Program-made: the position numbers and the translations under genes | NCBI GenBank assembly: GCA_013239625.1 | Contig: MU053758.1 | Location: forward strand, 1,984,001-2,048,000 | Direction: 5' to 3' | Length of the DNA: 64,000 nt | From: Lama guanicoe | Taxonomy: Eukaryota | Shown: piece by piece, positions 1-64,000 of the stretch | Layout of the letters: the number at the start of each line of letters is the position of its first letter | Position numbering within the stretch: the first letter of the stretch is position 1 | Notes under the pieces: generated by a model | The model's database searches: none | Seen by the model: the letters and a program-made list of their open reading frames with translations, nothing else | Told to the model about the DNA's origin: nothing

Positions 1-1974
1 CTTCATAAGGTACAGAGTATTTATCACAAGGCATAAACTTGTAACATCATTCGTTTATTAGCGCTATTGTGGTGTGGGGTGTGTGTTTAGAAACAACAGT
101 GAAGATAACTATAATGGTGTGTTGTTGCGCTTGACTTCTAGTGGAAATAAAAAGCATCCTATAAATCAAAGTCAAGAGAGACTGAGGAAATCACTACTAC
201 CAAAAGATTTAAGAAAAAAAAAGCTAGAAGCCCTGGTCAATCTTCTAGTTTAGAAAGAGGTACAGAGCAAATTATCTGACATACTTATTTTATCATCCCT
301 GTTCTAGAGAGAATTAGAAGTGGCCAGTCTCAGTGTTTTTAGCTTATTCATTTTGCGAATGCTCTTTTTTTGTGGGGCAAGATGACTGTCTATACCATCA
401 CTTAAACATTAACACCAATAATAATAGTATAGGCTTTTTCAAGTTAATATCCCACTTTAAAATTTGATATCATACTTTATTCCTGATGACAAATGTATTT
501 AGCAAAAAACACCCCTGCCAATTTGGTTTCAAATGTTATTTTTATCTATTAATAATTGAATGACGAATTCGTCAGTTTGCTTTTTATTGGTCCCAAGATG
601 ATACAATTTATCTACTGCACCTAAAGAATGAATCAGGTTTTTATGTTCCAAATTTCTGAGGATGAGATAATCTCACAATTGTCAAGAATAATGAAATAAC
701 ATGAGTCCTTAAAAATTTACAGCCGTAATGATGTCAGTGCATGTGTGTAATGAGATTCAAAATCCAAATTAAAAAGTTTTAAATTTTCTTCTGTAAAGTT
801 TCTAAAAATAACTGCTGTGGAGACTTAGATAGTTCAAGGAATTCAAAGAAACTTAACAATGCCAAATTTCTTTCTCTAAGGGAATGAAACTTAACATCTA
901 TTTAGTAAAATATTTAAGATATTCATTACTTATATTAAAATTTTTATTTTTCCCTTTATTTTTCTTTTCCCCCATATAATCTAATAGTCTCAACTTGGAA
1001 TCACCAGTTTTTTGCTAAATAAATGGATTAAGCTTTCCAAAGCATGTATGTGAAAAAGAGTGCAAGAAGGAAAAGAAAAAGCTAATTAAAGTGTAACTTT
1101 GTACTCTGATATCTGACAACTTTTAATCTTTATAAGTTAGTTATGGGTGAATTCTTAAATTGAAAGGAAGAAAATGAATCCAGGATACAAGCAAGAACTT
1201 TGTGCATAAATATGCAAATACTAAACTCTGGAGAAAAAAAGTCCCACTACTGATGAAATTACATTTGGACAGTCCATTAAAGGCATTTAATTTCTGACCC
1301 TCCAAAAATGAGGGTAAGTCTTTTTGCTAGTAAAATGTAATAAAACCTTCTTATCACGATTTATATTTTCTCCACAGTTTTCACTCTTTCTCAGTCCTAT
1401 TACATCTCTTACTCTTGCCAGACTTGAGAATTTCCCACAATTTACACCCTACTTCTGCAGGTAATTTCCATATCTTCTAGTGTTCCTTTCCTCCATCAGC
1501 TCCAGAGGCGAGTTAAGTCAAGGGCTTAGGAAAAGAAAGTCAGCCTCTGAGAAGTCCAGTGGGAAGGGAGAAATGATCAAACTCAAGGAGAAGAAAATGG
1601 ATCCAGGAGGGCTCCAGGATTATTTCAGCTCATTAGGTACTATCATTTTCTATTTTAATAGTAAGAGTGGTGGTGGCAGATGCTAGTCAAACTGAAATAG
1701 TCCTGGAGCGTCTTGGAATCGATTTACCTGAGTGAAGATAAACCCCACTCTCTTACGGGCTGCTTGAACTATCCTTGCTTCCAGTTTCCTTCAAGTCCCA
1801 CTCTTTAAGACGGGGGAAAAAGCTTTAGGGGGAAGTACAAATTATTTGTGTGTTCTGGCAGCAGAATAGCTACTTTCCTTCATTTTATATTTTCCCTTAC
1901 TTGCAACATTTCACTCCAATCCCTGGGAAAGAATAAAAGATGATTTGATTGTATTAAGACAATATATACCTTCC

Positions 1975-1980
1975 TTTATT
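1975..1980 (-). terminator. Candidate FBXO47 polyadenylation signal AATAAA
   Basis: tttatt on the + strand, ~660 nt past the stop codon. Confidence 0.45.
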
Positions 1981-2638
1981 TATAGACTTTTCATATTATT
2001 TGTCTTAAAGATGGAAATACATGTATGTGTGCACGTGTGTATATATACAGAAATACATATGTATGTATGGATATATATACACAAACACACTTAATTCCTT
2101 TGGTTTTTGATCTGCAAAATGTGAACCAAATGTAATGTTCATTGTAATCCTATGCCAAGAAGGTGTTGAAAAATGTGATTTATCTGCACGTTCCAAAACA
2201 TCATACTACAAATCTCCACAAAACATTTTAGGCTATGTCTACACAAAGTGTCTAAGCACAGTGAACCAATACACACTATCAAGTGGATTTCCACTCTAAC
2301 TATGTAACAGAATTTTCTCTTCAAAGATCCACACAGGTTGGCCAGCCCCAGATTCTTGAACACTAATGTTCCTTTAGTTTGGTGTTAGGTTTACCACAAT
2401 CGGGAGAGACACAACTTGTTTTCTAGAGAAATCTCAATATATTCTTGGGTTTGCCTATAATTTTTATATTAATAAAGGTGTAAGCAGTTACTTCTAAAAT
2501 TCTATGCAGCTTTTGAATTCTTAGGTTACTTAGGTGATAAAAAGTCCCATGGATGCTACTCTTTGAGCGTGGAGAAGTAGCACTCTTCTAATTGTCAGTT
2601 CAGTGAGGTATTCTCTAAATGCAAGGATTTCTGAGTAT

Positions 2639-2751
2639 TTATGTAGAGACAGTATTCATGGTCAAATATAGGACCTCCTTATGGAAGTTAGCCTGAGCAT
2701 GCACAAGATAGAACAAATTCAAAAATCTTCTGTTTTCTTCACCACGGTCTT
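2639..2751 (-). CDS. FBXO47: FBXO47 terminal coding exon
   Basis: 113 nt, EDRGEENRRFLNLFYLVHAQANFHKEVLYLTMNTVST then TAA; acceptor gcatatag|. Confidence 0.92.
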
Positions 2752-5700
2752 CTATATGCCACACACAGAAATAGACAGTAGGGAAAAGAAAATGACAGTT
2801 AAGTTTTTAAATGTATGATTTATTTGAAACATAAGATGTTCCAATTTCCCCAATAATATGTAACAGAAGACTAGTTAGTGATTTTTACTAAGTCAGATGT
2901 TAACCACTGAAATCATGGAACTATATTAAGAGCCCTGAATTAGAAATCAGAAGAAAAAGATGCTAGTCTATGGCTTATTGCTTCTAACTTCATGAACTTG
3001 GGCAAGTCAGGTAATTTCTCTAAGCCTTAGTTTTCTCATCTATAAAATAGGGCTAATTATCATGTTGGTTACCTAACAAAACTGTAAAATCATAGATGTA
3101 TAAGCTATACAAATAAAGGATCTTATTATGGTGATTACGACAGTTGGTAAGTAAGCAAGTCAAAATTTTTTGCTGTGCAGAATTGAAATTGGCTCCTTTC
3201 AATGCAGACTCTTCAATTTTATGTTTTCCACTAAAACCAATACCAAATTTAAAAAGTGACAATACCAGGAACTAAATATATCTCATGGAAAAACAAACGA
3301 TGTCTGTTTTTTCTATTCTTGGCTTAGAAATAAGTCTACACAGAATTTTCCCTGTCTTAAGGGGAGACCAGAATGCATTGTACTCACACCTGTGCACCAT
3401 CCACCTACATGCATACTCACCAGACATAATCAATTGCATCATTTCCATTATAACACATGCAAATGCATTTGCCACACTCTGCAGGAAGTTATTTCTTTCC
3501 ACTGGAGTGCTAAAGACTGTACAGACTTTTTGCATCATTTTAACTGCCCAATCCATGCAGTATAGTTCTTTCTCGCACACCTGATTTAGACATAGAAAGC
3601 ATTTTGGTAAATCTTTATGCAAAGAAAGCTGTAGAACTTGAAAATGGTATTAACAATGACAGTTTATAATTTTACGTAATTTATTACATACAACATGATG
3701 TTGATTCTATAAATGGGAAATGCTCTTATATCTAATATTTCTTTGCTTTCAAAATGGTACAAATTTAGCAGGAAAAATTGTGAAGTAACTAAAAGCCTGG
3801 TTCAAAATTATCATGGAATATTATTTACTAATATAAGAAATAATATTGAAAGCTATTATTAAACTTATGAAAAATAAGACTCCTGTTCATTCATTTAATA
3901 AATATTTATTGAGCACCTGCTAATAGCTGGAGATACAATAGTAAGCCATAAAGACAGGGCCTCTATTTTCAAGGGGTCCAATGAGTGTGACAGACAAACA
4001 GGCAATTTCGACAGGGAAGAGAACTCTATGATAACATCAGCTTTTCATCTTGAGAGCTGTAGGGAATATTTCTCTCTCTATTGTTTAAAAAACAAACGAA
4101 GAGTACCTGTTTATGGCTAAAACTGACTGGTTTACTTATTAACATTCTAAATGGCCGATTTAACTCATATAACCCAATAATATACAGCATGAGAATAAGC
4201 TATATAATAGTGTAACTAAAAAGTGTTAATCTGACAGGAAAGATTTATTGATTACTTAGTACATGTAAAGCACTGTACCAGGAACTACAAAGGAAGTACA
4301 TAGAAGAGTCCTGGATTTCAAAGCACTTGCAATCTATTTTGGGAGCTGATTTATCCACACATACACCATTGGTTGATAAAGACAAATCTGAGGCAATTTA
4401 GAGAAAATTAATGATCAGAGTTGAGATGTCAATCAGAGAAGGCTTTCTAGAGAAGGCTTCTTTTCCACCCCTAGTGGCTTCCTCTACATTCTTTTTGCTA
4501 CAGTGCAGCCAAAGTGACTTCCCAAAAATGTAGAACTGATCATGTCTCCCTGCTTCCTAAAACCTTTCAGCAGGGACGCTCCTGTGGTTCAAGCCTCACA
4601 GAATGGTCAACAAGGCCCGTCCTTACCGAGCCTCTCTCTTCCTAACTAAACTCACCACCTCTTCCTCTTCTGCACATTTTCCCTTTCAGAAAAAATACTG
4701 AACTGCTTATAGTTCCCTGAATACAGCCCACAGTTCTAATTCTCTCTCCATTTTTTTTGAGGGCATCCATTTATTAAAATAAATATTTACATTGAGAATA
4801 CAGTTAACTTAGTAGCTTTCTTCACATTTCCATGTGTTTAAAAGAGTCACTGAGGTTTCACTCATGTTTCAAGCAGTTGAGTTGATTAAGATCCTATCTC
4901 CATTTTGTAGGAAATGGATTATGTTCAATTATTTCTCACAATGGCCAATTGAAGATTATTCCATTGCTTTTGAAGCAGTGGTTGGGCTGACATATGTGAT
5001 GGAAGCCAAATAAATGAGAGTTCTGTGTAACACATGCAGGTACATGCTTGAGTAATCTGACCTCTCTATCTGACTGGTGAACTCTTTTATTCATTAAAAA
5101 AAAATGTATATCTACTGGAACTGGTGAAGCCCCCTCTGTATTCTACACTCACCCAATATTAGCTCCTTTCTGCTACTTTTGTTTGTACCCTTCTGTACAT
5201 ATTTTTGCACTTATCACACTGAATTTATTTATATACCCTCTGATATCTCTTAAAAGACTGTAAGCATCTTTTGGTCAGGGATTTGTTCTATTACTTTTCA
5301 TAGTCCTAAAATCTCACACAGTGTATGGCCCATAGTAAACACTCAGTTTGTGTTAAATGAATGAATATTAAATATATTATAATGTTTTATTTTGAAAAAG
5401 AAAACATTTTAACTATATAAAAGTAAAGAGAATAGTATTATGAACACCTAGTATCCATTCCCCAGCTTCAACAATTACCAATCTTGTTTCACTTCTATCA
5501 CCATCAATTTCCACATTCTCTCTTTGCTGCCCATTGATTATCCTGGAGCAAATCATATGTGTGCTTTATTCTTTTAATGGAACTTAGGGAAAAAAAAAGA
5601 ATATAACTTGGCAAAGCCATAGAATGACAATCTAGATACGAGGTGGGGAGAGGTTAATACAAGGAATGATTCCAAACATGATAGTTTATCATGTATTTTA

Positions 5701-8700
5701 AAATTGTTAAGTATGTATAAAGTATATATAAAAATACACACCTAAATACTTATTCTTTCAAAATGTTCTGTATGTACATATCTCAGTTCCTTCAGGGCAG
5801 CTCCCTGGTATGTCAACTATAATGTTAAACAGTTTGCTAGAAAAAAATTTTTTACTTACCAAAGCCAAAAAGACTATCAACCTTGCCAGTTCAATGGCCC
5901 GTCCATTCACAGCTTTACTAGCCATGAAAGTAAAGCAGATATTGTTCCCACTCAGGATTAGGAGACGTGCATTATTCTCTAGAAGCCACTCCCGGGGAAC
6001 CACTTTTATTAGAGGAAGAACAGTTATTTAATGAGAAATTATACAGTAACAAAGAATAAACATCATTAAATACCTGTAATATTATATCACTTTATACAAT
6101 TAGTGCCAAGCGAGAAGCTCAGAAAAAACACTTTAGTTTTCCAATTACAAGATTCTACTGGGTACAGAGATTATTGCCAAGTCACAGCGGCTCTCACAAT
6201 GTACTATTAATATAATCAAAGCATTTCTCGTACACATGGATCAACAAAGTGGTCTAATCCTTTGTACGGATAGAAACCTTATAAACTTTAGAATCTAAAG
6301 GATTATGCAGGAATGGGAAGCATTGTTTCACCTCTCCTGTACCAACAGGAGAGGACTTTCTTCTTACCCAACTTTAAGAAGGTGTTTCTGAGAACCTGCA
6401 AAATGGGAATAACTGAGCTAATTAAATTATGAAGTGTTCAAATAAAAATAGCAATAAATACATATTTATAAAATTGGCAAGGAAAATTGAAGGAAAGTAA
6501 GCTGATTATATGCATTCTCTTCAAACATAATGCCAAACTTTAAGTCTTTTAGAGCATTTAGTGATTTTTAATAGGCAATTCATTTGTTACCTTTAGAGTT
6601 AGCCTTACAATTTTATAACTATATTCTAACAATACATTTCTATTAATGTGGTAAATAATTTTTTTACCTGATAGTTCATCTACAAGACTGATAACATCAT
6701 CTACTGTCCATTCTTTGGTGCCTGTGTCATATAGTAATTTAATGGCATCAGCCAAACCTTTCAGACTGGGTTCATCTGTAGGTCCTTCTATCATTTTCTG
6801 CCAAACCACCTGTCCTGAATGATAATTGAAAAAAAAAAAAACTAGGCTGTGACAGAATTGCTGGCTTCATGATAAAGACCTCACGGATTGTTTAAAAAGG
6901 AAATTGCATTGCATAATGGGATCCATTACTTATATATGCCACTTTCATTTTAAATTTCATAATGAAAGGTCAATTCTGATAACAGTATAAATTTTAATGT
7001 CTCTGATTGATGTGATGAAGCACAGCAACAACAGCTAAATGAAGTAAAGAAAAGGTAGATTCGCCAAGCAAAACAGTGTTTCTGGTTCAAAGACAATGCT
7101 ACTCTGCAACAGAAATTGGAATAAACAATTGATGTAATTTTACCAAAATGAAATAACACCTATTGATATCCTTCCAAGAAAAGAGCATGCTGTACTTGAG
7201 AATCTTCCAGACCTTTATATCAAAACAGAGTAATCTGGTCATTTAAAGTATTTATCTATGACCAATTCTCTTTGTGGATTACACACAACAAAATTTGATC
7301 CCAGATTAACTTCCTACTGCTACTCAACACACTTTAAACTGGTTAACTACTGACATGAGACAGTGTAAACTAAAGAAATGCATGCTAGGGCTTACTTCAG
7401 CAGCACATATACTAAAATTGGAACAATACAAAGAAGATTAGCATGGCCCCTGTGCAAAGATGACAAATTCGTGAAGCGTTCCATATTTTTGGGACAGACT
7501 GGGAGTTCAAAATTTGTAGATACTGACAGGCATATGTAGAATAGATAAACAAGATTATACTGTATAGCACAGGGAAATATATACAAGATCTTGTGGTAGC
7601 TCACAGCAAAAAAGAATGTGACAATGAATATATGTATGTTCATGTATAACTGAAAAATTGTGCTGTACACTGGAAATTGACACAACATTGTAAACTGACT
7701 ATAACTCAATAAAAATGTTTAAAAAATTAAAAATTAAACATAACTATTTGTTAAAAAAAATGCATGCTAAGCGGGGAGGGTATAGCTCAGTGGTAGAGCA
7801 TGTACTTAGCATGCACGAGGTCCTGGGTTCAAGCCCCAGTACTGCCATTAAATAAATAAATACCTAATTACCCCCCCACAAAATGAAAAAAAATGCATGT
7901 TAATTTTAACATTCATCCAAGCAAAACTTAATTAGAAATACCAAAAAATTGCCCCCAAATCATTTTATGTACCCCAAATTAAGTAAAACATCAATTCTGA
8001 GTACCACTTTGCTTCACTTGCACTGTTAGTCCCCTCCAGCAGCATATAAATATAATCTTGAGTTAAATAATGGTTTAAAAATGAAATGCAGCTATTTTAG
8101 GTAAATTAGGGACAATGAGACTATATTTGGAAATGACCTGCAATAGAACAATTTGTCTTGACATTTAAGTGATGCACAAGTTAACGTAGTCTACATCTAT
8201 GAAATCATGAAATACAGTTTAATTATTCAGAATGATGAAACTAAGCAGGTACAAAAAGATATATTTCCTAAAGTAAATGTAATTAACCAGTTTTGTAACA
8301 TACATCCCTAAACAATGGATGCTCACCATCTTGAGGAGATATTGGTCCAAAGATGATATACAATAATCTTGCCTGATTCACCATTGGCCATGGTTTTAAT
8401 ATACGTGTCAACCAAAATGCAGAATCACTTCGATGTGTCCAGTGATCAAGCAGAGCATTTCTACAGAACAGTCTAATCCTTAACTCCAGTTTTCGGGCAC
8501 TTCCTATGAAGACAAAAGAATTGTAAACCATTCTTCCTAGAAAGATTGTTACGTATATTGGATAGGCTAAAGACATTCATCCTTAATATGCTTTGTACTA
8601 AGAGTGTTATTTCAATTTCCTCTGTAAAAATTTTAGATCAAGGAACTATTTTTTAAACAACTTTATTAGGATATAATTTACATATCACAATTTACCAATT

Positions 8701-11700
8701 TAAAGTGTACAATCAAATCTTTTTTAGTATATTCACAGAGCTATGCAGCCATCGCTGAATCTATTTTAGAATATTTTCATTACTTCAGAAAGAAACCCTG
8801 TTCTTTTAATTGTCACTGTCCCATCCCTCTGTCCTTTTTCACCCTCAGCACTAAGCACTACTTTTTGTCTCTATAGATTTTCCTATTCTAGACTTTCATA
8901 TGAAGTCACACAGTTAGGTGGTCTTTGGAACAGACTTCTTTCACTTAGCATGTTTTCAAGGTTCAACTATATTAGGGCATGTATCGATTCCTTTTAATGA
9001 ACAAATGCTATTCCATTGCATAGATATACCACATTTTGTTTATCCGTTCACCCATTGATGGATATTTGGGTTGTCTCCACCTTTTGGCTATTATGAGTAA
9101 CGTTGCTATTAACAATCATGTCCAAGTTTCTGTATGGACATATATTTTAGTTTCTCTGGGGGATATATCTATGAGTGGAATTGCTGGGTCATATGGTAGC
9201 TCTATATTTAATCATTTGGAGAACTGCCAGACTGTTTTCCAAAGTGGCTGCACCATTTTACATTCTCACCAGTGAAGTATAAGGGTTCCAATTTTCCCAC
9301 ATTGTCACCAACACTTGTTGTTATCTGACATTTAGGTTCTAGCCATCCTAGGGGCTATGAAGTGGTATCTCATGTTTTTTTAAAAATTAGTTTTATTGAA
9401 ATATACATAATTTACATACCATACAATTTACCCATTTGAAGTGTGTAATTCAATAGTTTTGATATACTACATGATTTTTTAAGTTGTGGTAAAATATATA
9501 TAAAATTTGCTATTTTATCATGCACAATTCAGTGGCATCAATTACATTCACAATGTTGTTCAACCATCACCACTGTCTTACTCCAAAACTTTTTATTACC
9601 TCAAACAGAAACTCTATAACCTTTAAGCAATAACTCTCCATTTCCCCTTCACCCAGTTTCTGGTAACCTCTAATCTACTTTCTGTGTTTATGAATTTTCT
9701 TGTTTTAGGTACCTCACATACGTGGAAGCATACAATATTTGTCCTTTATGTCTGACTTATTTCACTTATTATAATGTTTTCAAAATTCATCCATGTTGTA
9801 GCCTGAATCAAAACTTCACTTCTTTTTATGACTGAATAATATTCCATTGTATATATATGCCACATTCTATCCATTCATCTCTTGATGAACACTTGTGTTG
9901 CTTCCAGGTTGGGGCTATTGAAAATAATGTTTCAGTTAACACTGATGTATAAGTATTTGTCCAAGGTCTTGCTCTCAATTCCTTAGTTATAGTCCCAGGA
10001 GTGGAATTGCTAGGTCATGTGATAATTCTACGTTTAGTTTTTTGATGACTGGCCAACCTGTTTCCCACGGTGGTGGCATCATTATACATTTTATATTTTT
10101 ATACCATTTATGTTCTACTTACTCGTAGATAAGACAAGTGCAAATAAAGTCTACCAATGCGCTAAGGCCATATGAAAGTAAGTACCCCTGATGTGTTAAG
10201 CCAAGCAACACAAAAGTTTAGAGGAAAGAGATTATTGCAGCTCTGGAGAGATCAGGAAAGACTTTACAGAAGAGGACAGGTAAATTCGGTCTTAAAGGAT
10301 GAAAAGGAGAGATGGTATTTCAGGAAAGGGGAGAAGGAATAAAATGTATAAGGTAGAAATGTGTAAGAGGTATCTGAGACACAGTGGGTAGAGTTATATG
10401 ACTATATCAAACTGATATATGGAGTAGTGGGCAATAAGTTTAAAAAAGTAGGTTAGCATTAGAATATGAAGGTCAGTATGAATGGTTTGGATTTTATTTT
10501 GAAGATATCAGGGAGGTAATACAACTTTTTGATCAAGAGAGGGACATGATAGTAATTTTGTTTTAGGCTTCTCTATCTTCCATTTTAAAACAAATCTGCC
10601 ATAATTTGTTTTATAAAGAAAAATTTCAAGCTGACAGCAAAACAGAGATACTATTATAAATACTGTGTACCAATCACCTAGCTTTGTCAAGACTTTACTT
10701 TTTTGCTATATTTGATTCAGATTTTAAAAAATAAATAAAAACATTACTGATACAGTTAAAGCTTCTTTTGTATCACTCCCAATCTCCTTCTTCCCCAGAG
10801 GTAATCACCATCTTGAATTGGATTTTGTCCCTCCTGTATAAGTCACCAAACAAAACTAATAGGATGTGTACACACATGAGAATTTGCTCATGTGATTGTG
10901 GAAACTTGGCAAGTCCATAATATGCAGGGTAGGCTGGCAGGCTGCAGACAAGGGAAGAGTTGTAGTTCAAGTTCAAAAGCAGTCTGCTGGTAGAATTCTT
11001 TCTTGGGTGGGGAGGACAGTCTTTTTCTCAAGGCCTTTAAGTGATTAGATGAGGCCCACCCACATTATGGATTGTAATCTGCTTTACTCAGAGTTTACTG
11101 ATTTAAATGTTAATCTCGTCTAAAAAATAATTTCAAAGAAACATCTACAATAATGTTTGACTAAATATCTAGGTACCATGGCTTACCCAAGTTAACACAC
11201 AAAATTAACTATCGTATCTCCTAACTATATTCTTATACTTTTTTACATGTGTTTATAACCATAAAGAATAAATAGAATTACTTTGCATTTTTTTAAACTT
11301 TATTTTCCCTTTTTTGGGGTAGGGAGAGGTAATTAGGTTTATTTATTTATTTTTTTAGTGGAGGTACTGGGGACTGAACCCAGGACCTTCTGCATGCTAG
11401 GCAGGAACTCTACCACTGAGCTATACCCTCCCCAACTGCATGCTTTTAATTTGCATATAAATAGTATCATATTGAAAGCATTGTTTACTATCCTTTCCTC
11501 TCAAATTATATTTTGAGATTTATCCATATTAATACACATGTCTCTAGTTAATCCACTTTAACTACTAATGGTTTTAATTGTATGAATTTGCCATGATTCA
11601 TTTATCCATTTTCCTAACTACAGGCATTAGGTGGTTTGCAGCTTTCCCTGCTTACATGCTGCAATGTTCACACTTATACATGTCTCCCTGAGCACACTGC

Positions 11701-13489
11701 GGGAGTTTCTCAGAGTGAAGCTGCTCAATTGTAGGATTCCATGATTTTTAAAATATGAAATATTCCAGGTATATCTAAAGGTTTATAGAATACTATAATG
11801 AACACCTTTGTATCCTCCACCAGCTTAAGGAATAAAATATTATGTATATATCTGAAGCCCTCTGAGTACTTCTTTCTCTAATCATGGGATATTTTGGCCT
11901 CACTGTGTGATTCAGTGTTCATCATTCCCTTATATCTCTTTGTCCTTTTACTACAAATGAATGCCACAATTTATTTTTAAATACACTTTTGAACTATGCT
12001 TTTTTTTTTCTGTATCTGTTTTAATCTCTGTACAATGTTATCCCTGCATTGTAGTTCTTTACCTGGTTTGCTGCAGACAACTGCCTGCATCTTGCGGGGG
12101 AGATTAGTCAGCTCACATAAGAAGTTATAAACACGATGGCACTCCAGTTCATCCCAACCTGCTGTTAAGGTCTGAGGATGATAAAATAAAGGAAACATTG
12201 CAGATGTTCAAACCATCAAATCAGAACATAAGTCACTACTGCCTTATGACTATAACTGTTGTAGCACAAGATGGAGGTGATGTGCAATTTTTATCCACTA
12301 TTGAACTGTTCAAATTAATAGGAAATTTTCTATAAACAAAACCTAAAAATGCTCCAAAATCCAGTTTCTTTCTGGTTGTATAGGTAGTATCTTTTCAGAG
12401 AACTAAATGGTACTGAATCCTGAACTCAGACAGTATGAGGAAAATAACAAATGAAGGCCCAAACTCTGGAACACAGCTCTAGACATCTGACTCACAACCA
12501 TCCTATGGTTTACTTTTAGACTATAGTCAAACCACTTTGATCCCCTCTACCTATCACTTATGATATTGCTTATAAACGATAATAATCTCATTTTAATGTG
12601 ACAATTATGAGCATTGACTTAGGACATTTGGATGTGAACAAGCAAAAAAAATTTTTTATTAGGACAGAATTTAATAATCATTTTTGAGCAAACCAGAATG
12701 TACAGTTAAGACATATATAAAAAGAAAACTCAGATGATATTCTACTATACATAGATTTTGAAAAGGTCAACTAATCATAACAATTTTTCTTGAAATAGTT
12801 GAACTGGACTTCAGTAGTTTAAAAATTAATCTTATTCTTTCCAGAAGACATACTAGAAACACCTAACAGCTGTTACTTCTGTTGAAGAAAACTCTGTGAA
12901 CAAGGAACAGGCCTGGGAGGAGACTTAACATTTCACTTCATACTTTTTGAATTTTACATGATTACATGTGCTCATATTATTTGTCTGAAAGGAAAAAAAA
13001 GAAAAAAAATCTATTTTGGAAGAAAGCTAATAGGAGAGCCTATGCCCCTGGAATCTGGGCATGCAGATAGTGGCTGGCAGGATGGGATATAAGCAAGACT
13101 GTTGTAAACCTCATAAGGTATTTTTTTAGAAAGTTAATACATGTAAACTGCTAAGAATAGTGTAATACATTAATAATATATTATTAATATAGAATAGCAT
13201 TAAATAATGTTATTATTATCTTCTTTGTTTAGAATAAAAGGTGAGTAAAAAATGTTCTTAAAATCATACAGTTGATTTCTTCAGCCCCCAAGCTTTATTT
13301 AGATATAATTGACATATAACATTGTATAAGTTTAAGGTGTAAAATGCAGTTAATTTTTATATGCATATATTGCAAAATGATTGCCACAATAAGGTTAGTT
13401 ACATCTATTACTTCTTATAGTTACAATTTTTTTTATACAGTTGATTTCTAAGTTCACATCTTAAAGAACTAGCCTAAGACTTAAAACTC

Positions 13490-13526
<37 letters not shown>

Positions 13527-16500
13527 CCTACCCTACAATATTTCTAGTCATTACAATTGGCTGGAAACTTTAAGGACACTAGTATGGAGCGAGTAAGTGT
13601 GAAATATTTCTTACCAATGAGAAACCAAAGAAGAAAATCTGAGGTGGCAAACAACATTATTAGATTAACACATTCTCGAATCTTTACAATGCTATTTTGT
13701 TTTCTTTTTAGACTATTATTACTTTTATTATCCTATGGAAAGACAGATTACGTGCTCTACTTGTTAACAGTTCAAAAAGAATTCTTTTTCTTCTTTCATT
13801 AAAAAAAATGTACCTGTAAAAACATGCCATAACATGATAATCCTAAACATTGCAATGGAGCTGCACAGCCACTGAATTTAAAACAGGAAACCTGTAAAGA
13901 GAACAACTATTTATTCCTTCTTTTCAGTGGAACTGTGCAGTGATTTAACATTCAAAGTTAATGGCAACATGCAAGTAGTTTTTTTCAATCTTAACTGAAA
14001 ATAACTAAAACATTAAATAACAGATAAGCATCACGTTATATAGGTGGGGATTATGAAAGAAGTATGAAACAAAGTCTCTGCCTCAGGAGCTCACAATTTA
14101 TTTAGGGCAATAAGATATACACACATGAAATTAATTTGATATTTCAGGTTAGAATATAATGCTAAAATGACCGAATAAACATATCAGACACAATAAAGGC
14201 AGGGAAAAGATAACTTTGGGAATGATTTTAAAAGCTTACGAAGGATGTGAAACAAGCAATGTCTTTAAGTAGGATTCAGAGATAATGAACAGATAGGATT
14301 GGTGAGGCACACAATTAGGGCAAAATTGTATAGAAGTAAGAATTTAAAAGGTCCATTTGGGAAGAAAGATATGAGCAGCTTAATTAGGCTCAAAGCAGTA
14401 GGAAGTAAGGCTGCACTGTCAGGGGGAACCCTAAATACCAGTTATGGACTTCGGGCCTTATCTTGCTGAAATTCAGCAGCCAATGAAATATTTTTAAGCA
14501 AGAAAATTAACTTGATGAAGATAATTCAGTATACCGAATGTCTTGAGGAGTGAAGAATGAATGGCAGAAAGATCATCTGAGAAGCTGCTGCAATAATAGA
14601 GATCTGAACTCAGTGCAAATACTGGCATGAAAAAAAGCCAATGAATCAGAAACAGTTTGCATACTACTGAGTGCAGAACTGAATCAGCAGCATTAGATGT
14701 ATGTTTGGGTTTCTATAGTAAAACTCAATGTCTAACATAGATTATGCCCAAACACACTGATACACACTTCCAAGTCATAAATTATCACAAAAAGTTTGTC
14801 ATTTTATATATTAAAAGTATATACAAACTTTTAAACAGTACAAACTGTTTAATGATACAAACATTTAAACAGTAAGACTTTACCATTTGGAAGTTATTTT
14901 CATTTTAATAAAATATCTAAATCACCACTTTAAAACATCCTTAGGATTCCCATATGAAGTAAAAATACTTTTATAAGGCTGATAAACCTAATAAACTTGA
15001 ATGATGTTATATATAAAAATTATTTTATAATAAGTAAAATACTCCTATACTACATTTGGGTGTTTATAATCTCTGAGTTCTTGGTAAAGTATCAGATGAT
15101 CATCAACCAACTTTTTAGTACTAATTCATGAAATTCCACTTATTAAAGACAGATTTAAAATGAGTATAAGACATCAGTAATAAAATATTTTTACTGGAAA
15201 TCAAGATTGTGAACTAATTTAGAAGTATGATCTTACTTCTGCGAGTGTCTTGTGAATATACTTTAGTCTTTCCTTTGTGGGTAGCAGCAATGTACATCTT
15301 TTAAATAGTAGACCTGAGTAAATAGAGAGAGAGGTGAAAAAAATGACATCAATGAATATTAACTTAAAACTATCTATAACGCAGCATAATGTTTCCTGAA
15401 AGTCAAATATGGTAAATTACAGTGACCATGAGCTGATAGGGTTTTTAAGAGGAAGTTTGGGAGAAAGGGTGCAAAACATTAATAATACACGATACTTACC
15501 AAGTGGCTCTGGTGTCCACCTAAGAGGCAATGGCATAAAATCTTACAAAAAATTGTGAAATTGATACTATAAAATAGATATGTGAAAGTATTTAGATTTA
15601 AAAAGATACAACGATCAGACACAAAATAAAATAGGGAAACTATTTTCTTTATTCCATAGAAAGCATATTCCAGTCTCTCTTAAAATTAGCCCCATGTTCA
15701 CAAAGGAAAATGTTTTAAGAGTTGCTAATGGAAAGAATGAGAAAAGAGAATTTGTTTTCCCTTTTCCAAATACAAAAATTTAACATCCTAAGTACTTAAA
15801 ATTTCAGAGATTGGAAGTCATGGTTTTTTTCTCACAGAAAGTATCCAGCTTGGATGAAATATCTCTCTTCCTTCAAAGATATCCTTTTATGGGGTTTGCA
15901 TGTTAAGAATGTATAGAATTTTGTGTTTAGATATTTTAAAAAGAAGAAAAAAACCCTGTAATTTCCCGTGGCAGGAAGTATATGATTTGCTTCCTCTAGC
16001 TTTAAGCGTTCTGTTTTCCTAAAATGGCAATACACTGTTAACATTCCTATTAGGGCAAATGTCCTCAAACTAAAAATAAGATACATGGTAGGAAAATATA
16101 TACCTGAATATCATAACTTCCCTTAGTTTTCACCTTCTCTGCATTTACTTCTTAACATAATGTAATAACTACTTTATATAATTCTGTAGACTCAATGAGA
16201 ATTGAATTTATTTTTAGAAGTTGCTATGTTTGGGTAACACATGACTAAAATTGCTTTTTAAACAGAAACCGTCCTTATTTTTGAACATAAAAAGACATTT
16301 TCAGTGTTTGGTTTTTAGGCTGAGTTCTTTTCTTTTCATGTTTTGGCATCTAGTCCCAAGGCATATCATAGCTGGGGCATTGTAAGCTATAATTGTATGT
16401 TGGTTGATTTTCTAATGAAAAACTCCAATTTTTTAAAAATTGAAGTTTAGTTAATTTACAATGTTGTTCTCAAGTACAGGAAAAATTTCTATTTTTAACG

Positions 16501-18785
16501 GTTGCAATTTACCATAAAAACCAATACTGGCTGACTTTATTTTTTTAACACAGGTGCTCTCCTATATATCCTTTAGAAACCAACTTCTTTAATTTCTTCC
16601 CACTAAAATAGAGTCAGATGTAATGTTCTTTCCACACTGGCCATCTGCTCTGTTTTGTGTGAAGAAGCAAATTAAAATGTATAATCCTCAGAATGCAAAA
16701 TTCTGAAAATGTTATTTTAATGTCTAAAAACAAGAACAGATCAGACAGGAATGGCAACATGAGAAAATGGTAAGTACATCAAACATTTATCTAAAGAATA
16801 AGTCATAAGCTAGGTGTCTGCACCAAATTTAAATGGAAGGTTGAAATTATTACATGAGTAACACCATTTTTAAAAGCTAGCTTTTAAAATCAGTACATAC
16901 CTGCATTTTTAACTGAATTACCCATATAATTGTCTAAATGCTTTTTTGTTTGTTTATGCAATTGAGCCTGGTCAGGGAGAAAACATTTTTTCAAACTAAA
17001 ACCAAAGAATAAGCTTTTTCCAAATACCACTTCCTCCACAATGGATAATGTTTGAAAAAAGATATTTCCAATGAACAGTAGCAAAAAAATAATCGCTGTG
17101 CTCTGTTACAGGCTTTACTAAGCCTAATCATAAAAACTGAAATCAGCAACACTGTAACCAGTTACATACCTTCCATTTAGTCTTATTAAGCATACTTGTC
17201 AAATATACTTTGATATATTTACACATCTATATAGTCTTATTTTACTATCTTAAAGCTAGGCATCCTTGAGCTACTAAAAGGTAATATTCACTTACTCTGA
17301 CGCTTTTATTTACATCTTACCATCACTCTGACATTTAGTTCTACTGCCATGTTTTGGTTAATTATAAGGTAGCTTCATAATTAAATTGATGTCATTAGTC
17401 AAGTAAAAATGAGAATTTATTTCAGCACTCTTAGGGAGAATGAAATCAACGAATGGGGTGAAAGGCATAAAAGATTACAAATCAAGGGAAGAACTTGTAC
17501 AGAATTTCTTTTGATAAGATTAATTTAATGACAGTATAATGGTTTATTAGAAAATGTGTAGCATGCTTTAAAAAAAGTTGTTTCTGATAAGAGAATAAGT
17601 GATTTTCCACAATAATATGTTTACATTTTTTTTTCTATTTTAAGAACTAGATTACGGTTGAAAGGGAAAAGAAGTATAAAGATAAAACACATTAGATCCA
17701 CAGGAAGTAAAGCATATAAAATACATCAATTTCTTAAACTGGTAAGCCACCTAAACAGTAAGCATAGGTGACACTGCAGCTACATGAAATCACAAGGACT
17801 GACACATTACATTAAAGTGTATCCTCTGATCTTTAAAGGTAAGTGTAAGGGACTGTTGTTTAGGGAAAGTCCTCACATTGAAGCGTAAAAGCATCATAGA
17901 AATAGGAAATATTTCACTTCCCAAGGGCCTTACAGAATTGTATAATAAAATCCCTCTAATTAAGCATAGTTCTTTACGTGTTAACAATTCTCATTACATT
18001 ACATAAATTACCTAGAGACCTGTAGTGTTCCAATATAGTGGAGTCTTGTCTTCCGTCAGGCAGCTCAAGGTTATGAAAGTCCTGTAGTAAAAGTCTTTTG
18101 CTTCCTGATGAGGTTGAGATATAATCAATAATGTGCTGGCTGACTGTTTTGGACACCATGCTTAACATGCTGACATCCTTCACTAGCAAAAGAAATACAT
18201 ATACACACATATATATAAACAGTTTAAATACAAGAACATTACTATTACCAAAATCTATTAACTTATAAGTTAGCTCATTACTAATAACACTTAAGAATAC
18301 TAAAAATAAATAATAATATTGGGGAAAAAAGAGGAAAATCTTAAAATTATTTTAAATCCAGTTCTCAGTGAATTAGAAATATTTGGGGATGTATCATGTC
18401 ATTAAAATCAGAAGCATGTTTTAAAGAGTTTGAGTATCATATTTTCTCTTCATATCCCTTACCTAACAATGATGAAACTTTAGAAAATAAACTTAATGTG
18501 AACACAATTAACATTCTAGCAGGGCCTAAGATGACAAGCTACATCTTGAAGAAAATAAAATATTCGAGTGTCCATGTCGCCTACTCATAGTCTCCAAATC
18601 TCACCTGACAAATATCTTAAGATCATATGGAATATTTCCAATGGCAAGGCTTTAAAATTTCCAAGCGTTGATAAGAGTTGAGAATCTGTGATAACAGTGT
18701 TGGAAAAATAGCTGGATCGACGATTACTACGTCGATGTTTCTGGTTGGGAATCAAAGTGAAACTGGAATTTACTCTGGATGCCAT
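2639..18785 (-). CDS. FBXO47: F-box only protein 47 (meiotic F-box protein); 10 coding exons, 1356 nt, 451 aa
   Basis: Exons 18785-18605, 18182-18012, 15313-15237, 13891-13814, 12171-12063, 8503-8327, 6814-6668, 6002-5860, 3580-3421 and 2751-2639 join in frame with GT-AG sites. Protein runs MASRVNSSF...LGNFKALPLEIFHMILRYLSVKDVSMLSMVSK (F-box)...QANFHKEVLYLTMNTVST*. Neighbouring PLXDC1 matches known synteny. Confidence 0.96.
3421..3580 (-). CDS. FBXO47: FBXO47 coding exon 9
   Basis: 160 nt, VCEKELYCMDWAVKMMQKVC...MMQLIMS; aaatcag| and |gtgagt. Confidence 0.95.
5860..6002 (-). CDS. FBXO47: FBXO47 coding exon 8
   Basis: 143 nt, VVPREWLLENNARLLILSG...LIVFLAL; ataaaag| and |gtaagt. Confidence 0.95.
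6668..6814 (-). CDS. FBXO47: FBXO47 coding exon 7
   Basis: 147 nt, GQVVWQKMIEGP...DVISLVDELS; cattcag| and |gtaaaa. Confidence 0.95.
7388..7490 (+). pseudogene. RNU6: Full-length U6 snRNA retrocopy (5' part of a U6/L1 chimera)
   Basis: cttcagcagcacatatactaaaattggaac...gaagattagcatggcccctg...aaattcgtgaagcgttccatattttt. Shows CpG decay, a 4-nt deletion and ACAGAGA box changed to ACAAAGA. Confidence 0.95.
7491..7760 (+). mobile_element. L1 3' end fused to U6, with A-rich tail
   Basis: Roughly 93% identical by eye to the L1 3' UTR at 61737-61960. Confidence 0.92.
7773..7890 (+). mobile_element. tRNA-derived SINE (vic-1-like)
   Basis: ggggagggtatagctcagtggtagagc (A box)...gggttcaagcc (B box)...aataaatacctaattacccccc, then A tail. 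Confidence 0.9.
8327..8503 (-). CDS. FBXO47: FBXO47 coding exon 6
   Basis: 177 nt, GSARKLELRIRLFCRN...IIFGPISPQD; ttcatag| and |gtgagc. Confidence 0.95.
8650..10090 (-). mobile_element. Old L1 3' fragments (nested)
   Basis: Typical antisense L1 motifs: ttccaaagtggctgcaccattttacattc, ggagtggaattgctaggtcat. Confidence 0.85.
10836..11216. mobile_element. ERVL (MLT2-like) solo LTR
   Basis: gctcatgtgattgtgg...gattagatgaggcccacccacattatgg...ttaacacacaaaattaactatc. Confidence 0.7.
11310..11433 (-). mobile_element. tRNA-derived SINE
   Basis: Reverse complement of the 7773 element, ending gagctataccctcccc. Confidence 0.9.
12063..12171 (-). CDS. FBXO47: FBXO47 coding exon 5
   Basis: 109 nt, TLTAGWDELECHRVYNFLCELTNLPRKMQAVVCSKP; catcctcag| and |gtaaag. 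Confidence 0.95.
13281..13434 (-). mobile_element. Short L1 3' end with perfect 15-bp TSD
   Basis: ATACAGTTGATTTCT at 13266-13280 and 13435-13449. Confidence 0.75.
13493..13525. repeat. (AC)16 microsatellite
   Basis: Read directly from the sequence. Confidence 0.97.
13814..13891 (-). CDS. FBXO47: FBXO47 coding exon 4
   Basis: 78 nt, VSCFKFSGCAAPLQCLGLSCYGMFLQ; ctctttacag| and |gtacat. Confidence 0.93.
15237..15313 (-). CDS. FBXO47: FBXO47 coding exon 3
   Basis: 77 nt, GLLFKRCTLLLPTKERLKYIHKTLAE; tttactcag| and |gtaaga; too short for the ORF track. Confidence 0.93.
18012..18182 (-). CDS. FBXO47: FBXO47 coding exon 2
   Basis: 171 nt, VKDVSMLSMVSK...LEHYRSL; ttttgctag| and |gtaatt. Confidence 0.95.
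18605..18785 (-). CDS. FBXO47: FBXO47 coding exon 1 (ATG at 18785; exon acceptor at 18811)
   Basis: MASRVNSSFTLIPNQK...LPLEIFHMILRYLS; donor TCAG|GTGAGA; acceptor ttctaaccag|GAC. Confidence 0.95.
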
Positions 18786-21199
18786 TCTTTTTCTTATCTC
18801 ATGAATTTGTCCTGGTTAGAAAACAAGAGACAAAGTACAAGAGACAAAGGAGAAAGAAAATTATATTGATAAAGAGCTGTTGTATTTTTAAATGGAGATG
18901 TTCATACTTTGATGGACAACAGCTGTCTCTCTATACTTACGAAACTTTTAATATGCTGTCCAACTTATGTAATTTCCACCTGTAGAGACTACTCATCTCA
19001 GTGTGATATGAAATACTTAAAAATATTTTCCCTTTTAGCCAAATATTCTAGATGGAGTTTTAGTAGAAAATGAGATGTATTTGGATGAGATATATTCTAA
19101 GAAAAGAAGTATGTGACCTTTTTAAAAAGTAAAAGATTCAACCCAAAAAAGTAACAAATACAATACATTCAATATTTGTCAATTAGTACATTGCTTTTAC
19201 AATCTTTATATTATTTTAAAAAATCACAGTATTAATGTAGAATTAAAAATTTGTAGTAATGTTTTTCTGTTTCTTTAAAACTGAGTACTGACATGTTCTT
19301 TGGTTAGAGAGATTAAAGAATAAAGATTTTAGTTTACAGCTTTTAAAATTTTACTATCTCTAACAGATTAAGATGGTTTCATTACAATTACCAATTATGT
19401 GAAATCAAAGTTTTGTAAAATTAATAAGACTAAAATAAATAAATAATAACTTTCCCCCTCAATTCCACTTTTGGTTAATAATAGTTACTGATAAGTCACA
19501 GGAAGGGCCTACACAACTTATTTTAAAATGAACATTTCCTAGAAGGAACTTTATTAAAATCACTGATAATCTACTTACACTGAACAATAATTCTTTAAAA
19601 AAAATTATTCATCACACACACTGACTTTGTGTCAATCCTCTTCCAACTCAGAAAACATTGTCTTTTGTATATATAAATGTATATGTACATATGCATAACT
19701 ATAACTCCAATCCAAGCCTCCTTGTTTCTAAAGTAACAACTAAGATGTTTCATCTGAGTTACAAATACATCCGACCAAAATGCATTTTCTCATTTTGTAG
19801 CAAAATTGCTAAAAATCATATTGTTACTTATTCATCTAAAAGGTTACAAATCAACTTATATTAACTTAAAATCAGTTATATATTTGAAAATGTGGCCAAG
19901 AAATTTAGTGCTTAGTGGAAAGCATACTATGAATCTCCTTTATAGCCATACCATACATAGCACTTTGCTTCAGCATTCAATGAGCATTTAAATTAGTGTA
20001 TCTTTTTAAATAATCATTAAAATTATACAAGTAACCTACGTGCATTGTCAAAAAGTTTACAAAATACAGCAAAATAAAAAGAGGAAAATTAAATTCATTT
20101 GGTTTTTAACATTTAAAATTAAGCAGTGTGGTTTATATCACTCCAGAATTTTACATCTATATTCCTTTTTACAGAAAAGGGAATCGCTGTTAGTATTATT
20201 TTGTAATCCACTTTTTCAATTGTAATTAAAATTGTAATTTCTTTCCATGCCAATAGACAAACTTCTCCAAGTATATATAAAGACTTCATGTGATTCCACC
20301 AAATGGAAGAATCTTGATTTATTTAATCCATAAGATTTTTTTTTAACTTTTTACAGTAGGCATGTTAAAGAATTTTCATTGTAGTAAAATCTGGCCTAGG
20401 ACTTGTTCTGTTTCTCTGAGGAATGTGTAATCTGGGACTTGGGTGGGGTCTGTGGGCTCTTCAGAGACTCACTGACATCTAATACCCAGGAGACTTTAGT
20501 GTGTCAACCACACACTACATATATTTTTAAACCTCTGAGAGGATTAAAACACAATGACCCAAATTCTTTTGAAACTGGTCTCTTAACAATTCCTTATTTT
20601 CCTCACTCTGACCTGAACGTTTTGGGGGAGATAGCAAGTTTTTCTGAAAATCCTAAAAGCATAATCCCAAATTATTTCTAGTTTCCTCTCAGCCCTCTGG
20701 AGAATAAGAATCACAAACCAGAACAATTCTAATAAAATGATGTTTCAATTCCCTGTTCCATCCCATTCATTTCTGCCCATGTGTAAAAGGCTTTGTGGGC
20801 CCTCTTAGATAAACTTTTCCCCCCCTGTTCAGAGAAAACCGTCAATAGCTACTCACTAGGATTTCTATTTTGTTTTAAACTAAGAAAATCTTTTGAAGAG
20901 ACCCACCCCCATCTACTCGAGAATTAGCCCAGAACATCTCCAAAGAGGTAAACTGGCGAGGCCGTGAAAGATAAACTGACTAATATAAGACTCAAACCAC
21001 ATTGTGATGAATTTTTGACCCCTTTCAGTCCCTGAAAAAATGAAATTATCTCAAGAAAGTATTGGGGGAAAAAAACTCTTTTTACCACAGATTTTGACAG
21101 TTTCCTGACTAAAAGATCACAGGAAAATGGGATTTAGTCGTTGTGCCCCACCATCCTCAAATTTCTTCAAGTTTTAAAAAGAAAATATTTCCTCAAGGT

Positions 21200-21700
21200 T
21201 TTGACGCCGGGAAGAGGGAGGGCCCGGCTACAGTCGACTCCGGAGCTGCGTTCCCGCCTCCCAGGCGCCCCCTTGGCCTCGAGAGTATTTCAGAATCCTC
21301 CCAGGAGCCCCAGCGGGAGGGAGACCCCGCCTCCTCATGAATACCAAGAACCTCCGCTCCCATAGTGCCATCCTCCCTCATGAATATTTTAGAACCTCCC
21401 TGAGCTCCCTCAGGAAGGAGACTCCGCCCCCTCATAAATAGTAAAAGTCCCGGCACCCACAGTGCCCTCTCACGTCATGAATAATTAACGAGGGCGAGGT
21501 CTCCGGAGCCCGAACCTAGGCCAAAGCCACGCTTTACTTCCAGCTGGTTACAGGAAGGGGTGGAGCCGTTGCAGTCGGGGAGGGGAGGGTGTAAAACGAA
21601 GAGCCCCAAGTTGGCGCGCCACACATCAGCTCCAAACCACTTCCTTTCCTTTTAACCTAGTGTTAAGCCGATTTTTTATTCCTCCTACGCCTACCCCAAG
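21200..21700 (-). promoter_or_regulatory. FBXO47: CpG-rich promoter and probable non-coding first exon of FBXO47
   Basis: Local CpG/GC enrichment in an AT-rich background. Contains TTGGCGCG (E2F-like, ~21611), CAACGG (MYB-like, minus, ~21566) and a candidate donor GAA|GTAAAG at 21538/21537. Confidence 0.7.
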
Positions 21701-21879
21701 AGGGTAAGTTACAAGAGCTTTCATCAAAACTTCTGTTGGGAAAATCCTCCAGACATTCTTTTTTAAACTTATCTGGGTGCCTAGAATCGAAGGAAGATAA
21801 ATGCCTCCATTGTCTCAAGATGGAGTCCAGGACAAATCTTACTAGGTTGGCCCTCCTCCCTTGAAGATTAAGTTCTCAT

Positions 21880-23430
21880 TCGTTCATTCATTTATTCCAT
21901 AGCTATTTATTGAAACCTGCTCTGGACCAGTCTCTGGAGTAGGCCCTAAAGATACAACAGAGAACAATATATATACAAGTTTCCCGCCTTAATGGAGCTT
22001 ATTAGTCTAATGGGAAAGGTAGAATAAACAAAGTAAACTACAGACGGAAAGGAGTGGTATGGAGGAAATAAGGCAACAGAAAATAAGAAGGTTGGGAGTG
22101 GAAAGCCGGTCACTATTTTAGGTGGACTGGTCAGGACGTTGCCTTTGAAGATGTTAACGTTTTATTTGAGAACTAATGGAGGAGACAGAGCCAGTCAGGA
22201 GAAGGGCCAGGAGAAAAGGGAACAGAGAGAAAGAGTTTGGTGTGTTCTAAGCATTTGCAAGGCTGCCTGGCTGAGTTTAGTGAGCAAGCAGGAGTGAGCA
22301 GGCATCAGAGAGACCATGGAGAGGTTGCACAGGTGGGGATGTGCAGGACTTTATATTAAGGCCCTAAAAGAGGGTCATTTTAGAACAGCTGTAGGCCCCC
22401 TATACCCTTGCTTTCGGGGACCCTCTCCACATTACATCCAAGAAATGAATATGTACCCACATCCCTCATTAAAATGAAATATATAAATAACTTCATAAAG
22501 TTTGAGATGAAATTTAGGATTAGTTGATATATTGTTATATTATGCCATCACAAACATTCAATAATTTTGATTTACAGAGGTTTTTGGAGCCAGTCCTTTT
22601 TTCCCCCTGCTGTGTCAAACATTTGTTATTTGGTCCATGACAAGGTCTCAGCCCCTAGGCTGTGGGCCCAGAGTGTCTAATGGATAAAAAGATACAGAAT
22701 GATGAGAAGTTTAGATTTAATTCAAAGTGTCCTGGAAAGTTGTGGAGGAGTTTTAAACAGAGAGTGATATAATCTGATTTACATCACTTAAAGATTGCTC
22801 TGGCTTTTGTACGGGGAGAGAATGAGGCAAGTAGGGGTCGAAGAGAGAAGATCTGTTAGGAGGTTGTGCAGGACTGGAATGATGGCCTTGGAGAGACAGG
22901 TTTGAGATATATTTGGGGGATAAAAGTAACTGAATTTGCTGATGGACTGGATATGGGAGGGAGGGAAAGGAAGGAGATAGATAAGGATGATTCCCAGACT
23001 TCTGACTTTATAGTGGGTGGATGTTAATCCCATTTACTGAGATATGCAAGTGGGGAGGAATTTTCCTAGCAGAAAATTAAGAGTTTAATTTTGCAAATGG
23101 TAAGTCTGATATGTCTATGAGACATCCAAGGGGAGATAGTTGTCAAGGAGGCAGCTGAATTACGTCTGGAGATTGGAGGAAAAACTCTGGGCTAGTTAAA
23201 TAAATGTAAAAGTTTTCTGCATTAGAAGAATAGCGACCTTCAGAGAGTGAGAAGAGGAAGAGACGTTCTCCAAGGAGATGGAAAAGGAGTGAAGTAAACT
23301 GGAGAAAACCAGGGGAGAATGGAGTTGCTGAAGACCGAAAGGGAGTGCTTCAAGAATGAGAGTGGCTCGCTGTGCCCAGTGCTGCTGAGTTCAGCCACGT
23401 GCCCATTAGATGCGCACTGCAGGTGTCTGT
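21880..23430. mobile_element. L2 remnant with internal interruption
   Basis: ttcattcatttattc...tatttattga terminus and the purine-rich body typical of L2. Confidence 0.7.
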
Positions 23431-24469
23431 TAGATTGACAGTCCCAGTTTAGGCAGAAGTACTGTGTGTCCACCTTGTCGTTCCCCATCTCAGGAACCTA
23501 TGGCGACTTTGCCTTGCCAGCCACATCAAACTCAAATCCCTCTGCCATTCCTTCAATGTCCTCTGTATACTCTGTTCTTCCCCTGCTTGTTTGTTCATTT
23601 GTTACATTTGACTCATGCCCATTTTCTGCCAAGCCTAGTGTTAATTGCACGGTAAATACAAATTCTGTTTCTAGTGGTTCATGGTCTCAAGCACTGGACT
23701 ATGTACAGGTAGCAGGAAACAAACCTGCTACTCTAATCAGGATGAGAGGAGAGATAGAGAAGGGGTGGGAGAAGGTATCTCCTCTTTAGCAGATTCACCC
23801 CCATCTCTTAGTGCAGAACCTTCCATCAAAAATGACTTACTTCCTTTCTCAATCTTCTTCCAGGACACACTTTGAGAGTCACACCCTGTGTAAAGCTTGT
23901 TTCTTCCATAAGTATGCTTTTTCTTCTAAACCACACTGTAAACTTGAGATGCCTTACAGCTCTTTTGTACCCTTCACAGAGGGAAGGACAACAGATACAG
24001 AGAAGGATCTTTCTTGAGGCTACCAAGACTTCAGCTTCAGAGCCTCCTGTTTGCATAGGCCCCTTCCAAGGCCCTGTACTTAATTTTGTCTTCATAAACA
24101 GCAGGTAAAAATTGAATACACAAATGAATTTACTAACTCCAAATATTTGTTGATTTATTAAGCTTGTTTTATTTTTAGAGATCTGTATGCGAATTTTACT
24201 GTTTATATTATTCCCTTGCCCAGAAGCTTTCAATGGCTCCTTATTGCCTCTAATTAAATAAAAGCTTCCCCACATGGCCTCCAAGGACTGCTTCAGTGTG
24301 GCCAAATTCTATTCTCCAGTGTTATTTCCCCAACGTTCTACCCCTCGCTGTCACCCTGGTATTGTTCACACTGATTTCTCTGCTCAGAAAGCTCTCTTCC
24401 AAGTCCACCTTTTTGACATCCTAAGATAGCTTTTAGGCCCTCGCTTCTGGAAGGGACATCCCTGGACGA

Positions 24470-24600
24470 ACAACGTGACCCATGAGACTGTTAGAAATGC
24501 AGAAACTCACACGGCTGCCCCAGACCTACTGAATGAGAATCTGCATTTTAACAAAATCCGGAGTCAAGTTTGAGACATACCAGCTTAGGCCATTTGACTG
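24470..24600. mobile_element. MER5-like hAT DNA transposon remnant
   Basis: ttagaaatgcaga...ccccagacctactgaatgagaatctgcattttaacaa. Confidence 0.7.
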
Positions 24601-25472
24601 GTCACCTCCTCTAAGAATCTTCAACCCTTTAAAATCACTGTAATGAGAAATATTTTTCCTCTTCTGAACCTTCTTCATTCTTTGCTGGTACTTCTCTATG
24701 GTTACTTTGCTGGGCCTTGAATCATGGTTAGTTATGTACAAGTATTAGTTATTCTGTTAGATTGTGAGCTCTTTGAAGGCAGTAACAGTGCCTCTCAACT
24801 TAGAGAGGAGTTAGTCGACTTTGTATTTCTCCCAGTGCCCCTGCTGAATCCCTATATACACATGTAAACCAACCCTGACCTAGGTGATACTCAGAACTTT
24901 GCCAGGATCCATATGTAAATTGACTCTCAGATGTGCCACCTGTGGGAGGGAAAATCTGTTGCAATTATTTTACTTAATAAAATAAGCATCCAACTATTAT
25001 TTTATGTCATGAAAGTCTAGACTATCATTCCCTTTGCCTTTGATTGCTGCTGAGTGATCAAATTATATTTTCATCCCTGAATTCCTGCGTAGGAGGAGAG
25101 CTGGCCTAAATTATTCAAAAATAGCTGGTAACATTACACAAAAATTTTAGGTAAGAAAATACCACAAATTTCTTTGGTTAAAGCAGAAATCAGTTTTTTT
25201 CTTTAAAAGATTAATTCAAAATTCCTACAAGAAATCAATGTTTACTGCAGAAAAATGTAAAAATATACATATGTCCCCTTCCATCCACCCCCCCCCGATC
25301 AACCTAATTTTCCATCTGGAGGTAACCACTGATAACACTTAGGTACATTTCCTTCTTGATGGAATCCTTCCTGGCCAATAAATATAGATCTATATCATCC
25401 TTTTTACTAGTTACATAGTATTTCACTCTAAAGATATATCACACATTTGTTTAATTGGTCCTGCATCACTAG

Positions 25473-25888
25473 TGTGAAATAAAATTCATATTTTATGGCA
25501 AGACAAGAAAAACTTAAACATACAAATTTTCTCTGCCCTTTGGCCTCCTCTCTCCTTTCTGCTGAGCATTGTGTGTCTGTAATATGCATCGACCACACCG
25601 CCCTCATTGGCGGAAATACCTGCTCTGCTGTAAAGAGCAATATTCTCTAGTGTTAATAAAACAAAACCCTGAAAGATGACATTCTGTCTTGATCTTGTAA
25701 GAGGCCATTATGATGCTTAGATCTGGATTGCATAAACTATCAATAATATGTCATTTAATGTACAGTTCTCTGTCTCAAAAAAATGTTTATAACTGTGCTT
25801 GGACTTCTAATGGGCAGAACAGCTATAATCCTCAATTTGGCTCGAAAAAAATTTTCCATTTCTTTGTTAGATCAACTGATTGTTGACA
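25473..25888 (+). mobile_element. ERV solo LTR (family A, copy 1)
   Basis: TG...CA termini; strong similarity to 29166-29772. Confidence 0.8.
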
Positions 25889-25999
25889 TGCATTGTTTCC
25901 AATTTTTTGCTACTTAGTGCTGCAAGGAGCACTTTGTATGTTTATCTTAGGATAAACTTTTTAAAATTCTCGTTTTAAGAGTATATCACTTAAATTAAG

Positions 26000-26445
26000 A
26001 TAGGCTTCAAGTGATAGAAATCTTCAAACTACAGTAGCTTAAACAAGATGAAGTTTACTTTTTTCATATAAACGAAGTCCAGAGATCAGCAATCAGGACT
26101 GGTGTGACAGCTCCAAAACCATCTGGAACCCAGGCTCCTTCTATCTTGTTGATCTGTATCCTCAACTGTGGCTTCCTCCTCATGGCCCAAGTTGGCTGCT
26201 TGAGCTCAAGCTATCATATTCATATTCCAGCCAACAGGAAGGAGGAAAGGGGGAAGAAGGGATTTTTCCTTGACACTTCAAAGAGTCTTCCCTTTGACAT
26301 GGATTTGGCCAGAATTTAGTAACATGGTCAGTCCTAACTGGGAAATATATAGGAGGTCTTTGGGCCCAGCTTAAAAATAGGTGATTCTATTACTATATAA
26401 GAAGGTAAGAGCAGATATCAGGATACAACAGCAGTCCCCTGCACA
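26000..26445. mobile_element. MaLR (MLT1-like) LTR remnant
   Basis: cagtagcttaaacaagat...gaagtccagag...ctcctcatggcccaagttggctgct. Confidence 0.6.
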
Positions 26446-26749
26446 AAAAATAAGCACATTTTCCATTTTTGGTGCATTTTACCTTTCTGGTTTCCCAACT
26501 CTTAGTGAACAGTTTTTTAATATCTAAATTAATCTAACAGCCTAAATCAATTTTCTGTTGGTTCTTGATGGAGACAACACACAATTGACTTATATCTTTT
26601 ATGTAATTGAATGTAATTAAAACTAGTTCTAAATTTCCTTCTTTAGACAAAGTAATTTCCTTTCCAATATGATTTCTTAAGTGTTTCCAAATCCTATTGC
26701 ATCCTTCTGAGATATTTCTCCTCTTGATGTTGCTTTATTTTTGGCTGAT

Positions 26750-26895
26750 TTGTTTGTTTTTGTCGGGGGGATGTAATTAGTTTAATGTATTTTAAAATTA
26801 ATTTTTAATTTTTTTTTTACTGGAGGTACTGGGGATTGAACCCAGGACCTTTTACATGCTAAGCATGCACTCTACTGCTGAACTATACCCTTCCA
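26750..26895 (-). mobile_element. tRNA-derived SINE
   Basis: TSD atgttgctttattttt/atgttgctttattttg. Confidence 0.9.
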
Positions 26896-27568
26896 CAATG
26901 TTGCTTTATTTTGGTCTCTAAATCTGTTAACTTTTCTTATGACTAAATTATAATTGGTTGAGTTGAACTGAAATATAGTGATTTTGGTCCTTTCCTTTTA
27001 TGCATTTATTTCCTTAAATACTAAGAGTAAAGCCCAATGATTGATGACTTTTTAATCTTCTCTTTTGTCCTTTTTTACTGAAAAGATGGATATTTTCTTT
27101 TTGCTCTTTATTTTTTAAAGACTAGTCAACTGAATTGCAAAAATTGCTAGCAAAAACAATAAGACAGATTGAAGTGATTTGTATAGGGCAGTCAGGAAAA
27201 AATATACTAACAGAAGTAAAAGAAAATGTATAAACTAAGATTATGTGGGACCAGGGACTGTTACATAGGGTCCTTAGACTTTAACATGGTGACAAGATTT
27301 CATCCAGAAATAGGCTTTGGCAGGTGAATGGCGAGAAATTCTTCACTTTTCAATCAAGGACACAAAGGTCCAAGGAGTTAAGTGTCTTTCCCAAGGTTTT
27401 CAAGTCCTGCATCCTGGCTTGAAGCCAGTTTGAGTAATTACATTTGGGTCATGTCAAATTTTGCCTGAAAAAGTGCTATGTTAAACAGCCCACTATAAAA
27501 TATTGTGTATAGTATTTTACCATTTTAAAAGGAAAAAATGTATAGATAAGTGTATAAAATACTGAAAG

Positions 27569-28018
27569 TATGAGCAGATAGGGTAAGGGTGCTCTGAGAA
27601 AGAAAACCAGATATAGCTTATTGACATAAGAAAAGCCTCTTAGTCCTAAACCATTTTGTAATCTAAGCCTGGTCACAATGCTTGCCCTTGAACAGGTCTC
27701 AGTTATAATGATCAAAAGAACAAACTTTTATCAGACAAGAGAAGAAACAATAACAAAGATAATAAATCAGCTGTAAAGACTGCCAGTTCTATTTCAATGG
27801 TAACAATTAGCCTGAAGCACTTTCTCGAGCTGTTCTGCAGAATTCAAACCCCTCCAGAAAGCGCTCACCACCAGATCAACTGGAACCTAAGGGATGCTGC
27901 TGTCCTTTTCTAACCCACATGGCTTCAGTCGACTAAAGCAGTAAATTCTTCCTTCTTTGGCTTAGTTGTGTCTTAACTCTACGCTCACCAAGGAGGCAGA
28001 CCCAGTTTTCGGGTGACA
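27569..28018 (+). mobile_element. ERV solo LTR (family B, internally deleted copy)
   Basis: Colinear with 43270-43842 (ccagatcaactggaaccta, taagcctgg); ends gggtgaca. Confidence 0.75.
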
Positions 28019-28708
28019 GAAGGAACAGCACTAATAATATGTCAGCAGCAGTTATTTTTGCAAGGCAATATTAAGGGAGATTTAAGTAAGTTTTTTTTCC
28101 TTTAGTGCATTTCTGGGTTTTTCAAGCTCTTTGTATCGAGTCCACATTGTTTGCATTATTAGCAAAAATATTTAATATACACCTTGTTGTATATTACTGT
28201 ACCACAAACGGAAGAGAGGGAGAAGGGTTGGAAAGTAGGTTTGGATATTTTTTAGTGAGTGTCATAAACTGAAAGATAGCAATAAATAAATATACTCAAG
28301 TGGTTAAGCCAGTTGATGAGGTAGAAGGAACAAACAGCGCAGCCGTTAGTGTGCACTACCACCTTTTCCCAAAATCTTTTCCTGATCTTCTTTCAAAAGA
28401 AGCCCTCCTCCAAGATTAGTTTTTAGAAAGGTGTAGGATTCTGGTTTTACTACCCCTTAGATTGCCTCAAGCTCCAGGCAGCTATATAACAAAACCCTGA
28501 GATAGTGAGGACTCAGATATGAAGGACTGGCTATGACTCCCACCCTCTGAAGTCAACTCAGTTCTGATTGGCAATAATTTTTCTAAAAATTAAAGTACAG
28601 TTGATTTACAATATTGTGTTAGCTTCAGGTGTACAGTAAGTGATTCAGTTATATATACACATATATATATTTTGAATATTTGTCCCTTTATAGGTTATAC
28701 AAGATAAT

Positions 28709-28820
28709 GGGAGAGTGGCAGAGCACATGTTTAGCATGCCCAAGGTCCTGGGTTCAATTCCTATTACCTCTTAAAAAAATAACCTAATTACTTCCCTCAA
28801 AAAAAATCACAAAACAAAAC
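28709..28820 (+). mobile_element. tRNA-derived SINE
   Basis: TSD atacaagata; B box gggttcaattc. Confidence 0.8.
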
Positions 28821-29165
28821 AAAGATATGGAATACAAGATATTGATTATAGTTCCCTGTGCTAGACAGTCAATCCTTGTTGCTTATCTGTTTTATGTATA
28901 GTAGTGTGTATCTGTTAATCCCATATGGCGCCCCACCTTTCACCTTTGGTAACTGTGAATTTGTTTTCTATGTCTACAAGCCTTTCTGGTTTTGTATATA
29001 GATTCATTCACATTATTTTTTAGAGTCCACATATAAGTAATATCAAATACAATATATCTTACCCTGACCTACTTCACTTAGTATGATAATCTCTAGGCCC
29101 ATCCGTGTTGCTGCAAAAGGCAATATTTCACTCTTTATGGCTGAGTAATATTCCATTGTATATTT

Positions 29166-29772
29166 TGTGAAATAAAATTTATATTTTATGGCAAGACAAG
29201 AACAATTTAGGGTTTTTTGTTGGGAGGATAATCAGGTTTATTTATTTACTTACTTTTAGAGGTCGTACCGGGGACTGAACCCAAGACCCTGTGTATGCTA
29301 AGCATGACACCCTACTACTTGAGCTATACCCTCCCCCAACAGGAAAAATTTAAAGGCAAAAAATTCTTCTCTGCTCTTTGGCCTCCTCTCTCCCTGCACT
29401 GTGCATTGTGTATCTGCATAAGGCATCGACCAAACCTCCCCCATTGGCAGTAATACTTGCTTAACCATAAAGAGCAACATTCTTCTAGCATCAGAAAGAC
29501 TAATCCTTTAAAGATAACATTCCTTCTTGATATTGTAAGGGATCACATGACCCACCAGGATGAGGCTTAGATCTGGATTAAGTAAACTGTAAATAATACC
29601 TCATTTGATGTATGGCCCTCTGTCTCAAAAAATTTATATAACTGCCTTGACTTCTAACTGGTAGAACAGTTCTGAGTACTTTCTGAGATGCTCTTCCCAG
29701 ATTATAATCAGCAAATTTGGCTCGAATAAAATTTTTTATCTTTCTTAGATTGATTAATTTTTTTTGTCAACA
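29166..29772 (+). mobile_element. ERV solo LTR (family A, copy 2) containing a SINE at ~29213-29337
   Basis: TG...CA, AATAAA ~29725; homologous to 25473-25888. Confidence 0.8.
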
Positions 29773-30289
29773 GTATAGACCACATCTTCTTTATCCATTC
29801 ATCTGTTGGTGGACACTTAAGTTGTTTCCATGTCATGGCTATTGTAAATAGTGCTGCTTTGAACATTGACGTGCATGTATCTTTTCAAATTACAGTTTTC
29901 TCCAGATATATGCCTGCTAATGGGGTTGCTGGATCGTATAGCAACTCTATTTTTAGTTATTAAAGGAACTTCCATACTGTTTTCTATAGTGACTGCACCA
30001 ATTTACATTCGACCAATAGTGTAGGAGGGCTCTCTTTTCTCCACACCCTCTCCAGCATTTATTATTTATAGACTTTTTAATGATAGCCATTCTGACTGAT
30101 GTGAGGTGATACCTCATTGTGGTTTTGATTTGCATTTCTCTAATAATTAGTGATGTTGAGCATCTTTTCATGTCCTACTGGCAATAAATTTAATTCCATA
30201 TTTTATATTTTATGATTGAATTATTTTGGACTACACTTTTAGCAGTATGTTGGGAAACCTGGAAAATGGTTCTAATTGTTTTAAAAATT

Positions 30290-31410
30290 AAGCCACAAAC
30301 TGGGAGCAAATATTTGCAAAGGACATGTCTGATAAAGGATTGTTATCCAAAATATACTAAGAGCTCTTAAAACTCAACTGTAAGAAAATGAACAACCCAA
30401 TTAAACAATGAGCCAAAGACTTGAACAGACACCTCACCAAAGAAAATATACAGATGGCAAATAAGCTATGAAAAATGCCACACATCATATGTCTTTAGGG
30501 AAGTGCAAATTTAAGCCACAATGAGATCCCATTACATACCTGTTAGAATGGCCAAATTCCAAAATACTGACAACACCAAATGCTGGTGATGGTGTGGAGC
30601 AATAGAAACTGTCACTTATTGCTGGTGGGAATGCAGTGGTACAGCCACTTTGGGAGACAGTTTGGCAATTTTATACAAAACTGAACATATTCTTACCATA
30701 TGATCCAACAATCATGCTCTTTAGTATTTACCCAGAGGAGCTGAAAACTTACGTCCACACAAAAACCCGCACATGGATGTTTATAGCAGCTTTATTCGTA
30801 ACTGCCAAAACTTAGATGCAATCATGTCCTTCAGTAGGTGATAGATAAATAAACTGTAGTATATCCAGACAATGGAATATTCAGTGCTAAAAAGAAATGA
30901 GCTATCAAGCCACAAAAAACATGGAAGAACCTTAAACACATGTTGCTAAGTGAAAGAAGCCAATCTGAAAAGGCTACATACTATATCATTTCAACTATAT
31001 GACATGTGGAAAAAAGCAAAACTATGAAGACAATACAAATATCAGTGGTTGCCAGGGGCTACAGAGAAGGGAGGAATGAACAGGCAGAGCACAGAGGATT
31101 TTCAGGGCAGGGAAACTATGCTGTTATGATACCATATTACTGGATACATGTCATTATCCATTTGTCAAAACCCATAGAATGTACAACACCAAAAGTGAAA
31201 CCCAGTGTAAACTATGGACTTTGGGTCACAATGATGTTCCTATCAGGATTAACAAATGTCACATTCTGGTGGGGGATGTTGATACTGGGGGATGTTGTGT
31301 GTGTGGGAGAGGGCAGGAGATACATGGAAAATCTCTGTACCTTCCACTCAATTTTACTGTGAACCTAAAACTGCCATAAAAAAATAAATTCTGTATGTAA
31401 AAAAAAAAAA
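30290..31410 (+). mobile_element. Old L1 3' fragment (ORF2 end, 3' UTR, A tail)
   Basis: caacaccaaatgctgg...gctggtgggaatgcagtggtacagccactttgg... Confidence 0.88.
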
Positions 31411-31479
31411 GTTAAGGCCAGCAGTTAGTCTTTAATTTAGGAATATTTTTCCAGTTAAAAAAAAAAACCTAGATTTTCC

Positions 31480-31621
31480 TTGCAAGCCAAGGAGAGAAAG
31501 GACCCAGAGGAGATGAACAGTGTCGGTACTTTTATCTTGGACTTCCAGCCTCCAGAATTGTGAGAAATAAATTCTGTTGCTGAAGACAAAAAAAAAAAAA
31601 AAGAAGAAGGAAAAAAGAAAG
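31480..31621 (+). other. Retroposed polyadenylated MaLR-LTR fragment with TSD
   Basis: TSD aaacctaga(t/c)tttcc; AATAAA at 31566; poly(A) from 31588. Confidence 0.75.
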
Positions 31622-32125
31622 AAACCTAGACTTTCCAGATATGAAGGAGTCAGATTAAGAAAAAAAAAAGGTACCTGTATTCCAAGTTGCGTGTGAGTGT
31701 AAGTACCTTTGTCTTTTAGAAGACAAAAATTAAATGTTTCAAAAATCTTTAAAAGATTCTTTAAGAAAAATATTTATTTTCTGTTCTATTGAGTACTTCT
31801 TATCAGACCTCATGAATGTAACATGAGCAGCAATTATTTTAAAGCAAATTCTGTGTGAGTAGATTTGGCAGGATGGTCATTGCAAACACTGGACAAGTAT
31901 GGAAAATACTCCCCTGTGGGAAAAACTGCTAAAAGATTAGTTTCCAGATGGTCAACTCAGATGGCTTGACTTATTTGGAATGTTTTACAAACTAAAAATA
32001 CTGAAACTGGGAAAACTCAGAAATCTATAATTCTCATCAATTAAAATTACAAGTCACAAGATCTGAAGGTCGGAATGGTTACTGAATAGAGGGCCTCTCA
32101 AGCAGAAATGGGTGCCTTAATTTTT

Positions 32126-32140
32126 CCAGCAGGTGGCAGC
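32126..32140 (+). promoter_or_regulatory. CTCF consensus motif
   Basis: CCAGCAGGTGGCAGC. Confidence 0.5.
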
Positions 32141-32387
32141 AGAGAGCTGTATACAATTTAGTATGTTTTCTCAAGAGAGTGGAAGTCTTAAAGGTAGGGA
32201 ATTAGAAATCACTTTATCTGTCACTGAACACCCTCAGTTTACAGATGAAGAAACTGATTTCCAAGGAGATTACCTGAACTTCTTAAGGCAAAACTCTTCA
32301 TTAAAATAAATTCTTTGAAACATATCTGGCTATGCAAATTTCTCTTGTAGTTACATTAGACTCAAAGCAGACAAATTTTAAAAAATG

Positions 32388-32527
32388 GTTTTTGGGGGGG
32401 AGGTCATTAGTCTATTTATTTATTGATTATATTATTAGATTTTTTTTTAATAGCGGTACTGGGGATTGAGCCCAGGACTTTGTGCATGCTAAGCATGTGC
32501 TCTACCATTTGAGCTATACCTTCCCCC
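32388..32527 (-). mobile_element. tRNA-derived SINE
   Basis: TSD aaagcagacaaattt. Confidence 0.9.
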
Positions 32528-33579
32528 AAAGCAGACAAATTTGATATGAAAAATACAATATGTCACATGTAATATTAAGATGATAGAAAGCCTTTGGAGT
32601 ATTCCCAGAACTCTTTCATTTTTTGATTAGAACTTAAAAAAAAAAGGCCATCTGAAAGCTTTCTGATGGGAGGTGCACTGACAGGGGAAAAGTACAGATT
32701 TGGGAAACAAATCCATCCATCAACTCATCCATCTCATGCCTTCTGTCTTTTTAAAGGCTTCTGATTTATTATAAAATGAAGAAACACCAAAGCAGTGTTA
32801 TACAATTAGTGGTAAATTTTTAAATATTTACATTTAATAAGTTAGAATGGCAAACCAAGAAATATATTGCAATATAACTGTGTTGGTCGGAAGCTAATGG
32901 TGGGAAGCACGGTCTGGTATTGGGACACACACTTCAAACTGCACAACAAATGTCTTTTTAAAATCTTGTTTGTGTGCCTTTGTGACTGTATTGTAATCTC
33001 ACTTGGTAAGATGAAGTCAAAATCTAAATTTGAGGTCCTATGTGAGGGCTCAGCTAAATGGCCCTCTGCCCCATCGCTCCCCATGATAAGCCCTACTCAC
33101 TTTCTAATATAATAGTAGAGATACTTGGTACTTTATCCTAGAAGAAGGTTTCCTTTGTCGAATATGATAGGATCTTTTATGTGGTTGTATTTTATGTATT
33201 ATTACTTTGTTGATGTTAGGAAAAAGACAAAAAAAGCTGATGGGCTGAATGCAACCAAAGGGCACAGTGGCCCAATTTCTACCCTGTAAGGACCTGGAGG
33301 AGCCACAGCAAAACTTTAATATACCCCAACGGAGGGCACGCTCTCCTTTTAACTACTTGCATAAAGAAGATTTATAGTTTCTTATGTACTAAAGGTGTCT
33401 GTTCATCGCATCACAAACACTTTTTTCAGACCACTGTGGTCATCCCATGACACCACAAAGATATGAGGAAAGAAGTAGCCTAGACAAATCTAATTAAGTA
33501 GCTGTTCTCAGTGTCTGACACTGTGCCTGATTTACAAATAAAGCCAAAAAACACATATTGTTAGGGTTCTCTTTTTAAA

Positions 33580-35625
33580 TTACATTTATTAAATATTGGA
33601 TAACTTTAAAAGAATATTTGTAAAATATGTGTAAGGAATAAAGAAAGAATCATGGTATCATGGACTCCTGTGTATACCCCACCACTCGGTTGTAGGAGAA
33701 AAAAAAAACACCCAACAACCATCATCACGACCTCTGAAGTCCCGTAGGGTCCTCTCCCAGTTCCCCCTCCCTCCTCCTCCCCCTCAGAGGTAAACATTAT
33801 CTTGAATTTGTGTTTACACATTCCCTTGCTTCTCATTATAGTTTTAACCACATACGTTATATTCCTAATATTTATATGTATATATTGCTTAAAATTTTAA
33901 GAGAAATATGGCATGCATACAAAATCACACATGAAATCATATGTTTTGTTTAAAAAACAATAAAATGAATACCTGTGAATCTGTTACCAGGCTAAGATAA
34001 AACACTATCAGGCTCCATGTCTACTGCCTTCCAATTACATCCTTTTTCTTCATCCTGGAGGTGAATATTATCTAGAATTTTATATTAACCATTTTTTGTT
34101 GTGATAAATATACATAACTCTTACCACTTCAACCATTTTAAAATGTGCAATTCAGGGTATTAAGTATATTCACATTGTTGTGCAACCATCACCACCATCC
34201 AACTGCACAACTTTTTTATATTCCCAACTGAAACTCTGTGCCCATTAACACTAATTCACCATTCCCTCCTCCCCCTAGATCCTGGCAGCCACAACTCCAC
34301 TTTCTTTCTCTAGGAGTTTGACTATTCTAGTACCTCATATAAGTGGAATAAGCACACAATATTTGTCCTTTTCTGACTGGCTTATTTATTTATGTTATAT
34401 ATATATATTCTTTTTCTTATACTTTTTCATTTAGATACTACGAGATACTGAATATAGTTCCTGATGCTATACAGTAGAAATTTGTTGTTTATCTCTTTTA
34501 TATATAATAGTATATGTAAATTCAAAACTCCAAACTCCCCATTTATCCCTCTCCCTATCCCCCTATTGGCTTATTTAATTTAGCCTAAAGTTTTTGAGCT
34601 TCATCCATGTTGTAACATGTGTCAGAATTTCCTTCCTTTAAAAAAAAAGGCTTAAATTAATCTGTGAAATGGGATTGCATTTGACTCTATAGATCAATTT
34701 GACTTTTTGTTTTGGTTTTGGGCTTTTTTTTAATTAATTTTTAAAAAATTATTGAAGTATAGTCAATTTACAATGTTGTGTCAATTTCTGGCCTGACATT
34801 TTTATCCATGTGAGTCTTGCAGTCTATGAACATAGTAAAGCCCTCCGTTTATCTTAGTATTCTCTAATATCTCTTAATAAAACTTTATAATTTCCCCCCA
34901 CAGAGATCTGGCACGTCTTTTGTTAGATTTATTTCTAGGTACTTTATATTTTTTAATTGTATTATAAATAATATCTCTTTAAAGTACATTTTCTACTAGT
35001 AGTTGGTGTATAGAAATGTACTTGATTTTCATTTATTGATTTTCTAATACACATGCTTGCTAAATTCTCGTATTAATTCTATGAATAGATCTGTATATCC
35101 TTGAAGATTTTCATTGCAAATAATCATATCATCTATGAATGACAGTTTTGTTTCTCAGTACATTTTTTTGTACTTGCTCGTACTCTGATGGTCTCCAGTA
35201 CCATATCGAAAATCAGCCATTCTTGTCTTGTTTCCAGTCTTAAAGGAAGTGATTTTTATGTATCATTATATTTGCTAATACTTTTTCTTTTTTAAAATCG
35301 TGAATGTATGTTCAATTTTGTCAAAGACCTTTTTCCCTTACTCAGTTAATGTGGTAAATTTCACTACTTGGTTTTCCTTTTTGATAACTTTGCATTATGA
35401 AAAATTTCCAATGTACATAAAAGCTGAAAGAATAGTACAATGAACACACATATGCCTATGACTTAGGAACAAAAACTGTTAATATTTTACTATTTTTGCT
35501 TTATGTATCATTTATATATATGTGTATATTTTTTCTTAACTGTTTGAAGATAACTTATAAATATCACCACACACCTCCCATGAAATACTTCAGCATGTAG
35601 CTTCTAAACATAAGGACATTTTCCT
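33580..35625 (-). mobile_element. Cluster of nested old L1 fragments
   Basis: cacattgttgtgcaaccatcaccaccatcc, ctctatagatcaattt and similar motifs. Confidence 0.75.
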
Positions 35626-35629
35626 GAGC

Positions 35630-35672
35630 TTTTTGTTTTTTGGCGGGGAAGTAATTAGGTTTACTTTATTTT
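35630..35672 (-). mobile_element. 3' tail half of the split SINE
   Basis: ttttgttttttggcggggaagtaattaggtttac matches the tails of intact copies such as 57804-57850. Confidence 0.85.
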
Positions 35673-35791
35673 CTATCTTAGCAACATTTAGATGGAAATC
35701 AAATTTAAATTCAGTTCACTCTGCTTGGTTCAGCTCCCAAATCTCGATTGTTTGGCGCAGTCTCCTATAAGAATACTCAGAAGGTGTCTTC

Positions 35792-36442
35792 TTATACAAC
35801 AAACCTATTTTTAGTGGTAGAGCCCCTCTTAGTAGCTCTGTCTGCATGGGACTGATAACCAATCACTATCTTTGGAGGAAGTCCTAACCTTTTCTTGTAT
35901 ACCCTCCCTATATATGTAACAGCGTCTCCGTTTTCACAGTCAGTAGTCCATATTGCTATCTTATCACCTTTAGCTCTAACACTAGCAACAGCTCCACATA
36001 CATCATCACTGTAGTCATCAAAAGATTCTCCAATAAGGCACAGCAGTGTCTCTAGCCAAAAGCGATCCAAGTAACTTCGTCTCTGCCGTTTGTTCAATGT
36101 AATTAGCCATTGTCCTCCTCGGTGATTTTTCTCATCTTCCCACATGGGCTCAATACCATCCTTAAAAAGTGAGTAGTCACAGCCAGGCATTAAATTACTA
36201 GACAACTGGATATGGTTGTACAGAGCCCAAAAGTCTTCAACAGTATCGACCTTAGAGATCAGCTGAAGGTTTGCTTGCCAAGTTTTGCTTTTATCATTTT
36301 TGAAAAACCAGAGTGCCCATCTGTTCTGTAAAGGATGTTTAATATAGTGTTTTGGGTTAGCAACCTCCTGATTAGCTGTTTTCTCTTCTTCTGTAGGCGG
36401 AGAACTAGGAGTAGGGGTGGTTTCTAGTTCCACAGTCTCCAT
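35792..36442 (-). pseudogene. EIF4E: Intronless EIF4E retrocopy with intact 216-aa ORF (retrogene or young processed pseudogene)
   Basis: METVELETTPTP...HPLQNRWALWFFKNDKSKTW...GIEPMWEDEKN...GSTTKNRFVV*. No introns; ~120 nt of EIF4E-type 3' UTR down to ~35674. Confidence 0.95.
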
Positions 36443-36857
36443 CTTAAGATTGATCTGATCCCACAACCGCTCCTGAAGTGGGGGGAGGCGGGGGAGGAAA
36501 AAATGAGATTCAAACCGGATTGGCCGACTACTGTTCACGTGTCCGACGTGTCCGTTTGGCCCTGGCGGCGCCTGTGCAAGACTGCAGGCTGCGTGTGTAA
36601 CAGGAGGCTTCTGGGGAGTCTCTCTCTCTCTTTTTTTAAAGGTAGAGATGTTAAAAAAAAAAAAAAAAAATAAGGACTGGTCACGTGGTGGAGGGGTACG
36701 TTGAACGGTTCTCCGAGCGGCGGACGGTCGCGTGCTGGAGGGTGGTTTTCAGTCCTTTGCTCTTCCGCCTGGATAACTGCTGTAACACTTACTAGCAGGC
36801 ATGACCCCTGTGCTCTTTGTTGCCTTGTCCTCCCATCTTCGCTGGAAGATTGGGAAC

Positions 36858-36950
36858 TTTTATTTATTATTTTTAACGGCAGTGCTGGGGATTGAACCCA
36901 GTACCTCATGCATGCTAAGCACATTTTCTACCGCTGAGCTGTATCCTCCC
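36858..36950 (-). mobile_element. 5' (tRNA-like) half of the split SINE
   Basis: gtgctggggattgaaccca...gctgagctgtatcctcccc; lacks its own taattagg tail. Confidence 0.88.
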
Positions 36951-37659
36951 CATTAGGACAGTTTCGTACAAAAGCATAGCAAATTATCACACCAAAGAAA
37001 ATGAAGAAGTAATTTATTTCTTAATATTAAATCTGCGAGGCATTCCTGGGGTAAATCCAACTTGATGATAATGTATTATCCTTTTAAACATTGCTGAATT
37101 CAGTTTGCTAGTAGTTTACTTGTGATACTCGCATTTATGTTCGTGAGTGCACCTGGTATATAATTTTCTTTTCCGTGCTGTCCTTGTAACGTTTTGGAAT
37201 GTCGCTTTGGCATTGTTTTTTTATTTAATTAATTCCATTTCAATTTAAATTAATTTAATGTGTCCATTAAATGAAGCTTGGTAACTGTGCTATTCAAATT
37301 TCATAAATCCTTACTGATTTTGTTTTGTTTTTTCCCTTGCTTGGTTTATCGATCACTTGAGGATATTACTGTCTCCCGTTATGATGATGGATTTTCAGTC
37401 TGATCTTTTAGTCTGTCAGTTTTTGCAGTCTATTTTTCATCATTATATAGTAAATTCTTCATATCTAATAATACTTTTTGCTTTCAAGTACATTTTGTCT
37501 GTTACTTACATAGTATATCAGCTTTCTTTTACTTAGTATTTACTTGGTGTGTTTTTTCTGTTTTTTCCACTCTTGATTTCAACCTCTGATTCATTTCTTA
37601 TATTCTAGATGGATTTTTAATAAACTGTATAAAGCTGGATTTTTCACTGCTCTGACAAT

Positions 37660-38625
37660 CTTTTTTTTAATTGAAGTATAGTTGATTTACAATGTTGTGC
37701 TTGTTTCTGATGTACAACAAAGTAATTCAGTTATACATATATATATCCTTTTTCATATTCTTTTCCATTATAGTTAATTATAGGATATTGAATATAGTTC
37801 CCTGTGTATGAGACCTTGTTCTTTATCTGTTTTATATATAGTAGTTTGTATCTGCTAATTCCAAACTCCTAATTTATCCCTCCTCGACCCCCTTTCCCCT
37901 TGGTAACCGTAAGTTTATTTTCTGTCTGAATCTGTTTTTGTTTTGTAAGTTCATTTTTATATTTTAGATTCCATATATAAGTGGTATCATATAATATTTG
38001 TCTTTCTCTGACTTATTTCACTTAGTATGATAATCTCTGGATAGATCTGTGTACCTGCAAATGGCATTATTTCATTCTTATTTCATACTTTTTTATGGCT
38101 GAGTAATATACCATCGTATATATATACCACATCTTTATCCATTCATCTTAGTTTGCTTTCATATCTCAGCTATTGTAAATAGTGCTTGAATATTGGGGGT
38201 GCATGTATCTTTTCAAATTAGAGTTTTCTCCAGATGTATGCCCACTAATGGGATTGCTGGGTCATATGGCAACTCTATTTTTATTTTTTTAAGGGACTTC
38301 CATACTATTTACATAGTGGCTGCACCAGTTTACATTCCCACCAACAGTGTAAGGTTCCCTTTCCCACACCCTCTCCAGCATTTGTTATTTGTAGACGTTT
38401 TAATGATGACCATTCTGACTAGTGTAAGGTGATACCTCATTGTAGTTTTGATTTGCATTTCTCTAATAATTAGTGATGTTGAGTATCTTTTCATGTGCCT
38501 ATTGGCCATCTGCATGTCTTCTTTAGAGAAATGTCTATTTAGGACTTCGGCCCATTTTTTGATTGGGTTGTTTTCTGTTGTTGTTATTGAGTTGTAGCAG
38601 TTGTATATTTTGGAAAGTAAGCTTT
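37660..38625 (-). mobile_element. 5'-truncated L1 (ORF2 C-terminus and 3' UTR)
   Basis: [44 protein letters not shown]; flanking ctctgaca(a/g)tctt repeats. Confidence 0.92.
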
Positions 38626-39009
38626 TGTCCTCTGACAGTCTTAACTGTGACATCTATGCATTAGAATTATTGCAATTACTGATATATTCTTTTTTTGTTA
38701 AATTGTCTACTTGGGTCCTTCTTTTTATGATTATTTTTTCTCATCTCTCTTAACTTCGTTTTGATTGCTTGCTTTTTTATCACTACATTTTCCCCCTTCT
38801 TAGTTTGGAAGCTAAATATTTTATTCCTGGACTTTTAGTGGTTGATCTAAAAATTTATCATGCATATTTAACTTAACAAAGTTCAGAGTAAATCATTATC
38901 CTTTTGCCTTTTCCAAATACTGTCAGGACTTTAAAACACTTCAGTTCCGATCACCCACCTTCTTACTCATATGTTACTGGATTGTGTATTTTAGCTCTAT
39001 CTTACTGAG

Positions 39010-39400
39010 TTTTGTTTTTTTTCTGTAAGGTTTTTATTATGCACAGAGAAGGGTGGGGAATCAGTCTCTTGGCAACCGCTTTCATCATGGTGGCCAGGAC
39101 ATTGCTCAGTTCTCTTGCTTCCTCTTGGCGCAGATATGTGTTCCCAATGTCTTCTGGATGAACTTGAGGGCTTGTCCTTGGAGATCTTGAATAACTCCGT
39201 GGCACGCTGCTCATTTACGGCAAAACTGCACACCTCTTGGATTGTGTCCTGAGGAAACTTGGTGTGCTTGATGAGATGCCGGCAGCCACAGCTGTGTCTT
39301 GGCTTGTCATGATCTTGCTCACTTTCTGGCCCTCATTGAGTCCAAGGCCACGGGGTAGCACAGAATCATGGCTGGACCCGTACTGCAGTCCCTGGGGCCA
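39010..39400 (-). pseudogene. RPL36: RPL36 processed pseudogene (frameshifted)
   Basis: ATG at 39369 (MILCYPVA...), then KHTKF..., ELFKISKDK and [17 protein letters not shown] with stop at 39061-39063. AATAAA at 39033-39038 and A tail at 39010-39022. Confidence 0.9.
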
Positions 39401-40827
39401 TATAGCAGCAGATAGCCTCTTGTTAGTTTTTTTAATGCCGTAGAATGCTACTATAGTTGTATGTAGCCAATAGCAGATGAGATTAAATAGACAGTCTATA
39501 TTTGATTAATTATTTTACCCCTTATCATTCTACCCTCCTTTTTATTTGTTTGAAATTCCTTCTTTTTTACCTTTGTTCTTTATAGATTTTCAGTGGGTAT
39601 GGAATTCTAGATTGATAATTTCCTCTCATCACATTGAAGGTATCTTTCCATGATCTTCTTACCTTTGTTGTTGCTCTTGAGAAGTCAGCTATCAGTCTAA
39701 TTGTTGTAGCTTTGAAGTTATCTGACTTTTCTCTCTGTTTTTACGATCTAGTTTCTGTCTTTGGTGTTCTGCAGTTTTATTATGATGTGTTTCTTTTATT
39801 TCTGTTAGGAATTCATTGGGATTCTTGAATCTGAGTTTTCTTTTACTTTCCATTTCTTCGTTTCAGTGTGCCTACAGCCTGAGTCATTTCTTCAGGTATC
39901 TTCTAGTTCACTAATTCTCTCTTCAGTGTGTCTCATTGGCTATTAAATCTGTCTGCTGAGTTTTAAATTTTAATTATTACATTTTTCATTTCTGGAATTT
40001 TATTGTTTTAAACTGCTTGATCATTTTTGTAACTCATTATTTACTCATTATTTTTTATTTCTTAAAAACTCTAAGATGGTTATTTTATATCATGTTTCTG
40101 ATAATTCCTATATCTAAAGTTTCTGTAAATCAGATTCTGCTGTCTGTATTCTTCTCTTGCCCCTGGTGCTTAGTTTCCTTGGGTTTTGTGATTTTCTTTT
40201 TGACTGTGGGTTTATATTTCTTAAAATTTTATCTCTGGTAATTTTAGAGGGGCCTGAAATAAAGGTGGGTTCATGTAAGATGATTTGCATTAGCTTCTTC
40301 CAGCACTTTGAGCTCTTAGGACCATTTCATACTACATTCTCCACTGGAGACTTTTCAGACCATCCAACTAATGTTAATCTGCGCTGCAAAGTTGTATTAA
40401 GTCTAGCTTTGTTTGTTTTGTTTTGCTTCACATTTTCAGGAGTTTATTTCACTTTCCTGTGGTATCAAGAATCAAGACAGCCCATTTTGGTTGCAGACTC
40501 TCTAGGTGGAAGGATTTGATTTATTTCTAGATTAGTCTAACAGCCTTACCTATATGAGAAGGTATCCAATTAGAGAGACAGACTTAGGCAGACTCTGTTT
40601 CAAGTCCCTGGAGCTCCTTGAGGTCTTGAAAACCGAGAGCTAACTGGCTTGATAATTTCTCCACGTATCTCTCTGGGTTCCTACTGGAACTTGGTTTTGG
40701 CTGAATATTGCTTATTCAGGAGAAGACATTTTTAGTATTTTATCCAGAATTTTCAGTTTTCGGCAGGAGAGTTAGGTAGTGTGCCTGAGTTTATTACACC
40801 ATCTGAAGTGGAAATCTGTATGACTTC

Positions 40828-40917
40828 TTTTTCTTTCTTCATGTTGGTACTGGGGATTGAACCTGGGGCCTCATACATGCTAAGCACACACTCTACCACT
40901 GAGCTATACCCACCCCC
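40828..40917 (-). mobile_element. tRNA-derived SINE (short form)
   Basis: gtactggggattgaacctgggg...gagctataccc; TSD ctgtat(g/c)act. Confidence 0.88.
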
Positions 40918-43269
40918 TGTATCACTAATTTTTCAATAATATTCTTAAAGTTTCTCTAGAAAATAATCAGGCCTTTATGTGCATTGCTTTAATGTGCCAA
41001 GTCTTATTCTTTCCTCTCAATATCCTATCCTTTAAGTATGACACATACTCATTGAATTTTAGCATATGAAATGCATATCTTTGGCTGATGAAGAATCATG
41101 TAATGTTAGGCCTGTGAAGAGATTTCAAGGGCAGCTGAGGTCTGCAATGTTCATGCAGTTTGGAATTATTTTTGCCTCTTGTTTTCTCTTACGGTTTAAA
41201 CTTCAATTTTTAAGTATGTCTAAAGAGCCCTGTTTATTTTCCTCATTAACATTTCTGATAAACAGCAGTTTAATGTTTATTAAAGGAACATTTTTAAGGA
41301 CTGCATGAGCACACTGGATGGTCTCCATTTTCAGCGTGTCTAGTTTTGAAGCACATAATAGAAGCATTTTGAGCATCTGATTCTCCACATTTTATCAAAT
41401 AACATATTTCATTTTCTATGAATGCACTGATTATTGCAGCAACAGTCAAGAAAACATGGCAAAGAGGAGAGGAGATGGACTCAATCCTCTCTTCTTCTAT
41501 TTCTCAACTTGAAAGGGCCTTTCTTTTTTCTCACTTTCCTTCTATTTCCTAAGACTAGCCTGGAGGAAGCCATCTCCCCTCCTCCTGAAAGCGAACAAAG
41601 ATGGTACTCTTCTTTTCCTGCTTTCAGTGGCATCCTCCCAGGTGACCTGCTTCGATCATGATGCTTTCCGAGACATCATTTTCTCCTTTTTTTTCCTCTT
41701 CAATCTCTCTGGTTTCTCCTTGCCTCCTCCTTCTCAGATCTCTTTAAATTTCAGTGCTCCTTAATGCCTCAAGGCACTTTCTCTTCTCCATCCAAACACC
41801 CCGATTCGTGGCTCCAACCACTGCCTTATATTGGTGATTCACAAAGATACATCTCCAGGTCAGCCTCCTGGTGAGCTCCAGATCCCTGTATCCAACTACA
41901 TGCTGGACATCTCCACCTGGATGGCCTCTGGGCTTCTCAACCCAATATGTCCCGAACTCACTTTACCTAGCTCTCCACCTCCACTGATATCTGCTTCTCT
42001 TCCTGCTTGTTTTGGCCAGAAACTGGCAATCCTTCTAGACCATTCTGTTTCCTTATTTCCTTATCGCCTTCTTCCTCTAAGGCTGAATAGTTCTTTCTTC
42101 ATATATATAATTATGTATATATTTATATCACATTACATTATATTATATGTTACATTACATCATATTATATTACTATATATCCATTCTCTATTCCATTACA
42201 ACTTACATCCAACCTGGCCCTTATCCTTTCTTGCTTAGGCCACTATATTTGCATCTTAATTTATCTTCCCGATTCCCATAACATCCTCCTCTAAGCCATC
42301 CTCCACACTGCCTCCAGGAGTCCTCCAGAGTGATTGTTCTAACATGCAAATCCGATAATATCTTTCCCTTGCTTAAAATCCTTCACTGGTGCCCTCACCT
42401 TAAAGACACGATTAGAATCCCTCGGGGTAGCACGCATGTTCCCCCAGCCCATTTTGGCACATGGCTCTCCTGTACCTCGCCGCACTGGCGCTTGTGTGCC
42501 AGCAGAGTGAACAGCTCCCAGTTCCCAAAGGCCCCAGGCCCTTGCACACCAGTCTGCTTTGCTGGGAACACTTTCCTCTTTTTGCCCACTTCTCAGTCAG
42601 CTCATTCCTGTTTATTCTTCCAGACTCAACTCAACATCACCTCCTCTTGAAAGCCTCCCTTGAAAGCTACTCCTCTCCCTTCCTTGGTCTGAATTAGTCC
42701 CCTCCCTTGAGCACTTTTATATCTTAGTGCTTTATCTGTCAGTAGACGGGTTCAGTCTACTCACGAGCTCTTTGAGAGCAGGAACCATTTTCTCCTCTTT
42801 TTGGGATCTTTGGCACCTGCTGTGGTACCGGTGCTGGGCATGGCCGGCGTTTTAATCGATTAGTGTTTCTTGATTGACTTTTTGATCCCAAGTTCTGTTT
42901 ATTAGATGTGTGATTGTAGGTGAGTCATTTAACCTCCTTGTGTTTTAGTAGAAATAATCATAATATGCCCATCACAAGGATTAAATGAGATAAAACATAC
43001 TAAAATTTTTCTCTCCGATAGTTGCTTGTTCTCTTCCTGTAAGTGTTGGCACTCCTCAAGACTCTGCCCTCGGGCCTCTTGTTTCCTCTCTTCTCTGCTT
43101 GGTGATCTCACCAACTCCCATGATCACCAGAATCTCTTTGCAGATGCCTCCTAGTCTGTACTTTTAGTGCCAAGCTGCTTCCTGAACTTTGGCTGCATGT
43201 ATACTGGACACTACTTTGAGTGGTCCTGTTGGGATCTGAAACTCAAAATGTCTAAAATGAAAATTATTC

Positions 43270-43842
43270 TGTAAGCAGATAGAGTAGGGGGGTCCCCAGA
43301 AAAAGAGAACCAGGCATGGCTTTCTTGACATAAGAGAAGACATTTTTGACCTAAGCTATTTTATGGTCTAAGCCTGGCCGCAGGCTGGCCCTTGACCAGG
43401 TCTCAGTAATTGATAATCTCCAGGGAACAAGAGAATGCAAAAACATTGCCTGTGATCAGGTAAGAGAAGTAAGGATAGCAAAGATAACATATCAGTTGTA
43501 AAGACTCCGAGTTCTGTCTCAAAAGTAAAGATAAGCCTGAAGCGCTCAACCCCCAGATCAACTGGAACCTAGGGGATGATGACGTTGACCTTTTCTGAAC
43601 CTCCTATCTTTAATCGTCTAAAGCTTGGACTGCCTACCGCTCAAGCCCCTGTGTGAATATGCATATACCCTTAGCTTAAACTTACCCAATTTTGCTGTTT
43701 GGGAAGACACAGCTGTGGGAAAGACCCCTGATGTCCTTCTTACTTGCTGCAAGTAATAAACCCTTCCTTCTCGCGATCTTTGGCTAGGTTGTGTCTTTGG
43801 GCTCAATATCCACCAAGAGCTGAGCCCACTTTTGGGGTAACA
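43270..43842 (+). mobile_element. ERV solo LTR (family B)
   Basis: TGTAAG...GTAACA termini; AATAAA ~43755; lies within L2-like sequence. Confidence 0.85.
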
Positions 43843-46800
43843 ATCCTGCCTTTTCCCACTGACCTGCTTCTCCCTTGTTTGTCTTACTTCGGTTAGTGGC
43901 CCTACCACTCTCCCAGGCATCCTAGATTCCTTGCTCTTCCTTTCCTCCCACATCCAGTCACTTGCCAAGTTCTAGAGATGCTTTTACTGAAGTTTCTACC
44001 ATCTCCATCCCTACAGAAAGAACTCATTAGCTCACCTCTAAACCATCTCCGTAGCTTATCACAGGAGTGGTTTTTCTCTCCCCCTCATCTCTCTTTTTTA
44101 AACAGTTATTGAGTACCTACTATGTGCCAGGCACTATTTATTGAACACTTACTATATGTCAGGCAATAGGGAAACAGAAAATTAATGCAGTGCAGGCTCA
44201 TTTCCCAAGCTGTTTGGAGCAAGCAGAAGGCTTATTCCAAGAGGCTCAGGTTCCGGTGGGGGTCACAGATAAATAAGCAGACATTTTTAAAGAGCATACA
44301 CCCTGCGCCTGCCAGCTGGTCTCCTGGCCTCTATTTTTTGCCTCCATTCCAATCCATGCCACTTGCTGTGCCCCATTAACATTCCTAAGGTACAGTAACA
44401 ATTCTTCCAGGTCCCTTTATCAGCTCTCCATTGGATGAAATGAGATAAAGCATACTAAAAATTTTCTCAAGAAACACACAAGAACATTGTGTGTTCTTAT
44501 GACTCTTCAAAAAACGCCCCAGCCAGCTTCGGCAGATGCACCTCCACGGTTTTCCCCTTCTTGCCATCCACCACAGCCCATCTTCCACCTGGAGTTCTCT
44601 GAAACTGCTCTATTCCTGTCTCTGCCTTTCTTCTTATAGTCCCCTCTCCCATCACCTCAGCCTGTAAAAAACCCTAACCATGGGTCTATTTTCAGGCCTG
44701 ATTCTAGAAGGTAGAACTCTTTCCACAGTACTTCAAACCCCTTGGTCATCTTCATGGTGCCCAGAAGACAGATGATTCGATGAGCAAACCCATCTGCTGG
44801 AGACGCAGAGAGCTGCAGCATCACCCAGGCTTCTGGGGTTAACAGGCAAACCCTGAGAGCCGCCAGCAGCAGTAACCAGGGCTCACAGGAAGAGGCAGAC
44901 AGCCCAGAGCAGTCAGGGGCACCTTGGACTCATGGAAGAAGAATGCAGACAGGACCAAGGTCAGCTACACTCATAAAGGGCCATGACCAGTGTCACAGTG
45001 AGGAGGAACTAGAGAGCAGGACCCAGGGTATGGCCTCTAAAACCTGTTGCAAGCATCAGGTAGAGCAAACTGCACCAAGTTCTGGGAAACAGTCTGTTTA
45101 TACCTCACGTGCCACCTCCCCCATCAACGCTTTCCTGCTGTCCCCCAGTCACGCATAACTGCTATTGCCTTCCAACTCCCAGGACGTGTTCTTTTTACAT
45201 CTGCTGTGCCAGTTGGTGTGTTCTGCCTTGCAGATCTACTTATTTGTGTACTTTGTTCTATCCGCTCTACTAGATTTCCAGGCTCCTTAGGAGGGAGCTT
45301 TCAAGCCCTGCGGCATGGGAGAAGGAGATTACTAAGTATTTGCAGGCTTGAATACAGAGAAATGTCTTCCACTGTAATATGACAGGGACTATATTCTATC
45401 CTTGGTACCCTCCGTGGTGACTCACAGGGCGACTTTACATGTGCAAGTGCATGTTCTCAAGAAACGCTGCTGATTGATGGATTCAGCCCCTGAAGGGATT
45501 ATACAGTCTTTTCCATAATATCCCAGTGCAGGATGAATTTCTGAACCTAATAGAAAGTTGCACAACAAAAATCAGATGAAATTTTTTAAAAAATCAAGCA
45601 TTTGGTTCCGGACGTGTATGGAAACCCCTAACTCAGTATCTGACGTGTAGTAGCTGTGCTGAGTTAATGTTATTCCATGCACAGACAACAGCCAACAAGG
45701 TGACAAGTTCTGAGATAGCACATCTGGGAAGAATGGGTTAGGTAATGTTTTCCAGCAGATAAAATTTTTTTCAGGAGTGAGGGGCCGGAATGGAGTGTCC
45801 ACGTGGCCAGGCAGCCAGGTCCTTGTGATGTTGGACTGCCAGAGGGGCATTCCTGGATTTAGCAGATAATGACAGTACTCTCCCCACATCATGTGGAAAG
45901 GCCAAAGGCAGCGAGGGAATGCTTCATTCCCCTGTGACAGTGATGTAAATTTTGCAATTTTCCTGGGTATTTTCTCGATAACCTCTCTCCTAGGGTCATT
46001 ATTTTGAGGGAGTCAAGAGCACAGGTTTTGAGCATCCTTCTTTAGAGATACATGCTGAACTATTTATGGATGAAACGACATGGTGTCCAAATTTGTTCCA
46101 AACTAATCCCATAAAGGAAAACCAGTGGGCATAGAGCTGCAACAAGGTAGCCTTGTGTGGATGGTCATTATAATTTGGTGGTGGGTATATGGCAGTTCAT
46201 GCTGCTAGTTTGTGGTGGTTTGGTATATGTTGGAGATTTTCCGTAATAAACATTTCGTTTTGTTTTTTTAAAGCACAGATTTTAGAGCAGGACAGATCTA
46301 GGTTCAAATCCCTTCCTGCTATTTTTTTGGCTGGGTGATCTTTTCATCTATTTCTTCTGAGCTCCATTTCCTCACTCTTAAAATGTTAGAATAATTCCTG
46401 GCTTGAAAAATGGTTGCAAGTATACAAAGCACTGGGGGCAAAGCCTGGAGATGGTTGGAAATCAATAATGCTACTATGAGTTTACTTGAGCCTAACTGTG
46501 CTAATTATTGCAACTCTTAGGAACAACTTGTGCATGATTACTAGCAGAGGGCTGGCCTGCTGTCTTGCCTGCGGGGCTTGACACAGCTTCAGCAGATGAA
46601 ATGGAACTGGGGATCAAATTATAGGCTTCAGATCCTTTACTAAAACTCCTGGAGTGCATTTCTTCTGTTACTACTTTTTATACTGTTTGTGTGTGTGTGT
46701 GTGTTGTTGAAGCATAGTCGACTTACAATGTTATATTGGTTCCAGGTGTACGACATAGTATTTTATTATTTTTTGATGTTGAAAATGGCAGTGGGAGGAG

Positions 46801-47970
46801 GGAAGAGGCAGTGGTAGGCTTTGCTCATGCTACTGCTTTTGGTTGTCACTGTTTCTCGGTTCACAGCTCTGTTGCCAGTGTGAGGGGTCAGACCAGGAAA
46901 GCAGACCCCTAAAGTCCAATGTCAGGGTGGTGGTAGGTGGGGGGGGTCCCACCTGCAGATCTCTCTTCCTGTTTTCTGTCCTGCCCTTCCATCTGTTAGC
47001 AGGCGGCCAGCATTTCACAGGCTATCCTGGGACTCGGAGTTCTGTCTACCCGGGCACATTTTCAGGCTCTGGCTGGCAAGGCAGCCCCGTCAATTTTTGC
47101 AGAGGAGCCTGTGCTGGAGGAAGGAGAGTGAGAGCACAAGGAATTCATTAGCGTCCCAGATTCTTCTTCTTCTTTCCTCTCTTTGCCTCCCCCCACCACT
47201 CCCACCCCTACCCCAGCAACTTCTTTTTTCCCTTTAGAGTGGCTGTCAAAGCCAGGCCAGAAGTATGCTTTTTCTGGTGTCTTTTCTAAAGACCTAGCGT
47301 TCAGCCCTCCTTGGATGAGAACCTGTTAGCGCAGCAGGCAGATGATTAGCCTTTCAGCCGAGGGAGGCTTCATGGTGAATGGAAATGCAGGCGTTTGCTG
47401 CAGCCGAGGCCCTGCAGCCACATCAGCAAGGCAGTGCACACCAAGCAGGCAAGGTTTACCGGGGTCAGACTGCAGGAAGTGCTAGGCCGTGGAGGTGGGA
47501 GGAGGGGTGTAGGTAGATTAGGGCTCCCTTCCCCATGAAGCAGTGAGGAACCTGCTGGACCCGTACCTGTGGTCTCTTCTTAGAGACCCATGCAAGCCAG
47601 TCCATCCTTTCAGCCTAGCTCCTCCTCTATGAGGACCCCAAACTCAAGGACAGAAATTAGGATGAACAGATTTCTCCTCATTTAATGGAAAAAAATCCTA
47701 ATAACCATGTGGCCAACAATGGGGCACACTGCCTAGGAAGGTAATGAACGCCCCGTGACTTTGGTATTCAAGAATATTGCAGAGAGAAGACCTGTCATAG
47801 GTGGGAGTTTAGCGCCCATGCCCTCCAAAGCCTTTTTACTTGTATGGGTTCCCATGGGGTTAAGAGCATGAACTTGGAGACATCATAAGCCCATAGTTCA
47901 AGTCCTGGCCCTGCAGTTAGTTGGGTGGCCATGGGCAAGTCACTTAATGTTTTTATTTAAAATAAATGAT

Positions 47971-48090
47971 GGGAGCAGATTATAGCTCAGTATTAGAGTG
48001 CTTGACATGCACAAAGTCCTGGGTTTAATCCCCAGTACCTCCATTAATAAATAAACCTAATTACCCGCCTGCCAACACACACAAAAAAGA
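47971..48090 (+). mobile_element. tRNA-derived SINE
   Basis: TSD aaaataaatgat. Confidence 0.88.
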
Positions 48091-48379
48091 CCAAAAATAA
48101 AATAAATGATAGAGGCGTATTTTATTTTTCTGGTAATGGATGATCATTGTTAAAAGAACAATTTATTGTGGACACTTTCCATTGCAATACATTTACTTTT
48201 AACTTATTCTTGTTAATAGCTATATCCTGAGCTCCTTTAGACCATGGCTTCCTCATCTGTAAAACCGAGTAACAATGAAATTGGGGAGATGATGTAGAGA
48301 TTAAACAAGGGAAGGTACAGAAAGTGCTTAGCTTTTAGTTAGTCATCTAAAGCATGTTGATAACCGATCATTATTTGAA

Positions 48380-48770
48380 ACCAGCACGGTCCAATAGAAG
48401 ATAATGTGAGTCTCATAGGTAATTCAAATTTTTCTAGTAGGCACATTAAAAAAGTGAAATTAATTTTAAAAATTTATTTAACCCAGCATACACAAAATAT
48501 GATAATGTTAACATATAATCAGTATAAAATTATTAATGAGAGAAGTTTACAATAATCTTTTGGGTTCTAAGTCGAGGTATTGGGGATTGAACCCAGGACC
48601 TTATGCATGCTAAGCATGCACTCTACCACTGAGATATAACCCCACCCCCAATAAGTTTTTAAAATCCAGAGCGTATGATGAATTTATAGCCCATCTCAAT
48701 GTGGACTGGCTACATTTTAAGTGCTCGAAGGTCACATGTAGCTAGTGGCTACCATACTGAAGAGTGCAGC
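48380..48770. mobile_element. MER3/MER33-like hAT transposon interrupted by a SINE (~48570-48649)
   Basis: cagcacggtccaataga...cacatgtagctagtggctaccatactga. Confidence 0.7.
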
Positions 48771-49711
48771 TCTAAATCTTTCATCTTAGTTCTCCTTTGA
48801 GTTACCATAACTCTGAGGGTTTAGTCTGCTTACCATAAATATGGATTAGATTGTATTGCTCTCTGTCTTGAAGGATATCATCTTGGCTCACTGACTCTAC
48901 CGTAAATACCATAAATGCAACTAGTTCCTATTTTCTGTATTTCTAAAGCTCCTGCTTTCCTGGGCCCAGGATAGCTGCCCCCAGTAGTGCGTTCTGATTG
49001 ATGTCCTTGGGAATCCAACAAGGTTACTGGCTTCCTTTCTACCTTCTGATTGAAATGTTTATGAGAGGCTTAGTACTTCCTGGTCCATGGAAGATGCTCC
49101 CGAAGTGTTAGCTGTCATTGGTATATTATTGGTGGTGGGTGGAGTTGAAGTTCTGGTGTGATCGTCTGGTCAGAGGCAGTGGGGCCTGGAAAAGCCATTC
49201 AGTGCTCTAAGCTTCTTTTATCCTCAGTGTGAGATGCAAGTTTCCACCCTGCCAACCTCAAAGAACTACGATGCTCAGATGAGATACTATATTGAGAAAG
49301 TGTTTTGAAAACTAAGAAGATTTATAGATATCAAGTGTGATTGTACTTATACTAAACTCAGTATCATGCTTGGCCTTGGGCTGTGTAGGGGGTCCTGATG
49401 GCCCCAAAGGCAACAGAGCTGAAGAAGTGTTTTGAAAGCTGAAAAGCCCTGAAGGAGGGATCCTTTGATTATGAATGAGAGCGGAGGTGGAAAAGGGGGC
49501 CCCGTTGATGCCAAACTGGTGAGGAGCTTTGCTTTACTGGAGCGAATGGAAATACAAGTGCTGTGTGAGAGCTGTACTCATTCAGGTTCTCATAATTGCC
49601 AGTTGTCAAATATACATAGTTGCTTGAAAAGAAGGGACTCAGATGGAAATAACAGAAATCACCGTGGTGGATATTTCTTTAACCATAATCTCCAAGTGAA
49701 GAAGGAGGAGA

Positions 49712-49830
49712 TGGGAGAGGCCATAGCTCAGTGGTAGAGCATGTGCTTAGCTTGCAGGAGGTCCTGGGTTCAATCCCCAGCACCTCCACTAAAATAAATA
49801 AATCTAATTACCTCCCCCTCAAAAAAAAAA
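49712..49830 (+). mobile_element. tRNA-derived SINE
   Basis: atagctcagtggtagagc...gggttcaatcccc...taattacctcccc and A tail. Confidence 0.9.
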
Positions 49831-51444
49831 AGATAACTAGATAAATGTAATTATCTCCACCCCTAGTCCCCCAGGGGGGGAAAAAGGAAAGGAAAAACCT
49901 TAGAGAAGGCCCGTGGGAGCTTTTCTGCTTCTCTAGGGCCTCTGAGTCAGAGGGCTGACGCTTTGGTAAATCTTCATAAACAAAGAGATTCCTTTGTAGC
50001 CCTTTGGTTCTTGACTCTGTTCCGCCCGAGGCCATGGAAGCCATCCCACTCTACTAGGGTGTTTCTATTGTAGAAACCGATTTTCCCCAAGATATTGAGA
50101 ATCTCCATTATGAAGACCCAGCCAGGAAGGAGTCTGTTCCAGAAACGCCTCCGGCACTTGGCTCTGTATTTCCTCATTTTGTGTCCTTTCTTTCTGCAGC
50201 AGGCTGCCTATGAGTCATATATTTGGGTGCTGAAAACTGAGAGTTAATTTGTGCTTTTTTTTCCCTCCTCCAAATAACCAGAAACTGGCAGGCTCTGCCC
50301 TGGGGCCTGTGTGAGTGGGAAATAACTTCCGGGTCCAATGACTCATGGTCTCGCTGCCGGGACTTTGACCACCTGGGCCTCATGGGACTTTGAAAGAATA
50401 TTAAAGGCTTTTCACCTTTCCCTTCCCTTCAAAATATAAGAGTTTTCCATCAAACAGAGAGGGCTTTCTCAGGTGAGGAACAGAAGAGCTTCTGGTTGGG
50501 TTAAGAGGCACGTCTCTTATTCTACTTCGTCTTTTCTACAAAGGTGCCAAGTACCTGTTCTGTGCCAGACCTCATTGTAAGTGATTTATTAGTTTAATCT
50601 ATTTTTAAAGAGGAATTGCAACAATTAATCTAATGTAAGTTTAAAAGGAAATAGGAAAGTAAACCCAGTGCCTCATCTGGTCTACCTATAAAACAGTCAG
50701 TCTTGGGTTCTGAGACCTTCCTTCAAAATTAATCACTAAAGGAAGTTTCCAGGGTTTGATTTCTGCAACATCCCTTTCTCATAATCCTTTTTTCCTTGAA
50801 GGACAGGAAAAAGAGCTAGTGTTTTGAAGATAAATGTGGAAAGCTAAGAATGAAGCGTTTCAGTGCCTGTTTCCTTCAGAGTAATGAGAGCCGCCCCGTT
50901 GCAGGGATGTCTGTTGATCGGTTTCAGTCCCCATCCTGGGAACAGTGGGAAGCATTCCGAGAAGGATGCTTTCTGAGCAGGTCACCCAGCAGAGTGCCTC
51001 CTTCTGGTAGAAGTGGTGTCCAGCCCTAAAGACAGCAGGAAGCACCGTAAAAATCCACTCACTGGTTAATAGGTCATGTTGCATTCAGTTACTAACAAGT
51101 GAAAAAGGAGCCAAGACTTTTGGAGCACTTACTGAGTGCTGTGCTTGGCTCCAAACCCTGGACTGTTTAATCCTCACAAAGCCTGATGAGGCAGGTGCTA
51201 TTCTTCTTATCCCTTCCACTTAACTGAACCAGGAAGTGAGCAGGGACATTGAGTAACTTTGTAAGGTCACAGAGTGGGTAGGTGGCATCACCAGGATTCA
51301 ACTCAGGCCGGTGACATCAGAGCCCACGCGCTACCCACCATATGTGCTGCAGAACCAGCAGCCTTGGCTCTTTCACTTCCTGTGTGGTCTTGGGCGAGGT
51401 TCTTGGCTTTCATGGGGCTTTGTTTTCCATCTGTAAAAGTAAGG

Positions 51445-52198
51445 GATTGCAGGACTGGACAAGAAAGCCATTCCTATAAACTGGGTTCTTACAGATCAGA
51501 AAACATCAGGTAAGAGTCTCTAAGATGTGTGGCCCAAAGGATGGGAGGAGCACCCTAAGAGAGTTTATTTCTCCAAGGCTAAGGCCTACTGAACTGAAGG
51601 TCACCCCATCTGTGTGAGACAGGAGGGAAGGAGGCAGGAAATAACCATTAAAAGAATGACACAGCAACTGAGGATAGGACATAAACTGGTTAGAACCAAC
51701 CAGGCCCAAGATGGTGGAGGATATGCCTTCCAGTGGACCTTGAGCTTCATTATTCTCTCATTGTAATGCATTAACATGCTAAATACACATCCACAGGCAC
51801 CATGACAGTTCTGAGGCTGGCCATAAAAGGCCAAAAAGTGGGCAGCGGCCCAATTCCTAGAAATCCCTGCCTCTTCCCCAAAGTAGTTGGAATAATCCTC
51901 CCACTTATTAGCATGTGAAATTACTGATCCTATAAAAATGAAACTGCTCTCAATAAACTCAGATGCACTGGGTTAAGTGCACCCTAGAGCTGCCTCTCTT
52001 GCCTTCTGAGATGGCCCACAATCTGTCTATGGAGTGTGTATCTCCCTGAATAGACTTGCTTTCACTTTACTATAGCTCACTCTTGAATTCTTCCCTGCAC
52101 GAAGCCAAGGACCCTCACATGACAGGGCATGTCCCAGGGACTCACTCACTCGAGACCTGGGACATGACTATCCTCTTGCACCCCATTTTCCTGCAACA
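51445..52198 (+). mobile_element. ERV solo LTR
   Basis: ttgcagga...tcctgcaaca inverted termini; cccaagatgg; TATAAAA ~51931. Confidence 0.75.
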
Positions 52199-52756
52199 TG
52201 TGGGGCCTCAGAGATTTAAAACTTCCACTTGAAATTAAGACAGTGGTGCCTCTTCCCACCCAATTTCACTTCCTGGCTGGGAAGTGAGTCTTCCATGGAG
52301 GGTTCACAGGGTTTTTGACAGACGGCTGGTCAAGGTGTTGAGGGTGGGAGAGTGGGCACACCTTGGCCTTAGGAACCAAAGCTGAGGGCCAAAGGCCAAC
52401 TGACTTCTAATTGCCTTTTTCCAGTTCTAGCTATCTTGCCAGGGTGACATAGCTGGTGACCTTAAACAAATTTTTGCATTCTGGACCTCAATGGCCTCTT
52501 TCTTAAGGTAGAGATAACAAGAGTGCCTGCCCCACAGGTGATGGTAACTCTCATAAAACAGTACCTGGAACATAGCCAGCACTTAGTAAAATGAGCCACC
52601 ACCACCGCCATCGTCATCTCAGAGGACAAAAGTAAATAGATCAGAGACTTTATAAGGAAGATTGGCTAAGGCCCGGTTTTGTTAGTTTTGGTCCTTCTTT
52701 CACAATGAGAGAGGGCTTGATACAGGAAAATCAAATGTGGGGCGAGAGGAGGGCCG

Positions 52757-53374
52757 TGTCTCAGGTCTTGGTTGAGTCCCTGGGACTTGTCTTACCAAGT
52801 CCTTGGTTTTGCGCAGGAAAGAATTTAAGAGTGAGCCACAGTTGATGGAAGATAGATTTGTTTAGAGAGATACATACTACATAGAGTGTAGGCTGTTTCA
52901 GAAGGTGAGAGAAAGGCCACCAGGTGTGGGGGTTGGGTGCTCAGGTTAAAGTAAAAGTAGATACACGCTCCATAGACAGAGCACCGGCTCCCTTGTCTCC
53001 AAAGACAAGGGCGTGAGAGGGGCCTTGAGGTGCAGTGTTGCTAGTTTTTATGCCTGGGTAACTTCACATGCCGACAATTGAGAGGACCATTCCAACTACC
53101 CTGGGGAAGGGGCTGGGATTCCCCGGAATTGGACCACCACCCCTTCTTTGACCTTTTATGGTCAGCCTCGAAGCTGTCATGGCGCCTGTGGGAGTGTCAT
53201 TTACCACGTTAATATTACAACGAGTGTACGATGAAGCTCAAGGTCTACTAGAAGTCAAATCTCCCGCTATCTTGAGTTTCAAGGCCTAGTGGGAGTTGCA
53301 TCTTCTGCCATTTTGGTGTTAATTGCTGTGTCATTCCTTGAATGGCTATGCCCTGCCCTCTTCCCCCTGTCTCA
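52757..53374 (-). mobile_element. ERV solo LTR
   Basis: TG...CA termini, flanking ggc(c/t)g; gcgcaggaaagaatttaagagtgagcca motif. Confidence 0.75.
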
Positions 53375-56300
53375 GGCTGAGTGCTTGTCTCTTGGGGCAG
53401 AAGGGAGAGCAAGCCCAGAGGCTTGGGGGAGAAGAGCCCTAAAGACCAGAGAGGGTTGTCACAGCTCTGGAGAGGGGAGCAGGCGGGCCCTGGGGCAGGC
53501 TGCCCTTTGACCTTGAGGGGGGTTCCTGGAATGACTTACTGTTCCTTGGAAGAGGGGAGTAAAAGCCAAAGGATCACCATCAGGCACTTAACCCACCTTA
53601 TCTGAGTTTATTGACAGCAGCAAAACTATGAATTCAAAATGGGGTCTAAACTGAGGGGACTGTATTGCAGATCAATGGAGGACAGATGGGATCTCTTATT
53701 TTTTGAGGTTTTTCACTTTTCTCAGCTGGACACGGTGAGTCTTACATTATACATGTTGGCTACTCCATCTGATCCCGTGGTGGTGACAATCAATTTTCTT
53801 CAAAAAAAAATTTGAAGAGGAAAGACTAAGGCTGGAAGGGAAGCTTCTCACCCAAGACTGGGAAAGTATGATGAGATTGTATTGGCCTATATTCAGATGT
53901 TTCTTTTTCCATGCTTTTAGCTTTGTGGAAAACTGTGGGTATGATTTAGCTCTCTCTCGGGACCAAATGTGAAAATGTTTTATGAACGTCAGAAAAATCG
54001 TCCCCCAAAGAATTTCTCTTTGGTATCAGCAGTTCAAGTAAGGATTCTCCCTCCCCTCCCCATCTGCCTGCTCTCCAGCCCCATCGTGGCAAATGAAGTA
54101 ATCAGTTGTCCTCCATTCAAGAAAATAAGTAGCGCGGAGGCATGGCCTTGGTGTTCTGTAAAGCCCTAGGAGAGTGTTTCCAAATTTCACGTAGGAGGGT
54201 CATTGGAGTGGGGGTTCTGGAGAAGGAGGCAGTGACAAAGAGGACATTTTTAAGCTCTTGGGGCCGTGTAAATAAACAGCTGATAAGCTCACAGTTTCAG
54301 GAGCCAAGAGTATCTAAAGTCTTTGTTACGCATCTTTTTTTCAGGCTCTCTACAAGCCTGGGAGGGCTCTGAGGGCTCTGTTTAATCTACAATCAGCTTT
54401 TCTATTGAAACTGTGGCCACAAGGTCTGACACCGCCCCGCGGTACACAGGGAACACCTCAGATGGGAATCCAGAGTCCTGGGTTTGGGGATGGTCTCAGC
54501 TACACACTAGCTGTGTGACCTTGGGCAAGTCACTTAATGGTGTCTGGTACACAGTAGGTGCTTCATGAGTATGGATCAAATGAATCAATAAAGAAGGAAA
54601 CCTCAGTTTCTTCATCTGGGAAATGGGGGAATGATACCGCCCCAACAGGCTGTGATCATGTCGGTAAAACTGCTTCCTAGAAATGCTTCTCAAATGTTCA
54701 TGCATTTCACCTGAGTCACCTGGTCATCTGCTCAAATGTAGATTCTGACTCAGTAGGTCTGGAGTGGGTGGGCCTGAGTTCTGCATCTCTGGCTAACCGC
54801 CAGGGGATGCCTGTATGGACCACGTTTTGAATAGGTAGGTCCAACACTCTGAAATGCTCTACAAGTTCTTGAGATTATTAACGTGATCTCTTCAGCCAAT
54901 GGGGTCAGGACAGATTCCAAGGATAGACTAACCAATTGATGTGGTGGTCCCTCAATTGGTAGAGGAGTGAGAGGTTCCTGGGACACAGGACTCTGAGAGT
55001 TAGAACCCGGGAAGTCCCAAGCAAACTAGAACAAGTTAGTCCCTCAGGATAATGGCAGAGAAAGGGGTGCTTTGGTCTGGGCTGCTTGAGAACTGGAAAA
55101 AAACAAAACAAAACAAAACAGAAACAGATGAGCATATCTGCTAAGGAGAGGAGAACATCCTCACCTTAGATCAATTAGTCCTCCCACTCCTTTATTTCAC
55201 AGAGGCCCAGAGAAGTTAGGTGACTTAGCCTACATCACACAGCTGCTCAGGAATGGGGCTGGGGCTGCAGCTCCTGCCTTCTGACGCACTGCGGGGCAGG
55301 CCGGCCTTCCTCACCAGTCCACGTGGCCTTCTCCAACATATTCCTATTGATTTGGCAAACACAGCATGTTTATTTATAAGCTGGCTTGTTTGGAGCCTGA
55401 AATTTGGCATGGCTGATTTTGGCTGTGAGGAGTTCAGACTTTTCCTCTGTTTTGATTTGCTTAACCATGTGTTGTGAGCAAAAAACGCCAAGTAATAAAA
55501 ACACGACGAGGCTGCTAAAGTGGTTCGAATGCAAAGCCTCCAGAAATGTGGCAGCATGGACTTGGCAGATTTATTTTGTATCTCTAGATAGTAGATAGAA
55601 TCCCATGAGGTTTCCTTCCAGGGACTTACAAACTCAGAATAAATAAATAGCCGAGTCTCTGAAATAGCCTAGAGGCTGTTTCTCTTAGAGGTGGGGACAG
55701 GAGTTTGGGAAGAGCACCCCTGATGGGCAGATAGCTGGAGGCTGTTCCTCTGCTCCTTAGCACGAGTCCTTAGAGAAGGTGGCCGTCATCAGGGCTACGG
55801 TCTGTGTGATGAGTTGCAGAACGTAGCTCAGAATCCTTTGCACTTTATTTTGCACACAGGAGAAGCCGTAAAAGAATGTGTGCCTTTTATTGTTAACACT
55901 GAGAATCCATGCAGAGAATTCTCACACTCACTACGTGAATACATTGCATTTAGGACAGCCAGGCTGCTCTCAGACCCCAGATCCTTCTAGTTGTGCAGTA
56001 AGTTCGGGTGGCTTTTTGTTTGGGGGGGGGTGGAGGAAGAATGGGAGATGGTGAGAAAGAGAGATGGAGAGGAGAGAGGGAGGGAGGAAGAAAGGGGCTT
56101 CATTTTATCTGTGACTCTACCTGGTGTAGGGAGTCTGGGTGCAGCCCCTGATCAGTGCTCCGTGCAAATCCGCTATCTGTTCCAGTACCCAGAGAACAGA
56201 GTCTTAGCTCTGCCCACAAAGAGATGAGTGATCAGCCCAAGTGGTGAACACTCTGTTTTTCACATAGTGTGGTCAGCTGGCAGCTTTTGCCACTGTCTTA

Positions 56301-57039
56301 ATATAACAAACCAAGCTACAGGCTGAGCACAGCTAAAACGTCATTATTTTTTGCAATAAAATTTCTGTAGATACATATATGTATGTGTGAGTGTGCCTTT
56401 GTGTGTGTGCCTAAATATATATACATACAGGGATACATTACACAGAGGAACTCTGGCAAAACATAAAAATTTTAAAAATTGTTTCCATAGGCCCATGGAG
56501 AACCTCTCATAGTGACACAGGAGATTTTCAACCTCAGGCTCCAGGCTGAGACCTGAAGGAGCGGCCCCCAGCTGGGGTGAGCGGGCAGTGATACCTGACT
56601 ATGGCAGGAGGGAGATGGCTGCTCAGCCAAGCTTGGAAACCCCATCTGCTCTACGTGGGGCATTCCTAAGTGCTGGGGTTGGTGGCCAGGGTTATATGCA
56701 CCCATGTTCTAGAATCAGAAAGCCCAGGGACCTTACTGGACAGGGGCGGCTCATTAAAGGGGAACAAAGTTGTGCTCACAGCCTGATCCAGGGGTCCGCT
56801 CTCACATTTGGCCTCCGTGCTCTTCTTCTCATTTTCTTGCTGGCTCTCTAAGAGTTCTGGTGTAAAACAGGGCCTCCCTGAGAGCTTCTGGCTTCTGGGT
56901 ACAACACAAACAGCTCCCAGGGCCCTGTTTTCCAGGGTTGAAGCTTCCTGTCGCAGTGATGAGTTTTCATGGGGAGATCACCGTGAGGATGCCCAAAGAC
57001 ACAACGTGGGGGAAGAAGGCCCTGCTGACCACCTGTTCT

Positions 57040-57487
57040 TGAGACAGGCTGGGACCTAGGACCTGGGGCCTGGGACCCTGGGCTGCAGTGCTTGCACCAG
57101 GCAGAACAACAGAATTCAAAGAAACTATAAGGGACTAAAAATAACTGTGTGCATGCACAGTTGGGGTGAGTTATGAACAACAAGATATAAAAAGACCAAA
57201 ATCCCAACTACCGAGGTGTCAGGAGCAAAAGCAGGGTACCGCCCATGACCCCTCCCCACACACGGCATCACCAAGGTGGCAGGCAGACCACCTAAGCCAC
57301 CTGCTTCAGCCCAACTCCTGGGCCCGCCCTTACCTTCACCCCACTTAAGGGACCAGCTTGACCCTCCTCAGGAAGTGAGCAAGGAACTTGTTACTTGTTT
57401 TTGCTTAAAGTCTTGCCTGAATTTCTCATCTGGCCTCATCAATTTCTTTTGATTAAGGAGACCAAGAACCTTAGAGATTCAGCAACA
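57040..57487 (+). mobile_element. ERV solo LTR
   Basis: TGAGACAGG...CAGCAACA, with ttct/gtct flanks. Confidence 0.75.
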
Positions 57488-57803
57488 GTCTCCTCAGAGG
57501 TTGTAGCTGCCCGTGGGGCAGAGGGACCAGGAAGTCTGTGAGCTTTCTGTGGTTGATCAGACACAGCGTGGCAAGTGCTACTTTGCCGGCTGAAAACTCC
57601 TATATCTCCTGGTCACTCACTCTACATACAAGTGAGTCATTCTCTCTAGTTAGACAGTAAACCTTCTGTGAATCTTGAAGTAAAACTCCTGGGTCTAAGA
57701 GAGACCCCAAGGCTGGCTAGGAATCAGCATTGCCTTTGGGAGATGCTGGCGTTGTTTCTTGGGAGCACTAGGCTACCTGTTTGGGGCCTGAGGGGCTCTT
57801 AAC

Positions 57804-57938
57804 TTTCTTTTTTTTTTGGTGGGGGGAGGTAATTAGGTTTACTTATTTGTTTATTTTTGGAGGATGTACTGGGGATTGAACTCAGGATCTTGTGTATACT
57901 AAGCATGTGCTCTACCACTTGAGCTATACCCTCCCCCT
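57804..57938 (-). mobile_element. tRNA-derived SINE
   Basis: Perfect TSD tgaggggctcttaa. Confidence 0.92.
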
Positions 57939-58719
57939 TGAGGGGCTCTTAATGTCCAAGGGCCTCTCTTAGTGACACATCTTTTTTTGCTGTTAACAAA
58001 CCAGGCTACCTGCTACCATGTAGCTCCACTGCCTTCACCCATGTCATCCCAGGGGCCAGCCAGGCTTGCTCTGACCAGCAAGCTTTCTTCCTCCACTTGC
58101 AGTGTTACCGGCAGAGGCCTCAGCACATCACCACCCATTCCTTCAATTTCAGTCTTCTTTCCCTCCGGGGATCAGAAGAGTTGGAAGAGCTCCCACTGAG
58201 AAGAAGCATGCTGGAGTTGGGGAGTGGGACATGTGGTGTTGTGGAGTGTATTTGGCCACATTGAGAACTGCCCCACTGGCCACTTTAGACACACAAAGGT
58301 CAGGGATGCTTTGCTGGTAGGGCAAATGCAAAAATCACCCTCCTGCCAGCCAGCAGTGCTGGGAGCCCAGGGTATTTCAGTGGCTGGCTGCAATTTCCTC
58401 ATTATGAGAGCTCTGTTTCAGACCTCTCTGTCCTTCAGAAGCTTGCAAAGAAATCTATTCTCTCTGCTGCATTATCTTTTTTTCTTTCTCAAATTCTGAT
58501 ATGATTTCTCAAAATCTTCGCTCTTCCTTGTCTGGATTATGAAGTGAACATATGCTTCCTGCTCTGATTGTTATTAGCATCCTCACCAAGGATAAACCAT
58601 GGAGTACTTAGGGAACCCTCATTCAAGCGTTTGGATGTAACTGGTTATTTGCAGACTCCCTACCCCCACCTCAGTCCTGGTGACATGCATGAAAGGACAT
58701 GACTCAATGGAGGCTGTGA

Positions 58720-58732
58720 TTTAATATTTATT
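58720..58732 (-). terminator. Candidate PLXDC1 poly(A) signals (AATAAA and ATTAAA in tandem)
   Basis: tttaatatttatt on the + strand, ~1.2 kb past the stop codon. Confidence 0.55.
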
Positions 58733-59944
58733 TGCTGCTGATTTTTTTACTTTGAATGAGGGTGAACTATAGGTTTTCATTTGACATTCTCTTCAGAAGC
58801 AACCCCAGCTCATCCGTGGGACAGAACTCCCTTAAAATCAGATTAAGTTTGGGAGCCTACACTCTTGGTCCCAAGAACTTCTGGCAGAGCTAGGGAGATG
58901 GAAGCAACTTTCCAGGTCAAGGTCTTCCATATAAAGTCTGTCCTTCCCACACCACTTCCTTTTTGACAAAATCCAACTGAAGTTCCCTGCTGGGTATGTT
59001 TCAAGAAGCCCTCTCTCCATCTTCTTTCTCTTTAACGGATATAAAAATCCAGCTCAGGGGAGGAAAAATATTAATCAGGCAGGCCCCGCCTTGGAGGTAC
59101 TGACTGGCACTGATAGCCCAGGCCAGCGAATACAGTGGACACCAAATGTGCCACTGGATGGAAGAATCCACACGGCAGACGTGGCCGCACACAGCACGGC
59201 TCGCTGGGCCCAGGCTGGGCTGCAGTCGGATAAAGCCCATGACGTGGGCGCACACATGTTTAACGCATAAGTACTGGTTCTCAGCAGAAAGGGCAAGTTG
59301 AGGGAGCAAAGCCTAAGAATGCAATTTCCCCACAAGTTCTTTCTTCCCCTCCCATTTGGCTTTTCTTCTGATGCTAGGATGCCAAGCTGTGGCTGGCCGA
59401 AAGGGCTGGGAGCCGTGGTCCCTATGTTTAACAGATGAGAGAACACCTTCTTCAGACTTCCAAAGCACAGAAGCTGGGGCAAAATACACCAAATCCATAG
59501 CCATGAGGACCAGCTCTTGAGTCTACGGACCCTGGAATGCGACGGCCCCCATCCAGAGGGGTAGTATGCCCCTCTTGTGTAGTATGCCTGGGGGTTAGGT
59601 GATGGGAGCAAGGCATCTGGCCGTCTCCAGGTGGGAGGGGACCTCTGGGGCAGCTCCAGAGTAGACCATTGAGAGACTCAGAAGGGGAGGCCCCTTGCAA
59701 CAGCACAGGAGGAAGTTAGGTTCTTCAAAACTCTGTGTAGTTGCTTTTCTGCCCCCTACTTCAATATCTGGGGTGTGATGGCCAAACCGTAGCTCTGGCA
59801 CCACAGACCACAGTCTCATCTTCCCAGCCAGGGTAGTTTGGAGGAGGCCAAGGAAAGTCACTTCTCTGCTTTGCTTTGACCCGTCCGTGTTCTTTGAGGC
59901 CCCCTGGTCTTCCTTCCTACCCTTTCAAGGGAGACCTGGCGCTC

Positions 59945-60337
<393 letters not shown>

Positions 60338-60597
60338 TTAGTGGAGCCCTGAGACTGTGGAGAGCGAGGATGTGGGTAAGACATGGAATGATCTGGGAGG
60401 CTCTGGATATACCAAGGTAACTCTCCAGACAGTACAGTTCCTGCATCAGCTCTGGGGAGCTGATGCAAATGCAGATTCCCGGGCCCGCTTTAGACTGCCC
60501 TGTCAGCATCCCTGTCACCGGGGATCTGCAGGTTCCCCGGGTGAAACCAGGTAGGCCTTTGCCTTAGTAAGTCTCAGTCTTTAGAATGACTGGTTAG

Positions 60598-61974
60598 TCT
60601 CTTCAGCAAATGGTGTTGGGAAAACTGGACAGCAGCATGTAAATCAATGAAGCTGGAACACTCCCTTACACCATACACAAAAATAAACTCTAAATGGATC
60701 AAAGAGTTAAACATAAGACAAGATACAATAAACCTCCTAGAAGAAAACATAAGCAAAACATTATCTCACATACATCTCAGCAGTGTTCTCCTAGGGCAGT
60801 CTACCCAAACAATAGAAATAAAAGCAAAAATAAGCAAATGGGACCTAATTAAACTTACAAGCTTTTGCACAGCAAAGGAAACCATGGGCAAAACAAAACA
60901 ACAACCTATCGAAAGGGAGAAAATTTTGCAAAAGGTGAAATTGACAAAGGCTTGATCTCCAGAATATATAAGCAGCTTACATGACTTAATAAGGAAAAAA
61001 CAAACCACCCAACCCAAAAATGGGCAGGAGACTTAAACAAGCAATTCTCCAAAGAAGACATACGAATGATCAATAGACACATGAAAAAATGCTCAATATC
61101 ACTAATTATCAGAGAAATGCAAATCAAAACTACAAGGAGGTATCACCTCACACCAGTCAGAATGGCTATCATTCAAAAGTCCACAAGTGATAAATGTTGG
61201 AGATGCTGTGGAGAAAAGGGAACCCTTCTACACTGCTGGTGGGAATGCAGTTTGGTGTAGCCATTGTGGAAAACAGTGTGGAGATTCCTCAGAAGACTAG
61301 GAATAGACTTACCACATGACCCAGTAAGCCCATTCCTGGGCATATATCCAGAAGGAATCCTATTTCAAAAAGACACTTGCACCCCAGTATTCATAGCAGC
61401 ACTATTTACAATAGCCAAGACATGGAGACAGCCTCAGTGTTCATCGACAGATGACTGGATAAAGAAGATGTGGTATTATTTATACAATGGAATACTATAC
61501 AGCAATAAAAATGACAACATAATGCCATTTGCAGCAACATGGATGTCCCTGGACAATGTCATTCTAAGTGAAGTAAGCCAGAAAGAGAAAGAAAAATATC
61601 ATATGAGATCACTCATATGTGGAAGCTTAAAAAAAAAAAGAAGAAAAGAAAAGACAAATGAACATCAATATAAAACAGAAACAGACTCAGACATAGAATA
61701 CAAACTTGTGGTTGTCAGGAGGTAGGGGGGTGGGAAGGGACAAACTGGGAGTTTGAAATTTGTAGATACTGACAGGTATATATAGAATAGATAAACAAGA
61801 TTATACTGTATAGCACAGGGAAATATATACAAGATCTTGTGGTAGCTCACGGTGAAAAAGAATGTGACAATGAATATATGTATGTTCATGTGTGACTGAA
61901 AAAGTGTGCTCTACACTGGAAATTGACACAACATTGTAAACTGACTACAACTCAGTAAAATTAAGAAAAAAAAA
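60598..61974 (+). mobile_element. Young 5'-truncated L1 in the last PLXDC1 intron
   Basis: ORF2 C-terminal peptides in shifting frames; perfect TSD AGAATGACTGGTTAG at 60583-60597 and 61975-61989. Confidence 0.95.
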
Positions 61975-62260
61975 AGAATGACTGGTTAGAACTCACAAGA
62001 AACAGAGGGCATCTAAACAGAGGGGAGGGAACCACCTAGGCCTCTGGGTGATGAGGTCGAGGGCTCGTGGAGGACTGTGGTCACAGAGGCCCCACACTGT
62101 GCAATGTGGAAAGCCAGTCAGATGTCGAGAGTTGGGGGCTGGGGCAGGGGCTACTGAGCTCTGTGGCCCCGAGTGAAGGGGCCCAGGCCTAACTTCCCAT
62201 GCTGCACCTCAGGCTGGCTCTTCTGAATTCTCAGATGCTTAAAACTGTAGCACCTTCAGA

Positions 62261-62352
62261 GGGGAGGGTATAGCTCAGTGATAGAACACATGCTTGGCAT
62301 GTACGAGGTCCTGGGTTCAATCCCCAGTACCTCCACTGAAAAAAAAAAAAAA
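62261..62352 (+). mobile_element. tRNA-derived SINE (short form)
   Basis: ggggagggtatagctcagtgatag...gggttcaatcccc and poly(A). Confidence 0.92.
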
Positions 62353-62871
62353 CCTACAGCATCCTCAGCGAAAGCTCCCCAACAGAGCAACAATTATGAT
62401 TCGTATGGCTTGTCAATTCTAATCTAAAAACCCACACAGCAAGCAAAGAGCAGAGACCTCAGTTCCATTATGGCTTTGAACAGGCTCTAGGCCTGGATTG
62501 GGTGTGAGAGACCATAAATCACAGGAGATGGCTGCACAGCCACTAAAGGGGCATGTGTGACACTTCTGGCCTTCTTCCTTTCCTCTGGGGACTCTTCTGA
62601 TTTTACAAATCGGGGCGCAAGAGTAGAGGCCGTTCAGCAGGACAAGAGGGCCAGGGGAGTTCTGAGGTGCCAGGCCCTGGGGGTTAGGGACTCCACAGGC
62701 ACCAACCAGTGCTAGATGTGCCCAGATGGAGATGATGAAGTCCCTCAGGTGGAAACAAGAGCCTGGCATGTGGCAGGTGAGGGATGAGATGGGGAGAGGC
62801 AGGTACTGAGTGGCTGGAAAGACGCTGACACAGACGCAAACGGTGGAGCTGCGGCCCAGTTGTGCACTGAC

Positions 62872-63032
62872 CTCGAGGAAGAAGAGCGCAGCGTTGGAGG
62901 TGGGGTGGCCGTTGATGTAGATCCCCGCCAGGATGATGGCTGCCACGAGGAAGACGGCCAACACGATGCCCACGATGGTGCCCAGATGCACAGGGGAGCC
63001 TTTTGTCTTGGGGGACAGGTTGTTCTGAAGGC
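62872..63032 (-). CDS. PLXDC1: PLXDC1 penultimate exon (transmembrane helix)
   Basis: [53 protein letters not shown]; ccccacag| and |gtcagt; gene continues beyond the window. Confidence 0.95.
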
Positions 63033-63349
63033 CTGTGGGGAGACCGTTAGGTCAGGGTGCAGCTGCAGGGGAGCAGGGAGGGTGGGGCCATGGGGTCCTG
63101 GGTCTGACAAAGTCCCAGAGATGAAAGCCAACAGAACAACCAGGTCTACTTATCAAATCTATGAAAAGGTGGGGTGGGAGTGGGTGGAACCATTATGAGT
63201 GTGACAGTAACACTGTTCTTAGAGCATGTCAGACAGTTTTCCAAAATCACTTAAAAGTTACCCAAATGTCTAATGAGGATCATAAAATTTCTCTCCAATA
63301 ATTTTAAGGGATTTTAAGGAATTCACAAAGGGCATGTGATAGTTAAAAG

Positions 63350-63590
63350 TTTGGGATCTAAAGTCTGGCTGCCTGGGTTCAAATCCAGGCTCTGTTACTT
63401 ACTAGCTGTGTGACCTTGGGCAAATTATTTAACCTCTCTGTGTCTCAGTTATCATTTCTGTAGAACAAGGATAATAACAACATTGTTATTAATATACAAT
63501 AGGGTTATTTTGAGGGTTAAAATGAGATGATTCATGTCAGCCTCTGAGGGTCATGGCTGGTACCTCAGACAACTTCAATAAGTGTTAGCT
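63350..63590. mobile_element. MIR
   Basis: gggttcaaatccaggctct...ctagctgtgtgaccttgggcaaattatttaacctctctgtgtctcagtt. Confidence 0.85.
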
Positions 63591-64000
63591 AATGATAACA
63601 AAATGACCACATTTTTACCTGTCACTGTCCACTATCAGATTGTGACCTCCTGGAGGGCCAGGACAGTGTCTTATTCATCTCTGTGTCCTCAACTCTTAGG
63701 GAAAAAAAGGCAGATCCATCAGAGGCACTCAATTAAACAAATGAACTTGGTCCTCTGAAGGCTAATAAACCAGCAGACACGCTCTGAGAACATTCCAAGC
63801 ATTTGAAATACATCTGAAGGAGAAGACTGGGTATTTTCCATAGTCTAGCTGGAAGCTCATCCCGTCCGATCCCTTCCTTGTATGGCTGAAGTAATGGAAA
63901 TGCAGAGAAGAGAAGTGATTTGTCCAAGACAAAGTCAGTGCCAGCCACTAAGAAGCCTTCCTTGTTCCTTGAATTGCCTGGGGTGGCTTTTTGCTTCTTC

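Follow-up and report, generated by a model that had tools for sequence, protein, structure and literature searches.

Does an intact EIF4E open reading frame in the genome of Lama guanicoe belong to a working gene, or to a processed pseudogene whose frame has stayed open by chance? The frame lies in the window, the whole 64,000-nt stretch of DNA that was analysed (contig MU053758.1, positions 1,984,001 to 2,048,000). The initial annotation left the choice between a young neutral pseudogene and a variant cap-binding protein. That fork was an apt one: the EIF4E retrocopy on which it rests is real, and the interpretation built on it is partly supported.

The ORF is a retrocopy of EIF4E (EIF4E1A). 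A full-length alignment of its product to human eIF4E (PDB 1ipb, E = 1.5e-134) needs one gap, of a single residue. The parental EIF4E of the host lies on contig C5323 in seven coding exons with GT/AG borders and encodes a 217-aa protein; these exons map contiguously onto the copy ORF, from which the parental introns are absent. The uninterrupted 216-codon frame, the intronless structure and the single in-frame codon indel relative to the human protein, all claimed in the initial annotation, were recovered. Alignment to the host parent, which it had proposed, gives 34 substitutions in 651 nt, 21 of them amino-acid-changing and 13 silent. The sole ORF indel relative to this parent is a 3-nt deletion that spans codons 23/24 and converts Glu-Ser to Ala. 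At the protein level the two differ by 20 substitutions and a one-residue deletion. An intact parental ORF is one of the criteria for functional retrogenes in the accessible text of PMC4772013, and the copy possesses it. Segmental duplication and assembly artefact were ruled out by the lack of introns, a 5% divergence that is evenly spread, and a window free of N. The minus-strand frame is also open for 102 codons before the ATG (35795-36748, 318 codons from stop to stop) and contains no Met there; this extension is probably a chance feature of G+C-rich DNA.

The coordinates first given are right for the ORF, but the inserted copy is larger and runs from 36858 to ~35673 (Table 1). The initial annotation had overlooked the 416 nt of parental upstream DNA, the split SINE, the missing tail and the ~120-nt 3′ UTR.

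Table 1. Features of the EIF4E retrocopy and its insertion site, in window coordinates.
Feature	Position	Strand	Description
Direct repeat, left arm (15 nt)	36951-36965	minus	13/15 match; brackets SINE and copy
SINE 5′ half (tRNA-type)	36859-36950	minus	Directly upstream of copy; 11/82 columns off consensus
Parental 5′ UTR and promoter region	36443-36858	minus	416 nt colinear with DNA before parent ATG
Distal CACGTG E-box, kept	36682-36687		245 nt before ATG (241 in parent)
Proximal CACGTG E-box, kept	36536-36541		99 nt before ATG (93 in parent)
Putative CCAAT-box motif	36518-36525	minus	Identical to that of parent
Intronless EIF4E ORF, ATG to TAA	35792-36442	minus	216 aa plus stop, no internal stop
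First ~120 nt of parental 3′ UTR	35673-35791	minus	6 substitutions in 121 columns, one 13-nt deletion
SINE 3′ half	35630-35670	minus	Directly downstream of copy; 37/41 paired columns equal consensus 3′ end
AATAAA supplied by SINE 3′ half	35670-35665	minus	Immediately behind copy
Direct repeat, right arm (15 nt)	35609-35623	minus	13/15 match

A DNA search of the host genome with the copy region gave 42 matches, including many short ones that fall in a repeat at the query edge. A second intronless EIF4E copy (L002 / L033) is present on contig C5404 from about 4144058. It differs from the parent by 16 substitutions in 637 nt and by deletions of 1, 3, 10 and 3 nt, is younger and clearly broken, has more than 1 kb of 3′ UTR, and served as the broken-copy control. 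An old decayed copy with many stops and ~69% identity was found at C7424:8451625-8452397 (L009, L011). A multi-exon eIF4E paralogue of 56-76% identity at C1866:2589837-2592310 (L042-L045) is probably EIF4E1B.

The two ends of the copy abut the two halves of a single SINE, for which a consensus was built from 19 genomic copies. This element is presumably a member of the camelid-specific Vic-1 family; a SINE family of the Vic-1 type exists in camels, according to the accessible part of its description. The 15-nt direct repeat is the probable target-site duplication of the SINE; a match of 13/15 was reached by 24 of 2000 random region pairs. Since the SINE halves lie at both ends of the copy in order, and the repeat brackets them, the copy was inserted into an existing SINE. 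The same arrangement of halves disfavours a SINE-mRNA chimera formed by template switching. The first intron of the parent carries the same SINE family (L007 334-426 against window 36862-36954, 79% identity).

No poly(A) tail is present at the end of the copy, which falls where the parental UTR is rich in A and abuts the SINE 3′ half. Downstream of the parental stop, A[AT]TAAA does not occur until +209, beyond the ~120 nt of UTR in the copy. The A-rich end point resembles the target site by eye; a later deletion is an alternative source of this end. An A-rich duplication of ~7-10 nt occurs at both copy junctions, but it lies within a simple repeat of the SINE.

These features suggest that a tRNA-type SINE first came to lie between FBXO47 and its neighbouring gene and that the A/T-rich middle of the SINE was later cut, presumably by the LINE-1 machinery. 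The template would have been a spliced EIF4E RNA whose 5′ end lay 416 nt or more ahead of the start codon. Internal priming may have taken place at the A-rich end point, ~120 nt past the stop codon, as in the tailless retropseudogenes described in the available portion of PMC5322556. The product would be a promoter piece, the whole CDS and a short UTR, set without a tail between the SINE halves.

The upstream piece is 83% identical to the parental locus (E = 2e-128), with 47 substitutions in 400 aligned columns. The start-codon context is kept, as are both E-boxes and the motif that we take to be a CCAAT box. The copy shares with the parent its only upstream ATGs, at -394 and -360; none lies within 350 nt of the start. 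Usual EIF4E transcripts begin near the ATG. The 5′ end of L002, 14 nt before the ATG, fits this usual start or may reflect simple 5′ truncation. Because the present copy is colinear with the parent over 416 nt upstream, and L002 starts so close to the ATG, its source RNA is taken to have begun upstream and to have carried the promoter lying downstream of that start. The E-boxes of the EIF4E promoter are c-Myc sites, as stated in the accessible text of 10.1101/2020.10.12.336263 and PMC5706588. Retrocopies are known to gain expression by inheriting the promoter of the parent; ~3% of expressed copies did so in the available part of PMC4772013. Co-retroposition of the promoter is the best argument for expression of the copy. 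Transcription may start from the inherited E-box/CCAAT promoter, after the CCAAT motif, and may end after the AATAAA of the SINE, which would yield a short mRNA lacking most of the parental UTR control. The insertion illustrates how one retrocopy can acquire both a parental promoter and, through the SINE in which it landed, a poly(A) signal, an unusual layout that is ready for expression.

The promoter piece retains 16 of its 28 parental CpGs, and its CpG o/e is 0.98 at 36451-36750. With an in-genome CpG/non-CpG transition ratio of 5.1, the 5 deaminations at 54 sites do not differ from the 5-8 expected (P = 0.2-0.6), and deamination does not differ between the promoter and coding parts of the copy (Fisher P = 0.19). 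CpG retention as the mark of an unmethylated, active promoter was dropped, since deaminations are as frequent as expected; it lends a working gene no significant weight. A 129-codon ORF with an ATG (36535-36924, minus strand) runs from the SINE through the promoter piece in a different frame and includes a Phe run encoded by a poly-T tract.

The rate of change favours drift. Under four mutation models dN/dS is 0.55-0.76 with all or nearly all silent changes placed on the copy, and 1.1-1.3 if half of them are assigned to the parent. Two silent changes are common to the copy and L002 and hence belong to the branch of the parent. A dN/dS significantly below 1, a criterion for retrogenes, was not found: every 95% interval includes 1, with 34 changes and low power. 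The in-genome neutral baseline consisted of RPL21 copies alone; 33 matches gave 30 loci and 26 distinct rows, of which 8 were used, each aligned over 400 nt or more and diverging by 1.5-12% from a majority reference. The ratio of nonsynonymous to synonymous changes is 21:13 in the copy and 131:86 in these 8 copies, most of them broken (Fisher P = 1.0). The initial annotation had held that a dN/dS near 1 would speak against function, and this is largely the outcome, as the value is indistinguishable from 1 and the ratio equals that of the RPL21 copies. The preferred reading is that the copy is a drifting processed pseudogene, its frame unbroken by chance and its protein under no appreciable selection. 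We give this a probability of about 0.55. The copy would then have drifted at or near the neutral rate since its insertion.

The open frame is intact as first described, and less surprising than had been implied. Among the 8 RPL21 copies, one is intact; together they have accumulated 15 frameshifts and 10 stops alongside 272 substitutions. At these rates, and for a single lineage, the neutral chance that a frame is still open after 27-32 substitutions is 5-8% (range 1.3-20%); with assumed indel rates it is 0.001-0.07 for most settings. One in-frame indel in the ORF compares with 8 in the flanks of the copy, and the coding part of L002 has 4. As the copy was picked for being intact, its open frame is modest evidence for a gene. 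Two RPL21 copies (L048, L049) have intact 160-codon frames at 1.2% and 4.1% from the majority reference.

The main rival is a young retrogene under relaxed purifying selection, expressible at once through its inherited promoter. It is a possible account, though less probable than drift. Its product would be a folded eIF4E that binds eIF4G, 4E-BP and the m7G base and adds to the dose of the factor, with most 3′ UTR control lost. Selection would purge stops, frameshifts and fold-breaking changes and let surface changes pass. Testis is the usual place of retrocopy expression. The intact frame, the promoter elements and the start region described above fit this account; the dN/dS and the RPL21 comparison do not.

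The kind of amino-acid change gives the rival its further support. New residues in the copy are often tolerated among distant eIF4E homologues of 38-62% identity (e.g. V66, S155, D169, D174 and R120). A first tolerance test against simulated neutral changes gave P = 0.001-0.002 (0.0016 with all 89 rows). It was partly circular, because the distant rows had been fetched with the copy as query. With rows chosen by their score to the parent, P was 0.009 (62 rows), 0.014 (41 rows) and 0.059 (the strictest 22 rows), and it weakened to 0.06-0.30 when E169D and E174D were left out. In the 53 rows that share at least 96% identity with the parent, D169 is absent and D174 is present in 14, and both positions are Glu in L002; D169 and D174 were for this reason counted as changes on the copy. 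The score of the copy, -1.3 to -1.6, lies between that of non-mammalian orthologues (-0.5 to -0.8) and that of the neutral simulation (-2.5). Among controls, L002 showed no such signal (P 0.7-0.9), P was ≤ 0.0006 for each of the four non-mammalian orthologues, and it exceeded 0.05 for 10 of 11 mammalian copies that look degenerate; these last were labelled by name and pattern, and 7 more rows with fewer than 4 changes were left unscored. BLOSUM62 alone gave P = 0.08, and the tolerance test was one of several tried.

Across 92 vertebrate eIF4E rows, avoidance of conserved sites was not seen (mean conservation, P = 0.10), and 4 changes fell at sites at least 98% conserved where 5.3 were expected (P = 0.36). 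R112, N155, T203 and S207 are each kept in at least 99% of the covering rows, and all four are changed in the copy. Scored on the identity of the new residues, the vertebrate rows gave P = 0.04. None of the changes fell at the 25 sites at least 90% conserved in distant homologues, where 1.8 were expected (P = 0.15). The full-length Pfam match (PF01652) scores 201.5 bits for the copy and ~210 for canonical proteins. This independent measure is in agreement with the tolerance test: the loss is just 8.9 bits for 13 changes, or 0.68 per change. Two true orthologues lose 0.19-0.26 bits per change, and 7 of 8 degenerate-looking mammalian copies with at least 4 changes lose 1.2-3.7, four of the copies in this comparison also having gaps. 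Taken together, the pattern of change in the copy appears to lie between those of dead and of working genes.

The chance survivor and the young working gene come out as a roughly even bet. A rough weighing of the two spans 0.12-0.89 when priors are set at 2-5%, survival under neutrality at 5-15% and the likelihood ratio from tolerance at 1-8. The priors and ratios are matters of judgement, and the evidence on rate, which points to drift, does not enter this calculation.

A further alternative is a neofunctionalised cap-binding variant, with positive or mixed selection on the phosphate-binding side. In it R112Q and K108H would remove charge at the third cap phosphate, and T203R and S207R would add charge in the C-terminal loop. 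Its cap preference would be shifted, or, like eIF4E1b, it would bind weakly and compete or repress. The initial annotation is right on every residue it names: all eight Trp, E103, R157, K162 and S209 are retained, and its nine substitutions (R61Q, F66V, K108H, R112Q, D125Y, N155S, E185K, T203R and S207R) are real and hold against both human and host parent, within a full list of 20. Around the m7G base W56, W102, E103 and W166 are all kept. In the phosphate network D90, R157 and K162 are kept and R112 has become Gln. The dorsal surface around W73 is unchanged at 12 of 12 residues that we take to form the eIF4G/4E-BP interface. Since both this presumed interface and the m7G sandwich are kept, the predicted protein should enter eIF4F. 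Cap-site residues were listed from the accessible text of PMC4306533, where R112 contacts the third cap phosphate with -0.8 kcal/mol and S207 sits in the loop that contacts the second nucleotide. With this contact removed by R112Q, cap binding is predicted to be at most ~4-fold weaker. T203R and S207R could offset the loss by adding charge on the next-nucleotide loop. The calculated pI rises from 5.79 in the parent to 6.96 in the copy, in line with a changed phosphate side, and a dN/dS near 1 can in principle mask a mixture of purifying and positive selection. However, R61Q and R112Q are CpG deaminations at codons that are changed in other degenerate copies as well; R112Q itself recurs in the degenerate copy P0068, and the R112 codon is also changed in L002. 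Changes at 2 of 13 cap-site residues (R112, S207) are within chance, ~1.2 being expected from 20/217. These points make a neofunctionalised variant quite improbable. AlphaFold run without an alignment gave a pLDDT of 43.5 and was uninformative.

The most far-reaching proposal combines these elements: a lineage-specific eIF4E retrogene born ready for expression, with a Myc-type promoter, a SINE poly(A) signal, next to no parental 3′ UTR control and a rewired phosphate site, acting as a germ-line translation factor. It is unlikely as a whole. If true, the protein would have its own cap preference and regulation, with the eIF4G/4E-BP surface kept and an extra Arg two residues before S209, and would be a young, independent parallel to eIF4E1b. 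eIF4E is a limiting, dose-sensitive cap-binding factor, so a second copy whose cap pocket has changed would, if expressed, be a natural variant that merits an assay. Young duplicates of core translation factors are rare, and an expressed copy would be one of them. A dead one would join thousands of processed pseudogenes, as a source of cross-mapping reads and a phylogenetic marker.

In a regulatory reading the promoter brought in by the copy would influence FBXO47, through enhancer activity or read-through, and the ORF would be a bystander. This reading could draw on the shared strand, the ~14-kb distance and the CpG-rich promoter piece, but it is very improbable, as FBXO47 has its own CpG-rich 5′ region, an AATAAA lies directly behind the copy, and position is the sole link between the two. 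FBXO47 is encoded on the minus strand, its coding exons spanning 18785 to 2642, and a CpG-rich stretch lies at 21151-21750. The claim that the copy lies ~14 kb upstream and co-oriented agrees with the distance from the 3′ end of the copy to that stretch. Nothing ties the copy to FBXO47 beyond position. Elsewhere in the window, the RPL36 copy described earlier as broken appears as a partial match at 39168-39332 (model positions 11-65); it scores 44.7 bits where the best copies reach ~130, which fits that description. Plus-strand open stretches at 60590-61722 are presumably LINE-1 ORF2-like. A minus-strand open stretch with a transmembrane-like segment at 62422-63051 presumably represents the final exons of PLXDC1, which lies next to FBXO47 in human.

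A protein identical to that of the copy is absent from the protein collection searched. Among 178 eIF4E proteins at least 80% identical to the parent, where clusters hide members, at most 3 of the 20 changes are shared with any one, and no annotated orthologue was seen, a weak point against a retained gene. Camelid entries were absent among the matches listed (best 120 of 1147) and among the members listed of 9 clusters (15 of 400 for the largest), and fragments resembling the copy were absent among 58 short proteins. Literature on EIF4E retrocopies or pseudogenes and on camelid retrocopies, covered by titles and abstract openings and mostly outside subscription journals, held no report of the copy. 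Several other mammals have near-intact proteins annotated as 'EIF4E-like', so intact copies of EIF4E are not rare.

Relative to EIF4E itself (eIF4E1a, class I), the copy is alike in its full-length Pfam match and in the eight Trp, E103, R157, K162, D90 and S209; it differs in having no introns, 20 substitutions and a deletion, among them R112Q and S207R, and a UTR of ~120 nt. With the inherited-promoter retrocopies of Carelli et al. 2016 (PMC4772013, accessible text) it shares an upstream region that aligns to the parental locus, here over 416 nt, which is what an RNA started further upstream would leave. Its dS of ~0.08 is at the low end of their range (0.08-0.39). Members of that class are robustly expressed from starts mapped by CAGE; the copy is of this kind in its structure. 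Like the tailless retropseudogenes in the available portion of PMC5322556, it has no oligo(A), an A-rich internal end and an A/T-rich target; unlike them it is a long mRNA insert with a whole ORF, and its duplication is degenerate and lies in a simple repeat, so that it falls short of a 'perfect' example. A model for the possible action of an eIF4E with a weakened pocket is eIF4E1b, a paralogue that keeps the fold and binds the cap ~3-fold more weakly (PMC4306533, accessible text). That paralogue is old, contains introns and keeps R112; the copy instead derives from EIF4E1A and carries R112Q.

Follow-up and report, generated by a model that had tools for sequence, protein, structure and literature searches.

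An EIF4E retrocopy in Lama guanicoe that probably carries its parent's promoter as a retained intron

The window analysed here is a 64,000-nt stretch of Lama guanicoe contig MU053758.1 (assembly GCA_013239625.1, positions 1,984,001 to 2,048,000). FBXO47 exons occupy 1-19 kb on the minus strand (Pfam PF24467 matches at E 2e-5, which falls short of the curated cut-off). Upstream of the first FBXO47 coding exon, a CpG island at 21.2-21.7 kb (21180-21720) is probably the FBXO47 promoter. In this island a CCGCC...TCATGAATA unit recurs several times in imperfect form, and CACGTC occurs once. At 60-63 kb lie exons that translation evidence places last in their gene, presumably PLXDC1. A copy of EIF4E sits between FBXO47 and PLXDC1, inside a SINE of what we take to be a camelid family, and this position identifies a locus other than the parent's. 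The copy, its host SINE and the 415 nt ahead of its start codon (the leader, 36443-36857) comprise the following features; motif offsets are counted from the A of the ATG at 36442.

35611-35623, minus: outer target-site duplication, 3' copy (repeat family D2).
35626-35671, minus: SINE 3' part, 80-89% identical to 6 other SINE tails; starts with the 3' copy of the inner duplication.
35672-35791, minus: short 3' UTR remnant, presumably so from its position and from what we take the parental UTR to be.
35792-36442, minus: EIF4E ORF, open and intronless, 216 aa; matches solved eIF4E (E 1.5e-134).
36430-36449, plus: YY1 site over the start codon, its core broken by a substitution at 36438 and one extra base.
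36443-36472, minus: short 5' UTR copy, 7/9 residues matching GAVVRSDRS.
36473-36503, minus: pyrimidine/C-rich tract ending in CAG, a promoter element region and putative 3' splice acceptor for upstream exons.
36473-36806, minus: putative retained intron of the upstream isoform, which would be the main EIF4E promoter (CpG island); its proximal 99 nt align to hamster model P0163.
36519-36523, minus: CCAAT box, string present at -81, on residues P-I common to the hamster model.
36536-36541, no strand assigned: proximal E-box CACGTG, string present, start -99, on residues H-V common to the hamster model.
36568-36578, minus: NRF1-like site with one mismatch, of the CpG to CpA type, to what we take to be the NRF1 consensus.
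36609-36617, minus: STAT3-like motif at -175, 8/9 to the mouse Eif4e STAT3 motif.
36682-36687, no strand assigned: distal E-box CACGTG, string present, start -245 (human counterpart about -233 from the EPD start).
36807-36857, minus: sequence apparently copied from an alternative first exon upstream in EIF4E; carries an ATG at 36836; bat model P0115 matches 9/10.
36856-36865, minus: inner target-site duplication, 5' copy, 7 nt exact or 9-10 nt with one indel.
36858-36952, minus: SINE 5' part (tRNA-like head and first A-rich linker copy), sharing 73-86% identity with 12 SINE heads elsewhere in the window.
36953-36965, minus: outer target-site duplication, 5' copy (repeat family D2), 11/13 identical to 35611-35623.

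The coding introns of EIF4E are absent from the copy. Its ORF is continuous where a vertebrate genomic locus is split into exon blocks (L008/L012; about 1.9 kb follows CDS base 537), and the start of exon 2, at ETTPT, is visible in alternative isoforms. Relative to a core that is identical in whale, orca, panda and fox, the ORF carries 21 residue differences and one in-frame single-residue deletion. Seven of the 21 replacements fall in columns at least 95% conserved (123 of 217 columns, 54 non-mammalian orthologues; P 0.02). The P for bias toward variable columns becomes 0.054 when E174D and the deletion product are dropped, and 0.086 when E169D is dropped too. E174D was rejected as a retrocopy change, being common to pig, rhino, rabbit and rat. 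About 4.5% of neutral change gives this number of replacements, and 27% of simulations yield no stop when only substitutions are modelled, a share that is lower with indels. The ORF has accumulated some 20 replacements without clear purifying selection, including R-to-Q changes at residues 61 and 112; R112Q presumably lies in the cap pocket, given the role we take that residue to have. The exact ORF protein is absent among 15 billion sequences, and the cluster members listed, at most 15 per cluster, include no camelid eIF4E-like protein. Annotated open 'eIF4E-like' copies occur in many mammals (P0047, P0132, P0133, P0140, P0156, P0159, P0165, P0168), so open EIF4E retrocopies are probably common.

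The insertion site is marked by the halves of the interrupted SINE, whose head and tail together make up a single element resembling the full copies elsewhere in the window. The insert begins at 36857-36855. The word AAATAAA stands both at the end of the head and at the start of the tail, as expected if a cDNA entered the A-rich linker; the match is exact over 7 nt, short and low in complexity. The AATAAA at 35665-35670 (minus), which the original prediction offered as a downstream signal completing a transcription unit, is present but belongs to the 3' copy of this duplicated linker word, and AATAAA occurs upstream of the insert as well. The 3' end of the insert has no A-run distinct from the SINE linker that could be called a poly(A) tail; the tail could have been lost or merged with the target, or the RNA internally primed. 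ARAGORN finds no tRNA in the SINE head, which holds 2 CpG (0-2 in the other 11 copies).

The leader has 22 CpG, a GC content of 0.53 and a CpG observed/expected ratio (o/e) of 0.78, against an o/e of 0.23 for the whole window. None of 148 other 415-nt tiles of the window reaches this o/e, and one, at the 21.2-kb island, reaches 22 CpG. These values make the leader a CpG island by standard criteria (>200 nt, GC >0.5, o/e >0.6). A CpG-rich leader in an otherwise CpG-poor region had been reported; the leader is as described, but the AT-rich 5' flank (36953-37400) also has an o/e of 0.79. Both CACGTG strings and the minus-strand CCAAT were found exactly where they had been reported, as was the C-rich tract ahead of the 5' UTR (about 36503-36476). 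At least two E-boxes arise in 4 of 5000 dinucleotide shuffles of the leader, and the NRF1-like site occurs in 0.93% of 20000 shuffles. No TATA string is present in the leader. Just ahead of the proximal E-box, at 36530-36556, a 9-nt near-duplicate (a CACGTC half-match) makes a second E-box/HRE-like word.

The parental origin of the leader was examined through predicted EIF4E proteins of other mammals whose N-terminal extensions translate upstream DNA. In total, 143 extensions from 206 proteins were compared with the window, many of the 143 being the normal N-terminus of bird or fish proteins. The hamster model P0163, whose extension is contiguous with exon 1, agrees at 24/33 residues with 36577-36479 (E 1.3e-15), a segment that spans the proximal E-box and the CCAAT box. 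At the other end of the leader, the MGGQG start of five models (bat, hare, rabbit, pika and golden mole) matches the ATG at 36836, which lies some 20 nt into the insert. The peptide opened by this ATG matches bat model P0115 at 9/10 positions, with 4/10 the next best among 2347 ATG-started peptides of the window, and matches the hare, rabbit, pika and golden-mole models at 7/9. The hamster, bat, pika and hare models describe parental loci, since their cores are only 2-3 residues away from whale eIF4E (hamster 3). A D-to-N difference in the upstream exon was rejected as a CpG loss since the bat model also has N.

Motif spacing extends the comparison across the middle of the leader (36806-36578, about 230 nt), which has no direct alignment and is supported by that spacing only. 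The human EIF4E promoter (EPD -499..+100), as given in the available part of one source, has exactly two CACGTG, at 266 and 419 and 153 nt apart (PMC7465665). The spacing in the leader is 146 nt, a fit that has a 6% chance given two boxes. A length change in the tracts between both E-boxes could be the source of the difference; 36617-36670 (minus) holds a run of 18 T, a run of A and an (AG)n tract. In mouse Eif4e, a STAT3 motif is mapped at -168..-160 from the ATG in the part of the report available (PMC7664055), and in 0.98% of 20000 shuffles a match lies no more than 10 nt from there. By the human offset, the equivalent of the main start falls at about 36461, so that about 396 nt above the main start were copied.

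Taken from both ends and from the human spacing and mouse offset, the evidence agrees with the prediction that the leader was inherited from the parent and that the copied RNA began upstream of the main start; homology to the parental upstream region is found by way of orthologous EIF4E protein models. Derivation of the leader from the parental EIF4E locus is very likely on these grounds. Other searches returned little. An initial set of 24 N-terminal extensions gave chance-level matches except for the UTR peptide and a golden-mole 9-mer. An exact scan with a 26-nt promoter word gave 0 matches in metagenome, genome and viral contigs and 0 in papers, and none of 19 related metagenome loci matches the leader beyond its T-run. 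A protein search with the in-frame leader had no match at E up to 1, and a single HMMER match over 1.84 billion representatives (E 4e-4) was rejected as a repetitive, unrelated protein. Human ChIP primers have no match in the window (best 12/24 and 12/23; PMC4673200). The available text of seven reports did not yield the EIF4E promoter sequence (PMC5706588, PMC2434200, PMC12519287, PMC6824538, PMC5790834, PMC2798714, bioRxiv 2020.10.12.336263), nor did parts 2-3 of the mouse study's supplement yield primers for the STAT3 region (PMC7664055).

Predicted gene models also suggest how an upstream exon is joined to the coding sequence. Just before the start codon, 21 mammalian models pass through G/R-AVVRSDRS, and the first position is G (16) or R (5) only. 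This restriction at a split codon indicates a splice acceptor of the form CAG/GA, so the C-rich tract would also be a polypyrimidine tract. Twenty of the 21 models reach AVVRSDRS from sequence that does not continue into the C-rich tract; the remaining one, from hamster, crosses the tract without a break. In four models the MGGQG exon is followed immediately by G/R-AVVRSDRS, and in the retrocopy about 335 nt separate the two. At the donor position implied by the MGGQG models the retrocopy has GG, not GT, and a GT lies 3 nt further on. Sequence that is intron in other isoforms (about 335 nt) is therefore retained here, the defining trait of a semi-processed retrocopy. To judge from these models, the RNA most likely started upstream, at the alternative first exon, and kept a promoter-bearing intron of about 335 nt. 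When unspliced, the ATG at 36836 opens a 14-codon upstream ORF.

The MGGQG exon itself is seen in P0018, P0115, P0127, P0146 and P0155, that is, in Afrotheria, Glires and Laurasiatheria, and an N-terminally extended eIF4E is possible in frame. Its conservation among the models suggests an under-described isoform or a regulatory uORF. The acceptor in 36473-36503 (minus) looks intact in the retrocopy, so read-through from PLXDC1, or from any same-strand upstream start, could splice into the EIF4E ORF.

The insert is probably an L1-made retrocopy of a rare intron-retaining EIF4E transcript whose promoter has since decayed in part and is most likely silent or weak. The start of such a transcript would lie just before the alternative first exon, some 415 nt upstream of the main ATG. 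Its coding-region introns would have been spliced out and the intron of about 335 nt, up to the acceptor 30 nt before the ATG, kept. Since the retained intron would be the gene's main CpG-island promoter, the two E-boxes would have travelled with the cDNA, as would the CCAAT box and the pyrimidine tract. L1 would then have integrated this cDNA into the A-rich linker of an older tRNA-SINE, after which the copy would have diverged by about 4-5%, mostly without constraint, while its promoter partly decayed. We infer three elements of this account: the intron-retaining template, L1 as the agent and present inactivity.

The 5' end of the insert could have another cause. The template may have begun further upstream and the cDNA been truncated by chance at -415, the short exon being incidental. 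Truncation at the 5' end is usual for L1 products, and starts further out are annotated: cetacean, carnivore and sheep models have much longer upstream extensions, spliced to this acceptor and without alignment to the insert. Chance would nonetheless have had to end the insert only about 20 nt before an ATG that opens five models from three placental lineages, and this explanation is the less likely one.

In the inherited promoter sequence, the two E-boxes and the CCAAT box are intact, and two CpG clusters persist around the E-boxes. In the UTR frame, R has changed to Q and R to G. The available text of one report describes an EMSA probe for a YY1 site at the EIF4E start codon (PMC2896514). 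Compared by eye with this probe, the window has a substitution in the YY1 core and an extra base at 36430-36449. The "ready-made promoter" of the original prediction was very likely inherited as sequence, but damage to the YY1 and NRF1-like sites speaks against its present activity. A word search of sequencing runs (114 words, 24 runs listed) gave a best share of 0.37 for a DNA-type run and 0.12-0.13 for 6 RNA-labelled runs, values with no bearing on expression.

The same origin could also have left a promoter that is still active, probably in the germ line, where E-box factors and NF-Y would keep the island unmethylated and an mRNA running from about 36461 to the SINE AATAAA would encode a variant eIF4E. 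The intact E-boxes and CCAAT box, the CpG clusters around the E-boxes and an o/e at the top of 148 tiles fit this reading, yet the TpG+CpA o/e of the leader is 0.97, compared with 0.70 in the FBXO47 island. Under a rough model, CpG survival in the leader is 0.61-0.77, below the unmethylated expectation of 0.91 (methylated, 0.41-0.62 at 6-10-fold). Retention is intermediate between the two expectations, which gives no clear support to the proposal that retained CpGs hint at low germline methylation. The AT-rich 5' flank, which we take to be old and L1-like, adds a CpG excess on the side of activity: 36953-37400 has 9 CpG against 2.6 expected, above 61/61 other AT-rich tiles with a boundary chosen after looking. 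Over the full 717 nt the excess has a P of 0.014, and an AT-rich window at 18.5 kb reaches 8 CpG. The flank ends abruptly at 37377. The ORF is open, with changes mildly biased to variable columns, and promoter-inheriting retrogenes have precedents, but about 20 replacements have accumulated where whale, orca, panda and fox are identical, and the damaged YY1 and NRF1-like sites count here too. A still-active copy is unlikely. The sequence features favour an inherited promoter in partial decay that is now most probably weak or silent, and present activity of the leader as a promoter seems doubtful. It is more improbable still that a germline-unmethylated E-box island continues to yield variant eIF4E (R112Q), or serves as a new promoter or enhancer for the meiotic FBXO47, whose island lies about 15 kb downstream of the retrocopy on the same strand.

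A leader foreign to EIF4E, acquired by template switch from another CpG-island RNA or in a one-step SINE-EIF4E-SINE chimera, could appeal to the unaligned middle 230 nt, to a leader-parent comparison made through protein models rather than nucleotides and to the absence of a separate poly(A) tail, but is highly improbable given EIF4E matches at both leader ends, E-box and motif offsets that fit human and mouse and an inner duplication of the SINE linker that flanks the insert.

Semi-processed retrocopies, in which one intron is kept and others are spliced out, are an established class. The kept intron of the EIF4E retrocopy differs in being 5'-most and alternative and in coinciding with the main promoter. 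A human intronless EIF4E retrocopy, attributed to Gao et al. in 1998, is reportedly transcribed, with an open and nearly unchanged ORF and promoter-like upstream sequence; that copy would be an independent primate event, and the camelid copy has about 20 replacements. A literature search, with subscription journals outside its reach, found no paper on a camelid EIF4E retrocopy.

Promoter inheritance from a parent gene has been described before. In the available text of Okamura and Nakai, type I promoter acquisition accounts for 16 of 29 retrogene pairs, including PABPC3, GLUD2 and PDHA2; these genes are transcribed and documented by capped clones, with scattered start sites as the explanation (Okamura and Nakai 2008, PMC2386082). 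The camelid copy, in contrast, is known from its sequence and holds about 396 nt from above the main start, apparently by way of the retained intron of a separate upstream exon. The accessible part of Carelli et al. reports 6 human and 7 mouse cases of parent-inherited promoters, about 3% of expressed retrocopies, and its Fig. 2A,B depicts the likeness to the present case, in which the transcript of an upstream alternative promoter gives the copy the downstream promoter (Carelli et al. 2016, PMC4772013). Their class is defined by a CAGE start inside parent-derived sequence, whereas the present case is identified by sequence. A review, as far as its text is available, lists parental motifs among the sources of retrocopy promoters (PMC5470649). 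For the parent gene, the accessible portions of several reports describe regulation of EIF4E by MYC via E-boxes (PMC5706588, PMC2798714, bioRxiv 2020.10.12.336263) and a basal element in the promoter (PMC6824538, PMC5790834). The camelid copy would be a further example of the described promoter-inheritance class, the added detail being that the promoter appears to have travelled as a retained intron.

Inheritance of a parental promoter is thought rare, at a few percent of expressed retrocopies. As it stands, the camelid copy is a good example of a described class. The case is a clean one, with boundaries set sharply by the split SINE and one concrete route, intron retention in an isoform with an upstream exon. 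It may serve as a fossil record of a short upstream EIF4E exon transcribed in the camelid germ line. It would also be a natural transplant experiment, asking whether sequence with E-boxes and a CCAAT box can by itself shield a CpG island from methylation inside old repeats.
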